A DNA stretch of 63,402 nt, filler included, from Rhabdomonas costata (lineage: Eukaryota): assembly GCA_019059605.1 (NCBI GenBank). It is 35 parts of 35 records of this genome, joined end to end, with 100 filler letters (N's around TTAATTAATTAA, not from the genome) between each part and the next. Parts side by side here need not be neighbours in the genome. Positions count along the whole stretch, not along the records: positions 58,064 to 59,776 come from JAHMHO010010203.1; 34 more parts are not named here. One strand, written 5' to 3'. The position numbers were made by a program, and so were the translations under genes. A model generated the notes under the pieces. It was not told where the DNA came from. It saw only the letters and a list, made by a program, of their open reading frames with translations, and did not search any database. Positions 1 through 63,402 of this stretch are shown here, piece after piece (position 1 is the first letter of the stretch; every line of letters starts with the position of its first letter).

Positions 1-386
1 TGTGGTGGGTGTGGTTGGTGGGGTTGTTGGACAAGCCCGGGTGCACAATCTTGAGAAAATATAGAGAAAAGGACCGAATGTTCGGAAGCGGCGGTTTAGG
101 ACCATACATGACGGAAGCATTCCATGTGGTTCAGGCAGAGAAAGAACAGAAGAAGTGAGAAAGGGGCATCGCCTATCAGCTCGGGTGCTGCATGGGGATG
201 CATATTGGAAGCAGCACATCTGAAGAGGTTTACAGAAACCCCAAACCAAACCAACAGAACCACACTTCCACACTTCACCCCCCAAAAAAGCCGCGGCTCG
301 GTATATTCGGCGCTGAATATTAATTAGTGAAATGCAGCAATCTGAATTGGAGGACGCGAAACGGTGTCCCCCACCCCACACCTTAC

Positions 387-1178
387 CTTCATTGTCGCGA
401 CGCCCGTGCTATGAATCAACTGGCGGATCTGAAAGGGCTGCAGCCCCCGCAGCAGGGCCGGGGGCAAGTCATTGGCCTCCACCCGGAAACGCTGCTGCTC
501 GCGGGAAAAGGTACAGGACCAGAGAGACATGCGACCACAGGGAAACACGGAATGCTTTGCGATCACACAAAAATATTCAAATATTCAAATATTCAGAGGG
601 GGGGGGGGTTCGGTTCGGTGTAGAGTTTTGAGAGTGTGCAACCATTCTCAACGGACAGCGGGGCCTGCAGCCTCTGGACAATGCCTTGTCTACGCGCTGG
701 AACTGGACTCTTGTTTCCTGTCACCCCAAACGCATCAAGCCGCACCAGTATCAAGAATTCATTGTGAAGGCAAACCACAGCAGTGTCCAAAATAAACCAC
801 CACAGCACATCGGCCATCTGCCACCCCAGAAGAGTGCGGGCACGGGCGGGGGCAGCCAGCCTGGCTCTTCAGGATCGCAATCATGTTGGACAGGCTCCAC
901 AACTCCTTGTTGTACTCCATCAGTTGGGTGCCCAGGACTTCCAGCCCCATCTTAATGGCATGCGGATGGTCCGCCGCCACGTACACCCGAGCATGCCCTC
1001 CGCCCTCCAGGCCCCGCGCCACCACCCCCGCTGCAGCAGCCAAAGCGGGGGTGCTGTTGCGGTGGGGCTGGGAAAGCTGCATCCCGGACGGGGAGGCTGT
1101 GGTCTCGGCGACCACCTGGGCGGCACATCTCATCATGCACCGCATACCGTCCGATCCCAAGCGGTCTGGATCGCGCCA
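387..1178 (-). CDS. Multi-exon fragment of an unknown protein
   Basis: GC-rich exon begins after ctcag at 1178 (WRDPDRLG...ARVYVAADHPHAIK...). A further exon RFRVEANDLPP...ATMK ends at aag|gtaagg at 387. No family recognised. Confidence 0.4.
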
Positions 1179-1715
1179 CTGAGAAGAGAAGAGAATGCCC
1201 ACCCTTCTTTCCCACGGTGTAGTTTTCGACACAAAATTCGATCTGTTGTTAGAGCGCTGCTTTCCTTCCTAACGCACAGATTTCACATGTTCGGTTTGAC
1301 TTTCCTTTTTGCTACCCGCGCGCACCGTCCCTCGTTCCTGGTCATTCGTGTTCTCGGCCAAATTGCTTTCCGTATCCTCTGCAAATGGCTGCCTCTAAAC
1401 GGTATTGCCGAATACCCACCTCTCCCAAAGCCCAGCATCGGGCTGGTTTGTTGGCCGACAGGACTTCCTGGAGTCCAAGCCTCACCCTCAAAGCCCTGAA
1501 TCAAAACTAACTCCATCTTCCATGACATAAACAAACCAACTATGGTCCCCGAGTGCTAGTGCAAGAAAAGACCTCTCCGAGCCCTGGTATATCTATATGC
1601 AGGCACAGACGCAAGCTCACGCCCGAGTGCATGCCTTGGGGTCACCCTTGGAGCGGACCTGCACCCCCACCAACACAGCAGGACCAAAACCCCAAAACAC
1701 CCAACACCCACCCCC

Positions 1716-1815
1716 NNNNNNNNNNNNNNNNNNNNNNNNNNNNNNNNNNNNNNNNNNNNTTAATTAATTAANNNNNNNNNNNNNNNNNNNNNNNNNNNNN
1801 NNNNNNNNNNNNNNN
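1716..1815. other. Artificial contig-joining linker (first of 34; recurs about every 1.81 kb)
   Basis: 44 N + TTAATTAATTAA (stops in all six frames) + 44 N, identical at every junction. Contigs are all about 1712-1720 bp, as expected for a length-sorted concatenation. Confidence 0.98.
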
Positions 1816-2770
1816 TGTTTGTTGGGGGCCGGGGCGGCCGCCATGAGGGTTTCATACAAGCCGCGGTTCTCCTTAACCAGCTCCGCAGCCTCCGCCCGAA
1901 GGCGGTCCCTCTCCTGGCAGACCCTCGCCAGCTCCAGGTTTAGGGCCGAAACCCTTTTCTCCGCAATGGAGGCACCCCCCGAGACCCGGCCGGGAGGCAC
2001 AGAACCTCCTCGAGGTACCACGATCTCTGCAACCACGGAGAGGAAGGCCGGAGGACGGCTCTGCCTCTGCCTCATGGAGGGACCCTGACGTACGGAAGGG
2101 AGGGCCGCAGCAGAACAGAAGAGTCATAAATCAATCCGCATTGCGTTTGAAAACTTGCCGGTGGAAGATGCAGAGCCGGATCAAGATCTTTGACATACCA
2201 ACCATCCTTTAAAATGTGCGGTGGGCCCAGCTTCTCGCGAGTGAGCTAAGTGCAGGCGCCCCAGAAAAAGAAGAAAAGCAGGGACCTGATCCAACAACAA
2301 GGCATCCACCTCCGTCTGGGTCCACACCGTGCTCATTTCGGGTGGTGGATGACGAACCAGAGCCTTTCCTGGAGATTTACGAGGTAAGGAGCAAACCAAT
2401 TGCAAAAACTCAGCGAAAAAGTTCCCTTGAAGTCTTGAAGTTCACACATAAGGCAAGCCCCCCTCCCCCAAGGACAGGCTTCGTCCAGCCAATCTCTCCG
2501 CATTCTGAATTGTGCGATTGTTACCACACAGCCAATCTCTCCACATACTCCTTAGTGGTTACATGACGCTTCGCTCCAGTCCTGTTGCCCCAGCGCCATT
2601 TCATGACCGTCCACTGCACAAGGAACTTTCCTGACACCTGCTGGAGTGTTCTCCACGAGCAGCTGAGGCGGAGCCGGGAGCGCAGGGGCAACAGCAACGG
2701 CGAGGTGCTCCACAATAGTGTCAGGCAGGCTCTCTTCCAGGCGGGCAACAATCTCCCGAAGGGCGCACAA
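1816..2770 (-). CDS. Multi-exon fragment of a coiled-coil protein
   Basis: Three phase-compatible GT-AG exons: LCALREIVARLEE..., KALVRHPPPEMSTVWTQTE..., GPSMRQRQ...LELARVCQERDRLRAEAAELVKENRGLYE. Confidence 0.5.
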
Positions 2771-3798
2771 CTGCACACCATAGGGCAGAGGCGCGCGAAA
2801 AAAATTGAAACAAAAAACACCTCGTGAAAGTTCACTTTCCCTCAAATGCGCCTAGAATCCTTCAGGCCTTTTCTTGAAATAAAATGCACCACGGCAACGT
2901 TAACAAGAAAGTCATATACGCCTCCCTAGGATCGCCTGAGCGCATGCTATGCTTAGAAATGTGGTTGGCATGATTAATTTAATATTAGTAAGCAAACAGA
3001 TTTATAATCCAACATCAAAAAAGAGAGGGCTTAAGGTTCCAACAAACATATGCGTTCACTCACAGCGGTGCAACCACTCTGAACACACTAGATCCTTAAA
3101 CGCTGTAACAGTGACTTATATTCACCCGACATATGCAACCGCATTCAACTGTGCGGAAAGATGGGAGAAAGAAAAACCTCCGAAGATTTTGAGCATAGCT
3201 CGCGGCGGAGAAGTTCCGAAGCCCGCTCACTCTCCTCCAGATGCCTGCAAAGAACCCACAAGCGAAAGTGCAGGCTGAAGAGGGACCAGTCTTGCATAGG
3301 AAAGGTCGAGCGCGCGCAGCTGCAGTGGTTTTCGGGCAAGGGCAGACCCCCCCAGGCGCATCACCCAACTGCCACAAAAAGCACTGCTGGTGTGCTCCCC
3401 AAAAAACCCACGCAAGAAGGTTTCATTCAAAGTGAGCAAAACCTTGCAAGGTGCAGGAGTTGCACTGCACGACAATGCTAAAGAAGAAATTTTCACTGAT
3501 GTAGCCACACAAACCAAATACACCCAACACNNNNNNNNNNNNNNNNNNNNNNNNNNNNNNNNNNNNNNNNNNNNTTAATTAATTAANNNNNNNNNNNNNN
3601 NNNNNNNNNNNNNNNNNNNNNNNNNNNNNNGGTGTTGGTGCCCGTGGTGTGTGACAGGCAAACTCACACACAACTCCCTGACACACACCACGGGCACCAA
3701 CTTTTAGAAAGGCAAATGAAGGCAACTGAATGTGAGCTGAACGGCTGCTTTTCCACAACAGCGAACAAAGGCGAGGTCGTGGTGAAAAAGCCACGAAC

Positions 3799-5181
3799 CA
3801 GGTTCTTAAGGGTGTGAGTCACGGCGGCCACTGTGATGATCTCCTGCTCCTCCTGCGGGGTCATGATGTGCCCAGGGTACCCCTTGGGGAACTCCTGCTC
3901 AATGAATTTTGTCGTGATGTCTCCCTTCACGTACCTAAAAAAGGGGGGAGGGGGAGTTGTATGCAACGCACACCGCTCTGGTAATGCCTTTCGCCCACGA
4001 GATGCTGTCGAACGGCTGTATTCCGAAACACCGCAGGGCAATGTCTCGAAAAGGCCCCAAACTAAGACCAGGAAGGTTGGAAGTGAGGCAGGTTTCGGTG
4101 CACACATACTTCGGGTGGGTCATCAGATCACGCAGGAAGTTGATGTTTGTCCTGGCAAGACCTGAACACCGCAACCAACACGTGCACACATCCAGTGAAG
4201 ACGCATTTAGCAAGTCCTAAGGGAAAGGGGAGGAGTTGAATACCACGACGTTGCACCCCCGCGATAAGCATGTGCAATTGTGGCGAAAGCAAAAAAAAAG
4301 GGAGAGGCTTGAGTTCAAAGGCTCCCTGGGGTATTTTTTCAATGCTGGATGCCGCACAGCACACCGCGGATAACGTAGCTGTCCAAGGCAATGGCCATCC
4401 GCTGCAGCGACTCCTCCCGAGTGGGACCCCAGGTGCACAGCTTGGAGATCAGGGGATCGTAGAACACGCTGTGCGAAGGAATACAGTCGAGGCAACCATC
4501 CACAGACCAGGCACACAAACATGACAACCAATGTCCACACAACCGCCATAGAATCCCAGTAACTCCTGTCGAGGAAATGCGGATCCGCCTCCGTCGAGCA
4601 ATGGTTTTCGCCAAATCCCTCTCGCGGCTCTGTGGCTTGAGTCGCAACAACAAAACCACCACAGAAAAAGTAGCAATGGCTGCTGTTTTCTGTGGTCGCG
4701 TGTACGTCGGGGGGGGGGGGGGCGGCAGACGGTCCTAACAATCAATCATGAAAAGCACATACTCACCTGATCTCTGAGCCCTCCAGGATACCGGAATCGA
4801 TACGGACGCCTTCGACGTGAGCGGGCTCCTCATACACGCTCAACCTGCAATAACAGTTGCAATGGGGTTTGCAAGAGCTTAGCAGATCATCTGGTGCCGT
4901 GAACAAGGGGATGATCGGCTTACGGCTCCCAGGACAATTAAGAACGCACACTAGAACCTACACCAGCACAACGCAAGAATATTCTCTTTCCGCCCTTTCC
5001 CCTGCTGTTTCAATGGTTTATTGCCTGGCTGCCTGAACAGACCTTGCTTCAGTAGTATGAAGTTGTGTAGTTCCCTCCCAGAAAGTATCCGAAACCTGCC
5101 AATAACAGGCAAGAAGTTGTTCAGCGGGTCCTCGGCGTACACGCGGCACTCCGTGGCCCAGCCATTGATCTTGATTTGGTC
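3799..5181 (-). CDS. PCCA: Propionyl-CoA carboxylase alpha subunit (biotin carboxylase C-domain), 5 exons
   Basis: Spliced translation: [122 protein letters not shown]. All introns are GT-AG. [13 protein letters not shown], ALDxYVIRG and GDITTKFI are PCC-alpha-type motifs. Confidence 0.9.
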
Positions 5182-5509
5182 CTGAGCCACAGCAGACAGA
5201 AACAAATGAACCTCTCTGAAAGTTCAGCAATCTCAAGCAGAAAGCAATAAGACCACAGCAGCAGCATGCGTGAAGAAGGAAAAGTAGAAAAGGTTAATCC
5301 ACAGATTCCACAACCCGGAAACCGGTGGTGCTCTTTAGGTCTGCANNNNNNNNNNNNNNNNNNNNNNNNNNNNNNNNNNNNNNNNNNNNTTAATTAATTA
5401 ANNNNNNNNNNNNNNNNNNNNNNNNNNNNNNNNNNNNNNNNNNNNTTTGTGGGTGTTGAGGATGACGCAGTTTCGGTAGAGGTGGCTCGAGGGGCAGGGC
5501 GCGGCGGTG

Positions 5510-5662
5510 TACTACACCATGGACAGCACCGAGCCCTGCCCCACGAGCCACCTCTACCGCAACTGCGTCATCCTCAACACCTACGGAGCAAACTCCCTGA
5601 AGGCGATTGCGGTGAAGCAGAACATGGAGGACTCCGAGATCCAGAGCGCTGTGTATATGATT
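5510..5662 (+). CDS. Exon encoding a chitobiase/beta-hexosaminidase C-terminal (CHB_HEX_C/Fn3-associated) domain
   Basis: YYTMDSTEPCPTSHLYRNCVILNTYGANSLKAIAVKQNMEDSEIQSAVYMI fits the YYTxDGSxP...LY...LKAIA...S...Y pattern; donor att|gtagg. Confidence 0.65.
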
Positions 5663-6339
5663 GTAGGTTCGGCTGGCGCTGTTCAGAGGGACAAGAGGGA
5701 GGGCGGGGGCATCGCAAGGCACTGTCGTTCACAGATGATGATGATGATGATGCATGACAGCACGCGCTCGGCGGCGAAAACTCTCGAATCACTGCAATTC
5801 AGAGGATGACAGCAACGTGATGGTTTTCCTACAGAGGTTGGCCCCCGGCTTCATAAAAAGTTCACGGAACGTTAGGTAGACTTTTATTCGATTATCCGGA
5901 GAAAGGACACTCGAGGAATGCTCTCAAGGAGGAAGGCACTCGTACGTGCTTTGTGTGCAGTGGTGACTTAAATGAATTTCTGCTTTAGCCCTCCATATGT
6001 GAACTTGTGGCTTGTAATGGTTCGGTTCTCTTGTCAACAACGATATGACTGACTTCTTCCTGTGTTTGTCGCAAATAGGGTTTGCGATGACGATTTTAGG
6101 CAAACAAGAGCCCGAAATAACAAGGATGACAACCTGCTGTCAAGCTGCCACCTCGCAGGCTGCCAGCATCTTTGTTTCAGGCCCAGGCGTTTGATTTCAC
6201 AGACACGGGAACTGTTCCACCCCCTGCCTGCAACATGCTGGATGCGTCACGCGCCTTGGGTATTTTTGTGCCAATTTGACATGCTTGCTGTGCTCGCTGC
6301 GATTGGGGGTGGGGTGGCTCAGCGAAGCTCCCTCCTAAG

Positions 6340-6727
6340 GGCACCGTCCTCCCTACTGGCGTGCCTGCCGCCGTCCCAGTCGTCCCAACCCGAGGTGGGT
6401 TCGCGGCCACCCCTTACCCGCCAACCGTCCCCTTGCTTCCCCCACGGCTTCCTGCGGCCCGAGGGATCCCCCAAGTGCCGGTGTTCCAAAGGGGCCCGCC
6501 GCGGCCCCCGCTGATGGTCCCCCGGGGACGTGGCCCCGTCATCGTGGGGATAGCCCGCCCCCCTTTCACCGCTGGTGCCACCTCTACCTCGGTCACAGTC
6601 CCGGCTGGAATCCAGCCGGGGCCGTCGGAGGTGGATCCTGCTGGGGATGCCCTGGTGGAGGAAAATGGGGTGGTGGATGACGCCCCTCCCGTGAAGAGGC
6701 CGAAGTCTGCCGAGCAGGAAACGCACG
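6340..6727 (+). CDS. Proline-rich exon of unknown protein
   Basis: GC-rich open frame VPAAVPVVPTRGG...QRGPPRPPLMVPRGRGP...PPVKRPK between an AG and a GT. Confidence 0.4.
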
Positions 6728-7984
6728 GTAGTGGCGCGAACGTCGTTCCACACACACACACACACACACCACCTTCTCGTTTCAAAAAAAACTTGTCCTC
6801 GATATTTTTTCAACGCAATCTTCAGTTAAGCCAGAATTCCTGTCCACCACCGACGTGATGATTTTACCAGCAGTTTCTCCCCCATCCCGTCATCCTTTCC
6901 CCTCATTTGCCCCCCATTTTCGGTACATCGGCAACGGTGGCAAAATAAAGCCACGAGACTTGCTTGGCTTGAGCGAAGTTCAGCATGACGGTGGGAAACA
7001 TGTGTTGAACAACGAGTTGCATGGCAAGGCCGATTGCCCTACTGCGGTGAAGCGTTTTCTTCCTTAACCTTGACAGGACAGGTGGCAGCATATCATTTTC
7101 CGCGTCAGCTTCCGCCGCAATGACCTGGCGTCCAAGCTGTTGTGTAAACCCACACACCCNNNNNNNNNNNNNNNNNNNNNNNNNNNNNNNNNNNNNNNNN
7201 NNNTTAATTAATTAANNNNNNNNNNNNNNNNNNNNNNNNNNNNNNNNNNNNNNNNNNNNGGGGGGGTGGTGTTTTTTTAGGACATTTTTAGGACAATTTT
7301 TATGGCACGGGGGTTAGTAAACTGTGCCAACCAGCTCTAGATGCATTTATTTTATCAAAATGGGGTTAGGTAAACTGGTTTTCTTCCCCCTAGACAGACA
7401 TATTTAAATTTGAGGAGGTTAGGAAATTTTAGACCGTTTAGCAGTGCTAAACGTTTAGCGCCCCCCCCCCCGCTCAAAAAAATACAAGGGCGTTAGATGG
7501 CGATGCAGGTGTGTTTATTTGACCTTGGGAGTTTAGGGGGCGATGCAGACAAAGGGCGAGATGTCGGCGAGGTCTGGTGACCATGTCGATACGGCCGATA
7601 CGTTGTGTGATACCTGGGCACCAGGGGGTGCACGTTCGTTGAACAGGGTACACATTTTTTGTGTGCGTGCAGATTCGTTAGGAGCGCCAATATAGTCACT
7701 GCTGGCACGCCGGCCTGTGTGCAGAGGGCCTTACATCAAGCCGGAAAGCTCAATGAGCAACCGCATAACGGTGGCACTACCCTGGGCCCCGCCAAGTCAG
7801 GAAGGCCTACAGCCTCACCGCTTACCGATCTCACAAAGCCTCCAAGAGTGACTAAAAAAGCAATCACAATAAAGGGTAAAGGGCAACGGAATAAATAAAA
7901 CAAAACCTTGAGCACCCCCCACTTCCACCATCCCCCGGACACCCTTAACCGTTTGGAGCCGTGCAACCGCGCAAATCCGCACAC

Positions 7985-8099
7985 CGGGTGAAGGACCATG
8001 GTAATCTCGTCGCCGTGGTCCGCGTCATCCCCGTCGGTGTCCTCCGTGCGCAGCTGCGCCAGCAGGCTGGGGGGGACGTACTTCCGCACGTGTCTCAGG
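7985..8099 (-). CDS. Isolated exon, possibly the pre-catalytic segment of a class III nucleotide cyclase
   Basis: catag|cctgag...cacccg|gtgtg; translation LRHVRKYVPPSLLAQLRTEDTDGDD. A KYVP-type segment often precedes cyclase domains; weak. Confidence 0.3.
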
Positions 8100-8528
8100 C
8101 TATGCAGGATCCTCAGGCAGCACGTCTGGGTCGGTGTTGGTCTCTGCACAAGGACGGAGATGGGGACATGACATTGGAAGGACCAGGAGCAGAACTCTCA
8201 GGACTCATTGGGAGACAGGAGAGGGTGCCTCAATCAGAGAAGAGCACACCGCGATAAGACTGGAGACGCGTATACCTCGGGAAATGTTCTCCGCATGATG
8301 TTTTGGCGAACAATCGCACGACCACATCCACAGGTAAAACAAACAAGGAACAATGGAATATCATTCCCTGTCAAAGCAGAGGCCGTCCCCCCTGACTCGG
8401 TACAGATAAGCTAACGCCAGCCCAGAGGCTGGTCTGACTGCAGTCTATGGTGACATTTCGCCCCGGATGCGTTCATCCACCCAGGAAAAGGTCGATAGAA
8501 AAGACCTTCTCAGGCTTCCAGAAGGCGC

Positions 8529-8649
8529 AGCTTTACACACAAGGTATGGAAAAAAAGAAACCCATCTGGAAGTTGCGCTTCAGTCCTGCAGCTTTACACA
8601 CAAGGTATGGAAAAAAAGAAAACCCATCTGGAAGTTGCGCTTCAGTCCT
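8529..8649 (+). repeat. Tandem duplication, 2 x about 61 bp
   Basis: cagctttacacacaaggtatggaaaaaaagaaa(a)cccatctggaagttgcgcttcagtcct occurs twice head to tail. Confidence 0.9.
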
Positions 8650-9287
8650 TCAGTTTTTCGAGTTTGAGCACAAGGCAATTTCCAGTTTCCAGCAGCATTT
8701 CCAAATATGGCCCGGGTCACCTCAAAAGTAAAGAGGACATTGCACATATGGGGGAACGCTTTTCTCCAAAAGTTGCCAAAAGGTATAAAAAAGAACACAG
8801 CGTTCAAGTTTGTTACAAAAACACCTTGCACCAAAAGGCAGGGGAAAACCGAAGGCCAGAAAGGCACAAGGCCACACAAGCGGAGACAGAGGCATGGGGG
8901 GTTAACCTCGATTTTCTCCAGGAAGGCCATCTTCTCTAGGTCCAACGTAGCGATGGCCTCGGAGAGCTCTACNNNNNNNNNNNNNNNNNNNNNNNNNNNN
9001 NNNNNNNNNNNNNNNNTTAATTAATTAANNNNNNNNNNNNNNNNNNNNNNNNNNNNNNNNNNNNNNNNNNNNTGTGTGTGGGCACCGAGTATGATTCTGC
9101 TGGGGGATCACAGATTCGGGTGATTTCTTTCTTGTTGTTGGTAATGTTGCAATGATTTGTGGTTGGTCTCCTCGTGTCGGTCATACTGTGAGCGCAAAAA
9201 CTAGCGCCGACAAAGGGTGCGCTCCATCAGCTGCAGCTGCCCCAGAACGCACCCCTCCTTTCCATCCCTTTCATCATGTGTGCGTGA

Positions 9288-9507
9288 ATGGGTGACAGTG
9301 CTGCCGAGGGTGAGGCTGGCCCTGTGGCGCTCAGCGCGTTAAGCTTCGAGGAGATGGTCCGCAGCTATGCCGCCGCTGGGCGGGCCCGTGGGGTGCGCTT
9401 CGAACAGCCTCGGGTGTACACCGAGATCGACCTCCCTGTGGTGCGAATGAGCCACGGCGAGGAAGGCCCAGGGAGCAACCCCCACGAGGTGGCGGTAGAC
9501 TGGTTTG
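9288..9507 (+). CDS. Probable first coding exon of an unknown protein
   Basis: ATG after a pyrimidine-rich leader; GC-rich codons (MGDSAAEGEAGPVALSALSFEEMVRSY...); ends at tttg|gtgtgt. Confidence 0.4.
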
Positions 9508-12500
9508 GTGTGTGGGAACACTGTGTGAGGAAAAACTTCAGCTTAACGATCCCCTTTTTCCCGAACTTCGCCTCCGCCTGTGTGGGAAGTGTGAGAGACC
9601 TGTTTCCTTTTATATGGAAACTGCTGAAGGTTTGTGTTCAAGGGATTCCCTTCAATTATTGCCTTTTTTAATCCAAATAACTTCTTGTAGCAGGGCTAAT
9701 GCCACTCAGACGCGACTCGGCTTGTGAGGTAGGTATGGGAACAATATAGTTGAGGGGTTTATCCCCTGCTTATACAGTATTTCATGTCCGCCCATTTGGT
9801 TTAATTGTTTTTTCCTTTGCTTTTCCCTAAGTTGTGGGTGCCCCCGTCAAACCCACCGGCTGCAGCGGGCCAGAAGCGGCGCAAGATTGTACAATATAAT
9901 GTAAAAATACAATATAATCCAAAAATGGAAGGACTGGCCTGGGGTGCAAGTGCGCGCAGCCGCTTCCTGTGCTTCAGCCGGAGCCCCAGTGGTGTTTCTC
10001 TTCTTCTCAACAATATATGGCATTGATAGTGTAGTAGATATCCGTGTTCGTGCTTTGGGGACTTAGATCGACTGTACATTCTCTGCGACTGGGAGGAGCA
10101 GCTTGCTGTTCAGGTCCTCGGCTTCCCCCTCTCACCTTTCTGGCTTCTTTCCTTTATTTTCTGGATTGCGTTGGAATTTTCTTTAATGCTCAAAGGATTA
10201 TGGCCGCTGCCTCTTTTATTACTATTTTCAACTCTGCATCTGTGCAAAGGAAAAAGCACAGCCCTCTCTTCGCTTGTGGTGGTTTTTGGTGCTGTTGGGG
10301 ATTGCTGCTTCTTTTCGGGGTTTTCGTCCGCTTTTGTATGGGAAACGTGGGACTGTGTTTATGGGGAGGGGTGTTCCTATAGGTCTTTACTGCAGACTGT
10401 CATGTGTTACATACTGTTCCCCTGAGCCGCCCCGTGGTGGGCATGGCGGTGACCCCCGCCGGAGTCCTGGTCGTTTGCCTACCCTCAGCCATGCAGTTCT
10501 ATTACCAAGGCAAGCCTCTTTCAGGTGCCCCGCCTCCCTTCTCCCGATTCCCGTGCAGATTTCCCTCGTGACCACTACCTTTCTCTTTGGAGGAACACTG
10601 CTCTTGAGTACCTCTTGGATCCGCTAGGATCTGTCAGCCTGAAAAATTGAGCAATGTCAAATGATATGGCCCGTTTCATCTCAAAAGTGAGAGTTTCCCA
10701 CACAAACATCAAACTGTCAGAACTCCGAGGAAAGATGCACACCAAAATGAATAGTTTCCTTCAGTTGCCTTAAAGCGACCACCGTCAGNNNNNNNNNNNN
10801 NNNNNNNNNNNNNNNNNNNNNNNNNNNNNNNNTTAATTAATTAANNNNNNNNNNNNNNNNNNNNNNNNNNNNNNNNNNNNNNNNNNNNTTTGTGGTTTCA
10901 TCTCGAGACCTCTAACATCTATATTCATGAGACATCTGGTAATGAATAGCCTGTGTCTGCACTGGTGGTAATGCTGTTCTCATGTGCCACCCTGCAGGTC
11001 TTTATTGATATTCAGCCGCAACTTTTTGGTTTCATCGTCCTGTATTTTGTTTGCCGTGTTTTTAACTTCTGAAAAGATGATGACAGGTGAGACAGGTGGA
11101 GACAGTTGCGGGAGACAGAAGGAGACAGTCGGAGCAAGCGGTCTAACCCCCATTGTTGCTGTTTTGTAACACGACATGAACTCGTTGTTTTGTGTTTTTT
11201 CCACAGAAAAAGCAACGGCCCGTGGACAATGTCAAAGAAGTTGACTACTTTTCGTTGATGAAAGACCTAGAGAAGCAGAGCAAGGATGTCCGGGATGAAC
11301 TGAAGAAAGGAGCTGCACCGTGACATTTATGTGCCCTTGTTCCACATTTCGCGCCGAATGTAACAAGCCCAGACTTGTTGCATGTGACTTTGTGCCGCCT
11401 TTGGACGCCGCTTCCCCAAGACTGAGGACTGCTGCTGTTGGCCTGCTTTCCACTTTTGAAACTAGGAAATATCAAGGTACTGTCAAAAGCACTCGAGGAT
11501 CATGGGGCTTCGTTTTCCATGCTTTCGAACAATCAAATGGAAAGATAGAAAGTAAAGAAACAAAGGAACGAACCAGCATTTTTCTTGTATGACGCCTGAT
11601 AAAGTGTGTAGGTACGCGCCAGAGAGACCTAACAACGGCATGGGCGGTGTTCCTGCTATGTGAGGCTCAGTCAGCTGTGTTGTTGTTGAGAAATGCAAAC
11701 ATCGCAGAAGGGAAGACGGTTGGCAATTTCCGATTAACTTAGTAGCACTGCATGGGCTGAATTTTTCTTCATTCTTTTTTCTTTGCTTGCTTTTGCTGAA
11801 TTTGTACAGCTTCTCTGTTTTTCTCTCCGTTGTATTTCTGGTTTGTCATGCTCGCTGCACAAGTTCAGAAGCTTCCCCGCTTCCCACACTGTGCGGGTAT
11901 ACCTTTTCTCCCCTGGTTCATTTTCATTTTCATGTGTGAAGGTTTTCAGCGTGATGCAATCCGCAATCGCAACCCTGAGCCGACTTCCCCCTGTGGCGAA
12001 AGTGCTGTTTCGCACAGTAATGGGAACCGTCTCCCGAAGCCCTTTCGGGTTGCGGCCTGCGGTGCTCTTCACCCCGTACCGTTTTGCGCGTGGAATCATC
12101 TCGGAAAGGACCAACGCCGGGCTTTGTTTCGCACGTGTATACATGAGCAGGTTGAAATTGCTTTCCAATGTGGAATTTTCGCTGTTTTTCTCTGGTTGGG
12201 ATTGGGGAAGGCTTACCTGCTTAGTTTTTGCTTGGGTTACGGTTGTTTTGCGGGGTACCCAGACTCTCCTTCCCAACCTCTTCCTTGTGCACCAAATGTT
12301 CCTCTTCTCTCCATTTTCACTTTAGTGTGACCCATATATTTGAGCGAACGTCCGACTTCGGTGGACTGTTTCGACCTTGGCTCGTGGTGTACGTAGACAA
12401 AATCTTATTACCGTACCACCACCCCCTTTTCTGTTTCTTCTTGGCTCATTATGCAACGGAAAGTGACCTTTTATGTTTGCAGGTTCATCAACAATTTTAT

Positions 12501-13384
12501 GACGATCCCGAACCACAAAAGGTCACTTTCCGTTGCATAATGAGCCAAGAAGAAACAGAAAAGGGGGTGGAGGTACGGTAATAAGATTTTGTCTACCCAC
12601 ANNNNNNNNNNNNNNNNNNNNNNNNNNNNNNNNNNNNNNNNNNNNTTAATTAATTAANNNNNNNNNNNNNNNNNNNNNNNNNNNNNNNNNNNNNNNNNNN
12701 NGGGGGGTGTTGGGGTGATAGGTGACCACTTATTGCTGACCTAGTTAGAAAGGGGGTTTCATGGTTAGCAGCGGAGATCTTGATTTGCCGTAATAACCAT
12801 GGGTAGCCCCCCCCCCAACCGAGGCCTAGGGGATCTTCCCTGAGACGAGTTGGACAGGTGAGGTGATGAATTGGTCCCTTGGCCTGGGATTGCGATGCCC
12901 TATGGGGAGAAGTAGCGAAGAGGGGGAAGTTCAGAGCGAGATGCACGGATTGATTGTGTGAACACCAGTGAGAAATTATTCTCTGGTTTCACATTAACCT
13001 TAACTGTCGTCCCGATGACGCATTCACCCGTTTCGGTGCAACAGTGCCAGGTGCAGACTTGAATTTCGACTTTTTAATTGACCTCAAACCTTCGGCTTTG
13101 GCGTGAACGCTTTGATTGGTAAATGTCCGTGGGGATATTGTCATTTAATGCCTTGCACATTCCTAAATTCTTTTTCTTTTCCTTCTCACCTTCCATCTCT
13201 GCGGAATTGGCTCCTTGCCACCCTAAAATTGGTAGGCTCCTATGTTGTTTTTGCGAGTGGACTAGGACATGGTCGCAACCTTTGGTACGGGTCTTTGGCC
13301 GCGAGCTGGCATCACTGTCAGTGTGCACTGCTGACACACCCCAAATCGCAATGCTCTGGGGAGAGAGGGGGAGGGCGGTGTTAG

Positions 13385-14018
13385 GAGCTGTTCCTGTGCT
13401 TCTCGACATGGGCGGGGATGTCGCTACGGAACTGCAAGCTGTACGGGGAGCTGGAGAAGCAGAAGCGCCGCAGCGAGCTTCTGGCGCAGGTCCTGGCCCG
13501 GATGAACGTGGACATCCGTCAGGTATGTCTCCTTCGGGCGTCGGACACGGCAAACACGCTGTTTTTCTCGCCACTTCACATGCTGCAAGCGCTGGGTGAG
13601 AGATTCGGCAGCAGTGATTTGGCAAATATTTGGGGTGCCTTATGCGCAGCAGAATCAAAGCGAGTCCCACTGGCTGTCGAACTCGCTTAGATTTTTATCC
13701 TGCGGAGAGCTGCATTTTTGAGTTCGGAATATCGAGTTAGTGTGAAATTGCGGATGGGTGGGGGAAAAGTGCTCCAGGGGGTCAATTTCTGGAAAGTTTT
13801 GATCCATGGTCCTAAATATTCAAACTCACATGCATACATGACTGCACACGACCCCCAGTGGTGTGGTGGTTTGCGTAATCTGTAGCTTTTGGATTTTATT
13901 GCACTTCAAAGGGGGATGAGGCCATGGAACGGATCACTGAGGGGGCTCGCACCCTGCTGGCCGCGGATCGGGCGACCCTGTTCGTTGTGGACAAGGAGCG
14001 ATACGAGCTGACCTCAAA
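13385..14018 (+). CDS. Tandem GAF-domain protein (PDE/cyclase-type), 2 exons
   Basis: Exon 13385-13522 ELFLCFSTWAGMSLRNCKLYGELEKQKRRSELL (end of a GAF plus linker helix). Exon 13912-14018 GDEAMERITEGARTLLAADRATLFVVDKERYELTSK (start of the next GAF). GT-AG intron. Confidence 0.8.
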
Positions 14019-14664
14019 GTATGGCGCGCATCTACGTTCACACCACCCAACACACAAAGACGCATTGCAATCTGTCCTCATCACCTCACGGGATCGATGA
14101 GCTCCTCACTGGTGATAAAGACGCCGTGCGGGATTGCGCTTGTGTTTACATAGCGCTCCGACGCATCCGGCTGCAGCCTTTCATCACCAAGTCATTAGCT
14201 CCTCTTGCTATCCTGATAAACCACGCACGCACTTGAGTTTGCCGATTCCTGATAAGGATGCATAAGGACGCTTCCCCCAAGGTTTTTGAAAGTTTTTGAC
14301 AGTGGGTGCATAACCATCCCTCTCGGTATTTTGCAATTGTGATTGTAATGTTGATTGTGATTCTCTGAAGTTTCTCTGTGTCGTATGTTGCCGAGGTGTG
14401 CTGGTCGCATACATATNNNNNNNNNNNNNNNNNNNNNNNNNNNNNNNNNNNNNNNNNNNNTTAATTAATTAANNNNNNNNNNNNNNNNNNNNNNNNNNNN
14501 NNNNNNNNNNNNNNNNGGGCAAACCTCCCAGATGACTCTGACCCTTTCTTTTGCTTGTTGGAGTGCATCAAGGACGGCTGTTTCCAGTGAGGTTTCACAG
14601 TTCTTCTTCTATCCTGTGTGTCGAATAAGTTTACCTATGCCATTTGTTTTTGAAACAATTTTAG

Positions 14665-14904
14665 CACGGCCGATATCGTGATCGGTAATTACGAAAGAAT
14701 AGTGAAGGACAAATGCTTCCATACACACGGGCGGGGAGAGGATGACAACCTTGAGGTGCAATTCGCCGACCTGGCAAAAAGAAGATACAGCGTAAACACA
14801 CACACACACACTCACTCACAAACAAACAAACAAACAACACCAATCACCCACTCACTAACAACACAGTTTCATCGCAAGCCGTTGAACAGCTATCCGTGGA
14901 ATAG
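14665..14904 (+). CDS. Two exons, possibly SNF2/RAD5-SHPRH-type helicase N-lobe
   Basis: TADIVIGNYERIV...KRRYS|FHRKPLNSYPWNR resembles ADIVITTY...SPL...WxR upstream of the DExH box. The DExH box itself was not found, and a GT2 glycosyltransferase is an alternative. Confidence 0.3.
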
Positions 14905-16331
14905 GTACATGAATGGTACAAGAATGCGGGAGTTGTTGCTCCAACACCTTTCCTGCAAGGGCTCGTGGCAAAGGCTTTGGTTACCTCCGCCTCCGTAACC
15001 AGCTTGCTTCAAGTTCCGCCGAAGCACACATTTACATTCACCATGAATTTGATCAGGGACACAATCTAGATCCTCACCTTTATAAACGTCCCCAAGGTGG
15101 TGAAGCGATTGGTTTGGGGCCCTGGATGGCGCATGTGAGATACGCCAACAATTCTACCTCCCAGGCACCTCTCAAGCCCACACTCCATCCCAACCAAAAA
15201 CCCAGAGTGCCAAATTCCCACTTCCCTGACACTGCACAAATCCTTGAGGAAAAGGTTTGCATGGCGCTATTTTTATGACCACTGGCAATTAACCCGACCC
15301 CCCGCTCTTCCAGAAAAAAAAGGGGGGAGCATTGGTGACCATATTCGGCAATACGGCGGAAGCAAGCGAAGATAAAATCAACAGAGAAAAGAGAAACCTT
15401 CTCACTCTCGAGCAAGAAGGCGTGGTAGTCCTGCCGGTTTTCCTTTCCTCTCCTGCCGCCCATTGTGTGCGGGAGAGCAAAAGCACAACTCTTCTGCTGC
15501 GAACAAGAAACTGACAAAGGGAAATGTATTGGGAAAAAGGTTGTGCTCTGGAAGTCGCCAATGCCAAAAAAAAAAGCACTTGGTCCAGGGTCAGAACACG
15601 TGCCACAACCAATCAGCCTGCCAGCTTCCTCATCATAAATCATGGGGCAGTTTTTCTCATCACTGCAAGAGCTGATGAGACCATTTAAATAAAAGACCGT
15701 TTCGAAAAATACCCAACGCTTATGGTGCACCAGACTCCATGCACCACGACCACCAATGAGCAAGATTTATTTCAAAGAGTGCTCTCGCAACATCGTGCAC
15801 AAATGCTACCGATCCGCCAAGAGGCTGGCAGCTAAGCAAGCCTCCTCAAGAAAAGTTGCCCGCAGGGTGAACAGAATGGAGCAAGACTAAAGCAAGACAA
15901 GGGCAAAACTGTTCTTTTTGCCCCCCCCCCGATCAATTGCTTTTCGGTGGGACATATGATGCATCTTGGATCTTGGGCCGCGTAGCGCAGGGTTCTGCAC
16001 AAGATAATCTCGAAAAGGACCCCTGCAAAAGCTTTGTGTTGGAATCGCAAGGGAAAGGTGCATCGCCTATTAACTCCTTGCAAAACCTAACGGAAACCAC
16101 CTGGCAGTCTTCTGTCGTCACAGGGGACATCTGCCCCAAAAATTTGATGGGGGGGGGAGGCAAAAGGGCAAAAACAACCACGTCAAAAACCAGTAAAAAA
16201 GAAGGATGGTCAAAAACAAAATGACAACTGANNNNNNNNNNNNNNNNNNNNNNNNNNNNNNNNNNNNNNNNNNNNTTAATTAATTAANNNNNNNNNNNNN
16301 NNNNNNNNNNNNNNNNNNNNNNNNNNNNNNN

Positions 16332-16653
16332 GGATGATACAGATGACGAAGCCTTGGGTTGCAATGCTTTTGCATTCGAATGGTGCTCAGAAGTTTGCTT
16401 GTACGCTAACCCACCGTGGAGTATAATTGCACATGTGTTGGCCAAAGTTTGCAGAGAGTGGTCAAGGCTAATGTTGGTCACCCCTAACTGGCCAGAGGCG
16501 CCGTGGTTTCCATTGCTGGAAATGTTGACGGTTAGAAGTGTGGAGTGGAAAGGGAGAGTATATCTCTCGAAGGCAGGGAGGCTGAGACCGAGGCCTAAGT
16601 GGGCTACGTTGTTCTCGTATGTGGTGGGTAGACCCGTTGCAGGCATTTTGTAG
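16332..16653 (+). mobile_element. 3' end of a retroelement-type DNA N6-adenine methyltransferase domain (NPPW), intronless
   Basis: NAFAFEW..VCLYANPPWSIIAHVLAKV...LMLVTPNWPEAPWFPLLEML matches the Dam-like MT domain at the end of DIRS-type pol ORFs; stop at 16651-16653. Confidence 0.8.
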
Positions 16654-17051
16654 GGATCCCTTGATTCCGCGGTGTTTGCATGTGCGGTAAGCTACCAGGA
16701 AGAGTCCGAGCTTCCTCACACGTCTTGTTTTTGTTTTGATGTTTCTTTTCAGATCAGACGCGGAGGAAGAAGCTCGAGAAGGAGAGAAAGGAGTTGGGAG
16801 GGGACAGCGGAGGAAGGTGGACGAACACTGGTTTGTTGTGCGGTGGTGCACCGAAGCCTTCTTTTGGAAGAGAAGAGAATTTTGCATTGACTGACAACAG
16901 CGTTTCACTGTACTGTTGGTGAAATAGTTGCAGGCGTGGAACTGCTGGAAGCGAACTGGTGTTGTTGCAGAAGAGGGGGGAATTCATTTCCTTTTCTCCA
17001 TAGACACTAATTATCACTGAGGAGTGTGAAGGGAGTTGCAGCACAGCGGAA

Positions 17052-18045
17052 GTGGACTCATCAGGGAATGAGTGGGGGTCGGAGCCTCGGATGTTTCTTG
17101 AGCGAATTGAGGAATTTACGAAGAAGCATGTTCACACGCGCTACTCAGAAGTGGTAAAAAGGTTTGAACTGAGCGCAAGAAGTGATGAGCAACGGAGGTT
17201 GGATGACATGCGATCGCTCTACAGAGCGCAGGAGTGCAAAGAGTAAAGACAGAAGTGTGGCTGAAAGCAGCACAGACGGTTGTTGGAAGAACGAAGTATG
17301 ATCCTCCGATAACCACAGAGGGCAGAGTGTTGCTGGAGATGTTGATACATGGTTGCAAGGAGTTGACAACGACCCAGGAGTTGCTGGAACGATGGTGGCA
17401 AGTTGCAGCAGAGAGGCGACCTCCGCCTTTGACGGAGGGGTGCGTGAGGGTGATTGAAGCCCATGCGGTGTTACGAGCTGGTGCCCGGGCGTTGCAAACC
17501 ACGTACTCTAGTCTTGACCTCACGATGGGGGGGGTCGTAAACGCAATAATCCAGCCTTTCCTGGAGGGTGACCCTTACCGAAGAGAGTTTCCGGAGTTCC
17601 GGTCCAGGACGCAACCTAAAACGAAAGTACCCTTCCGCGAGGATGTGATGGAGTGGCACCAGAGTCCTGACCTGGATGATGAGCTGAAGCAGGCAGTGCT
17701 GAGTTACAGGAGAGCTTGTGAAGAAGCACCCCTAACGTCAGTGGAAGTACCCTCGCTAGTTGGACCTCACACCCAAGTTCAAATAGAACATGGTGTTGCG
17801 CCTAACCAGGAGCAGCGAGGAGTACAGAGTCCCTCAGATCGGGTGGACGGGGTGCCAGTCGCAGGGAATAGACCAGCAGAAGAATCGAAGGCGGAGATCA
17901 CTTCAGCTCCATATCGGTGGTTTGGAATGGAAAGTGTTTCGGAGAAGAGGGACAAGTCTGAACCGGTGAAAGCCTTGTTGCAGCCAACAGCCCGAATTTT
18001 GCGGGCAGATCAGCTGGAAGAAATTCTTCGCACAACCACCCCACA
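17052..18045 (+). CDS. Long intronless orphan ORF (about 330 aa, one frameshift near 17240) downstream of the MT domain
   Basis: ORFs 17052-17246 and 17234-contig end overlap by one frame change; purine-rich coding strand like the neighbouring MT; no recognisable motif. Confidence 0.55.
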
Positions 18046-18148
18046 NNNNNNNNNNNNNNNNNNNNNNNNNNNNNNNNNNNNNNNNNNNNTTAATTAATTA
18101 ANNNNNNNNNNNNNNNNNNNNNNNNNNNNNNNNNNNNNNNNNNNNGGG

Positions 18149-19269
18149 GTGTTGGGTCATATACTCCATCGCGGCAAGATATACATATTTGGGGGTTCCG
18201 GTCCCGATGGTCCGGAGGGTAACGGTTATCTCTCCAGCGGTGAAGTATATGACCCCCGCACCAACGCGTTTTCCTTGCTTCCGGCGAGGATGTGCAGCAG
18301 GCGCGAAGGCGTGGTTGCTGCCAGCTATGAGGACAATATTTACATCTTCGGAGGAATGGAGGGTATTCGTTGCCTTTCCGTTTGCGAAGTCTTCGATCCC
18401 ATCGCCAACACCTTCACTGTACTTCCCACGGCGATGCGCATCCCGCGCTATTATGCCTGTGCCGTAACGCACGGAGAGCGCATCTTCCTGATTGGTGGGT
18501 TCGACGGCCGGAGGGCGGTTTCCAGCTGCGAATTCTTTACCCCCAGCCTCTTCGCGGGCGCAGCGACTTACACATTCACGATGCTCCGTGCATCACTGCG
18601 CATTAGTCGCTGGGCTGCCTGTGCCGCGGTCCACGGAGGGCGCATCTTCGTGTTCGGGGGGTCCGCGACGGCCGAGACGGCTCTCTCGAACTGTGAAGTC
18701 TTTCGGCCAACGCCAGATGCACCAACACTCCCTGACGTGGAGCCTTTCGGAGAAAGATTGGAAAGGGAGCAATCAATTGCGGTCAGCCTCTTCGATCCCC
18801 AAGCCCCTTATTTCTGGAACCAGGCCCGCTTTCCCTCCTCAGCCCGACCTAGCTTCTTAGTGCAGTCGACTGACTGCCCTGCAGATGTGAAGAGGCTGGT
18901 GGAAGAGCTGATGACGACCCGTGGCCGGTATCGGAGCGGCCTGATGGAAAGACCCGTGGCGGGGTACCAAGTGCATCGTATCGAAATCGTCGACCGCAGC
19001 CCGCTTACCCTTCAAGCTCTTCAGGTCCGCCTGCAGATGCTGGAGAACCTTCGGTCGACGAGGGTTCAGGAAGTTCGGAACGCCGAGGATGCGGTGAACG
19101 AGGATGCAGAGAAGCTTCGGGTGTTGGGTGCGCTGAAGGGGGTTTTTGTGACGCGCCACCGCCCGACAAACGCCGTGCTGACCTTCCACGGCACTGGGAT
19201 AGACTGCGTGGAGCACATTCTGAACGCTGGGCTGCAGAAGTACTGTCGGGAGGACCAGGGCTACTTTGG
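18149..19269 (+). CDS. Kelch-repeat protein fused to a PARP-like ADP-ribosyltransferase domain (partial)
   Basis: Four Kelch repeats (IYIFGG, IYIFGG, IFLIGG, IFVFGG, each followed by S.EVxxP-like segments), then YQVHRIEIV...NAVLTFHGTGIDCVEHILNAGL....DQGYFG ending at a donor gg|gtatgg. Confidence 0.8.
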
Positions 19270-20303
19270 GTATGGTGCGAGGAAGAAAGAGAGACAGAGT
19301 GAGAGCTGTTTTCCAGCGCGCCGCGCCCTCCCTCCCCGCCCCGGTTCAACCTGGCTTGCTTTTCTCTCTTTTTTGTTGGCCATACCTTATTATTGCAGTG
19401 GAGTTCAGGTAAGAGGAAGTGCCTGTTCTGCAATTTTCCGTTTCACTTGACGGTCGAATCTCACCAGAAACCCTGTGAGCACTGCCCCCTTCGGCTGTGA
19501 ACTCCTTGTTTCACATTGAGGCACGAAACGTGTTTCCAGCTTTCATCTCACCAGACCTGTCGTGAGAGTGTCTTTTGTACCGAAGATTGCTGTAGCGCTC
19601 ACATTTAGTTCAGAGGAGCGCCACTCCGCGCAGGTGTTTCGCACGCCTGCGCTGCATCCTAAGGGTCTTTTGTGGGCTGCCCTTTGGACTTGTGCATGCC
19701 GATTGTAGATTTGAAGTGAGAAAGAATCGGTTGCTGACTCAGCCTTCCGCACCAGTATGGCAGTGGCGATAGCGTTGTTGGTTGTGGTACGTAGCATTAC
19801 GGGCTATGCATTTTTTCTCACTTCAAATCTACAATCGGCATGCACAAGTCCAAAACCACNNNNNNNNNNNNNNNNNNNNNNNNNNNNNNNNNNNNNNNNN
19901 NNNTTAATTAATTAANNNNNNNNNNNNNNNNNNNNNNNNNNNNNNNNNNNNNNNNNNNNGTTTTTGAGCACACACATACACAGCAGCAGTGCGCTGTGGT
20001 CCTTCCTCACAGGGCACCAAACCCAACATTGAAACGATTCCTGCAGATACCAGGGGGGATGGGGAAGAACGCAAAAAGGCATGCGCGGACTCTGCATTGG
20101 AATGCAAAAAGTCATTGAAACCAGAAACCGAACCTTGCCAAAACCAACCCTGACCAGAGAAGTGGACAGGACAGCGTGTGTCCAAGTGTAAGGGTGTGTT
20201 TGTGTGTTGAGACACTGAGCTGGGATCTGCTCGTTTGCTCGTTCTGCGGTGTACTCCGTGACTCTACCTGTGACTCTGCAACTGTGACTCTACCCCTCAT
20301 CAG

Positions 20304-21264
20304 GGGTGTGCTGACTCCGCACGACTTTCACGCCGACTCCCCTGATGGGAGCCCCCGGGAAGGCGGCACCTCCATTGATGGGTCCGCTGTCACTCTCCCG
20401 GGTGTGTGTGGTTGTGTGTGGTCAAATGGCTATCAGAAGGGGATGAAGGTGAGACGCGCGGCGGTTCGGAATATATACAGGAGAAGTGGACGGCTTTTTG
20501 TCGGGTTACTCCCTTCTCACGAAGACCCTTCCGTTCGAGGATAACGCCACAATGTGTCTCATGGCGGTGACAGGGGAAGGGGACAGGCATGGACAGCATT
20601 GCATAAAAGAAGCGGGAGGGGAAGGGAGGGGGAAAGGGCGGTTGCGGAGGATGGGAATGCTCTCCACCATTGAAGCGCAACACGGAGCAGATCTTGCATC
20701 TCTGTGAACAGATGTGTACGTGTGCACGTGCGCGCGCGCGTACCAGTGAGGGAGGGAGGGAAGCACCGGTGGAGCGCCGGTGTTGTCGAAGTCATACCGA
20801 ATACTTCTACAGAGAGCTCGAGTGCCCCCCAAAAAAAACTCCGCACCAAAGAGGAAAAGTCCCCATACCTTCGAAAAGGTAAGCCAAACGGGACAAAAGA
20901 AGAAAAGCCAAACAACCGTGCACACACGGTGTGGCAGGGCTGTGTGTATGTGACCAACAGCGAGGGCAGGTCGCAGACTCTGGGTTGTTGATGACGTTGC
21001 GGAGCTTCCGACGCAGCATGTCATTGCGGTGATGAAGAGCCAGTCAAGATACAGCCACCATGCGCCCAGTGCACCCAGCACACCTGCGATTGGTCACTCC
21101 CGTTAGGTAGTGGTCGTCACCGAGGAGCAGACCGTGCTGGTCTTCAGCACGAAGCTGCATAGCGCGGCCCCGGCCGGCGCCGAGAGCGCTCCTGAGCCAC
21201 CCTCCTGCGAGATTCAGCTGGTTTCTGCCCTGGCAGGAAATTTGGACGCAGTGGCGGACGTGAG
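20304..21264 (+). CDS. Multi-exon WD40 fragment, UTP13/TBL3-like
   Basis: Exon 21107-21264 VVVVTEEQTVLVFS...IQLVSALAGNLDAVADVR resembles TBL3 VxTADQNxLxY...L.G.NDEI.D.R; additional small GT-AG exons lie upstream. Confidence 0.45.
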
Positions 21265-23308
21265 GTGTGGGTGCTTGTGTCTGCTGTTTTGGCGGGGGTT
21301 GTTGCGTTGGGGATTTGGGAAAGCTCAAGAAGAATTACATTGCTGCGATTATGTCCCGTTCTCGGTCATGGCTCCATCCGTCTCAGTTTACCCATGTATA
21401 CGATCAATGTTTTCAGCAAGAGGTGACGGGGGGGCATTCAAACAATCTTAAAGCGCTTGTTAGCAACGGATGCCAGTGGAGGGGGGCAAAGGTTTGAACC
21501 TACCTCAGCACTCTCGGGTTCCCTCTTCATAGCCCCTTGCCATATTTTTAGAAGCCATGACTTGCACAATTGCTTCATGGCTTCCAGTATTGGTTCCGAC
21601 AATCAATCCATTGAACCCAATGGCAACCCACAAAGAAGTGCACCAACTAAAGAAAGTACCTCTCCACACACAAANNNNNNNNNNNNNNNNNNNNNNNNNN
21701 NNNNNNNNNNNNNNNNNNTTAATTAATTAANNNNNNNNNNNNNNNNNNNNNNNNNNNNNNNNNNNNNNNNNNNNGTGTTGGGTGTGTGTGGTGGTGTGTG
21801 GAACTGCAGGTGCCTTGACGCAAGAACCCAGTAGGTGAGGTCCCTCGAGCCACATCAGCCACGTCACTTTGGGGGTTGCAAGGATGGCGAAGAATTACCA
21901 AAATTACAAAAGCAAAAAGCACAAAAGGGCACAACCACAGCTGGTCGGTTCTGTTTCATTTGTATAAGCAATTATACAGCGCGGAGAAAGGAAGGAAACC
22001 CAGCTCACAGTTTATCTGAAGCGCATCATGCACACAGTTAGCAGACTCCAGGGCCGCCCATGGCGCAGAAGGTATGGGTACCACCCCAGGGTGAAGGTCA
22101 AAGCAGTCCGCGGTGCGGCTTGCGCTCTGCCGCATCAGGCCTCCGAAAAACTAATTGAATTTCAGCACATGCAGATCCACCGGGTCACAAGTGCACGGGA
22201 AACACACAAGAACCAAGGCAAGGACCAAACACCAGCCTTGCATCAGCCAGTGTGATGCACGATGCACTTGTCGGGTTTCTTTCCAGTTGGGCATCAATTT
22301 TCAGATCAGGTCCTCTCGGATCTGAACATGGCCCACAAGGCCCAGTCCGGCATCCAGGACAATTCTCATGAGAGGTTGAGTGCCACCTCCGCGGCCCTTG
22401 CCCCCTCGCCCGCCTCGGAGAGTTCACCGCGTCGAAGTGGGCTGGAGGAGGTTGGGAAGGGTACCTCAGAGTCCTTCGATGGGCAGCAGCTGGACTACAA
22501 CCAGAGTCTTTCAGTGCAATTGAAATTCCTGACATCCTCCCACGGTACGAACCCCTCAAATTCTCAATCCGCCCAACAAATGTATGATATATGGTCCTGG
22601 CAGGTTTATTTTTTTAGCCATGAACTTTGCCCTGGCAGTGCCAAAATCCACTTCATAGCAATTTGGAGAGTATAAAATTTTGATCATTTTTCTGCAGAAC
22701 GCGGGCGGTGTCTCTAAACTGGGATTTGGGAATTTTTTGATTTTGGAAAAAGTATTATGCATAACGGCGTATCTAGAAAGCAGGTTGCAGAATTGAGTTT
22801 TTCTTATGAGTTTTCATGATGTTGTCTTGCCAGTTCCCCTTGTGTTTGCTCACTGCTCACACTGCTCCACATTGGAAGGAATGCACGTGCGCCAGACTTC
22901 CTAGGCTGTCAGCGGACGTCAGATCTTTGGCTCCTGTGATTTCCGGTGGGTGGTCGAGGGAGAGAACGAGATTGGTAGATTTGTGTGCAGGATGCTGCTG
23001 CCTTCCCTCAGTCTTAAGCAGGTTTCTAATTAAAAGTGCGCTTTTTATTAAGGCAAGTATTGCAACTTAACCAAAGATTTGGCGAATGAAGAAGACTTGT
23101 AAAAACCAAGAGTGCTGTGCGATGCTTGCCGCTGGTCTAACTGTTCTCACTCTGGACATTTAACAGTTTTTTCAGTTTCACAGCTGTTTCGAGATGAAAG
23201 GGAGCGGGGCAAAGTGTATGGGGACTTCTACCTGTCCAACACCATTCACACACACAGCAGCTGCGCGACAAGGGCCCGGGACCCGTGGGGCAGAAGGGAG
23301 GTTACCAG

Positions 23309-23432
23309 ATGTGGAACGTTCGGCGTTGAGCCGGTTCCGATTCCCCACGGCACCGTTCGCTCCAACGGCACCTCTCGCGAGCACCCGTGGCCAACAGCGC
23401 GTGCCCCCGTCAGCCCACAGTGGTCACCAACA
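23309..23432 (+). repeat. Dispersed repeat family A, copy 1
   Basis: atgtggaacgttcggcgttgagccgg...cggcaccgttcgctccaacggcacctctcgcgagcacccgtgg...cgtcagcccacagtggtcaccaa aligns by eye with the copies at 34041 (+) and 53030 (-). Confidence 0.8.
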
Positions 23433-23593
23433 ACCAAGCAACCAGGCAACCAGGCAACAGCCACTGCGCAATGCGCCCAACACACACACAAACNNNNNNN
23501 NNNNNNNNNNNNNNNNNNNNNNNNNNNNNNNNNNNNNTTAATTAATTAANNNNNNNNNNNNNNNNNNNNNNNNNNNNNNNNNNNNNNNNNNNN

Positions 23594-25277
23594 CACCCTC
23601 CTCGCGCATCCCTCCGTACAGATAGAGGTGGGTGGTTTCCAGCACGGCCAGCAGGGCGTTGATTCGCCCACACGGCTGCAGGGGCCTGTCAAGTGCCTTG
23701 CCGCTGCCCAACCCCTGAAAGGGGTGCGTCAAGATTTGAAAGAGGATCGTGTGTGCTGTTCGCGGCTCCCCACGAGCAGGAGCACGCGACCGGATAACGT
23801 AAAACGTTCTCAGACGCCTGCCTTTTCTCTTTCATTTCAGAAGACAAGACACAAAAGCCGACTGGTTCCTTTGGGGATGGAGAGCGGATGCATATTACGT
23901 ACACCGGAGTATTGTCAGCGTCCTGTGACGATTTCTGGAAAACAGATCTTGTCCCGTGTCTATGTGGAGCTGTGTGCAGCTACTCTTGGAACCCCAATGC
24001 AACATTCCCCTCACCCGATGTCAAAGGGTGGGCATCGCAAAATGCACAACACGACCTCATCCTCATCTTCCTCAGCTGTGTGGCGGAGGGCAAAGAAGCG
24101 CCTCAGTTCCATGTTGAAGACATAGAGGTCGGCAAAGAACGTGCTACGAAGGTCCGCCTCCTGGTCCTCGAAGTCCCACACTCCGCCAAAAAGGTATATC
24201 TAGAGGATACAGCACCGGAAACTTGCGAAACTTGCGCTGCTAGCGCTGCTACTTCATCAAAAGAGACGCCCCGATGCCCCGATGTCTTCAAACTCAATTC
24301 TCCCATCACCGCCATCACTTCGCAAACTTCAGCATTACGGAGTGCAATCATTTTTTGCTGCCCTGAGAAAAAGAAAATATGTCTATCAAGAAAATCACTG
24401 TCAACGAAAAATGTGGCCCACTTCACCTCAAAAGCAAGAGGTGACAGTAGAAGGTCAAAATCAGCTTAAAAAAACAAGCACAACCGATATGCACTGGAAC
24501 CCAGTTTTTTCACCACCCGTTTTAGCTTCGAAGTCCAAAAACACCTGATTTAGTGCACACTTTTGTAAGTTGTGCCTTTTTGAGGTGACGCGAACAACAT
24601 TATTGACTGGCGCAGATAACAGTGCCACAGTGGCCAGACCTTCTTGTTATGCGTACACGCGGAGATCCCCGAGCGCACCGAAGGCGCGATGCCCTGCACA
24701 CGGAGCTTCCTCCACTGCATCGACGGCAGGTTAAAGCTCCACAGGTCAGCGAAGCACGCCCCGTGGCTCCGGGGGCCTCCACCGGCCCCTGTGGTACCGC
24801 GGCCATGGGCGACGGTCTCCAAGGAGACAGGCACACCACCACAGTACCCGCCGTACATGAAGACGTCGTCTTGGAAGGCCCCCAGGACGCACCCAGAGCG
24901 TGGTGCAGGAACGTCGTCGCTGGGAGCGTATGACTGTACGGTGCAGGAGGTGCAGAGTGAGGGAAAAAGACGCAGACCTCGTGCAGAATGGCAAAACCAA
25001 AGTGATGGGATGACATCAGCGATTACCGCGTACGACAAGGAGATTGTGTCCAGGGGCCGATATGGAACTGAAACGGGCGAATTCAAAGAGAGCAGAGAAA
25101 TGGAACCCGTGTCACGCACCGCGGCCGTCCACTCGGCCTCGCCATCGACGTCTTTCAGTACCCAAAGATCGTTGAAGTAAAGCACCTCTGCCTCGACGGA
25201 GGCCCCGTGAAAGCCCCCAAAGATTACCAGGTTCCTCCGGCAGAAAGCCATCCGATGCCCACTGCGTGCAGTGGGAC
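23594..25277 (-). CDS. KLHDC4: Kelch domain-containing protein 4, 4 exons
   Basis: PTARSGHRMAFCRRNLVIFGGFH...YFNDLW; PAPRSGC...MYGGY...DLW...APSVRSG; IYLFGGVWDFED...STFFADLYVFNMELRRFF; PCGRINALLAV...LYLYGGMREEG. GT-AG introns. Confidence 0.85.
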
Positions 25278-25507
25278 CTGAGACACAAGGTTCATTCCCC
25301 GCAGATANNNNNNNNNNNNNNNNNNNNNNNNNNNNNNNNNNNNNNNNNNNNTTAATTAATTAANNNNNNNNNNNNNNNNNNNNNNNNNNNNNNNNNNNNN
25401 NNNNNNNTGTGTTTATTCTGTGATTTTGTTTTGCAGGCTGCTTTCGTTTTGTTCTCTTTGTTTGCGTGCACAAGTCCCCTCTTGTGCGCTTAAGCAGAGT
25501 TCGAGCT

Positions 25508-26051
25508 ATGGAGCCGGCTGCGTTTCAGGCTCGCCTGGAAGAAATTGCTGCCCTCTCTGCTCGCCCGCCCGACGATCCCGTTAACATCTTTAAGTACCGC
25601 TACGAAGCTCGACAGCAGCTTCAAAGGCTTCAAGCAGAGCTTCTCGAGCCTTTCCGGGACAAAGATACGGGCACCTCCACGCTTCCTGCACCCCATGGCT
25701 GGGAGCTTGCCCAAGTACAGCTCCTCCTTGGTGTGAACTACACTGAGACGGATGAGACCTCAGATGGGGCCTCCTTTCTGGCCAGCGCATTACAATCCAT
25801 TGCACTGTATAACATGGGAAAACCCATCGTAGTACCCTCGGTCTTGACGAAGGCTGCCAGCGAGGAACTCGAGCCGATTAACCCCGAGGTGTCTCGCAGC
25901 AGCAGCAGCAGCGGTGGCGGCAGTGTGGTGGATAGTGCCGGGGAAGGTGGTGTAGATCCCCATGATGATTTAGTGGTGGAGATCCACAATCAGCTGGCCC
26001 TTGTGTGGAGCAACCGAGGGGAATACTCCAAGGCCCTGAGGTTCCTCACAG
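25508..26051 (+). CDS. KIFBP: KIF-binding protein (KBP/KIF1BP), first exon
   Basis: DDPVNIFKYRYEAR..L; LLGVNYTETDETSDG; HNQLALVWSNRGEYSKALRFL match the KBP N-terminal motifs; donor ag|gtaccc. Confidence 0.8.
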
Positions 26052-26550
26052 GTACCCTGCCCCACCCCCTGGGGCCCCCAGTGCCCTTTTCACTGCACGG
26101 GGGAAACATGCAGTGCTTGCTTCTGCAGAAATTGCTGTTGAGAAAATTCTTCAGAACATGGAAGGAAAATGAGAACCCAGTACTTGTCTGCCGGACGATA
26201 CGATGTATGGTGTTCACGCTACAGTGCATTTTACCGTAAACAGGTCTTTTTTTAGTGAACGGAAGGGAATGGATTATGGGCCGGGGGGCATGCTTGTATC
26301 GTCTCTTTCCCAGTTTCGAATCGCTCCTTCGTCAAATTCATTGCACGTACCCCACAAATTCACTAACAAAATGAAGCAGGACTTAACGGGGCGGGGCCGG
26401 AGTCTTGGGAAGTATGGGACTCACGTTGGCCACGCCGTTGCCCCCCCCCCTCCTTCCCAGTACCTATAAAGTAACTTTGGCAATCATGGACACGCCCACC
26501 GCCCAGACCCCAGGGCCACCTCACCAGTGGTCCACCAACGGCCCGCATGC

Positions 26551-26733
26551 CTTCCAGTTGCACAGTGTGATGCTTCCCGCGGCGTGCGCCGCCTGCGCGC
26601 CGGCCTCCTCCGCGAATTGCACGTAGCCGTAGTTCGGGTTTCCCTTGTTCACAACGGCCCCAACGACGAGCCCGAAGACGGACATCGCCTGCGTCAGGTC
26701 CGCCGTGGTCGCTGCCGGAGGCAGGCGCTGCAG
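26551..26733 (-). CDS. RRM-domain exon, antisense to KBP
   Basis: LQRLPPAATTADLTQAMSVFGLVVGAVVNKGNPNYGYVQFAEEAGAQAA with RNP1 = YGYVQF; probable GC donor aag|gcatgc. Confidence 0.75.
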
Positions 26734-27631
26734 CTTTGGAAGCGTGAGACACACGCAACAATGCAAAAGGCGTGCTTGCAAAACCGATACGATAAAGACG
26801 CGCGAATACTCTCAGACGCACTCGCACACACACACACACACTCACACACACAACAAACGCGTACCACATCCGTCCTCCCCGTCAATGCAAGTCTTCTATC
26901 CATCCTTCCTTCCTTCCCTCAAACCTATTCGCCCCGCAACGGATACCAAAACTCCTCCTGGTGGCGGGGAGAATATCCCCGCCGGGAGTGGGAAGGCAGC
27001 AAGCGGGACGCATGCGTTCCCCACACCCCACAAACACAACACAGAATGCAGCACAAAGAACAGGACAGCGCCCTCACCTCCCTCACACCCCACCACACAA
27101 CCCAACCACACCCACCACANNNNNNNNNNNNNNNNNNNNNNNNNNNNNNNNNNNNNNNNNNNNTTAATTAATTAANNNNNNNNNNNNNNNNNNNNNNNNN
27201 NNNNNNNNNNNNNNNNNNNGTTTTGTCTTTTCCATTTTTACAGACAGATGCTGTGATCTCTTTTCATTGCTCTTTCACGTTTTTACGCGAGCTTTGAGCG
27301 CAGCCCGTTGTGCTCCTCTGTGACGGTTTTCCTCCGCAAAGATTGATTCTTTGACAAAGAGTTTGGGCAAGGACACCGTGTGGTCGGCAGGACTTCCGTT
27401 ACACTCCTTTTGCTGGGCCGTTTTCAGGCCACTATACTTCTTGTGTTTCTTTCTCTCATCTGCTTCTTCTCAAAAAGCATTTGGCGCGTGCGCGAAGTAT
27501 TCCTTTGGTGAACATGCTTACCCATGCTGCTCATGATAGCACTGACAACCATGATTCCCCCAGTGTTGCGTTGCATTGCTCTACAGTTGGAGATAGGTTT
27601 CCTCAGCTGTTCTTCATGGACTGTTATTCAG

Positions 27632-28460
27632 GGTGGCATAAGCACCAGCTCGGTGGGTTCCAAGCTGAGTCTCAACAAGGCTGTGCTGGCGGCCCTTGGG
27701 GTGCCCAGCAAGGAGCACATCCAGCCCGTGCTCAGCGCTTCGGGCGCAAGTGGGGGCAAGGCAGAGAAGCTCGCCGTGGCAGCCCTGGTGTGTGTGTGTG
27801 TGTGTGTGTGTGTGTTGTGTGATAAGGTGATGATCCCATATAGAGTTCACCGAGTGATATGAGCAGAAACCGCCTCCGCATGTCGATTTTCACTGTTCCC
27901 GTTATGTGCAGGTTCTTTTTGCTCCAAAAACCCTTTCTGTTCTGTTATTCACACGCCGTTGCCTTCACCCGTACCCCCTCCACATAAGCGAGATGTTCAG
28001 AACGGATTCGTGACGAGGTTTCTCCCATTTCCCATCGGTGTACTGGGCCCTATTTAGGGCTATGGCTTTAGGACCATCTGCCGATAATATTACTAGTAGT
28101 ACAGTGGTACACCGCCCTTCCGTTTGTGGAAGTGTGACGGAAGGGGTATGAATCAAGGTTTCCACGGGCCCCGATTCGATTTCTCCAGCATCCTTGGGAT
28201 CAAACTCTCTGCCGGGCCTTGAAAATCGTGAAATTCGCAGATTAGGAGGTTTTTTGGCATCTGTTCTGGTGAGGGATTTTGAGGCTGTGCCACCCTTTTC
28301 TGGCCAAGGTGAGGCTGCATCAGTTGCCGTTTCTGTCGACCACGCGTGCGGTGTTGTTGGTATTTGCCACAGGTTGCGGGATATATCCAGCTGACGATGC
28401 CAACCCAAGCCCAGGACTGGGGTGAGCTCTTGCAGGCCTGCTCGCAGTACGTCTCCGACG
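27632..28460 (+). CDS. Two exons of an unknown protein
   Basis: ttcag|GGISTSSVGSKLSLNKAVLAALG...AVAAL|gtgtg and ccacag|VAGYIQLTMPTQAQDWGELLQACSQYV. Confidence 0.4.
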
Positions 28461-29141
28461 GCACAGGCTTGTTCAAAATGCTCGCACAGTGTGGTCCGAC
28501 GCTCCGACAAGCTTTCTTGCCAATTAGTTGCTTGCACCAAGCATTCTGCAGGTGCTCGATGGCTCAGAGTCACAGTTGCAACGCGACGATGGAAGTGGCG
28601 GTGGTAATCACGATGATCAGTGTTTCGCTGCAATTGCAATCCAGAATGAGCTGGTTTCTCTGTGCCTGCGCAATGATATGAAAGTGAGGTTATTTCATTT
28701 GTTTCGCATTGCCCTCGAACGCTCTGCAACTTTTTAGAACCACTTCACGTAACACCATTTACATTATGATCTGCAAGATTCGATTTCTTTGGTGGTGGGG
28801 AAGTTTTCAATGTCACTAACTGTTTCCACTTCACAAACCGCAGCCAGCAGCGACCGCTGCGCGGAGCTGCACAGTGCAGCGAAGACGGTGCTGTTCTCCA
28901 CAGTGGCACTGCTGAACCAAAGCCCGCCAGACCCTCCGCNNNNNNNNNNNNNNNNNNNNNNNNNNNNNNNNNNNNNNNNNNNNTTAATTAATTAANNNNN
29001 NNNNNNNNNNNNNNNNNNNNNNNNNNNNNNNNNNNNNNNGGGGTGTGGGTACAGCGCTCACTTTGCGAAATCTGAACACGAGCCCAGTGAACCAGAGGCA
29101 GACGCCTGATTACACGTAAGTGGTGAGGTTGCAAGCCGGGC

Positions 29142-29657
29142 CGTGATACGTGGTAGCAGAGGTGGAATAATTTGACCCTGTGCGTGGAGCGCAGCTCGAA
29201 ATTGTGGTACCACGTATCACTTCGTGAGACGTGGTAGCAGATGAAGAGTTCAGGACGCCCTGTGGAGATGAATAAGTTGAGAAAGCTTTGTGAGGCACCA
29301 GGAACGGAGCTCTGTGCTGGAGGACAACGTATCACGTCGTGAGACGTGGTAGCAGAACATTGTTTTGAGAAGTTCCTGTGCGGACCAGTGCAGCTTTGAG
29401 GAGTACCACGTATCAGTTCGTGACAAGTGGTATCAGAGTTTTATTAGCCAGTGCGGAAGAGCACAGCTCTGAGTTGTGGTCCCACGCGTCAGTGTGTGAC
29501 ACGTGGAAGCATAGCATAAGCAGAGAGATTTATGGGGTGCAAAGAGTCCAGCGCGGAGAAGAGAGCTCGCAGTTGGTAGAGGAACCGCGTGCAACTTCGT
29601 AACACGTGGTGTCAGAGCAAAGCAAAAGGTTGAGGACTTTATGCGTGGTGTCAGAGG
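29142..29657 (+). repeat. Degenerate tandem array of 36-nt palindromic units, each ending in a tRNA primer-binding-site-like motif
   Basis: Units at 29142 (partial), 29206, 29321, 29402, 29478, 29581 and 29644 (partial); consensus GGTACCACGTATCACTTCGTGA(G/C)ACGTGGTA(G/T)CAGA. Confidence 0.9.
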
Positions 29658-29944
29658 AGCTGTGACAGGAGTCGCGGAAGTTAGCGAGTTTGAACAGAGG
29701 TGGAAGATTCCAGAAGAGGGACAGAACTCAGCGAATCAACCCAAAGTCTGAGTGAGTGGACAGACGTCTTGCATTTGCAAGAGGGCAAAGAGAGTTGTTG
29801 CGCCCCTCGGTTGCTGAGTTGCAAGCAAGACCCCGCGCTATGTGATGGGTTGAGTGTGGTGTTCCTGTTCCCAGGTGATTTTGTCACTTGTGCAGCGCGA
29901 AAAAAGATTGGGTGTATTGGTTGAGTCTGAGCTGAATTGATATA

Positions 29945-30753
29945 TCGGGAGAATGTGCGCCCCAGACGCTAGATGTGTTCCAGACTTTCTTGTTGCATGC
30001 AGATTCTCTGTTTTGGCAGCTGGAAGCGCAGCAGAAGTCGAATAAAGAATTGAAAGACAGTCTGGTGCAGAGATTAAGAGTTACATGGGGCTGCCATCTG
30101 GTTCGAGTAAAGGAGTTGCAGATACAGCGGTAGTGCCAGTCACAGTTGTGCCAGGCCCGTCAGAGGCAGTGGCATAAGCTTTGCGGAAGCTTCAAGAAAA
30201 AGATCCGGAGTTTCCAAGGTACAACGGTAATGCAGCTAAAAGTTTTCCGTGGTTGGTCGCAGTGTAAGAATTGAAAGATTTTCGGAGAGTTGAGGATCAA
30301 GTTGCAATTGTATATGCGGCGGTAGCTTTGGGATCGTGTGCAAGGTGAATCATTGCCACGAATCATACTTTCAGCAATTGGGTAGATTTCACGAGTACGC
30401 CGAGAAAAAGATTTTGTCATTCGACGTGGGACTACAACATTGTTGAAGACTGGAGAACTTTTCATAGTTACTACCAGCAGTTCATCACTGGTCTAAATCT
30501 TTTGGCAAGGACTCGGTTTGAAAACGACGCGCAATTGCAGTATTTGTTTGTAAGATGGTTGGACGTGGACATACAGGCAAGGGTGATTGCGGACGAGTCG
30601 TAGACTTTGGAAGAGGCATTAGAGAAGTCTTGGGACTACTTTCGGAAGCCGAGACCACAACCCAAGTCATTGTTGCAGTGCCCTAGTCGTCGTTGCAAAA
30701 AGCAGTGGTAACAGGGCGTGAAGGCATGGAGTTTGATGCAATGCGTTATGGCT
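29945..30753 (+). pseudogene. Decayed Ty3/gypsy-type gag
   Basis: Frame from 30181: PEFPRYNGNAAKSFPWLVAV*...AIVYAAVALG..AR*...FSNWVDF...RKRF...SYYQQF...LQYLFVRWLDVDIQARVIADES*TLEEALEK, followed by a GMEFD motif. Three in-frame stops in this stretch and at least one upstream frameshift. Confidence 0.8.
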
Positions 30754-30857
30754 NNNNNNNNNNNNNNNNNNNNNNNNNNNNNNNNNNNNNNNNNNNNTTA
30801 ATTAATTAANNNNNNNNNNNNNNNNNNNNNNNNNNNNNNNNNNNNNNNNNNNNGGTG

Positions 30858-31026
30858 GGTTGTAGCATAGTCTGTTGCGTAGGTTTGGCTGTAGGTGTAG
30901 TTGGTGCTTCTGTTGTTGGTCGTAGTGTAGTGTAGCTAAGGGTATGGGTATGGGTTGTAGCGTAGTCTGTAGCGTAGGTTTGGCTGTAGGTGTAGTTGGT
31001 GCTTCTGTTGTTGGTCGTAACGTAGG
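30858..31026 (+). repeat. Direct repeat of about 68 bp (period about 96 bp), G/T-rich
   Basis: ggttgtagc(a/g)tagtctgt(t/a)gcgtaggtttggctgtaggtgtagttggtgcttctgttgttggtcgta occurs twice. Confidence 0.85.
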
Positions 31027-31376
31027 GTGTAGCGGTGTGTCAGTGTCAGCGTCAGGGTTGGGGAAGGATTAGAGCTCCTGTTTTGCTTAGATTCCGAACG
31101 CAGGTCTCGCAGGGATGTCCAGGAGGGGGAATGGCAATGTCATTAATACCACTATCCCACTGTTTCCCTTGTTGGGTGCAATTCAAACAAGTGCAAAACG
31201 TGGCGTCCATAAAGCACAGAAAGCATTATGGTTTTCCTTGGGAGAGAACAAAAAGAAAGCTGCGCTGGTTCTTTCATTGGGCTGATGAGCTTGGTTTCGG
31301 GCTGCACGCGTGAACCCCTGTGCCACGGGTGTGTGGGTTTTCTTTGTCTGTGGGGAGACGGCCCCTTCCCACACAG

Positions 31377-32258
31377 GTGCCGTGCACGGCCACGGTGACG
31401 CTGGCAAACCTGAGTGTGGTGGAGAGCGCCTTTCAGTGGGCCTGCGTGGAGGACCCCGCGGTGGTGTCCGCGGAGGTCTCCCCGAAACGCGGCGTGCTTC
31501 AGCCCGGGCAGTCCGTCCCCGTAACCTTCACCCTAATCGCCCACAAGCAAGGTCCGAGCCTCACCTTCCACACACACACACACACACACTTTTCTCTCTC
31601 TCTCTCTCTCTCTCTTAAGAATGACTGACCCCAAGCAACAAAATCCCCAACCTCAACAGCCTTAATCCCAAACAAGCAACCTCCACAGGAGTTGCAAAGT
31701 ACAGTTTCAGCTAAGGAGTACCTCAGTCACAAAAAAGGCAAAAATATAGAAAAACATTGGCGCGACCTGAAGGTCGGTCCATGTTCCAGTTGCACTGACA
31801 AGTATGGTTGCTGGCACAGAGTGGTTTACGAAGCCAATCTACAGTTTTCTTTTTTTTGGGGGGGGGCCTCACCGATTTGCTTTTTCCAGCCCTGTCCTGT
31901 GCCTTCATGCCCCTGGTCTTAGTTTTACAACGAAGCTGAGTGTGCAGGCTTGCAAAGGTCCGGAAAAAGTGACCATCGAAACCCATCCACGCCTCCAAAG
32001 GTACAAATATCGGCCATGGTGTGGTTGCATTTCTTGATTCTTTTACTGTTGAGTGCCCAGCGGTCTGATTTCCTTTTGTTTGGTTGCTGTCAGAGCCGCT
32101 GCGAGTACTGATGTCGTGCATTGTGGAGGGCATGGACCACCCCTTGGGATGCGTGCTATCTGCGGCGGAGGTCCGCGCCGCGGCGATCTCGTTGGCCGTT
32201 TCCCCTGCTGCGCCGTCCCCTGCCTCGGGCGGAGTTACGCTCCTCGAGGAGCCGGACG
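31377..32258 (+). CDS. DLEC1: DLEC1/CFAP81 ciliary ASH-domain protein, 2 exons
   Basis: VPCTATVTLANLSVVESAFQW...EVSPKRGVLQPGQSVPVTFTLIAHKQ|EPLRVLMSCIVEGMDHPL matches DLEC1 VP..VTL.N...F.W...VSPKxG.L.P...LTAH...C.V.GM..PL. Confidence 0.65.
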
Positions 32259-32716
32259 GTCTCTGTGCTTTTTGTGTGCGAGTACTGGGTGATTCCTATT
32301 GTTATCCAAAGGCTCCTGCTCGGGACATTGGCGACATTGGGCTGCTCGCTGTTGGCGATTGACCGGAATAGCTTGCGTTGCGTGCACGCGCTTGTGGTTA
32401 GGAAGCCAGCATGGCTTCATTGGGATGTAACTGACAAGCTGAACGCCTTAAACAGGGAGGATTTATAGTTCAGGGAACCCAAGGTCCAAAGACCAGAAAT
32501 GGGGGCGAGGGGAAGAAGAGGCCTGCATCCTGGAAAAGGCGTTCAGCTTGTCAGTTACACCCCAACNNNNNNNNNNNNNNNNNNNNNNNNNNNNNNNNNN
32601 NNNNNNNNNNTTAATTAATTAANNNNNNNNNNNNNNNNNNNNNNNNNNNNNNNNNNNNNNNNNNNNGGGGGGGGGTGAAAAAATCAGCGCCCCACTCTCT
32701 CTTTGTATGCTTAAAG

Positions 32717-33798
32717 GGCCCGTGCAGAAGAGATCCTGGAGCATGTCCGGGCCTCCCTGGGAGCGAAGGGAGGAGGCGCCCGCACGATGTGCTTGCTGCA
32801 CCGCGACATCGTGGTGGGGGTGTTAGTGGGGGATCCGATGTCGCCGGACCAGACCCGCGCCTACTCCGCGGCCTTTGATGTCGACACCAAGGTTTTTGTG
32901 CACGTCTTCTTTTTGTTGGGCAAATGGGTTAAGCGGAGCGGAGCGTGTTCCCTGTGTGGGTCTGTTTGCTATGTGTGTGTTTGTTTTTTTTTGCACGCGA
33001 TACTAGTGAGGTAATGATGCCCATCTGTGCTGCATGGTGGACACAAAGACCTGCAGGTCGAAAGAAAAACTGAATGCTGATTTTGTGTGATTTCCCCTGT
33101 GGTGTGGTGTTTTTATGTAACATCTGGTGTGGGAGTGAGCAGAGTTTCGATTGATTGAGGCTCCATTTGAAGCGCACTAGCTTCGTGCGCTATTGCTGTT
33201 GGCGGTGTCAGATGGGACACCTTCTTCATTGCCATTTTTCGGGCGGCTTCATCCAAACGTGACTCACCGAAGCCCAAATGCTCAACAAGAATATCACAAA
33301 TCGTTGCAACGTGCGTTTGTGTGGGAAAAGTTTTGGTCGGGAAAGGGGTGGGGGTTGTTTTGGGTCAACAGGTTTGTCATCTGATTGCAAAAGAAACATT
33401 CTTTCCTTACTGTGAACTTTTATCACAGTCACCCTCAAGGGCCTTGAAAACTTGTGCTGGGCTCTCTCTCACTTCCTGATGAGTATGCCGTGTTCCGATT
33501 CTCGTGCAGGTGGACTTCCTGGCCGCCAGCGGGGCAGGGGACTCGTACTTCAAGCAAACCCCAATTGAGATCCCTAAGATTGGCGTAGGTGCCCCGGCCG
33601 CGGCCTCTTCCTCCGGGGGGAGCCAGTCCCACGCAGTACAGGAGAATGTCCGGGCCTGCCTGGAGGCCTTGAAGGACCCCCTGCCCGGGCTGCGCGTGCG
33701 GGGGTTCTTCGTGCGGCCGATCTTCCGCCCCCACATCCGGCTCTTTCTGAGGGAGAGCCTGAGGCAGCTGCGCCGAGAGATGCTGTACTACACCGCAG
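32717..33798 (+). CDS. CFAP61: CFAP61-like flagellar protein, 2 exons
   Basis: Exon 33510-33798 ends GFFVRPIFRPHIRLFLRESLRQLRREMLYY, matching CFAP61 F.LNPIF.....FLKE.LR......LYY; upstream exon 32717-32891. Confidence 0.6.
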
Positions 33799-34040
33799 GT
33801 TTGGCGGGAACGACAGGGAGGAGAATGTGGGGGGGCGGAGAGCAGTGTGTCGCTCCAACCCAATCCGATGTTGCTTGTATGTTGACGGGGCACTGCACAG
33901 AGTGCGCAAAAAGAAGGGCGGAGCCTCAGTGACCTGAGCAGCCATGGGTAAACGCTTGTAGTGAGTGGAAAAAGAGCTACTACGAGAAAGGCCCAGGACC
34001 TGTGAGGCAGAAAGGAGTCTGCGGTTTGGTGCAAGGCTGG

Positions 34041-34135
34041 GCGGTGAGCCGGTACCCCGCGGCGTCCTTCGCTCCAATGGCACCTCTCTCGAACACATGT
34101 GTCAACAAGGCATGCGCCCGTCAGTCGACACTAGC
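34041..34135 (+). repeat. Dispersed repeat family A, copy 2 (after a CFAP61 donor site)
   Basis: gcggtgagccggtaccccgcggcgtccttcgctccaatggcacctctctcgaacacatgtgtcaacaaggcatgcgcccgtcagtcgacac. Confidence 0.75.
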
Positions 34136-35530
34136 CAGTCAGCAACAGCCTGCGCGCACGCACGCACGCACACACGCACACACATACATTCACAGTATTA
34201 CATTTCACGGGCGGTTGTGTTTATTCCAGAGAAAAACCTGTAGCTTGGCATTCGCAGAGCTTGATATGCCACTTCTCTCCCCTTACCTCCAGCAAATGAG
34301 CAACTGTTTTTACCTGAAGCAGGGACTCCAATGGGCACGTGCGCGCCCACTCCTTTTCCCATTCCCACGCCCCACAAACANNNNNNNNNNNNNNNNNNNN
34401 NNNNNNNNNNNNNNNNNNNNNNNNTTAATTAATTAANNNNNNNNNNNNNNNNNNNNNNNNNNNNNNNNNNNNNNNNNNNNGGGTTTTGGGTGTCAGGCGT
34501 GGAAGGATGTATGCCCGAGCCAGCTTGTCGTTTTCTGTGTGGTCCGCTGCCGTGCCCGAGATCCGCACACTGCCGTGCCGTTCCGTTCCTGAAACGCGCG
34601 GCCATCAGCAACAGCGCCGTTGACAACACGTTACACGTCTTGATATCCAGGTCTCCTTCCGTCTTGACATGCTTAGTACGCATTTTTGTGAACGAGATGG
34701 CCCGAGGGTGTAATCCGCCCTAGATGTACGCCGCGTCGCGGCTCGTATCGCCTATGCTCGTGGTGGTGGGCCACGGGCCATTTATGGGACCAGACCTTGA
34801 AGTCTGCAAGACTGTGGGGATCATTTGCCTCTTTCCGAAATAGGTTCGATAGGAAGCGTTTCCCATATCATCCGTAGGATCAGCTCTTGGAAACGTCCCG
34901 GTCATACCCGGTTTTCTTCTCTCCAAACCCCGGTTTTCGCAGAAAAATATCGCTGTTTCATGGCCCCCACGGATTCTGAAGGTTGATCAATTCTGCAAAT
35001 CGATGGGGAAACCTGCCGTCCCCATTTTTGGTTCGCATCACGAATATCTGTTTCTGGGCAAGGGTGACTTAGGGGGGTGGAATATCAAAATCTTGGTATT
35101 ACGATGGCAGTTCCGCTAGCCCGCGTCTATGAACACGTCGCCGTTGCGGCGTTTTTGCGTGTCTGATGGCGCCTGTCTCTCTTTATGTGTGCTCCGCGTG
35201 GTTTCGGTTCATGCATGACCGCGGGTGTGTCTCTTTTCCACATTGGTGCAGCTGTGGGGGGTTCTATCGGGTCCTCGTGCGCGCTTTTCTTTTTGACGCC
35301 TGTGTCCGTCTTCGTGGGTCTTCGTGCCCGCCTTAGGACGGCATAAAATCCGGCTCTTCAAAGAACCTCTCAAACGTTTCTGTTTTCCGTTAATTACGAC
35401 AAGGTTTTCTGGGGCGACCCTCGGTTTGCGCGCCCAGTATCCTTATGTTTCTATGTTCCACCCTTCCGGCTTTTTCCGCGTGGGCCGTGGGTCCCTTGTG
35501 TCTTCTTTCTCGTGTGGATTGTGTTTTTCT

Positions 35531-35564
35531 CGCGCCTACGCCTTGGCGCCAAGGCGTAGGCGCG
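35531..35564. repeat. Perfect 34-bp palindrome
   Basis: cgcgcctacgccttggcgccaaggcgtaggcgcg equals its own reverse complement. Confidence 0.95.
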
Positions 35565-36344
35565 GCTGTCCTTGCGTGAAGCCTTTGGACTGCCCAGACT
35601 CTTTTGGCTATGTTCACTGCTTTGTACCTCTTTTGCAGATGACGCGACCTCTGACGGCATTGCCGATCAAGAGGAATATGACAATTAACAGTACTGTCCC
35701 TGTCCTAATATGCTTCTAGCTTTCAGAAAACCTTTGAAGCAGGAGTCACAGGCGCTCAAATCAACAGCATCTGTACAAGATAAGACGCATTGCTACGTCC
35801 CGGAATGATCCCGACAAAAACAACCCCTGGGCATACTCCAGTTAAACCAGAGCAGAGGCGGCCGCTCACCACCACGAAGGCAGGGTATGCGCTGACCTTC
35901 AAACCGTTCACACGGGAGGAAACTTCGGCCCCGAGGGATTTGCTCTGGGAAAAATGCAATAAATTCTCAGAACATGTGCTGCCTATCATGTGGGACATTG
36001 CAAGTGCACATCGCGAGCCTTACCGCCAATCCCTCTCCACTAACAAATTGCGTAAATACAACCACATGAAGCAAGGAAGAGCATGCCTCTGCGGGGACAT
36101 TGAAGTAATTGAAAGTCGGTCTGCGTGGGCAACGGCGCAGGTGTACGATTGTCTCTTGTTTTTTGTCTGAGGTGTAGTGAGTAATATCTTCACTNNNNNN
36201 NNNNNNNNNNNNNNNNNNNNNNNNNNNNNNNNNNNNNNTTAATTAATTAANNNNNNNNNNNNNNNNNNNNNNNNNNNNNNNNNNNNNNNNNNNNTTTGTA
36301 TAGATTCATGAACGACCAGTGCTTGATAGTGAACTACTTCCCTT

Positions 36345-36713
36345 TTCTCAATCTTGCGCTCTATATCAAACAGAACGGAAAGTTGACGTTGCAGGTCAGG
36401 CCCGAAGTACTGCAAATCAGAGGCCTGCGAGGCACCCCTCCCACACACAAGAGCAGCAACTGAAAAAGTTGAAATCAAGATTGAAAAAAGGGAAGTAGTT
36501 CACTATCAAGCACTGGTCGTTCATGAATCTATACATACTGAAGCAAAATAGCAGACGACATCTGTGCGCGTCAGTTAGGTGTTGGTTAACATAATCGCAG
36601 ACCTGAAACTGCGAGAGGTAGGGGGGGATGTGAGCCTGGATTGTCAGGTCCTCCAGCAGGTCATCCACAACCGCGAGAATGCGCCGGCTCTCAAGGATGG
36701 TCTGCTGATTCAT
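36345..36713 (-). CDS. Dynein regulatory complex protein 10 (IQCD)-like N-terminus, 2 exons
   Basis: MNQQTILESRRILAVVDDLLEDLTIQAHIPPYLSQFQ|ASDLQYFGPDLQRQLSVLFDIERKIE; IEx.RI..V.DE pattern recalled for the DRC10 N-terminus; GT-AG intron. Confidence 0.5.
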
Positions 36714-38410
36714 TTGTTGTGAGGGGCCCCAACCCTACCCCGGCACCACAAGCACGACACTAAGAAACTCAAAAAGGTCACACGAAAGAAGCACACTGGA
36801 CAAAAAGCGTCTGAAAACCCAAAAAACCCTCCGAAGCTCAAAAAGTGCATCTCCGCACAGTCTCATCATCTCAAGGTATTGTGTTACAGTGTATGCCGAC
36901 TGCAAGATGTGACGTAACGGCCTATGGCGTTAGTGGCGGAGGGGCCTATGTGGAGTCCGACCCCTGTGCAAAGGCTGCGTGAACTCATCGAGGCTTGGGA
37001 GGGAGGGAGCCACTGCCCCATGCCCACGGGACCTCAAGCTATTATGCAGCAACCACGCACCGGAGTGCCGACACGAAACAAGACGGCTGGTTAGCAGTCC
37101 ACGAAGCCGCAGCCCCCGGAAGAGCTGGTCGCAGATGGCCCGGTGGTGAGCCACCACCAGCCGCTCCTAACACTCCTTCTGGGGCTGCCCCGGCAACCCG
37201 GTTCCCCTGCGGCGTTTGGTGTAGAGATTGAAGTCCGTGGCAATGCTGTCCCATCTGTGGTCTGGTGTACATGGTGGAGAGGGATTGTTGCACCGTTTAA
37301 CCTCAAAGAGCCCCGGACCCTACTATCTGAAAACGTAAGCTCCCTCGTACCAATGGATGCGCCCCCAACAGTCTGGGCCCCTACTTTGCGCTTTGCGTAC
37401 GAATCGTCATCGGCGCTGGCTGGTCCGGTGGGTCACAGCCCAGATGTTGACTTTTCCTTCTGGCCGCCTATATTATGCTTGGTTGTCTTATATTATGTCT
37501 TGGTTGTCTTGTGTGTCGCCTATGTGCGAGTTTGCCTTGTGTTAGTAGGAACACAGCGTAATTAGCGTAGGTGGCACTTCAGCCGCCTCCGCGTTGTAAC
37601 ATCGACCTGGGCACACCCAAGTTCCACCACATACCCCCTTCATTTTCGGAGGCCGTGCCACGAGATAATCACATCTTTGGGTTTGGTGGTTGCCACATTA
37701 AAGCGGGGCAGTTAGAACGGATCGACTGAGCGTGTAGGATGTCCAGTCAAAACACATCAACGCACGTACAATGTGGCAAGGCGCACAGTGGGCGTGCCGT
37801 CCCTCCGCTCAGCTCCGTCCGTGTGCCACCCGCTTAGTAGGGGGCTCATTGGCTCCACGCGGTTTTTTCTCATTTAACTATGTACTTCTAGTTTTCTTCG
37901 GAGCTCTTATCTCTCTCTCTCCGTCTGCGGCTTTCTCATCGGCGAAGTGCTCCCCTTGCTGGATTAAGGCTTGCGTACGTACAGAGCCACTGCACTTCCG
38001 CGAGGCTTNNNNNNNNNNNNNNNNNNNNNNNNNNNNNNNNNNNNNNNNNNNNTTAATTAATTAANNNNNNNNNNNNNNNNNNNNNNNNNNNNNNNNNNNN
38101 NNNNNNNNGTGGGGGTGTAACGTGTGTGAGGTGGGCAATGTACTCCTGGCTGACGTCACCAGGGTGGGGGGTTGGAGGCCTGCGCTTCGCATTATACCCA
38201 GAGCTGAGCCAGAGCTAAGGAGTATTGAGAGACAGGTTTCCTTTTTCTTAAACGGATTTCACACCACCCAAGAAAAAGCAGGAAAATAGCAAAAGCATTG
38301 TCAGGGAGGTCATCGTGCAGGGATCCAGGTGCAAAGGTGCAAGGTGAGGAGAGCCTGCTCAAAGAAGGAGGCGTATGAGGAGGCACGGAGGCTGGGAGTA
38401 TGGAAAGGAC

Positions 38411-38412
<2 letters not shown>

Positions 38413-38452
<40 letters not shown>
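38413..38452 (+). repeat. (GA)n microsatellite
   Basis: About 20 GA units. Other dinucleotide tracts occur at 27788-27814 and 31569-31615. Confidence 0.95.
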
Positions 38453-38456
<4 letters not shown>

Positions 38457-39985
38457 GCCAGAGCCCACATGAGGCGAGACGAAGGGGAGGAAGCTGGAAA
38501 GGTGGGCGCGGCGAGGAAGGGAGAGTGGGAATATGTGCAAATGTGTTGAGTTAGGGCTCACTGACTTGACCGGCGGGGGCGGGGCGGGGAGCAGGCGCCC
38601 TGCTCGCCCACCCCCATCACCAACTTACATTCTTACTTGGACGGTTTATGGAAAGGTAACGTGCCAACTATGCTGACATCTTTCCGAGCTTCAGCGAACC
38701 ACTTGTGCCTTGGCCCGGCTGCAGATGAGAAATTCTAGCGGTGGAATGACCACTTTCTCAAGACGACATGGCCATGTTTCATCACCTACCGCCACGCCCA
38801 GACTGGGGTTTGTAAGCCAGATTATCCCAGCCGATGAACACCCCCCCCCTCCTCCTCCCCGTAGTAGGTGGGCTACGGTGGGTTGTATTTCGCGCGCCTC
38901 ATCTCCCATCACCCCGCGGGTCATGCTCTCATCAACAAGACTGTGTGATTTATGTACATGCACCCGTCCCGTCATCCCCAGGTTCATTTTTTGATTTTGT
39001 GCGTTTAATATTGTGAGCCGAAATAGAGACCGCTTTTGCGGGTTACCCACCTTGCTCGTTGTTACTCCAGGTGCTTTAACAAAGCTTGCAGCGATTAAGG
39101 GACGGGGGTGGGACGACCCAAAAAGAGCTCTCAAAAAAGATGAAAAGAACCCCCTTATAAACAAAGCAGTCTCCAAGGAATTCAAGATGAGCTTGAATCT
39201 TCTTCAAATGACATTGAAAATGTACAATTACGAATCAAACTTGCCATTTAATCTTGCATGTGTTATGCCAATGACAATAGTTTACATGCCCCTGGAAGAA
39301 ACTATTTGGTCTTGAAGTTATTTAGTTCCTCCTTCCGACAGCGCGCTAAATTTACAACAAGCTATAACATTTTAAAAATAAAACACTCAAATCGGGTGAA
39401 ATCTGCAGATAAAGAAGCACCGTTGTACATCTTTGTAGGATTTGTTTTCAAACGTTGTGATTGACTTCTTAGTCAATTGGTTTTTGTTGCGGCACTGATG
39501 GTAGTGGAAAGATTTGCTTCATTTGATGTGAGTTTAATGTGTTCACAAGACTTTAGGTGGACCGTAGAGTTGGGTGAAATGAGTGAAGGTTCGTTCACAC
39601 AAGCGCGCTTGTTGCAGTTAATTCCCAACCCAAAACTTCCGTTTTGCCCGAGAACAAAGAATGAGCAACCACAGGCACGAATATGCAGCGCACAGCCGAA
39701 GGGAAAGAGATGGAGTGCACCCTTCCACCCCTGCCACAACCTGAACGCGCCGTTTTTCTGTTGGTAGTGGAGGTTGAGGGACGCGAAGAAAGCCAGTAAG
39801 GGGGAAGTGTGAGTGGTTGCCGTGCGTNNNNNNNNNNNNNNNNNNNNNNNNNNNNNNNNNNNNNNNNNNNNTTAATTAATTAANNNNNNNNNNNNNNNNN
39901 NNNNNNNNNNNNNNNNNNNNNNNNNNNTTTTTTGGGGGGTGAACGCCACCTTCTCCACTTCGGAGTTCACCCTCCAAAAAAATAC

Positions 39986-40406
39986 CAGGGGGCCAGAGCC
40001 GTTGATACGGGTACCGTTGACCCTGGGGTCGTAGAGGCTGACCAAAATCTCTCCGCTGGGAAGGCGGCTTGTCCCGATGCAAACGTAGCTCTCAGCGAAG
40101 ATGAATCCGAACACGGAGGGCCCCTTGACAAGCTCCATTACACGGTAGAAGTAACGTTGCAGTCCCTCCACAGTGGGATCGACCAGCGACGCAGCGGCCA
40201 ACATCTGCGCGGCGACGGACATCTCTCTGGTGAGAAGATTGATCTGCGCCTCCAGCTGAACCTGCACCACGTCAAACACGCGCCCGGAGAGCGACTCCAC
40301 CGATTTCGATGCCGTCGCGGAGGTAGTCTGCCACAGCACCACCATGAAGGCAATGGCGACCAGCACCGCGGGCATGATGATGCTCGTGGACAGCGGGATG
40401 CCCCAC
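39986..40406 (-). CDS. Membrane receptor N-terminus (TM helix + Cache-like extracellular start), cyclase/kinase receptor type
   Basis: WGIPLSTSIIMPAVLVAIAFMVVLWQTT (TM) followed by SKSVESLSGRVFDVVQVQLEAQINLL...LQRYFYRVM; exon bounded by cag| and |gtatt. Confidence 0.5.
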
Positions 40407-43400
40407 CTGCATCTCGGGGCGGAGGAAGGAGGGGAAACGGTGGAAATCCGCCGCGAAACCTGTGTGATGCCGCTTGGGTGGGCACTAAGGTGAAGGTTCA
40501 GGCCGTCGATGGTGCAGGGGAAGATGCTTTGCTCGCAGAAGCTCCCCGTGGGGAGCGGGGCCGCAGGGTGTCTCCGCGGGGGCTGGAATCCGGAATCCGG
40601 AACGGGGCAGGTAAGGTTGGAGGGTATCATTTCCGCAGAAAAACAAAACAGAGAAATCGGATAGCCACCGCGGCACCTTAGCAAATCAGCAAAGGTGCTA
40701 GCCAACAAGATAGGATGAGGAGGGAGAAAAACAAGTAAGAAAGTAAGAGTAAGAGAAGGAGGAGGCGGAACAGGATCGGAGGGGGGGGGGCACAAAAATC
40801 CCGTTTGTGTGCATGAGTATCGTGGAAAATGCGCTGCTCGGCGTCGGGTCCTGGTAACTCTTGGAGAAACCCATCTCGGTGATTCATGGTCCTGAAGAAA
40901 TGGAGCCATAAGGGCACTTCAACGACATCACAAACAATTTCTTGGACGAAAAAGAGAAAGAGCAGGTACACCGGTCAAAGACTCATGCACAACGTTTCAA
41001 CCAAAAAAAACGAAACAACAATCGAAGGAACGCGAGGACAAAAATGAAAGTCCATGCAGGATAGGACCTTGGCAGCTAAAGCGAAGGCAAATTCAGAACT
41101 ACGCTATCCTGTGTCTTTGCGAATGTTCGGTGTTCTATGTTCCGCACAAGACACAGTGCAATACAAAACAACCCCATGTCAAAGAAGAAAACAAAAAGAT
41201 CAGCAAACGTTTTCGGGACCACGGGTGAGAAGCGGGTCTGATAAGGGCAGGCGGAGGAGATGACTGAACATCCATTGACAATTTTAGGGTTTTTCATTTT
41301 TATGTTAATCAATTGCAAAAACTACCCTTATCACCAGCGAGGCCAACATATCTGGCGCACAGGAAGACGTAACACACATCATGATTACAAATTTGACTGA
41401 CAGAAAAATCTCTCGCGCCGTGGGAACGCTATTATGAAGCCCTTTTGTATCAAAGCGAAGCTGAATGGCGCAGTGCACTGGACCTCATAAGGATACCAAT
41501 TATAAGAACTGAAGTCTGCAGGTTGAAGTGTGCGTCACGTTCCGCTTGGTCTTGTGAACCACCTATTTTACATTTACCATTTCAAAACTGGGACAGCTGG
41601 GAGAAAGCAGGGCCAATACCGAAGCATACCACCCCCACACCNNNNNNNNNNNNNNNNNNNNNNNNNNNNNNNNNNNNNNNNNNNNTTAATTAATTAANNN
41701 NNNNNNNNNNNNNNNNNNNNNNNNNNNNNNNNNNNNNNNNNTGTGGTGGTGTGGGTATTTTTGGTGTTGGTGGGGTTTCATGTGGTGTGTTTCAGGTGGG
41801 TTGTCATATTGTATTGCGGTGTTGGGAACGACAGAATTGGCGGTGGTTGGGTGCTTCTTGCGGTGTTTGTACAGGTTGATATGTGTGACAATGGTGGGTT
41901 TGTGTCTCAGAAGGGGTTGCCTAATGGTTCTGTACTGTTGATTTCTGGGGTGGGGTGCTGTTGACGTTGGGGTTCTGCGTGCTGGGATGTATAGTATTTC
42001 CTGTGATCTTATGCATGTGTTGATATGTGCTTTGTGGTGTTGGAGTGTACGTATGGTTCCTTACGTGCGTGTGTGTTGTTGTTGTCGTCGTCATTGTTGT
42101 AGTTGTAGTTGGGGTGGGGTAGTGGTGGGGGTAGAGTGTCTGTTGGTAGTGGGTGTAGCAATGGTGTGGTGTGATGGGGTTGTGTGCTTTTTGGTGTCCT
42201 GTTGATTGGATTGGCGTTGGTTTCATTTGTGATGGCGTTGGTGTGGATGTTGGTGCTGGTGGTGGTGGTGGTGTAGTTCTGTGTGACCGCGGACTGTAGG
42301 GTTGTGATGTTGATTTCGGTGGGCGTGGTGGTGACGTGGGTGGTCTTGGTGTTCTTGGTGGCGTGTCCTGGTGGTATCGTGTCTCATGGTGTGTTGGTTT
42401 TAGCGTCTCTTGTTGTGTCTGGTGTGGTTTCTGCTGTGTCCTCCGATTTCTGCTTCATGTTAATGGGTTCTATGTGTGTTGCTACCTCTGTTCTGTGTCC
42501 TGATGTGGTGCTGTCCTGGTGTCACGTTGCCTTCATTTGTCTCACGGTGTGTGTCCTGATGTCATGGTGTCTCCGTCTCCTTTTGTGCTTTTGCCTGATG
42601 GTGTCGTATCTGCATCCTGTTGTTGTGACCTCGACGTCATTGTTTGTTAATGTTGCCTTCCTGTGTTTCAGTCTCATTGTGTGCGTTACTTGCCTACAGT
42701 TGCGTGTCTCCAGATGTTGATGTGTGGTGTTGGTGCGTATATGAGTGGTGGTGTCGAACTTGATGTATGATTGGTACCTTGTGACATCCGGCGGTGTTTC
42801 TTGCCTCTGTGTGATTCCTTTTCCTGTTGACTTTTGTGTGCGCGACTTTGAGCGTATTCTTCTCAAGATCTCAAGAGCTTTGATCACGTGGTAAAAAGGG
42901 CATATGAAGTGGAGGGTTCAGGCGTTGAAGTGGACTTCGCACGTTGGAAGGCCCCAAAGTCACCACCAACATCAACACCGGAAAATCGACATCAGGGTCA
43001 GGAATTCCAAGCTAACATCCAACGTATGGGTCAAGAATCGCATTATCAGTTCCTTTGAAACACCCCATGACACCCAAGAATGCCATGTTACCATCAATCT
43101 CAACATCAGACGCGAGTATACCACTACCATCGTTTCATCGGACTAGGATGTTGTGTGATTACGTCAAGCATCACGTCCATGGTCGGAAATTGCGTCCATG
43201 TCATATGGTATTGTGACTCTGCTTCATTGTTACGCGTCAGTGTCACGCTTTGCATCTGAATTGAGCGCCTTGGCGTAAACACCATGGGCAGGAACCAAAC
43301 AAGAGGCAACATCAGATACATGAATTCCACACGCAGAAGACCAAGAGCACACAAAGGGTACCTGAAGGGCGGAAAGCGCACGATAAGATCATGATTAGCA

Positions 43401-43876
43401 AAAGTCACACAAAAAGGCGTGGGTGCAGCATAAAGGTCGGGAGTCACACACAACANNNNNNNNNNNNNNNNNNNNNNNNNNNNNNNNNNNNNNNNNNNNT
43501 TAATTAATTAANNNNNNNNNNNNNNNNNNNNNNNNNNNNNNNNNNNNNNNNNNNNGCCTTGACAGCAACCGCTGTGCACAAGACAGGAGGAAATAGGAGC
43601 TATGTGAACAAAAAATGGGTAAATGGCAGCGAGCTGGAGTTTCGAACGTCGCTGACGCCAACTTAAGCTCACCGAACCAAGAGGTATGTGATTTCTTTTG
43701 TTCTCGAAAACCGCCAGCGCGGGCTTCAGTGGCCCGTCCAGCCCAAGCTGCGACAGCACCCCAAACCCGTACCATTGCACTTGTAAGGGTCCATCATCCA
43801 TCTGAGCCTGAGGGGTTTCTTCAGTTTCCTTCAGGGGTTTCGGTATTGGGGTACAAGGAGGCGAAAGGTGGCAGAC

Positions 43877-44959
43877 CTTGCGTGCTCGGCACCATCTTCG
43901 AGAAGGCGTTGAGCACAGTAATTGTCTTCTTGCGGATTGAAGGACTGGAGAGCCCACCAAAAACCACCAAAAAGGAACGGAGCAGGGCGGGTGGTGCGCA
44001 ATGGAAGTTGAGGGGGTGGGGTAGCAACGGTCAAAAACCTGTCTTCTGCCTATTTTGCTCAATTCAACTTGAGAAAAGTTCGGTTAAATAAGTCAGCGTG
44101 CTCAAAATGGCTTCCTTTTGGAGTAAGAACTTTGCCAGTGCTCCCAAGATGAGTGTTTTTGCTCAGCAACTCAAAAGCTACTTCTGGCAAAAGACTAGCC
44201 AATGGTTGGGAAATGGGCGGACGAGTTGGACTGAATTACAGGTTTGGGGCGAAGGCCAGCGACGCAGCGACCGGATCGGGCGGCTGGGGCGGGAACGCGA
44301 CATGAGGGGCCTTGCAGCGACTGTATTAGAACACACTCCCACACTCCCATGGAAAAACTCTTACCACTGGTAATGGCAACCCCCCCCCCCCCATCTCCAG
44401 AGCATCGAGAACAGTAATGCGAAAGTATATGCGAGACCAGATTAAAACAAAGCAGCGAATGGTAGCACGCCTCACGGAAACGCAAAGGCCTTTTTTACCC
44501 ATTAATGAAAAGGGTTGCTTCTAGAAACTGAAAAGATGCAATGGGGTGGTGAGACCTGACGTGTCCGATCAAGCCCGTGACAGCAGTGATCACGCACGGG
44601 ACCAGCTCCGCGTTCAGCATCCGCATACACGCCCCCAGAGCGACGTTCACCTCCAAAGTGTTGGAGCTGCCCAAGTCCTGCGCCAAAACGATTCGTCAGA
44701 ACACGAGGTAAACATCCATTCTAAGCTATTGAAAACCCGAAAAACGCCACCCAATGTCCCAAAACTCGGGGTGCGCATCATCTCTATGCAACCTCTGCTA
44801 CTGAACAACATTTTTGGTAAGCCGAAACGACGCATTAAAAGACGGTTCTTAGGAGGTCCACATACACACACAAAGGGGCTCATGCCTTCAGGATCTGAGC
44901 GATTCCGAGCATCATCAGCTCGTCGTCGGGCTTAATGCAGAAGGACATGCAAAGGTAAC
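43877..44959 (-). CDS. AP4E1: Adaptin large subunit, AP-4 epsilon-like, 3 exons
   Basis: GYLCMSFCIKPDDELMMLGIAQILK|DLGSSNTLEVNVALGACMRMLNAELVPCVITAVTGLIGHVS|PSIRKKTITVLNAF. The first intron (44678-44885) is GC-AG. Confidence 0.75.
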
Positions 44960-47900
44960 CTGTTTGGAGAAGCAAGCACAAGTTCAATCGATTTGAGCCA
45001 GAGATCAACGATCGTGGTCCTCCTATAAAGTGATGAGAAGTGAAAAGCTTATCCAATTCACATGGGATTATTAAAGGCCGAGGGTTCCCTCTACTCCACG
45101 CATGCCTGACCAAAACCACAGTCGACTGTATGGGAGAGGCTACTGGATTGTGGACACATCAGAAAGGTTCGGGATTACTGAAAACTCATCACCTCATCAC
45201 CCCCTATGGTGGCGATGAGGTGATGAGTTTTCAGTAATCCCGAACCTTTCTGATGTGTCCACACCCCCNNNNNNNNNNNNNNNNNNNNNNNNNNNNNNNN
45301 NNNNNNNNNNNNTTAATTAATTAANNNNNNNNNNNNNNNNNNNNNNNNNNNNNNNNNNNNNNNNNNNNGGTGGGGTGTGTTGGGTGTGCTTGCGTGTCTG
45401 TTCCAATCCGTTTCTATTGCTGTGCTTCTGGTTGAAAAAGAAGGTTGCAAAAAGAGCATTTAGGCAGTGAGGTCACTCGATTCACCAATTCAGCCAGAAC
45501 TGATTCGCGCAGAATTCAAATCCTTCCATCAATCGATTTTGCAGTGCTCTGTTGCTGTTTTCGAGCGATGTTCTCCTCTATGCATTATCGAGGGCTGTGT
45601 TCCGCATGGTTACCTCTCTTCTGTTCTATAACATAACCCCAACCGTAACCCAAGTCCTAACCCTCTCTGTTCTGTATTTATGCTGAGGCGCGGACGCGGA
45701 TTCAGAAATATGCTCATGTGCTGTGGCTATGGGGGTTGACGCCCTCAGGGCTGCGGTTTCCGAGCGGGAGGCTCAACCGCGCCGCTGTTGTGGGGAGGTA
45801 CCACGCCGAGCTTCGTGCCCTGGTCTCCAGGGCCGCCCTGCTGCGGCGATAATGGCTTTTCGGCCCCTTCTCAATGCACACTCCTTGCACCTCCGCTAAA
45901 TATCATCTCATCCCCAACACACGAGACCCTTCTTTTCTATCTTTATATGTCGAGATCTGTTTGTGGGTTGCTTCGCTCTGATGGCGTGTTCGCTCGTGTT
46001 GTGTTTATATCGCTAATGTATTTCTTTGGGCTGTTTGAGAATTGATGTGTATTTCCCTCTCGCTCCCTTAGTTTACCTTTAATCGACCCTATCCACCATC
46101 AAAGCTTCCACCAGTGGTTTTCTTTTTTGCACCCGCCTGTAGCAAAACTGCATTTCCAATTTTGTATTCTGTGAAGGCCTTTTCGGGAAATTTTGAGTAA
46201 CATTTCTTTCAGAATACAATGATGGGGATTAAGTATTTGTGCATCGGTTTTCCCACAGCATTTGTTCACCCTTCCATTATTGACAATATAAGCTGTCGAC
46301 TTCGGAACCCCGAGCACCTGGATTGTGTGGATTGTGATTGGAGGTGGGGTGCTATTTTATTCGAAGGTCCAGCCCAGTCCAATTTTGTGCGTGGGATTTT
46401 CTTCTCTTTCTAGCCCGTGGGAGAGCTTTGCCTCTTTGGGGCTGCTGTACCAGGGCCCAGGTGCTTAGAGCTGAAAGCTGTGCGACCTTTTTTCTTCGCG
46501 GATGGGTGGAATATTGAGGCGGTTTCTTGTTTTGAAATGTACGTATGTTTTATCAATGCACTTTGTCTGCTAATATCAGTGGGGCCCAGCGCAGTTTTGC
46601 GCGGGGCACTGTTGTCATCGCGGGATTTAAAAACAAGCGCCTCTCACAGCTTCGACACGCGTGCACTCGCTAACGATTGTGTGCAGATTCCAAACGCGAA
46701 GGACAATGGATGGGAGGCCCAAGTCATCAGCTCCACAGCCAGCGCTCAGCGCCCAGAACATACATTCCATGCATGGTCATACGTGATCAATCGAAAACAC
46801 GTGTTTTCATGGGGACAGCTGTGTTAGCTTGTTTGCGTATGTGTATGTTTGTGATGAACAAACCGATAGGGAACAAAGGCGCACACATACCCTTGCACAG
46901 ACACGCCAAGAGGAGCGACGATGAAAAGAAAAACTACCCCAAACCGAAAACGCGCGCCGCGTAGGTGCTCGCACGGAAATTGCTATAGCACTGTTGTCAG
47001 ACGTGGGGTGCCGGCTCATCAGACAACAGACCAGGACCCTCAGACTGACCAACGTGTCCCAGGCTTATGTACACACACCCCCNNNNNNNNNNNNNNNNNN
47101 NNNNNNNNNNNNNNNNNNNNNNNNNNTTAATTAATTAANNNNNNNNNNNNNNNNNNNNNNNNNNNNNNNNNNNNNNNNNNNNATGGGCACAATGTTTGAA
47201 TCGTATTTCAGAATGAAGTGGATTTTTCATGTGGAGCTTTGCGGCAGATTATCCATGGATGGAAGAATGAGGATTTCAAATTAAACCTAACCATTCTCAC
47301 GGGACCCAGTTATTTCGCCGATATTTCGACACATACCACATTGGCCGAAGAGGACGAGATGGAGCCCGCGTCTTGCAGCTGTCCCAGGGCCAAAGGCTGC
47401 GCTGAAGACGCGGCAGTGCCAAATTTAAGCGCTCGCTTGGCCTACGACACCCACGCACAGGTGCACAATGAGAGGACTGCAAGGTCTGCGAGGACTGAAT
47501 CTGATCGTTGAGGTGCGACGGCCAAAGAGGACGAAGCGTGACTGGAGGACCCACCTTCAGACAAAACATTTGAAGGTCGTTCAGCTGGAGAATACTAGAC
47601 GAACAGGGATGGGAGACGTTGCCTGGTGACAGAAAAGCATGTAAATCATACTTCTCTCTCTCTCTTCTTGGATGAGCTGAGAAGTCGTGAACCGCAGGAA
47701 TGACGCAGTTACGTTGTGTGGCACTCTGGCAACGGTAACAAAAGCTGGCAGGTCGTGCTCGAGTTTTCGAAAGTGGTTTTCCCAAGATTCAAGTCAAAGG
47801 TTGGCAAGTGGGTGGGTGGGTCAATTTCTCTTCCAAGAGGGGACGACCCCCTTATCCACCTTCTCGCTCATCCCCTCTGGAACCCTTGCTTACACCATCA

Positions 47901-49429
47901 CACTGGCGAGTTGCAACTTTGCACTGCTTTGGACGTGGTAAAACCAGGTCCACGTGAAACCAAGTTTTTGCAGATACGTCCGGTGCGTGGTGTGTGTTAA
48001 ACCGCGGGGCAAGAAGCGGCGCAAAGGATACGAAAGAGAGTCCACAAGCAGCCGAGGGTGAAAGGTCAGGAAAACCTGAACCCAAGGACCGGCCACGCAG
48101 CGGTATGCAGTTGTATGTCCAAAAACCATAGCCTGCTTCGGCTTAGCCCTCTCTTGTGGTCCCATCCGTCTCGATTCCTTTTGCTTTTTTTATATACAAA
48201 TTTTCTCCAAATACAAAAAGCCGGCCCTGGAGGGGTGGAAGATGGGCAAGGGCTGCGCAGCGGAGAGGCAACCATTGCGCTGGCAAAGCTGCTTCGGCCG
48301 GCGGAGGCGGCCTCCTCAGGCTCCTCCTCTAAGGGCGGGGCAAGCGCCGCGGAGGCCGAAGCGGGGTGTCCACCCACACTGCCCCCGGAGGAGGACTGCT
48401 GCTTCTGCTGCCGGATCACGGCTTTCTGGTACGCCTCGCTGTTCTGGATGCGCTGTTTCTCTGTCTGTACGGAGGCCTGTGCGAGGGCACCGAAAAGGGC
48501 TATGCAAAGGATCACCCTCAAAAGATTTCGTGACAGAGCACACTTGTGGGGGAGGGGCATGTGTGGCAGCGATGCTCATGTGATGTGGGGAGTTTTCCGA
48601 GGAATTTGTGCTTGTTCTTGGTCAGCCGGTTCACCCGCCCATTCCTGCTTTCATCGGTGCACTGATTCCGTTGTTGCACCGTGATGACCCATGCTGCTGC
48701 AGTGCTTAGGCTTAGGCCAGTGCTTAGGCCAGCACGCAGGCCTGCAAAGGGCCAAAAAGTGCACCCGGGGGCCCTTGAAAATTTTCGAGTCGAAAATGCC
48801 CTTAAACGGTCTGGTCCGGGAGTGAATATGGCGGATGTCACACAGCGAATAGAGCGAGGTTTTGGGCCGAAGTAAGTGTCCTACCACACCCCCCCCNNNN
48901 NNNNNNNNNNNNNNNNNNNNNNNNNNNNNNNNNNNNNNNNTTAATTAATTAANNNNNNNNNNNNNNNNNNNNNNNNNNNNNNNNNNNNNNNNNNNNTTTT
49001 TTTGTGAATCGAAAGATGAGATTGTGACCAGTCCAAAACACTGGTGAGCAGCAGACTTCATACCCCGGAAGAGCAAGGGATTCTACACCTCGTTGGTTGG
49101 ATGCTGCGTGAACTTAACCTGGTGCAATTGAAGTTTCTTATCGGCAATGTGGTGATGCACATCTTGCCTCGAAATCAACAATTCAGCAATTTCGTCAAAG
49201 AAAGTATGTTTGCTACAATTGTTGCAAACTCGAATCTGCTTACCAGTGCTTTGGACTGGTCACAATCTCATCTTTCGATTCAGCCAAAAAAGTCAACACC
49301 ACATGTCTTTGGCGTAAATTGACGACGTATTGTATCTCGGGAGCACGATACTCCTGTACAAGGTGCAAACACCCAAACACCCGACTAAACCCCAGACATC
49401 CACGCCGATCCAAGAATCGTGGCAGGCAC

Positions 49430-50529
49430 CTGCACACACGGACTGGACAAGGGCGTCCTCTTCAAAGCTGGAGAACTGCCTCCCTGAGTGGGCGCTGTTA
49501 GCTTCCCATGCAGACGTCAGGAGGTCGGGAGTTGCCGCATCCTGCACGTTCCGAGCACGAATATAGTATCCGCCAAGGCTGGTTCCAATCACCCACTCGC
49601 TGCCGAGTTCGAAATACAGGTACAGCCCAGAATCACTGCAGTAGTAGTAGGGACGACCTTCATGAAGCTGGTCGGGCGCGTAGTAGGCGAAGTATACTCC
49701 ATTGATATCGGAGCGAAACCCAACGCGGCCACTCACGGAGATATTGCAAACTAAAGCGAGAGCTTGAAGGCAATAAGCAAACAGCACTACACACCACCCG
49801 TCCACAGTCATGCGGTGTGCAGAGAATGCGGTGCAGTGAGGTACGGCCTAATGACACGCCACGTAAAAGCTGGAAACAATGTTGGGTTGCATTCGCATTG
49901 CACATTACACTCGCATCACAAATCAATTACAAATAGGAAAGTAGGTGGAGAAGCTGTTACAGGGACCGCACCGGATGCATGTCTTTTTTTCGTATTTTTG
50001 CGGGGGAGAAAAGTGGGCAAAACGTGGGCAAATGAGATGGGCAAGAAGGAAAGAAACCCCATGCGCATGCACATGTAGATGAATGAAATCATTAGCGCAC
50101 CACACCGACACACGGCAATGTCAAACAAACGAGTTCCCACAGTACTATCGCACACCTCTGCGACTGTTTGGGTACCGAAGTGCCATTTTCCGCAAAGGAC
50201 AAGTTCAATAAATCAAAGTGTGCTGCAGACAATAAATCTTAACGCCAGCGATGAGCTCCAAGGCACAGGTAAAAGGTTCAAGCGTGAAAGACGTGCTGGG
50301 CTTTACAGGGAGGTCCGTTACATTTTCTCTTTTTGAAAGCCTGAACACAAGACAAGACAAGAGGTCCACGTGGAACTTTCTTTTTCAGCCATAGCGAGAG
50401 AAGGGGGCGGCGCGGGCTTACCTGGCACGCAGCAGTGGTCGGCCGTCGTGCACGGATCAGTGAGGCACACCTTGGACGCGTTGGGGACGTGCAGGATGGG
50501 ACACCCCAAAAATGACGAGCACACTTGCC
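49430..50529 (-). CDS. Cys-rich secreted/surface protein fragment, 2 exons
   Basis: VCSSFLGCP...KVCLTDPCTTADHCCVP and CNISVSG...INGVY...HEGRPYYY...LYLYF...WVIG..LG...PD...W; GT donors. Confidence 0.55.
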
Positions 50530-51761
50530 CTGCAGCCGCAGAACATTCAGAAGAATAAAGTATCCTTGTTGCGAGAAAGTGTGGAAGAAGAGTGAGAACA
50601 GCCTACAGCTCCTGCTTATAAAAAGAAGCACGCTGGAAAGCAGAAGGCACGGCAACTGAAAGGGTCCGAAAAAGACCCTTCCTCGATAAGGCTAAGCACT
50701 CACCAAAAACNNNNNNNNNNNNNNNNNNNNNNNNNNNNNNNNNNNNNNNNNNNNTTAATTAATTAANNNNNNNNNNNNNNNNNNNNNNNNNNNNNNNNNN
50801 NNNNNNNNNNTTGTGTTTGTCACCAGGTCTGAGCCGATAGCCAGAAGAGATAGAGAGGAGCTGCTCCGGCCGAGGCCACACTGGGAAACTCCCGAACTTG
50901 CCGGGAGTCTCTATTTTCTGAAAGCAGTTACGAAACCATAGCAATCAAGGCAAGCGCGGGCCCTGTCCTGGCGGTGGATGGAGTAAACAACACAGACACA
51001 CACACAATGGTTGCACAAGGCACAAGTTCGGTTGGAGTTCTCCTCCAGTAAATCAAATGCGTGCCAATTGAGCCAATTGAGTATGTGTCTGGTCGCCTAC
51101 GCGGCACCCTTCGTTTTATCCTGGGCGCGTTTAGAGATCTCTTCCTGGGTACCCAACCTTCCGCGCTCGTTCATTCCTCTGCATCCGGCCCGTTGTGCAT
51201 GTACTCACCGTCCCTTCCCTGAACCCGCTCGACCTCCAGCACTTCTGTCCATTCAGCCCAACTCTGAACATGCGTCCCAGCGCGGATGCTTACCCCGATA
51301 TCAGGTCAGGCTGCGGCCGCCATTGCATGGGTAATTCTGGGGGCCTCGATCTACTCGCTGTGGCTGTCTCACTCTGGCCCTACCCCCTTGACGGGACACC
51401 GAGGGGGTAATCTTAGTTTTGTCATCAGTAACGATTGTTCCGGTTCTGGTGGCTCCGGAGGATGAGGGCTTGTCAGGCCTGCACCAGCGCCAGGGTTTCC
51501 CCCTTTATTGTCCCCAGGGACCCGTCCGTGCTTCTTTCCTTGAGCAACATCTTCTCCACCTGCATCACCTCGGCTTCACCACTCTCATTTTTTTGGGGCA
51601 CTCTTTTTTTGTGTGTGTTTTTGTTTTCTTTTGAAGGCGGGGCCCTCTTTCTTTTTCTTTCCTTTTCCTCCCTCCTTCCCTCCCTTCCCTCCTTTCCCTC
51701 CTCCTCTTCTCCTTTTTCCTCTCCTTTTCCCACCTTGTTTGGCCTCGCTCTTTCTCCCTTC

Positions 51762-52392
51762 CCCGAATGTCCACCGTGCAGTGTCCTCCGCCTTCCCACT
51801 CCCGGTGATTGACCACGGCCACCAATTCATACATGGCCGTATTATGAGGTTCCAGCGACACAGATGCCAAGTCTAATTGCCACGGTGACTGTACCATTGT
51901 GCGTAATTCCCTGGCGGTCACATTAAACCGGACCAGTTTGAGTCCCAGAACAAGCACCTGCGGGAGCTTTGCAAACCTTAGCATTTTCGTTGCGAGCACT
52001 TTCCGTTGACATCTGGGGCATATGAATGCGTTTTTCCATGTCCAGAACCTCATCCCCGAAGTGGTCCATCAGGCTCTCATCCAAGGCGACGATAGGTCTT
52101 TCCGGGACGGCCATAAGCACAACTGTCTCTTCCCTCACTTGATGTCTTACCTCCACATTCTGGGCATTCAACACTTGATTCTTCCATGTGTGACACAATT
52201 TTTTAACACATTATTGGCCTCGGCACTTTCTTGTCCATGCTCCTCCACTGGCGTACCAGGACTCAATGCCTCCTTTTGAAGAACCTCTCAGACTTGACTC
52301 AGGAACTCCAATACATCGTGTTGACCGCCATCTCCAAAATGGGGTAATTCATCAAACACGGCTTTGCGGAAGCCCGTTGGGTTCAGGATAGA
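51762..52392 (-). pseudogene. Intronless, disrupted ubiquitin-specific protease (C19/USP)
   Basis: ILNPTGFRKAV...FGDGGQHDVLEFL..*; CPECG; L.DHFGDEVL; FICPRCQRKVLATK...KLPQVLVLGLK; YELVAVVNH....GGGHC. One stop and at least two frameshifts. Confidence 0.8.
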
Positions 52393-52835
52393 GTGGTTCC
52401 CCAAGGGCCCGCGTCAGGGATTTACCTCTGCTCACAATCCATTGACCATGTCGTCGGGGCAGAATTCGTCCCATCACTTGGAGGCTCACGTTGAGGAAGC
52501 ATAAATTCCCCTTGTCTCTACCAANNNNNNNNNNNNNNNNNNNNNNNNNNNNNNNNNNNNNNNNNNNNTTAATTAATTAANNNNNNNNNNNNNNNNNNNN
52601 NNNNNNNNNNNNNNNNNNNNNNNNCTTGTGAGCGAGAGGTGAGGTGAGGTGATACGCGCTGAAGCGCTTCAGCCACAACTATCGACACAGCCACAACACC
52701 AACTCCCATTTTCACATATTCTGCTCCGTGTTTGGACGCAACCTGGGAGGCGAACCATAGAAGAACTTCCTCCCAATTAGTCTTGGGAAAACGAAAAGGG
52801 ATACACTGGAAATGAGTGAAATGGGGGATAAGTAC

Positions 52836-53570
52836 CTGCTGCCCTGTTCCCGTCAGCGAGATCCCAAACCGCTGCGGAATGGTGTAGGTGCCGCTGCTGA
52901 CCAGCTGATTCCCGTTGATCCCAACAATGGCCCGGCCCTGCAGCAACCTCACCTGACCGAAAAGAAAACCACCGCACCATATCTCAGAAACCAGAAGCGC
53001 AAGAAGAAAGCGAGTGTGCTGGGCATATGTGTATTGGTGACCACTGTGGACTGATGGACGCATGCGCAGCAGGCCTCACGGGTGCTCGCATGAGGACCCC
53101 TTGGAGCGAACGGCACCGGGGGTACCGGCTTATCGCCGAGAGTTCCAGATATACACTGCCACAGTCCCACAGAAAGCACAAAAAAAAACGTGCGTGGGAC
53201 GAGGAAGGAGACGGATTTGTTTGTAATGTAACCAAGCAGCCATATGGCACAAACAAACGACGAAATGACGAATGAATGAGGAAAACTGCGGCAAACACTT
53301 TTAAAAGACAGTCAGGCCGACTTTTGGGTACCACAGAGCACCCATCTAGAATGAAACGCAGAAAAACTAATATCATTGGATTCGCCCCACTGTAGGGGTC
53401 TTCACTGCCCAGAAAGACCTTCATATGACGGGATTATCGCCTCTAACCTGCAGGAAGTACTGCTGGCCAACTGCTAGAAGGCCCACGAGGATCGCGGACG
53501 GGATAACTGCTAGGAGCGCAATGGGGATGGCAAGCCGTGTGACGCATGATTTAGTGTATACTCCCACCCC
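52836..53570 (-). CDS. Membrane protein fragment, 2 exons
   Basis: RLAIPIALLAVIPSAILVGLLAVGQQYFLQ|gttag and cag|VRLLQGRAIVGINGNQLV...GTGQQ|gtact. Confidence 0.4.
53030..53150 (-). repeat. Dispersed repeat family A, copy 3
   Basis: Reverse complement reads atctggaactctcggcgataagccggtacccccggtgccgttcgctccaagggg...gcgagcacccgtg...catcagtccacagtggtcaccaa. Confidence 0.8.
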
Positions 53571-54437
53571 ACGCGCAGACCGTACGCACAAAATCTGAGA
53601 TGTGTGAACTTGCGTTGCCACCCAGCCCAGAATATGGCGCCCATTTATTCAAAAAGGGGGACCTGCACCACGTCCCCCACCTTCAGCGGGGGGCAAAGAA
53701 GGTCGCCCCGGCGCTGGCCGTTGGCCATTATATAGACGGAGAAGCCCTTGGCAGTCACCCCGTAGCTACCACGGAACCCCGCAGAGCCCATCGCGTTGTC
53801 CAGAAAGCCGTCAATATGCCCAGCCTATGCAACAGAACCTTGCAGCGGAGGCAAGACAAGTACCCGAGGTGGAGATTAGGTGGTCCGAGTAGCAGTTGCT
53901 TCGGCTTTTACCAACTGTGCAAAAACAAATTACACTTTACAACTTCGCCCGAGTCCAAGGAGGTGCAAAAAGAGGCTAAAAACACATGATAGAAGTTGAA
54001 AACATAACCCGTAACATTCAGGAGAGGTGCCCAAAAAACTGCTCCCGGTGGTCTCTGGGATGGTATTGCGCCATTATGCATTCTGGCATAATTCATTGTC
54101 AACTTCATCGAAGGCAGCCTGTTCACACCACCCTTCCTTACTTGAGTTCTTTCAGAAGAACATTACGGACATAACGGACATTAAATTTACATGCAATGCT
54201 TGTTTTCAAGTTTTTCGTTTTTTTTTTTGCAAAAACCCGAAACTCCATTATTGTTATTTTCTATAAAAAAAACAACGTTCTTTTTTGCGAATTTATGAAG
54301 CAAAGGGAAGCCTGCGTCCTGGCAGTTGCACAACCCCNNNNNNNNNNNNNNNNNNNNNNNNNNNNNNNNNNNNNNNNNNNNTTAATTAATTAANNNNNNN
54401 NNNNNNNNNNNNNNNNNNNNNNNNNNNNNNNNNNNNN

Positions 54438-56094
54438 TGATGGTCTGCTGGTCCATGTCCACGGCCACCCCAACTACATCCTTTCCTCTGAGGGGATCGT
54501 ACGGGGGGCGGGGCACATTCCCCTCTGCTAACAACCAATCCCAAACAGCGCACACGGCGAGTGTGTCAAGCGAAGGATCAGGTCAAGGTCAACGCGGGAC
54601 CTTCTCCACATCGTCATCCGTCATGCGCAACAGTCAGTGCTCCTGTTAATATGACTTTAAGATGAGAAAGATGTTTTTTATATTTCAATTTTAGCACATT
54701 GCGATCAGTTTTGAATGGTGCTGCTGGAATTTTTGTTGCATTTTTCAACTGGCGGTAGCACCCCTCCCCTTCCCACAGTCCAGCCCCTTTCCATGCTTGC
54801 CAACGCATAAAAAACCTCCACTTCCGCGAGGGCGGAGCCCCGGGCGCAGGATCTGTGGGGTAGGCCGTCCAGCGGTTGCCGTGGAACTTCATCAGCCGCT
54901 TCCCATCAAAGCTCCAGCTGTGGGGGCAGTCCCCAATTACCCTCCGACGCGGGGTCTGGCGACAACCGCTGGCTACAAACCCCAGCTGGGTGTGCCCCCC
55001 GGTGAGCAGCTTCACCTCGAAGTACCACTTTCCCCTGAACAGTCATCACGTGGACAAGCTTGGAAGCGGGGTGTGTGTATTTGTTTGCCCCGTAGCTTGC
55101 CAACCGGTATCTTGATCGAAAGATTCAATGATTCAAACAAACATCGTAATACCCTTTCCTCTGCCTGTTACTGGGGGACATTTTTGCAGTCAGAAGCCAG
55201 CAACATTGCAGCCTTGGTACCCTCCTGGGGCACCTGCGCACCAGGCTTGATTCTTCTGAGCAAGCGGAAGTTGTATCGAAAATCATTGCATAGCACAAGC
55301 AGCGAAAAGAGTAGGGTCGAGTGGGCGCCTGCCACGCACGCGCACAGACCGGTACACGGTCACGTTGGCCTTCACGGCGAGGTTCAGACCCTCACTCCAC
55401 ACCACAGCGGTGCGGCCATCATCGCTCTCTTCGACCTTGAGCAGGTCGCTGGGCACGAGGCGCTCCAGCCCCACCTTCTCCGCACCCCGGCGGTACATGG
55501 GGTCCTGTCCCCACCCCAGCGATAATGGAGTCGGCGGCAATTATGGGGGACTAGCCTCACCACACCACAACGCCTGCGCATTACACACGTCAGCCCCAAC
55601 TTGCACACGCACAGAGAACACCGTCGTTGTCTGCCATTAAACAGAAACAGAGCTATAGATTAGCAAACCTATATCCTCATGAGAAGTCCCTGTAAACAAA
55701 AAGGGAGAGGAAGAGGGGGACGGGTTAAGCTCGGTGTGCAGACCTGCAAAGGTCCAAAAAAAAGGGGGTTCTTCCCAAACCTACATAAGTATGTATGGCA
55801 AAACGGCAAAAAGGCATTGGGCAAGGGGGCAAAAGGGCTCAAAAAAGGCCCCAAAAGGGGTCTGAACGCTACCAAACAAATTCCGGCCACTGCGGTGCCA
55901 GCATAAGTACTCATGGAGGAAGTTTCCTCATAAAGAGTCCCCTGCATCATTCCCCAACCACGCATCCTTTCAAAAGAGGATTCACATTCCACAGAGACCT
56001 GGTAGAGCTGCCGCAGCTCGCGCTTCTGCTGAAATTCCACCGCACTCGTGGGCACGGCCGCGCCCTGTAATAGCGATGAACGTGGCGTATGGGC
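54438..56094 (-). CDS. SPRY-domain protein, RNF123/KPC1-like, 4 exons
   Basis: AVKANVTVYR|GKWYFEVKLLTGGHTQLGF...IGDCPHSWSFDGKRLMKFHG...KWR|GKDVVGVAVDMDQQTI; GT-AG introns. Confidence 0.8.
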
Positions 56095-56773
56095 CTGCAG
56101 GGAATGTGGTTTTTATGGGGGGGGGGCCACGGCCAAAACCAACCAACACANNNNNNNNNNNNNNNNNNNNNNNNNNNNNNNNNNNNNNNNNNNNTTAATT
56201 AATTAANNNNNNNNNNNNNNNNNNNNNNNNNNNNNNNNNNNNNNNNNNNNGTCAATGAGATTCCCCCGTTTAATTTTTCGTCTGCTCTTCTTGGTCCTCA
56301 AGTTATCAGCAACGGTGTTTGTCGCAAGTTTTCGATTTTTATTGAAGACCGGTCTGGAGAAAGGTCCGGGGCCTCTTTCCGGGGCCTCATTGTTTTCAGA
56401 ATGCAGCTTGGAGATCGAATTGCAGACTTTCCCGGTTAGTGGGAAAATATACAAAAGAGGCTGTGCAAATTTCTATTTTTTCAAACTTTTTTTCGGCAAA
56501 ACCTTTTGTGAAAATGCCGGCCCAGCACAGGAGGTACCCTCTTGGTGATAATTTTTTTGGGGGTGGCGGGGTGGCACATGTACTGTGAATTTCACTTGTC
56601 GCTCGTTGCTCGTCGCCCCACACCCGCCGAGTCCGCGTGTGCAGTTCCCAAGCACAGAAGGCAGTGGAGTACCGGAGAATCGGGCTGCAGCCCCCGCACT
56701 TCACGCCCCACACACTGCGGTCATCCACTCACACATTAACACATTACCGCTCCCCTATCACATACTCCCGCAG

Positions 56774-57253
56774 TCGGCGTTTGGGCGGCCGTGGCCGTAC
56801 CTTTCGGGGAGTCTGTTCCGGCGGCTGGCGGACGCCATTCAGGAGACTCAGACCAACTTCAACTGGATGAAGTCCAAGTCTGGTGCGTGCAGGCAGTGCA
56901 GCGGTCCACCGCTCGTACACATTGACCTACCTCGCAAAGGGGAGGTGGTACTGACTTGATAGTTCTCTAGTAAAGAGAGCGTTTTGGACTTCGAAAAAGA
57001 AAATGATCTGAAATGGGATTTCGTACCCTGTTCGCATTGTAGCATCCCCATGTTTTTACGACTGGGTGTCAAAGTTCTCACTAATGCTGTGATGCCTTTT
57101 CCGACAAAGGTCAGGATTTCTCTGCTTTACTTTCTTCTTGTTTTTTATGTGGTGTTAGCCACTCGTGCGGAGCAATACACTCGGTACACGGTGGACCTCC
57201 ACGCCCTGAAGAACCGCTCGCTGGTGTACTGGAGCCTCAACCAGTTCCGCCAG
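56774..57253 (+). CDS. Two exons of an unknown protein
   Basis: cag|SAFGRPWPYLSGSLFRRLADAIQETQTNFNWMKSKS|gtgcgt and tag|TRAEQYTRYTVDLHALKNRSLVYWSLNQFRQ|gtccc. Confidence 0.45.
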
Positions 57254-58408
57254 GTCCCTATGATTCGCAGGGTGCCGGGGACAGGACAAGCGTATTGAAA
57301 ATAGCACCACGGCAGCTAATCACCATTTTATAGGCAGAAAGAATGCCTTCGGACCTGACGAGAGAAATCGACGCGGAGTAGCACTGGGCAAGTGCAGAGA
57401 AGGATTGGGTCTCAAGGATCTCAAGCTGCTGTTTCGTGAGGTTGTTCTTGAGTACGTCCTCTCGACAGAAGTGGGTGTCAGCAGCGGCAAAAGCAACTTT
57501 CTTGTGTTCGTTGCCTTTTGTGACACCTATCTTGCCGAGTTCATTTTCAAGATAAGGATGGTATGCTACATATCTGTGTGCTTGGTTATGCACGTGAGCG
57601 TGTGCCTCTTCGCTGGCCTCAGCAGCAGACATAAACCCGCGCAAATCAATGCCGAGTAGTGGAAACTGACCGACACCGGCCCACAAAAACCTTCCTGGTT
57701 TTGGTTTGGATACCGGTGGGCCTGCAATATCCTTTGATTAGTTCGCTTCCCTGCCTTTCGCTGCGACCCCTGTAGCTGTGGCCCTGTGTTGTACAGGATG
57801 GGTCGAAGGGAGAAGTTTTCAACACAGGAGTACCCTCACAGGAAGTTTGTGTTGCTCGACTTTTCAGGACATTAGGACTCTGCGGTCGTATCTGGAGGAC
57901 GGCAAGCTGAACGTCCTGTGAGGGTACTCCTGTGTTGAAAACTTCTCCCTTCGACCCAACACANNNNNNNNNNNNNNNNNNNNNNNNNNNNNNNNNNNNN
58001 NNNNNNNTTAATTAATTAANNNNNNNNNNNNNNNNNNNNNNNNNNNNNNNNNNNNNNNNNNNNTGTGTTTTTTCTGAGTTTGTCTTGCCGCTCTCAAAGG
58101 ATGTCCCGCTTTTGGCTTTGGAATGCAAGCGGTCTGCGAGTTTCAGCTGCAGCTCACCTGCACCCTCCGATAGACTTCCAGGCAGACGTTTGATATGGAC
58201 GGAGGGGGTTAGTTGGGTGGAGAGGATGTGTAGGAGTCTAATGCTGTCGTCGCTGAGGCTCCTGCTTCTTTAGGTATCGGTCCGTCGGTTCTACTGCACC
58301 ATCGAACCTCTGTTCGGTATTGTGCTGTTCGGAATGGGTTTGTGGGACGTCGGCCTTATCCTCACTTTTTCTTCTAGAAAAGACGATTTCGTTCCCTTTT
58401 ACCCGCAG

Positions 58409-59498
58409 GTTGTGCTCCACGGCAGGATGGTTGGATCGCGAAGTGCGATGGAGATGTTTTCCGGGGACCGAGCAGATCTGTTTGCTGAGGTTTTTGTTTT
58501 GTTTGGTTGCCCTGCGCCGTGCTCGCCATCCCTAACCCACCTTCCCTAACCACCCGTAACCTGCCTTTGCTGACCGTTGGAAGGCACGGAAGGCGGCTCT
58601 TATGCTGAATACACACCATCACAGTGATGCAGATCCGATCCCCCTGCAGCCACGCCTCCGCTGGCTAACGGTCCGACCGTCCTCCAGGAGGCTCCCGCCC
58701 TTCCCTCTGCTCGCAGGTTTGTGGAGCGTTCGACCGGCTTCAGGCGAGGTATTCCCCAATCGTTCTGGAGGGTGCTGGAAGCATCAGCGAGCTGAATTTA
58801 AGGGACCGTGACATCACCAACCTCAGGATGGCTCTGCATGCTCAGGTGGGATTGCCTTGGGATTTCCCTTCTTCGTTTCGCTGCTCCGTTGAGTCCTTCT
58901 GTAAAGGCTGTTCAGCCTGAGAAGCTGTGACCTCTGCCTGCCTTTTGTCGCAGGCCGTGGTGTATCTCGTCGCGGATATTGACAAGGGCGGGGTCTTTGG
59001 CAGCGTCTACGGGACGATTCAGCTGTTGCGCCCCGAGGAGAGGGCACTGATTCGCGGGGTGAGTTGGGGAATTTTAGGGGCTGGGGCTGCTGCATTTTCT
59101 TTTCTACAGTGCGAAGATAACGCGTGGCCCGACAACGAGTCAGTGTTTGTTTAAGGTGGCCCGGTGTTCCCTTCATTTTATACCAGTATCTTCATTTTTA
59201 GAGCCCATCCTAATGGCAAAGGCAGCGTCCCCGCCACCAGAATATAGGTTCTCGTCCCCCTGTCCGCTGTTCCCTGCGGGTGCTCGCCCGCCAGGATGCA
59301 GATCAACACTTGTTCTCCTCTCACTATAAAGAAGTTCTTAAACCGTCACTGCACGGGACCCTTGGCATTGCTTATCGAGGGGTTGGGGGTAGGTCATTGT
59401 GAACAAGTTTCGCGGAGACATCCGCTTGTTCTTGGATGGCCAGAGGATGCTCTCGGAGCTGGTGGGCCTCCCCGTGTACGTCGTGCCCTACTTCCGAG
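58409..59498 (+). CDS. cobQ: Cobyric acid synthase (CobQ/CbiP), 4 spliceosomal exons
   Basis: Exons 58409-58489, 58717-58845, 58954-59058 and 59393-59498 splice in phase 0 to VVLHGRMVG...[94 protein letters not shown]...[12 protein letters not shown]. Every intron is GT-AG. Confidence 0.93.
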
Positions 59499-59884
59499 GT
59501 TCTCACCCCACTCCGCTTCTCTGAGGTAGGGCATGGCCAGCATCCAGCCCTTCTCTCTCGCATGTCTCCGTAGATCGCATACGGCGTGCCTTTGACAACT
59601 TAACTCAGGGCTTTGGTATTGCCATTTTTCTGTTTGGGCACGCCCTTGTTTCAAGATCAACTCCAGGGAGGTTATCGGTGGATTGTGGAATATATGGCTC
59701 TCCCTGGTTGGACTCATTCACCCACCCCATTCACAACATGTGCTTTTTCTGACTAAGAAAAAGTTTCTGCAAAAACNNNNNNNNNNNNNNNNNNNNNNNN
59801 NNNNNNNNNNNNNNNNNNNNTTAATTAATTAANNNNNNNNNNNNNNNNNNNNNNNNNNNNNNNNNNNNNNNNNNNNTGTGGGTG

Positions 59885-61582
59885 GTCACGCACAACAGCC
59901 ACGACGGATGACCACAGTTGTCCTTAAGGTACTGCTCAGGGGTAACGGACAAGCTTTCGCACCGCCCACACCGCCCTCCTTGGGTTCCTGCTGCGTGCGG
60001 TGAGGAAAGTGGAATGTGAGTGCAGAAGGCGAGGGAGGAGGACCTGTTCTCCAGGAAAAAGTTCGCGAGGGCATTCTTGGGGTTGATGCGGTACGCCAGC
60101 TGGATCGAAGCTGCTGCGTGGCCGGGACCAGCAGAGGATGAACCCCCGAAAGGATATGGGGCACCTCTCTGCGAGAGGTACTCGCCACCCTGAGAGAAGT
60201 GCGTTTGTTGTGAAGAGGTTGCGTCAGCTGAGGAGGAATCAGTGGATCTGGGCATCGGACGAGGGTGCACAACTCATTGGACGAACGATTGGCTGTCGAA
60301 AGCTCTTCCCATATCCCCATGCGGTTGCGGTGCAGTGCGGAAGACCCCACCCCTCTCCAGCAACTTGAAGTGGGTTAAAATAGGCATCAGGTAATGGAGG
60401 CGGGATTCACCACTTGAATGACGACCCTCCACCCCGGGAAACAGCGCCTGACCACGTAGATGCCTTGATAACAAGAGTTCTGCCCAGCAGAAGCTGCATC
60501 GGCTTCCCTCATACACACACAAACGGACATAGGCAACGTTCTGAATGCAGAAAAAGCACCCCCAACGGCGTTTAAATGGCACTCTGCGTGTGGTGGAACA
60601 CTGCTCCGTGGTTTGCGCGGTGAAGCATCGGCGTGTGTGTGTGTGCGGTGTGAAGGGGGAGGGGGGAGTGCTGCCTGGTCTTCCAGACCCATCAACTCGA
60701 GGGCGACGCGGCACATGTTAGCCTCCTTGGTTTGGCTCTCGCGGAACAGCGGCACGTCTCCCGCCCGCACGATCAGCACAAAGCGGCCGTGGCGGGCCCG
60801 CGCGCGGCCCCGGCTCTGGATCACACTGGTCGGGCTGCAGGTGGTGTCGTACCTAAAAGGGGGAGAGAGTTTGCGCAGGGTTTTCGTTCGCCTGTGGGTG
60901 TATAATACGAAATTTTGAGTAACCCGGGATCTATTCTCCAGGGTCATTGATGTTAACATTGCGGGCTTTTGGAGACGCTCGCCGCGGAAGTGACAGCTTG
61001 ATGGTTGCGCACCATCCTTCACAATTGAGTTTCCTTCCAGACATGACAAGAGGCAGAAAGGCAGCCACAAAACCAAACGTTCCAGAATGAGGCGGCCAGG
61101 ACCACACGCTGGCACCTCTGGTCGTGCACATCTTTCTCTCCTCACTTTTGTTCTTCTGTGGCCCAACAAACAGAAGTGCCGTTTGCCTTCAATACCACCC
61201 GCAACTCTTTTTTTCTTTTTTCTTTTTCTCTGGATAACCTCACCCCAGGTTTCAGAACCTGGGTTGTGAGCGAATTCACGTCGACCCTCGCGGATCGGGA
61301 AGTGCACATTGGCGTGGTGGTTGACATGCATGGACGTACCCACCCACCCACATACCCACGTACCGTACACACAACGTAATCTGATTAGACTCGCTTTCAA
61401 CGGCGAACAATTCATTAAATGTGCCCTGCGCGCCCCACCAAAGTCATTGCTCTGATGTGGCTGCAGCGGCACCACATCTCACCTTATGGCACTTCCCCCC
61501 GTGGGCGTGGGCGTAGGTGGTATCCACTGAAAGACATACCGCACGACCAGATTGCACAGGGAAATGTCCAGGCCTTCCTCCA
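59885..61582 (-). CDS. RIG-I/Dicer-type SF2 RNA helicase C-lobe followed by a possible dsRBD
   Basis: VEEGLDISLCNLVVR|YDTTCSPTSVIQSRGRAR (motifs V/VI; exons 61582-61540 and 60852-60675); exon 60189-60044 ends INPKNALANFFLEN. Confidence 0.8.
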
Positions 61583-62516
61583 CCCACCCNNNNNNNNNNN
61601 NNNNNNNNNNNNNNNNNNNNNNNNNNNNNNNNNTTAATTAATTAANNNNNNNNNNNNNNNNNNNNNNNNNNNNNNNNNNNNNNNNNNNNGTGTTTTAAGG
61701 CTCACGTCAATCCATTCTTCGCAATGGCAGTGCGCATAAAAAACCACACACATTCAGCACGCGCTGGAGGTTGTGAAGACCTCCAAAACAGGCAGAAAAA
61801 AACAGAGAGACTTCTGCAGCTCCCTCGGCTCGGCAAACAAGCCGAGCCGAGGGAGCTGCAGAAGTGTTACAGCGTTACAGCTATTGTACCCTGCAAATGT
61901 GCACTACGAAGGCAAAAGCAATTCGAGTTTGGACGGAAAGGAAAGGGCTGGTAACACCTCCAGTAGTTCCAGTAATTTTTCCTCACTGAAATTAACGGTT
62001 ATTGAGCAAAATCAAAGCAGCCTTTCTCTCGGCTTCTTCTCACGCTGCGTTTTTTCACCACCTTTCCATTTACCTCTGGAACAGTGTTTAACGGATCATT
62101 TAGCTCGAAATATCTGATTTAAAGAAGCCGAAATCCTTTTGCAGCAGCAGATCGTCGGGAGCTGAGAAGTTGACATCGTCCCGAGTAGTCGTCCCAAATA
62201 GTTGAATCTTCAGATCCAGCATTAGCGTAACCAGCTACGTAACCTAGCGAAACCCTAACCACAGTTGATCTGAGCACACTGATGAGTGATTCAACGTTTC
62301 ATTTCAGGTCTTCTCCTTCTCCTTCAGCAGCAGCACTCGACAAAGACGCAACGGCAAGCCAGCATGCAAACAGAGCAAGGCAACATGGAGAAGCAACAGA
62401 AGGCGAAGGCATCACAGCGGTTATGTTCCAAATTACGACGAGGCGTGAAGGATGCGCTTGAGCTCCGCCCTTTGTTCCGCAGTGAGGGACTTCGGGAAAG
62501 TGGTGCAGAAGGAGAC

Positions 62517-63380
62517 TTTCAGGTCTCCCCGGGTGCCATCGGGAAGCTGAAAACCCTCTTCAGTGATGCTCTTCACAAAGTTTGGGCTGGGAGAAGCAAG
62601 AGCTCAGATCCATTATCAGATCCAGATTATCGATTATCAGATCCATTGTGTGGTGTTTGAGAAAACGCACACTGCAACACGGGCACCCTTGATACTGACC
62701 GGACCACATCGCGTGATGCCTCATTGCTCACTGTCCCCCCCCCCCCCAACCGGACGAGGTGGAACACCATCCAACCAAGGCAAACTGCTTGCCATCACCA
62801 AGGGTCTAACTTTTACGTTCAAATCAGAGAACACAGGGAATGAATTTGGAATCCACTTGCTTGTAACATTCACCACAACAGTACCGAATGTCCAGGTCCA
62901 AAGTCCTTTTTTTGAATCCAAAGTCTTGGGCACTCCATCGGCACGAGATGGCCCGATTCAGACACCTGCAAGGCCCTTTCAGCCAGAGAGAGAAGAACGT
63001 AGCGTCCAGGAGTGAGGGTGGCTGGCACATACTGGGCGATCTCATCCACAAAGACGGTCAGCTTGCGGTTGTCCAGCGTGACCTGCGCGGTCCCACCCAA
63101 AGCGACACACACATTTGCAAAAAAGCAATAACATGACATTAAGCACTATACCCGTCGCCACTTTTTCAGAAGAACCCAGCATTCTGCCCAGGAGAGCAAA
63201 AGGCATACATAAATACATACATCCGAACCCTTCAACCCAATGACAAGCAATTGCATACGATGTTGATGGAAAATCCAGTGAGAGCTTCTTCGAGGGTAAT
63301 GTTATGGGTCATCAGCAGGTCGGGTCCATTACGTCGGAAACGAGGATGGGCCTTTTCCGCAATTATCACCAAAATGTCTC
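62517..63380 (-). CDS. Type II DnaJ/Hsp40 C-terminal domain (DNAJB13/RSP16-like), 3 exons
   Basis: DILVIIAEKAHPRFRRNGPDLLMTHNITLEEALTGFSINI|VTLDNRKLTVFVDEIAH|PNFVKSITEEGFQLPDGTRGDLK; GT-AG introns. Confidence 0.85.
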
Positions 63381-63402
63381 CTGACCCCCCCCCCACACAA
63401 AA

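Follow-up and report, generated by a model that had tools for sequence, protein, structure and literature searches.

The sequence analysed here (the window) is a stretch of 63,402 bases from Rhabdomonas costata, which splitting at N runs resolves into 35 artificially chained pieces of 1712–1720 bp that are apparently sorted by size. Specifically, the string TTAATTAATTAA is found 34 times at a spacing of ~1814 bases, each time between N runs, and the complete linker (44 N, TTAATTAATTAA and another 44 N; 100 bp) contains a stop in all six frames. Because the pieces are joined by artificial linkers, any feature that crosses one is an artefact. The true context of the array described below is an unplaced contig between two linkers (29040–30753, plus strand; 1714 bp, 49% G+C), and nothing beyond these limits belongs to the locus. 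Along its plus strand the contig carries 102 nt upstream of the first repeat unit, an array of repeated units (29142–29657), the non-repeated rest of a leader outside the repeat copies (29658–30084) and a gag relic cut by the contig end (30085–30753). No LTR, PPT or pol is present on 29040–30753; the end at 30753 falls inside gag, and the 3′ end of the element is not on the contig. The segment at 29040–29150 (plus strand), in which ...GTGATA and CG stand before the first primer-binding site (PBS), is the putative 3′ end (U5) of the 5′ LTR. It has no similarity to other contigs in the window, and we infer its ‘U5 end’ label, like that of the ‘leader’, from position only.

The gag relic reads in a single frame on the plus strand from a possible ATG at 30085, with homology from 30178 to 30729 and five in-frame stops in 223 codons (30175, 30265, 30346, 30601 and 30709). 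When 14 metagenomic gag proteins were compared with the window by tblastn, all 14 matched 30178–30729 and nothing else, in frame +1 and with E-values from 4e-40 to 1e-8, the best being P0112 (4e-40), P0111 and P0132 (both 2e-39). The alignment contains a 9-residue gap and no frameshift, and a frameshift near 30299 is ruled out by the single-frame match. The first-pass annotation had noted such a relic about 300 bp downstream of the array; it is real and on the same strand, while the measured distance from the array end is 428 nt to the possible ATG and 520 nt to the start of homology (30178).

Relatives of the relic were sought among 1.84 billion cluster representatives, with the read-through of 30301–30753 (stops as X) as the query, and 20 proteins were recovered at E ≤ 1e-3, including 8 at E ≤ 1e-10. 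The ten that were looked up all derive from ENA, JGI or NCBI metagenome assemblies and bear no informative names; P0111 and P0132 are encoded on one 8,962-bp metagenome contig. Within the set P0110–P0136, one contig is binned in a bacterial MAG labelled Azonexus sp., which is probably eukaryotic contamination of the bin. No relatives were found in genome and viral contig collections, and a search for fused gag-pol relatives found none, which is weak evidence. A scan of metagenomes returned one related locus (L001, 1258 bp), all of it gag.

With respect to element class, Pfam matches within a 15-member alignment of the gag proteins were to Ty3_capsid (7), zf-CCHC (4) and Retrotrans_gag (2). Ty3_capsid is the best family, with a best E of 1.4e-6, and all of its matches lie under the 29.1-bit cut-off. 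An AlphaFold model of P0111 has a mean pLDDT of 52 and is confident in the helical capsid part only; Foldseek places dArc1, Copia, Arc, HIV and Ty3 capsids at the top, all with E of at least 0.01, and does not tell Ty3-type, copia and retroviral capsids clearly from one another. A PDB profile search with the same alignment gave CCHC knuckle matches only and no capsid at E<1. The relic itself ends before the CCHC region, and these knuckles are known here from some of its relatives. Judged by sequence homology, gag identity is certain, and the tblastn matches over the capsid part make it a capsid-type gag. The earlier assignment to Ty3/gypsy goes further than this evidence: the class is not established, with Ty3_capsid below threshold and gag the only element gene on the contig, and ‘Ty3-like’ is the best available label rather than a proven one.

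Upstream of gag, a repeat search identified seven plus-strand copies of a 19-nt core, CGTGAnACG-TGGTAGCAGA, within 29142–29655. The copies start at 29142, 29223, 29338, 29419, 29495, 29598 and 29637 and are 74–100% identical to the reference copy. A 36-nt hairpin unit is found five times, at 29206, 29321, 29402, 29478 and 29581 (75–100% identity), with start-to-start distances of 115, 81, 76 and 103 nt that leave gaps of 79, 45, 40 and 67 nt. The array reported in the first-pass annotation is thereby confirmed as a whole, with seven cores and five full 36-nt units, as are its spacer lengths of 40–79 nt and the strings quoted for units 4 and 6. The 13-nt pattern ACGTGGTRKCAGA, with at most one mismatch, occurs six times in the 63,402-base window and always within the array, against an expectation of 0.17; six or more matches were seen in none of 100 shuffles. 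An nhmmer profile built from the seven cores likewise recovered just those seven on the plus strand of the whole window (E ≤ 0.011), the next-best matches being reverse-complement hairpin arms within the array. Neither the unit nor gag was found in the other 34 contigs of the window by blastn, tblastn or nhmmer, and TRF did not detect the array.

The individual units, all on the plus strand, differ in completeness and in how well they are predicted to fold. Unit 1 (29142–29162) consists of the core CGTGATACG and TGGTAGCAGAGG; it has the best PBS match of the array (12 nt) and is without the masking 5′ arm. In unit 2 (29206–29241) a full hairpin (8+4 bp) is joined to TGGTAGCAGA, and its local RNA fold of −19.6 kcal/mol (z −4.5) was equalled by 0 of 200 shuffles. 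Unit 3 (29321–29356) also ends in TGGTAGCAGA, behind a hairpin with a damaged 5′ arm (z −1.6), while the hairpin of unit 4 (29402–29437; z −2.1) leads into TGGTATCAGA(G). Unit 5 (29478–29513) combines a hairpin (z −3.8) with the degenerate motif TGGAAGCATA, and unit 6 (29581–29616) a hairpin (z −0.8) with TGGTGTCAGA(GC). Finally, unit 7 (29637–29657) lies 39 nt after unit 6 and is a core only (TGGTGTCAGAGG; nhmmer E 0.011), with no hairpin.

Cutting the array at each TGG gives periods of 81, 115, 81, 76, 103 and 39 nt plus a tail, and the whole periods p1–p5 align end to end at pairwise identities of 54–71%. The array is therefore a degenerate tandem repeat of ~80 nt with insertions, and the spacers, which had been described as semi-unique, are part of the repeat and not unique. 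Its head-to-tail homologous units upstream of gag place it among UTR tandem repeats. The units differ by 11–25% from one another as well as in length. Moreover, TGTC is common to units 6 and 7 and GTGAGA to units 2 and 3, and such derived variants common to neighbouring units point to stepwise duplication instead of one burst. A possible partial eighth copy, CAGAGGTGGAAGATT, is located at 29695–29709 (plus strand; low confidence). It contains CAGAGGTGGAA, identical to 29157–29167 of unit 1, where these 11 bases follow TGGTAG. By our own estimate ~0.35 chance pairs of repeated 11-mers are expected in 1.7 kb, so the match alone is not significant; the segment may represent an eighth unit in decay and gives a hint of TGGTAGCAGAGGTGGAA as the ancestral sequence of the PBS region.

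Several other identities for the repeats were considered and rejected. Stop-to-stop ORFs over the array and leader, taken on both strands, contain no significant Pfam family (best E 0.089), and the periods of 115, 76 and 103 nt are not multiples of 3, which argues against a coding array. ARAGORN detects 0 tRNA genes in the window, contrary to a tRNA gene or tRNA-derived SINE, and Rfam returns two matches only (E 2.3 and 2.6), far under their gathering scores. In public contigs, the exact hairpin pattern was found as one perfect palindrome, in a Chitinophagaceae MAG (L002, 5959–5988), which we judge to be a chance match unrelated to the array; viral contigs contained none.

The conserved core resembles the primer-binding site for initiator tRNA-Met, as had been proposed. 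The PBS reported as complementary to human tRNAMet(i) is tggtagcagaggatggtt (PMC1797187), and TGGTAGCAGAGG in unit 1 reproduces its first 12 nt before diverging. Similarly, the tRNA-Met PBS listed for plant copia elements is TGGTATCAGAGC, preceded by 2-nt spacers (PMC3852365), and TGGTATCAGAG in unit 4 equals 11 nt of it. By our own calculation, either published PBS would be matched exactly over 12 nt ~4e-4 times by chance on the two strands of a 1714-nt contig. The resemblance extends to the flanking bases. Taking the most frequent base over the five full units gives GTGACA-CG-TGGTAGCAGA, and the consensus before each TGG is ...ACA followed by CG, which resembles an LTR end with a 2-nt spacer; spacers of this length between LTR end and PBS fit the pattern tabulated for the tRNA-Met PBSs in PMC3852365. 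The repetition of an LTR-end/PBS-like junction that was proposed for the array is supported, and we accept that the core probably is, or derives from, the U5-end/PBS junction of the element.

The PBS forms within the array include TGGTAGCAGAGG(TGGAA), TGGTATCAGAG and TGGTGTCAGAG. The TAGC, TATC and TGTC variants occur as described previously, where primer switching was among the possible roles offered. Adaptation of the variants to different tRNAs is doubtful, as TATC and TGTC are one and two substitutions, respectively, from TAGC. Given so few substitutions, in a copy with five stops in 223 codons, the variants are more simply seen as point decay than as primer switching.

In the hairpin units, the core is preceded by a 5′ arm that is an inverted copy of it and that includes up to 8 nt of the PBS (one such pair extends over 16 nt with 94% complementarity). 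This arm resembles the 3′ end of a tRNA (TACCA) continued by the complement of the U5 end, and the first 5–8 nt of the PBS lie within the opposite, 3′ arm. The description of about seven hairpin units with the PBS in a stem accordingly applies to five of the seven cores; units 1 and 7 lack a hairpin because their 5′ arm is missing. Compared with shuffles, local hairpin folding is clearly favoured in units 2, 4 and 5 and only weakly so in units 3 and 6; units 1 and 7 show none. Over the five units, 83% of hairpin cells are paired and 10 of 60 are unpaired. The covariation check suggested alongside folding gave 0 compensatory changes among the 12 hairpin pairs of the five units: mutations break pairs and do not preserve them. 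In addition, the array folds better than shuffles on both strands (z −4.4 and −4.9), which is expected of any DNA palindrome. The inverted repeat itself is genuine, and there is no covariation support for a selected RNA structure.

Conservation is unevenly distributed along the repeat. Among p1–p5 the PBS 11-mer is the best preserved, with a mean pairwise identity of 83%; the hairpin follows at 71% and the spacer, which holds every one of the 47 gap columns, at 50%. The best circular window of 37 columns (75%) was reached in 32 of 10,000 column permutations, a test that is partly circular, as the register was chosen on the conserved core. This pattern fits stepwise duplication in which the core was preserved, and is a poor match for one recent duplication with uniform decay thereafter.

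This last scenario is the likeliest of the alternatives. An ordinary tandem duplication of the leader, by slippage or unequal exchange, could have taken in the one PBS, either in this copy or in the one it directly descends from, and then decayed without any function. Such a neutral event would agree with the five in-frame stops of a dead copy, hairpins without compensatory changes, and the lack of a second copy in the window, with the related locus L001 being all gag; tandem repeats in UTRs, next to the LTR or gag, are also reported to be common (10.1101/2021.07.15.452536). Uniform decay, however, predicts neither a core at 83% and 71% identity beside a spacer at 50% nor gap columns restricted to that spacer, and the variants common to neighbouring units imply several rounds of duplication. 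We consider a neutral one-off possible, if on the unlikely side. Mere chance resemblance to a PBS, or an assembly artefact, we find highly improbable: the assembly is fragmented and the contig short and unplaced, but the exact 12-nt match lies on the right strand, 5′ of gag and after ACA plus 2 nt, and units that differ by 11–25% and in length are not what read collapse or mis-joining produces.

Two further explanations would assign the repeats a role in which the PBS is incidental. In Drosophila gypsy, ZAM and Idefix, the 5′ UTR contains an enhancer or insulator, and palindromes of the form CCACGT...ACGTGG, with their ACGT and CACGTG cores, could bind dimeric transcription factors in a DNA-level array of this type, the PBS likeness being secondary. 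Each full unit is indeed a 13+13 nt inverted repeat with two ACGT cores, and the equal folding of both strands relative to shuffles is what DNA symmetry gives. Conservation nevertheless runs beyond the palindrome into GCAGAG, as part of the PBS 11-mer at 83%, which a tRNA-complementary site needs and a palindromic one does not; units 1 and 7, moreover, retain only the PBS-side half. This renders a regulatory array distinctly unlikely in our estimation. The remaining candidate is a packaging or dimerisation signal made of leader stem-loops that are bound by gag nucleocapsid, with the PBS duplicated as a passenger. Retroviral signals of this kind lie between the PBS and gag, which is also the location of the array, and five local hairpins together with relatives that encode CCHC knuckles would suit it. 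That the stems show no covariation, and that conservation peaks in the PBS segment beyond the stem, leads us to regard this as very unlikely.

What we observe, then, is a repeat with hairpin potential and a PBS match, a gag relic in the same orientation, and a core that is better conserved than the spacer. With moderate confidence, we interpret the array as a degenerate tandem repeat of a U5-end/PBS module in the 5′ leader of a dead LTR-retrotransposon with a Ty3-like gag. The module would correspond to the element's own junction of U5 end, 2-nt spacer and initiator tRNA-Met PBS (...GTGACA-CG-TGGTAGCAGAG), and in five units an inverted copy preceding it would pair with the last U5 bases and the first 5–8 bases of the PBS. 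Limits on this reading are that it concerns a single dead copy on a 1.7-kb contig and that the match of unit 1 to the human PBS ends at 12 nt. As judged from one dead fragment, this is a genuine and unusual structure with a coherent anatomy, and its function is putative. Compared with the interpretation offered in the first-pass annotation, a PBS-like core upstream of gag is retained, the Ty3/gypsy class is not established and adaptation of the PBS is doubtful; the multiple priming sites, tRNA-fragment decoys and processed small RNAs suggested there are hypothetical roles.

In terms of origin, the array may have arisen by duplication between PBS copies, either through strand-transfer slippage during reverse transcription or through unequal recombination. 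It would then have been carried through many replication cycles with its core constrained before this copy died, and the TATC and TGTC forms would reflect that decay instead of adaptation to other tRNAs. As each unit pairs an integrase-type ...ACA end with a PBS, several units could have been usable. Priming at unit k would yield DNA with LTRs that include units 1 to k−1 and would leave the RNA unchanged; since the transcript would be the same whichever unit primes, the array could persist. Multi-site priming of this kind is something we infer from the layout of the units.

A stronger form of the argument is that a lineage of elements maintains a battery of alternative priming modules, each composed of an integrase-type LTR end, a 2-nt spacer and a tRNA-iMet PBS and each masked by a sequence of its own that mimics a tRNA 3′ end. 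We think this unlikely. If it were true, reverse transcription could start at several sites and generate LTRs of variable length from one RNA, and the surplus of masked sites could shield the element from mutation of the PBS or from inhibitory 3′ tRNA fragments.

The array can be compared with several known systems. Drosophila gypsy-group elements carry repeats in their 5′ UTRs. UTR tandem repeats are reported to be common in LTR-retrotransposons more generally (10.1101/2021.07.15.452536; PMC3286476), and those described for cranberry elements have periods as long as 93 bp and as many as 15 copies (10.1101/2021.07.15.452536). These systems, among them the plant examples (Tat/Ogre, Athila and chromoviruses), have in common with our array a short set of repeats between LTR and gag, here seven units with periods of 76–115 nt; they differ in that the unit repeated here itself contains the PBS and an LTR-end motif. 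Our literature search returned no description of a repeat unit that is a PBS junction, though supplementary tables, which lie outside such a search, may list cases.

Relative to the canonical tRNA-iMet PBSs of LTR retrotransposons and pararetroviruses, the array agrees in having TGGTAGCAGAGG and TGGTATCAGAG 2 nt after ...ACA, 5′ of gag and on the same strand. It departs from them in having seven copies instead of one, five of which are partly paired with an upstream inverted copy. Structured PBS regions are known from retroviruses, namely the avian U5-IR stem and the HIV-1 PBS domain, which are single and backed by covariation and genetics. Sequestration of part of the PBS in a stem with U5-proximal sequence is common to these and to the array, whereas the stems of the array are reiterated and lack covariation.

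Complementarity between a PBS and the element's own RNA also brings to mind the self-priming of Tf1, in which the PBS matches no tRNA and pairs instead with a segment at the very 5′ end of the transcript. In the array, by contrast, the complementary arm is internal, positioned 12 nt upstream of each PBS and repeated, and the PBS matches tRNA-iMet; on these grounds we reject Tf1-type self-priming. The arm already holds the ‘extension’ bases, so its cleavage would not be expected to give a productive primer. Lastly, tandem LTR-internal-LTR arrays of Cassandra reportedly reiterate the PBS along with the repeated unit, in that case a complete element that is hundreds of bp long and includes full LTRs. 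The PBS is reiterated here, too, because the unit containing it repeats, with units of 39–115 nt inside one leader.

To our knowledge, LTR retroelements almost universally have one PBS, next to the LTR end. Were a lineage to keep several, this would bear on the choice of priming site and hence on the LTR boundary, on how leader repeats arise during strand transfer, and on the evasion of silencing by PBS-targeted tRNA fragments. The gag family is of interest in its own right, being known here from metagenome contigs in addition to the R. costata copy, and the host seems to be a protist that has received little study. The latter impression comes from an intron-free Kelch-repeat ORF at 18146–19447 (plus strand), whose closest relative, a EukProt protein, is only 52% identical, with the remaining matches at ≤42%. 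A second intron-free Kelch-repeat ORF is situated on a separate contig at 24553–25305 (minus strand); the Pfam matches of the two ORFs are to Kelch_1 (E 3.5e-33) and Kelch_KLHDC2_KLHL20_DRC7 (E 3.6e-19). Elsewhere in the window, the start of the contig that follows the array contig carries a degenerate 30-nt tandem repeat (30861–30996; 4.4 copies, 63% matches) that is unrelated to the array. In addition, blastn reveals a dispersed segment of ~100–124 nt at 71–75% identity in the contigs at 21775–23493, 32667–34380 and 52625–54337, the last of which matches both of the others.

Follow-up and report, generated by a model that had tools for sequence, protein, structure and literature searches.

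A contig of 1713 bases (Table 1) carries, as judged from its sequence, a fragment of a predicted cobyric acid synthase (CobQ/CbiP) gene of the Bacteroidota type that is interrupted by introns and belongs to a eukaryote. Its four exons, once joined, encode a product of 140 residues, which aligns over its whole length (residues 1–140) with residues about 92–234 of CobQ proteins, at up to 71% identity. The alignment contains two single-residue indels, located inside exons 1 and 4, and no gap at any of the three junctions. About 29% of the gene is present on the contig, that is, 142 of the about 495 positions of a CobQ profile that we built from 30 Bacteroidota proteins. The window, i.e., the whole stretch of 63,402 bases analysed here, consists of 35 such contigs of 1712–1720 bases each, joined by 34 identical artificial linkers made of 44 N, TTAATTAATTAA and a further 44 N. 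As the contigs are unlinked, the sequence adjoining across a linker is uninformative on linkage, and any reading of neighbouring genes beyond the CobQ contig is invalid. Within this contig, Pfam searches of the flank and opposite-strand ORFs revealed no other recognisable gene on either strand.

Table 1. Features of the CobQ contig and terminal inverted repeats of the window (window coordinates)
Feature	Position	Strand	Description
CobQ contig	58064–59776		1713 bases, GC 0.543; unplaced, linker-bounded; only DNA physically linked to the CobQ exons
5' flank	58064–58408	+	345 bases; without CobQ similarity or Pfam family; acceptor AG at 58407–58408
Exon 1	58409–58489	+	27 codons; CobQ profile positions about 92–118
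Intron 1	58490–58716	+	227 nt; GT..AG; phase 0; 3' end pyrimidine-rich
Exon 2	58717–58845	+	43 codons; NF001989 positions 114–154, E 2.3e-12
Intron 2	58846–58953	+	108 nt; GT..AG; phase 0; in frame, contains a TGA stop
Exon 3	58954–59058	+	35 codons; NF001989 positions 157–190, E 3.5e-11
Intron 3	59059–59392	+	334 nt; GTGAGT..TAG; phase 0
Exon 4	59393–59498	+	35 codons (59393–59497) and first base of a split codon at 59498; NKFRGD; NF001989 positions 191–225, E 3.2e-7
3' flank	59499–59776	+	278 bases; without CobQ similarity; donor GT at 59499–59500
Terminal inverted repeats	5449–5584, 12388–12601, 19683–19854, 32420–32565, 36297–36535, 45149–45263, 48997–49290, 57799–57958		

The borders of the three complete introns were examined by a junction test, in which all frame-keeping, stop-free pairs of cuts lying within 12 nt of each junction were scored (203, 208 and 124 pairs, respectively). 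At all three introns the chosen GT..AG pair obtained the joint best profile score, the tied pairs being those shifted along short repeats at the ends of the introns, and thus the canonical signals coincide exactly with the cuts that homology requires. A single alternative GT..AG pair was found among the tested cuts, at intron 1, and it scored lower (229.7 bits vs 236.1 bits). The latter value, reached by the spliced product over positions 92–233 of the Bacteroidota profile, compares with 196.5 bits summed over the four separate pieces. Removal of the GT..AG segments restores both frame and homology in the three complete introns, which is how spliceosomal introns behave, and one further acceptor and one further donor are found at the outer borders of exons 1 and 4, each of which is set by that single splice signal. 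All eight predicted splice signals are intact. With a frame shift in introns 1 and 3 and a stop in intron 2, the locus cannot be read through. The 5' flank is probably the end of an upstream intron and the 3' flank the start of a downstream phase-1 intron, which gives the fragment at least three, and probably five, introns, with at least three of them in 420 coding bases.

Two features of the intron sequences were observed alongside. Three of the four acceptors (58407–58409, 58715–58717 and 58952–58954) share the context CGCAG/G and a G precedes GT at all four donors, a context that may serve as a splice-site signature in annotation. In addition, intron 1 contains a telomere-like, CCCTAA-rich stretch near 58530–58562.

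The identity of the fragment is given by several comparisons. In NCBIfam, exons 2, 3 and 4 match only NF001989 (480 positions) and then TIGR00313, in collinear and abutting segments, with scores of 46.3, 42.4 and 29.4 bits. The curated cut-offs of these models, 273 and 309.9 bits, apply to whole proteins and are therefore out of reach, whatever the identity of the gene, for a contig that holds so limited a part of the protein. Exon 1, of 27 amino acids, has no family match in NCBIfam when taken alone; it matches positions 90–122 of the Bacteroidota CobQ profile (E 1.3e-5), and it is recovered by tblastn at E 0.003–0.77, with five of six query CobQ proteins aligning over at least 30 residues, collinear with the other exons. 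Pfam assigns no family to the single exons, the pieces being short. The spliced product contains EGAGS, DIDxGG and NKFRGD, which are conserved motifs of the central part of the ATPase domain. Neither the P-loop nor the glutaminase domain is on the contig, according to both tblastn and profile searches; in our CobQ alignment these regions are marked by the invariant residues G13, T14, S16, D17, G19, K20 and S21 of the P-loop and by C338, H399 and H435 of the C-terminal GATase_3 domain (PF07685), which we take to be the catalytic Cys/His. Searches for further exons by tblastn with six CobQ proteins, covering the flanks of the CobQ contig and the other 34 contigs, yielded nothing beyond the four described; likewise, the profile search of the contig's own ORF pieces gave no CobQ match beyond these exons, and none to positions 1–90 in the 5' flank.

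As the best matches of the fragment are all bacterial, we have considered whether it might derive from bacterial contamination or from another MinD/BioD-fold family, such as CobB/CbiA or dethiobiotin synthetase, misread as a spliced CobQ. With respect to the family, CobB/CbiA, BioD/dethiobiotin synthetase and MinD were tried and discarded: only CobQ models were matched at E <= 1, and the identity to annotated cobyric acid synthases reaches 71%. With respect to contamination, the coding sequence is broken by insertions of 227, 108 and 334 nt that carry frame shifts or a stop, end in GT..AG and lie at homology-exact positions. Moreover, a cobQ in bacterial DNA would extend into both flanks, and the rest of the gene is absent from them; since flanks and introns are devoid of CobQ similarity, a bacterial contaminant is excluded. 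The restriction to CobQ models, the gap-free alignment at the junctions, the empty flanks and the junction test together refute this reading, to which we attach next to no probability. The claims of the original prediction on these points are confirmed. The four GT-AG exons do join in frame into a CobQ segment, as seen in the 140-residue alignment, the 236.1-bit score and the junction test, and all the CobQ motifs it named occur in the spliced product; its argument that introns speak against bacterial contamination holds, given canonical introns at homology-exact positions and flanks without CobQ; and the model comparison it proposed between CobQ and other MinD/BioD-fold families returned, in NCBIfam, NF001989 and TIGR00313 alone at E <= 1.

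A protein search with exon 2 retrieved 1029 proteins at E <= 0.001, the 120 listed of which are 76–89% identical to the exon. Where a name is given among these 120, it is that of a cobyric acid synthase from Dyadobacter, Siphonobacter, Chitinophaga or Puia, the others being unnamed metagenome proteins. No protein at least 90% identical to exon 2 was present among the 120 listed of the 1029, from a search of 5.8 billion clusters that included transcriptome-derived eukaryote sets, and thus no predicted or expressed product of this gene is on record there. The search with the exon 4 ORF, which is weak evidence, gave five candidates, none of which was scored. In metagenome contigs, an exact 26-base stretch of exon 1 had no matches, and the exon 1 ORF led to 262 pattern stretches, none of them a relative.

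In prokaryotic genomes, one per species, we scanned for the pattern [LM]EGAGSISE, itself a Bacteroidota signature, and, from 594 confirmed stretches, retained the 80 that ranked highest against a Dyadobacter-like query. Among these 80 loci, 79 bear Bacteroidota titles and one is a metagenome-assembled genome titled Staphylococcus. Their identity to the spliced product ranges from 55.6 to 71.1%, compared with 38.1–48.9% for nine CobQ proteins of other phyla (Salmonella, Listeria, Roseburia, Thiodictyon, Shinella, Fusobacterium, Deinococcus, Haladaptatus and Thermus). The highest value, over 140 residues, is shared by the proteins of Dyadobacter fermentans and D. endophyticus, and a plasmid-borne CobQ of Spirosoma oryzicola (WP_232563458.1) reaches 66.9%. 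The window CobQ and the Bacteroidota proteins have the GSISE motif in common and are collinear, with no gaps at the junctions. Extra residues following a conserved aromatic position also mark the Bacteroidota rows, and the window CobQ keeps one of the two. There are also differences: the Bacteroidota cobQ genes are uninterrupted, whereas the window copy has its spliceosomal introns and a much longer branch, its GC3 is 0.72, against 0.56 in Dyadobacter, and it carries a Met at the position that is aromatic in the Bacteroidota proteins.

In the case of Salmonella enterica CbiP, a biochemically characterised enzyme annotated as cobyric acid synthase, the same domain segment is found, with EGAGS, DIDxGG and NKFRGD, and presumably the same ATP-dependent amidation chemistry. 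Its identity to the window CobQ is lower (45.7%), and it reads GSPAE where the window and Bacteroidota proteins read GSISE. The Salmonella gene lies in the cob operon, adjoining cobU, whereas the window copy is seen without neighbours on its 1713-base contig.

Trees were computed from 91 rows and 142 columns, comprising 81 Bacteroidota proteins, the nine outgroup proteins and the window CobQ, so that the comparison is with prokaryotic sequences throughout. The group formed by the window CobQ and the Bacteroidota is separated from the nine outgroups with an SH-aLRT of 97 in a quick tree and with 97/97 in a more careful one. The resemblance to Bacteroidota CobQ that the original prediction pointed out is thus borne out, both by the identity ranges given above and by this grouping, which also answers the homologue tree it had called for as far as prokaryotic rows are concerned. 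The quick tree further placed the window CobQ beside Dyadobacter, with a support of 86. In the careful tree, however, it sits in an open fork with 27 Cytophagia and Chitinophagia rows, with no strongly supported subclade holding it, and in the AU test a clade of the 81 Bacteroidota rows without the window CobQ was not rejected (p 0.206). Dyadobacter as donor at the genus level is consequently not upheld. The affinity of the predicted protein is with the Bacteroidota, within or beside them.

The pattern of substitutions suggests that the exons have been under selection. The window CobQ keeps the majority residue in 39 of the 40 columns that are invariant among the 81 Bacteroidota rows, in 15 of 17 columns conserved at 90% or more, in 22 of 32 conserved at 70–90% and in 23 of 51 more variable ones; eight of its 140 residues are absent from every Bacteroidota row. 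The one invariant column that is lost holds a Met, where all 15 compared bacterial and archaeal rows have Tyr or Trp and where all nine outgroup rows are aromatic. The 140 codons contain neither stop nor frameshift. Given the conservation of the invariant columns, the exons look selected rather than decayed. At the same time, the end branch of the window CobQ measures 0.70–0.73 changes per column, compared with a median of 0.1, and at the DNA level the exons and bacterial genes share no more than about 75% identity, in short stretches. The GC content is 0.583 in the exons (GC3 0.72), 0.52–0.60 in the introns and 0.49–0.51 in the flanks. The combination of constraint, long branch, low DNA identity, exon GC and the density of introns fits a gene that has long resided in its genome under selection; fresh contamination or a decaying insert does not fit the constraint, branch and intron data.

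Some of these observations may also be read as the signature of a relic or partial copy, that is, of a once-working, intron-bearing cobQ that is now truncated or silent and of which the middle part survives. The contig shows less than a third of the gene, the protein searches yielded no matching product (for exon 2 among the 120 listed of 1029, and for the exon 4 ORF), the end branch is long and a conserved aromatic residue has been replaced by Met. We regard such a relic as unlikely, in view of the near-complete retention of the invariant columns, the 140 codons free of stops and frameshifts and the intact state of all the splice signals. Furthermore, both contig ends lie inside putative introns, and therefore assembly is the simplest explanation of the truncation.

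Among 53 ORFs of at least 150 amino acids in the window, three have a Pfam family, two of them Kelch-repeat ORFs and one a ubiquitin hydrolase fragment, and all three are eukaryote-like. The GC content of the Kelch ORFs (0.579 and 0.588) is close to that of the CobQ exons, and the GC of the CobQ flanks is at the level of the window overall. Euglenid genes have been described as intron-dense, with GT/AG introns, an example being hsp90 (2112 nt), with 10 complete and five incomplete introns, and the coding GC is reported as 58%, vs 51% in the genome (PMC8219788). The intron density and GC of the CobQ contig fit these values, without being specific. The accessible part of the supplement to that work (PMC8219788) does not contain the terms 'cobyric', 'CobQ', 'CbiP' or 'cobyrinic', and under 'Cobalamin biosynthesis' it holds only two MMAB-type adenosyltransferases.

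With regard to the ORFs themselves, the first Kelch-repeat ORF (18146–19447, plus strand, 434 codons) is open from the start of its contig, which is separate from that of CobQ, with a protein of the euglenid Rhabdomonas costata as its best relative (52% over 351 amino acids, E 1.8e-92; the next match has E 2.6e-33). The view that the host is probably a euglenid or a close relative is founded on this one marker, which is unlinked to the CobQ contig. The second (24553–25305, minus strand) lies on a contig of its own. The fragment of a ubiquitin C-terminal hydrolase (PF00443; 51568–52068, minus strand) finds its best relatives in USP17-like tandem arrays of animals and in metagenome proteins without a name, and is uninformative as a second host marker.

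Given that the CobQ contig is isolated, with no linked host gene, and that no contig of the window is linked to another, the CobQ contig could have come from some other eukaryote in the material sequenced, such as prey, a contaminant or a symbiont. The match of exon GC with that of the other coding ORFs, and of flank GC with that of the window, argues weakly against this origin, which in our judgement is quite improbable.

We have a clear preference, which we hold to be probable: the four exons belong to the interior of a nuclear CobQ/CbiP gene that is of Bacteroidota type, is broken up by introns and resides in a eukaryote, probably a euglenid or one of its relatives. The gene would derive from an old bacterial acquisition, with introns added later, under purifying selection, and with its remainder off the contig. 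According to this model, a eukaryote would have acquired cobQ from bacteria in an ancient event, spliceosomal introns would have been gained after the transfer, and purifying selection would have been maintained on the transferred gene. The regions encoding the N-terminal P-loop and the C-terminal glutamine amidotransferase domain, together with further introns, would then lie beyond the contig ends. In contrast to the identity, exon–intron structure, Bacteroidota affinity and constraint of the fragment, which are read from the DNA itself, we infer its host and the expression, completeness, activity and physiological role that the gene may have.

The N-terminal ATPase domain of CobQ/CbiP activates the b, d, e and g carboxylates of adenosylcobyrinic acid a,c-diamide, and the C-terminal amidotransferase domain frees ammonia from glutamine, which leads to the amides and to adenosylcobyric acid. 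If the gene is complete, the enzyme would be expected to work as in bacteria, with the ATP-activated carboxylates being amidated by glutamine-derived ammonia. Many protists depend on an outside supply of B12, and to our knowledge its de novo synthesis is held to be prokaryotic. In a B12-dependent host lacking the de novo pathway, the likely use of the enzyme would be the salvage of incomplete corrinoids or the re-amidation of de-amidated ones, and such a role may be suggested, by analogy, for the window CobQ. A more far-reaching version, in which a euglenid, of a lineage that uses B12 and is not known to make corrins de novo, keeps a complete, expressed, intron-rich Bacteroidota CobQ and employs it alongside other late cob genes to convert environmental corrinoids, incomplete or de-amidated, into usable cobamide, is for the moment a tentative idea, with more doubt than confidence on our side. 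If true, it would be the first case in Discoba, and the first beyond the diatoms, of such a route for corrinoid salvage or repair.

In this regard, the novelty claimed in the original prediction was overstated, as CobQ/CbiP of horizontal origin is already described for diatoms in a preprint (10.1101/2020.01.24.918219). The genes reported there as transferred in several diatoms comprise CobQ/CbiP, CobN, CobA/CobO, CobD/CbiB and CobU/CobP, with the full set of these in Fragilariopsis cylindrus and Pseudo-nitzschia multiseries, and the diatom sequences reported from Tara Oceans metatranscriptomes include transferred cobalamin genes, CobQ being one of them. CobB/CobQ also appears among the cobalamin-related gene clusters of a Southern Ocean metatranscriptome, as stated in a figure legend (10.1101/2020.07.01.177865). 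The diatom and window genes resemble each other in belonging to the same family, in their bacterial origin and, on our model of the window gene, in lying in a eukaryotic nuclear genome, and the diatom genes have been read as serving scavenging or repair (10.1101/2020.01.24.918219). They differ in the host lineage, a diatom vs probably a euglenid, the comparison being one of descriptions rather than of aligned sequences. Besides, the diatom genes are reported as complete, accompanied by CobN, CobA/O, CobD/CbiB and CobU and expressed in metatranscriptomes, whereas the window CobQ is a 140-codon fragment alone. Our literature search for CobQ, CbiP or cobyric acid in Euglena, euglenids and protists, in which subscription journals were thinly covered, found no report for the euglenid lineage. 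Thus, transferred eukaryotic CobQ is known as a kind, and it is the euglenid lineage that appears to be new.

Bacterial late-pathway genes in eukaryotes would widen the range of usable B12, as precursors, degraded forms and analogues could serve. Finding a CobQ with introns in a second lineage, unrelated to the diatoms, would show that such acquisitions recur and, if the host is a euglenid, would touch the group of the classical Euglena B12 assay organism. The present evidence for this eukaryotic CobQ is a 140-codon fragment known from DNA sequence alone.

Some further features were observed elsewhere in the window. On the contig that follows the CobQ contig, the longest open frame (60390–61478, minus strand, 363 codons) has no Pfam family and is probably non-coding. 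An Rfam search of the whole window gave no match at the gathering score and hence no B12 riboswitch, spliced-leader or other RNA marker. Hairpin-like inverted repeats are found at the end of eight of the 35 contigs (Table 1), within a few bases of the contig end, with arms of 37–91 nt that are 89–98% complementary; they look like an artefact of assembly or amplification rather than biology. Short local direct repeats occur in three regions: four 56-nt copies spaced 76–115 nt apart at 29186–29513, two 78-nt copies, 95 nt apart and 94% identical, at 30856–31028, and paired 37- and 46-nt copies, 61–62 nt apart, at 8527–8657.
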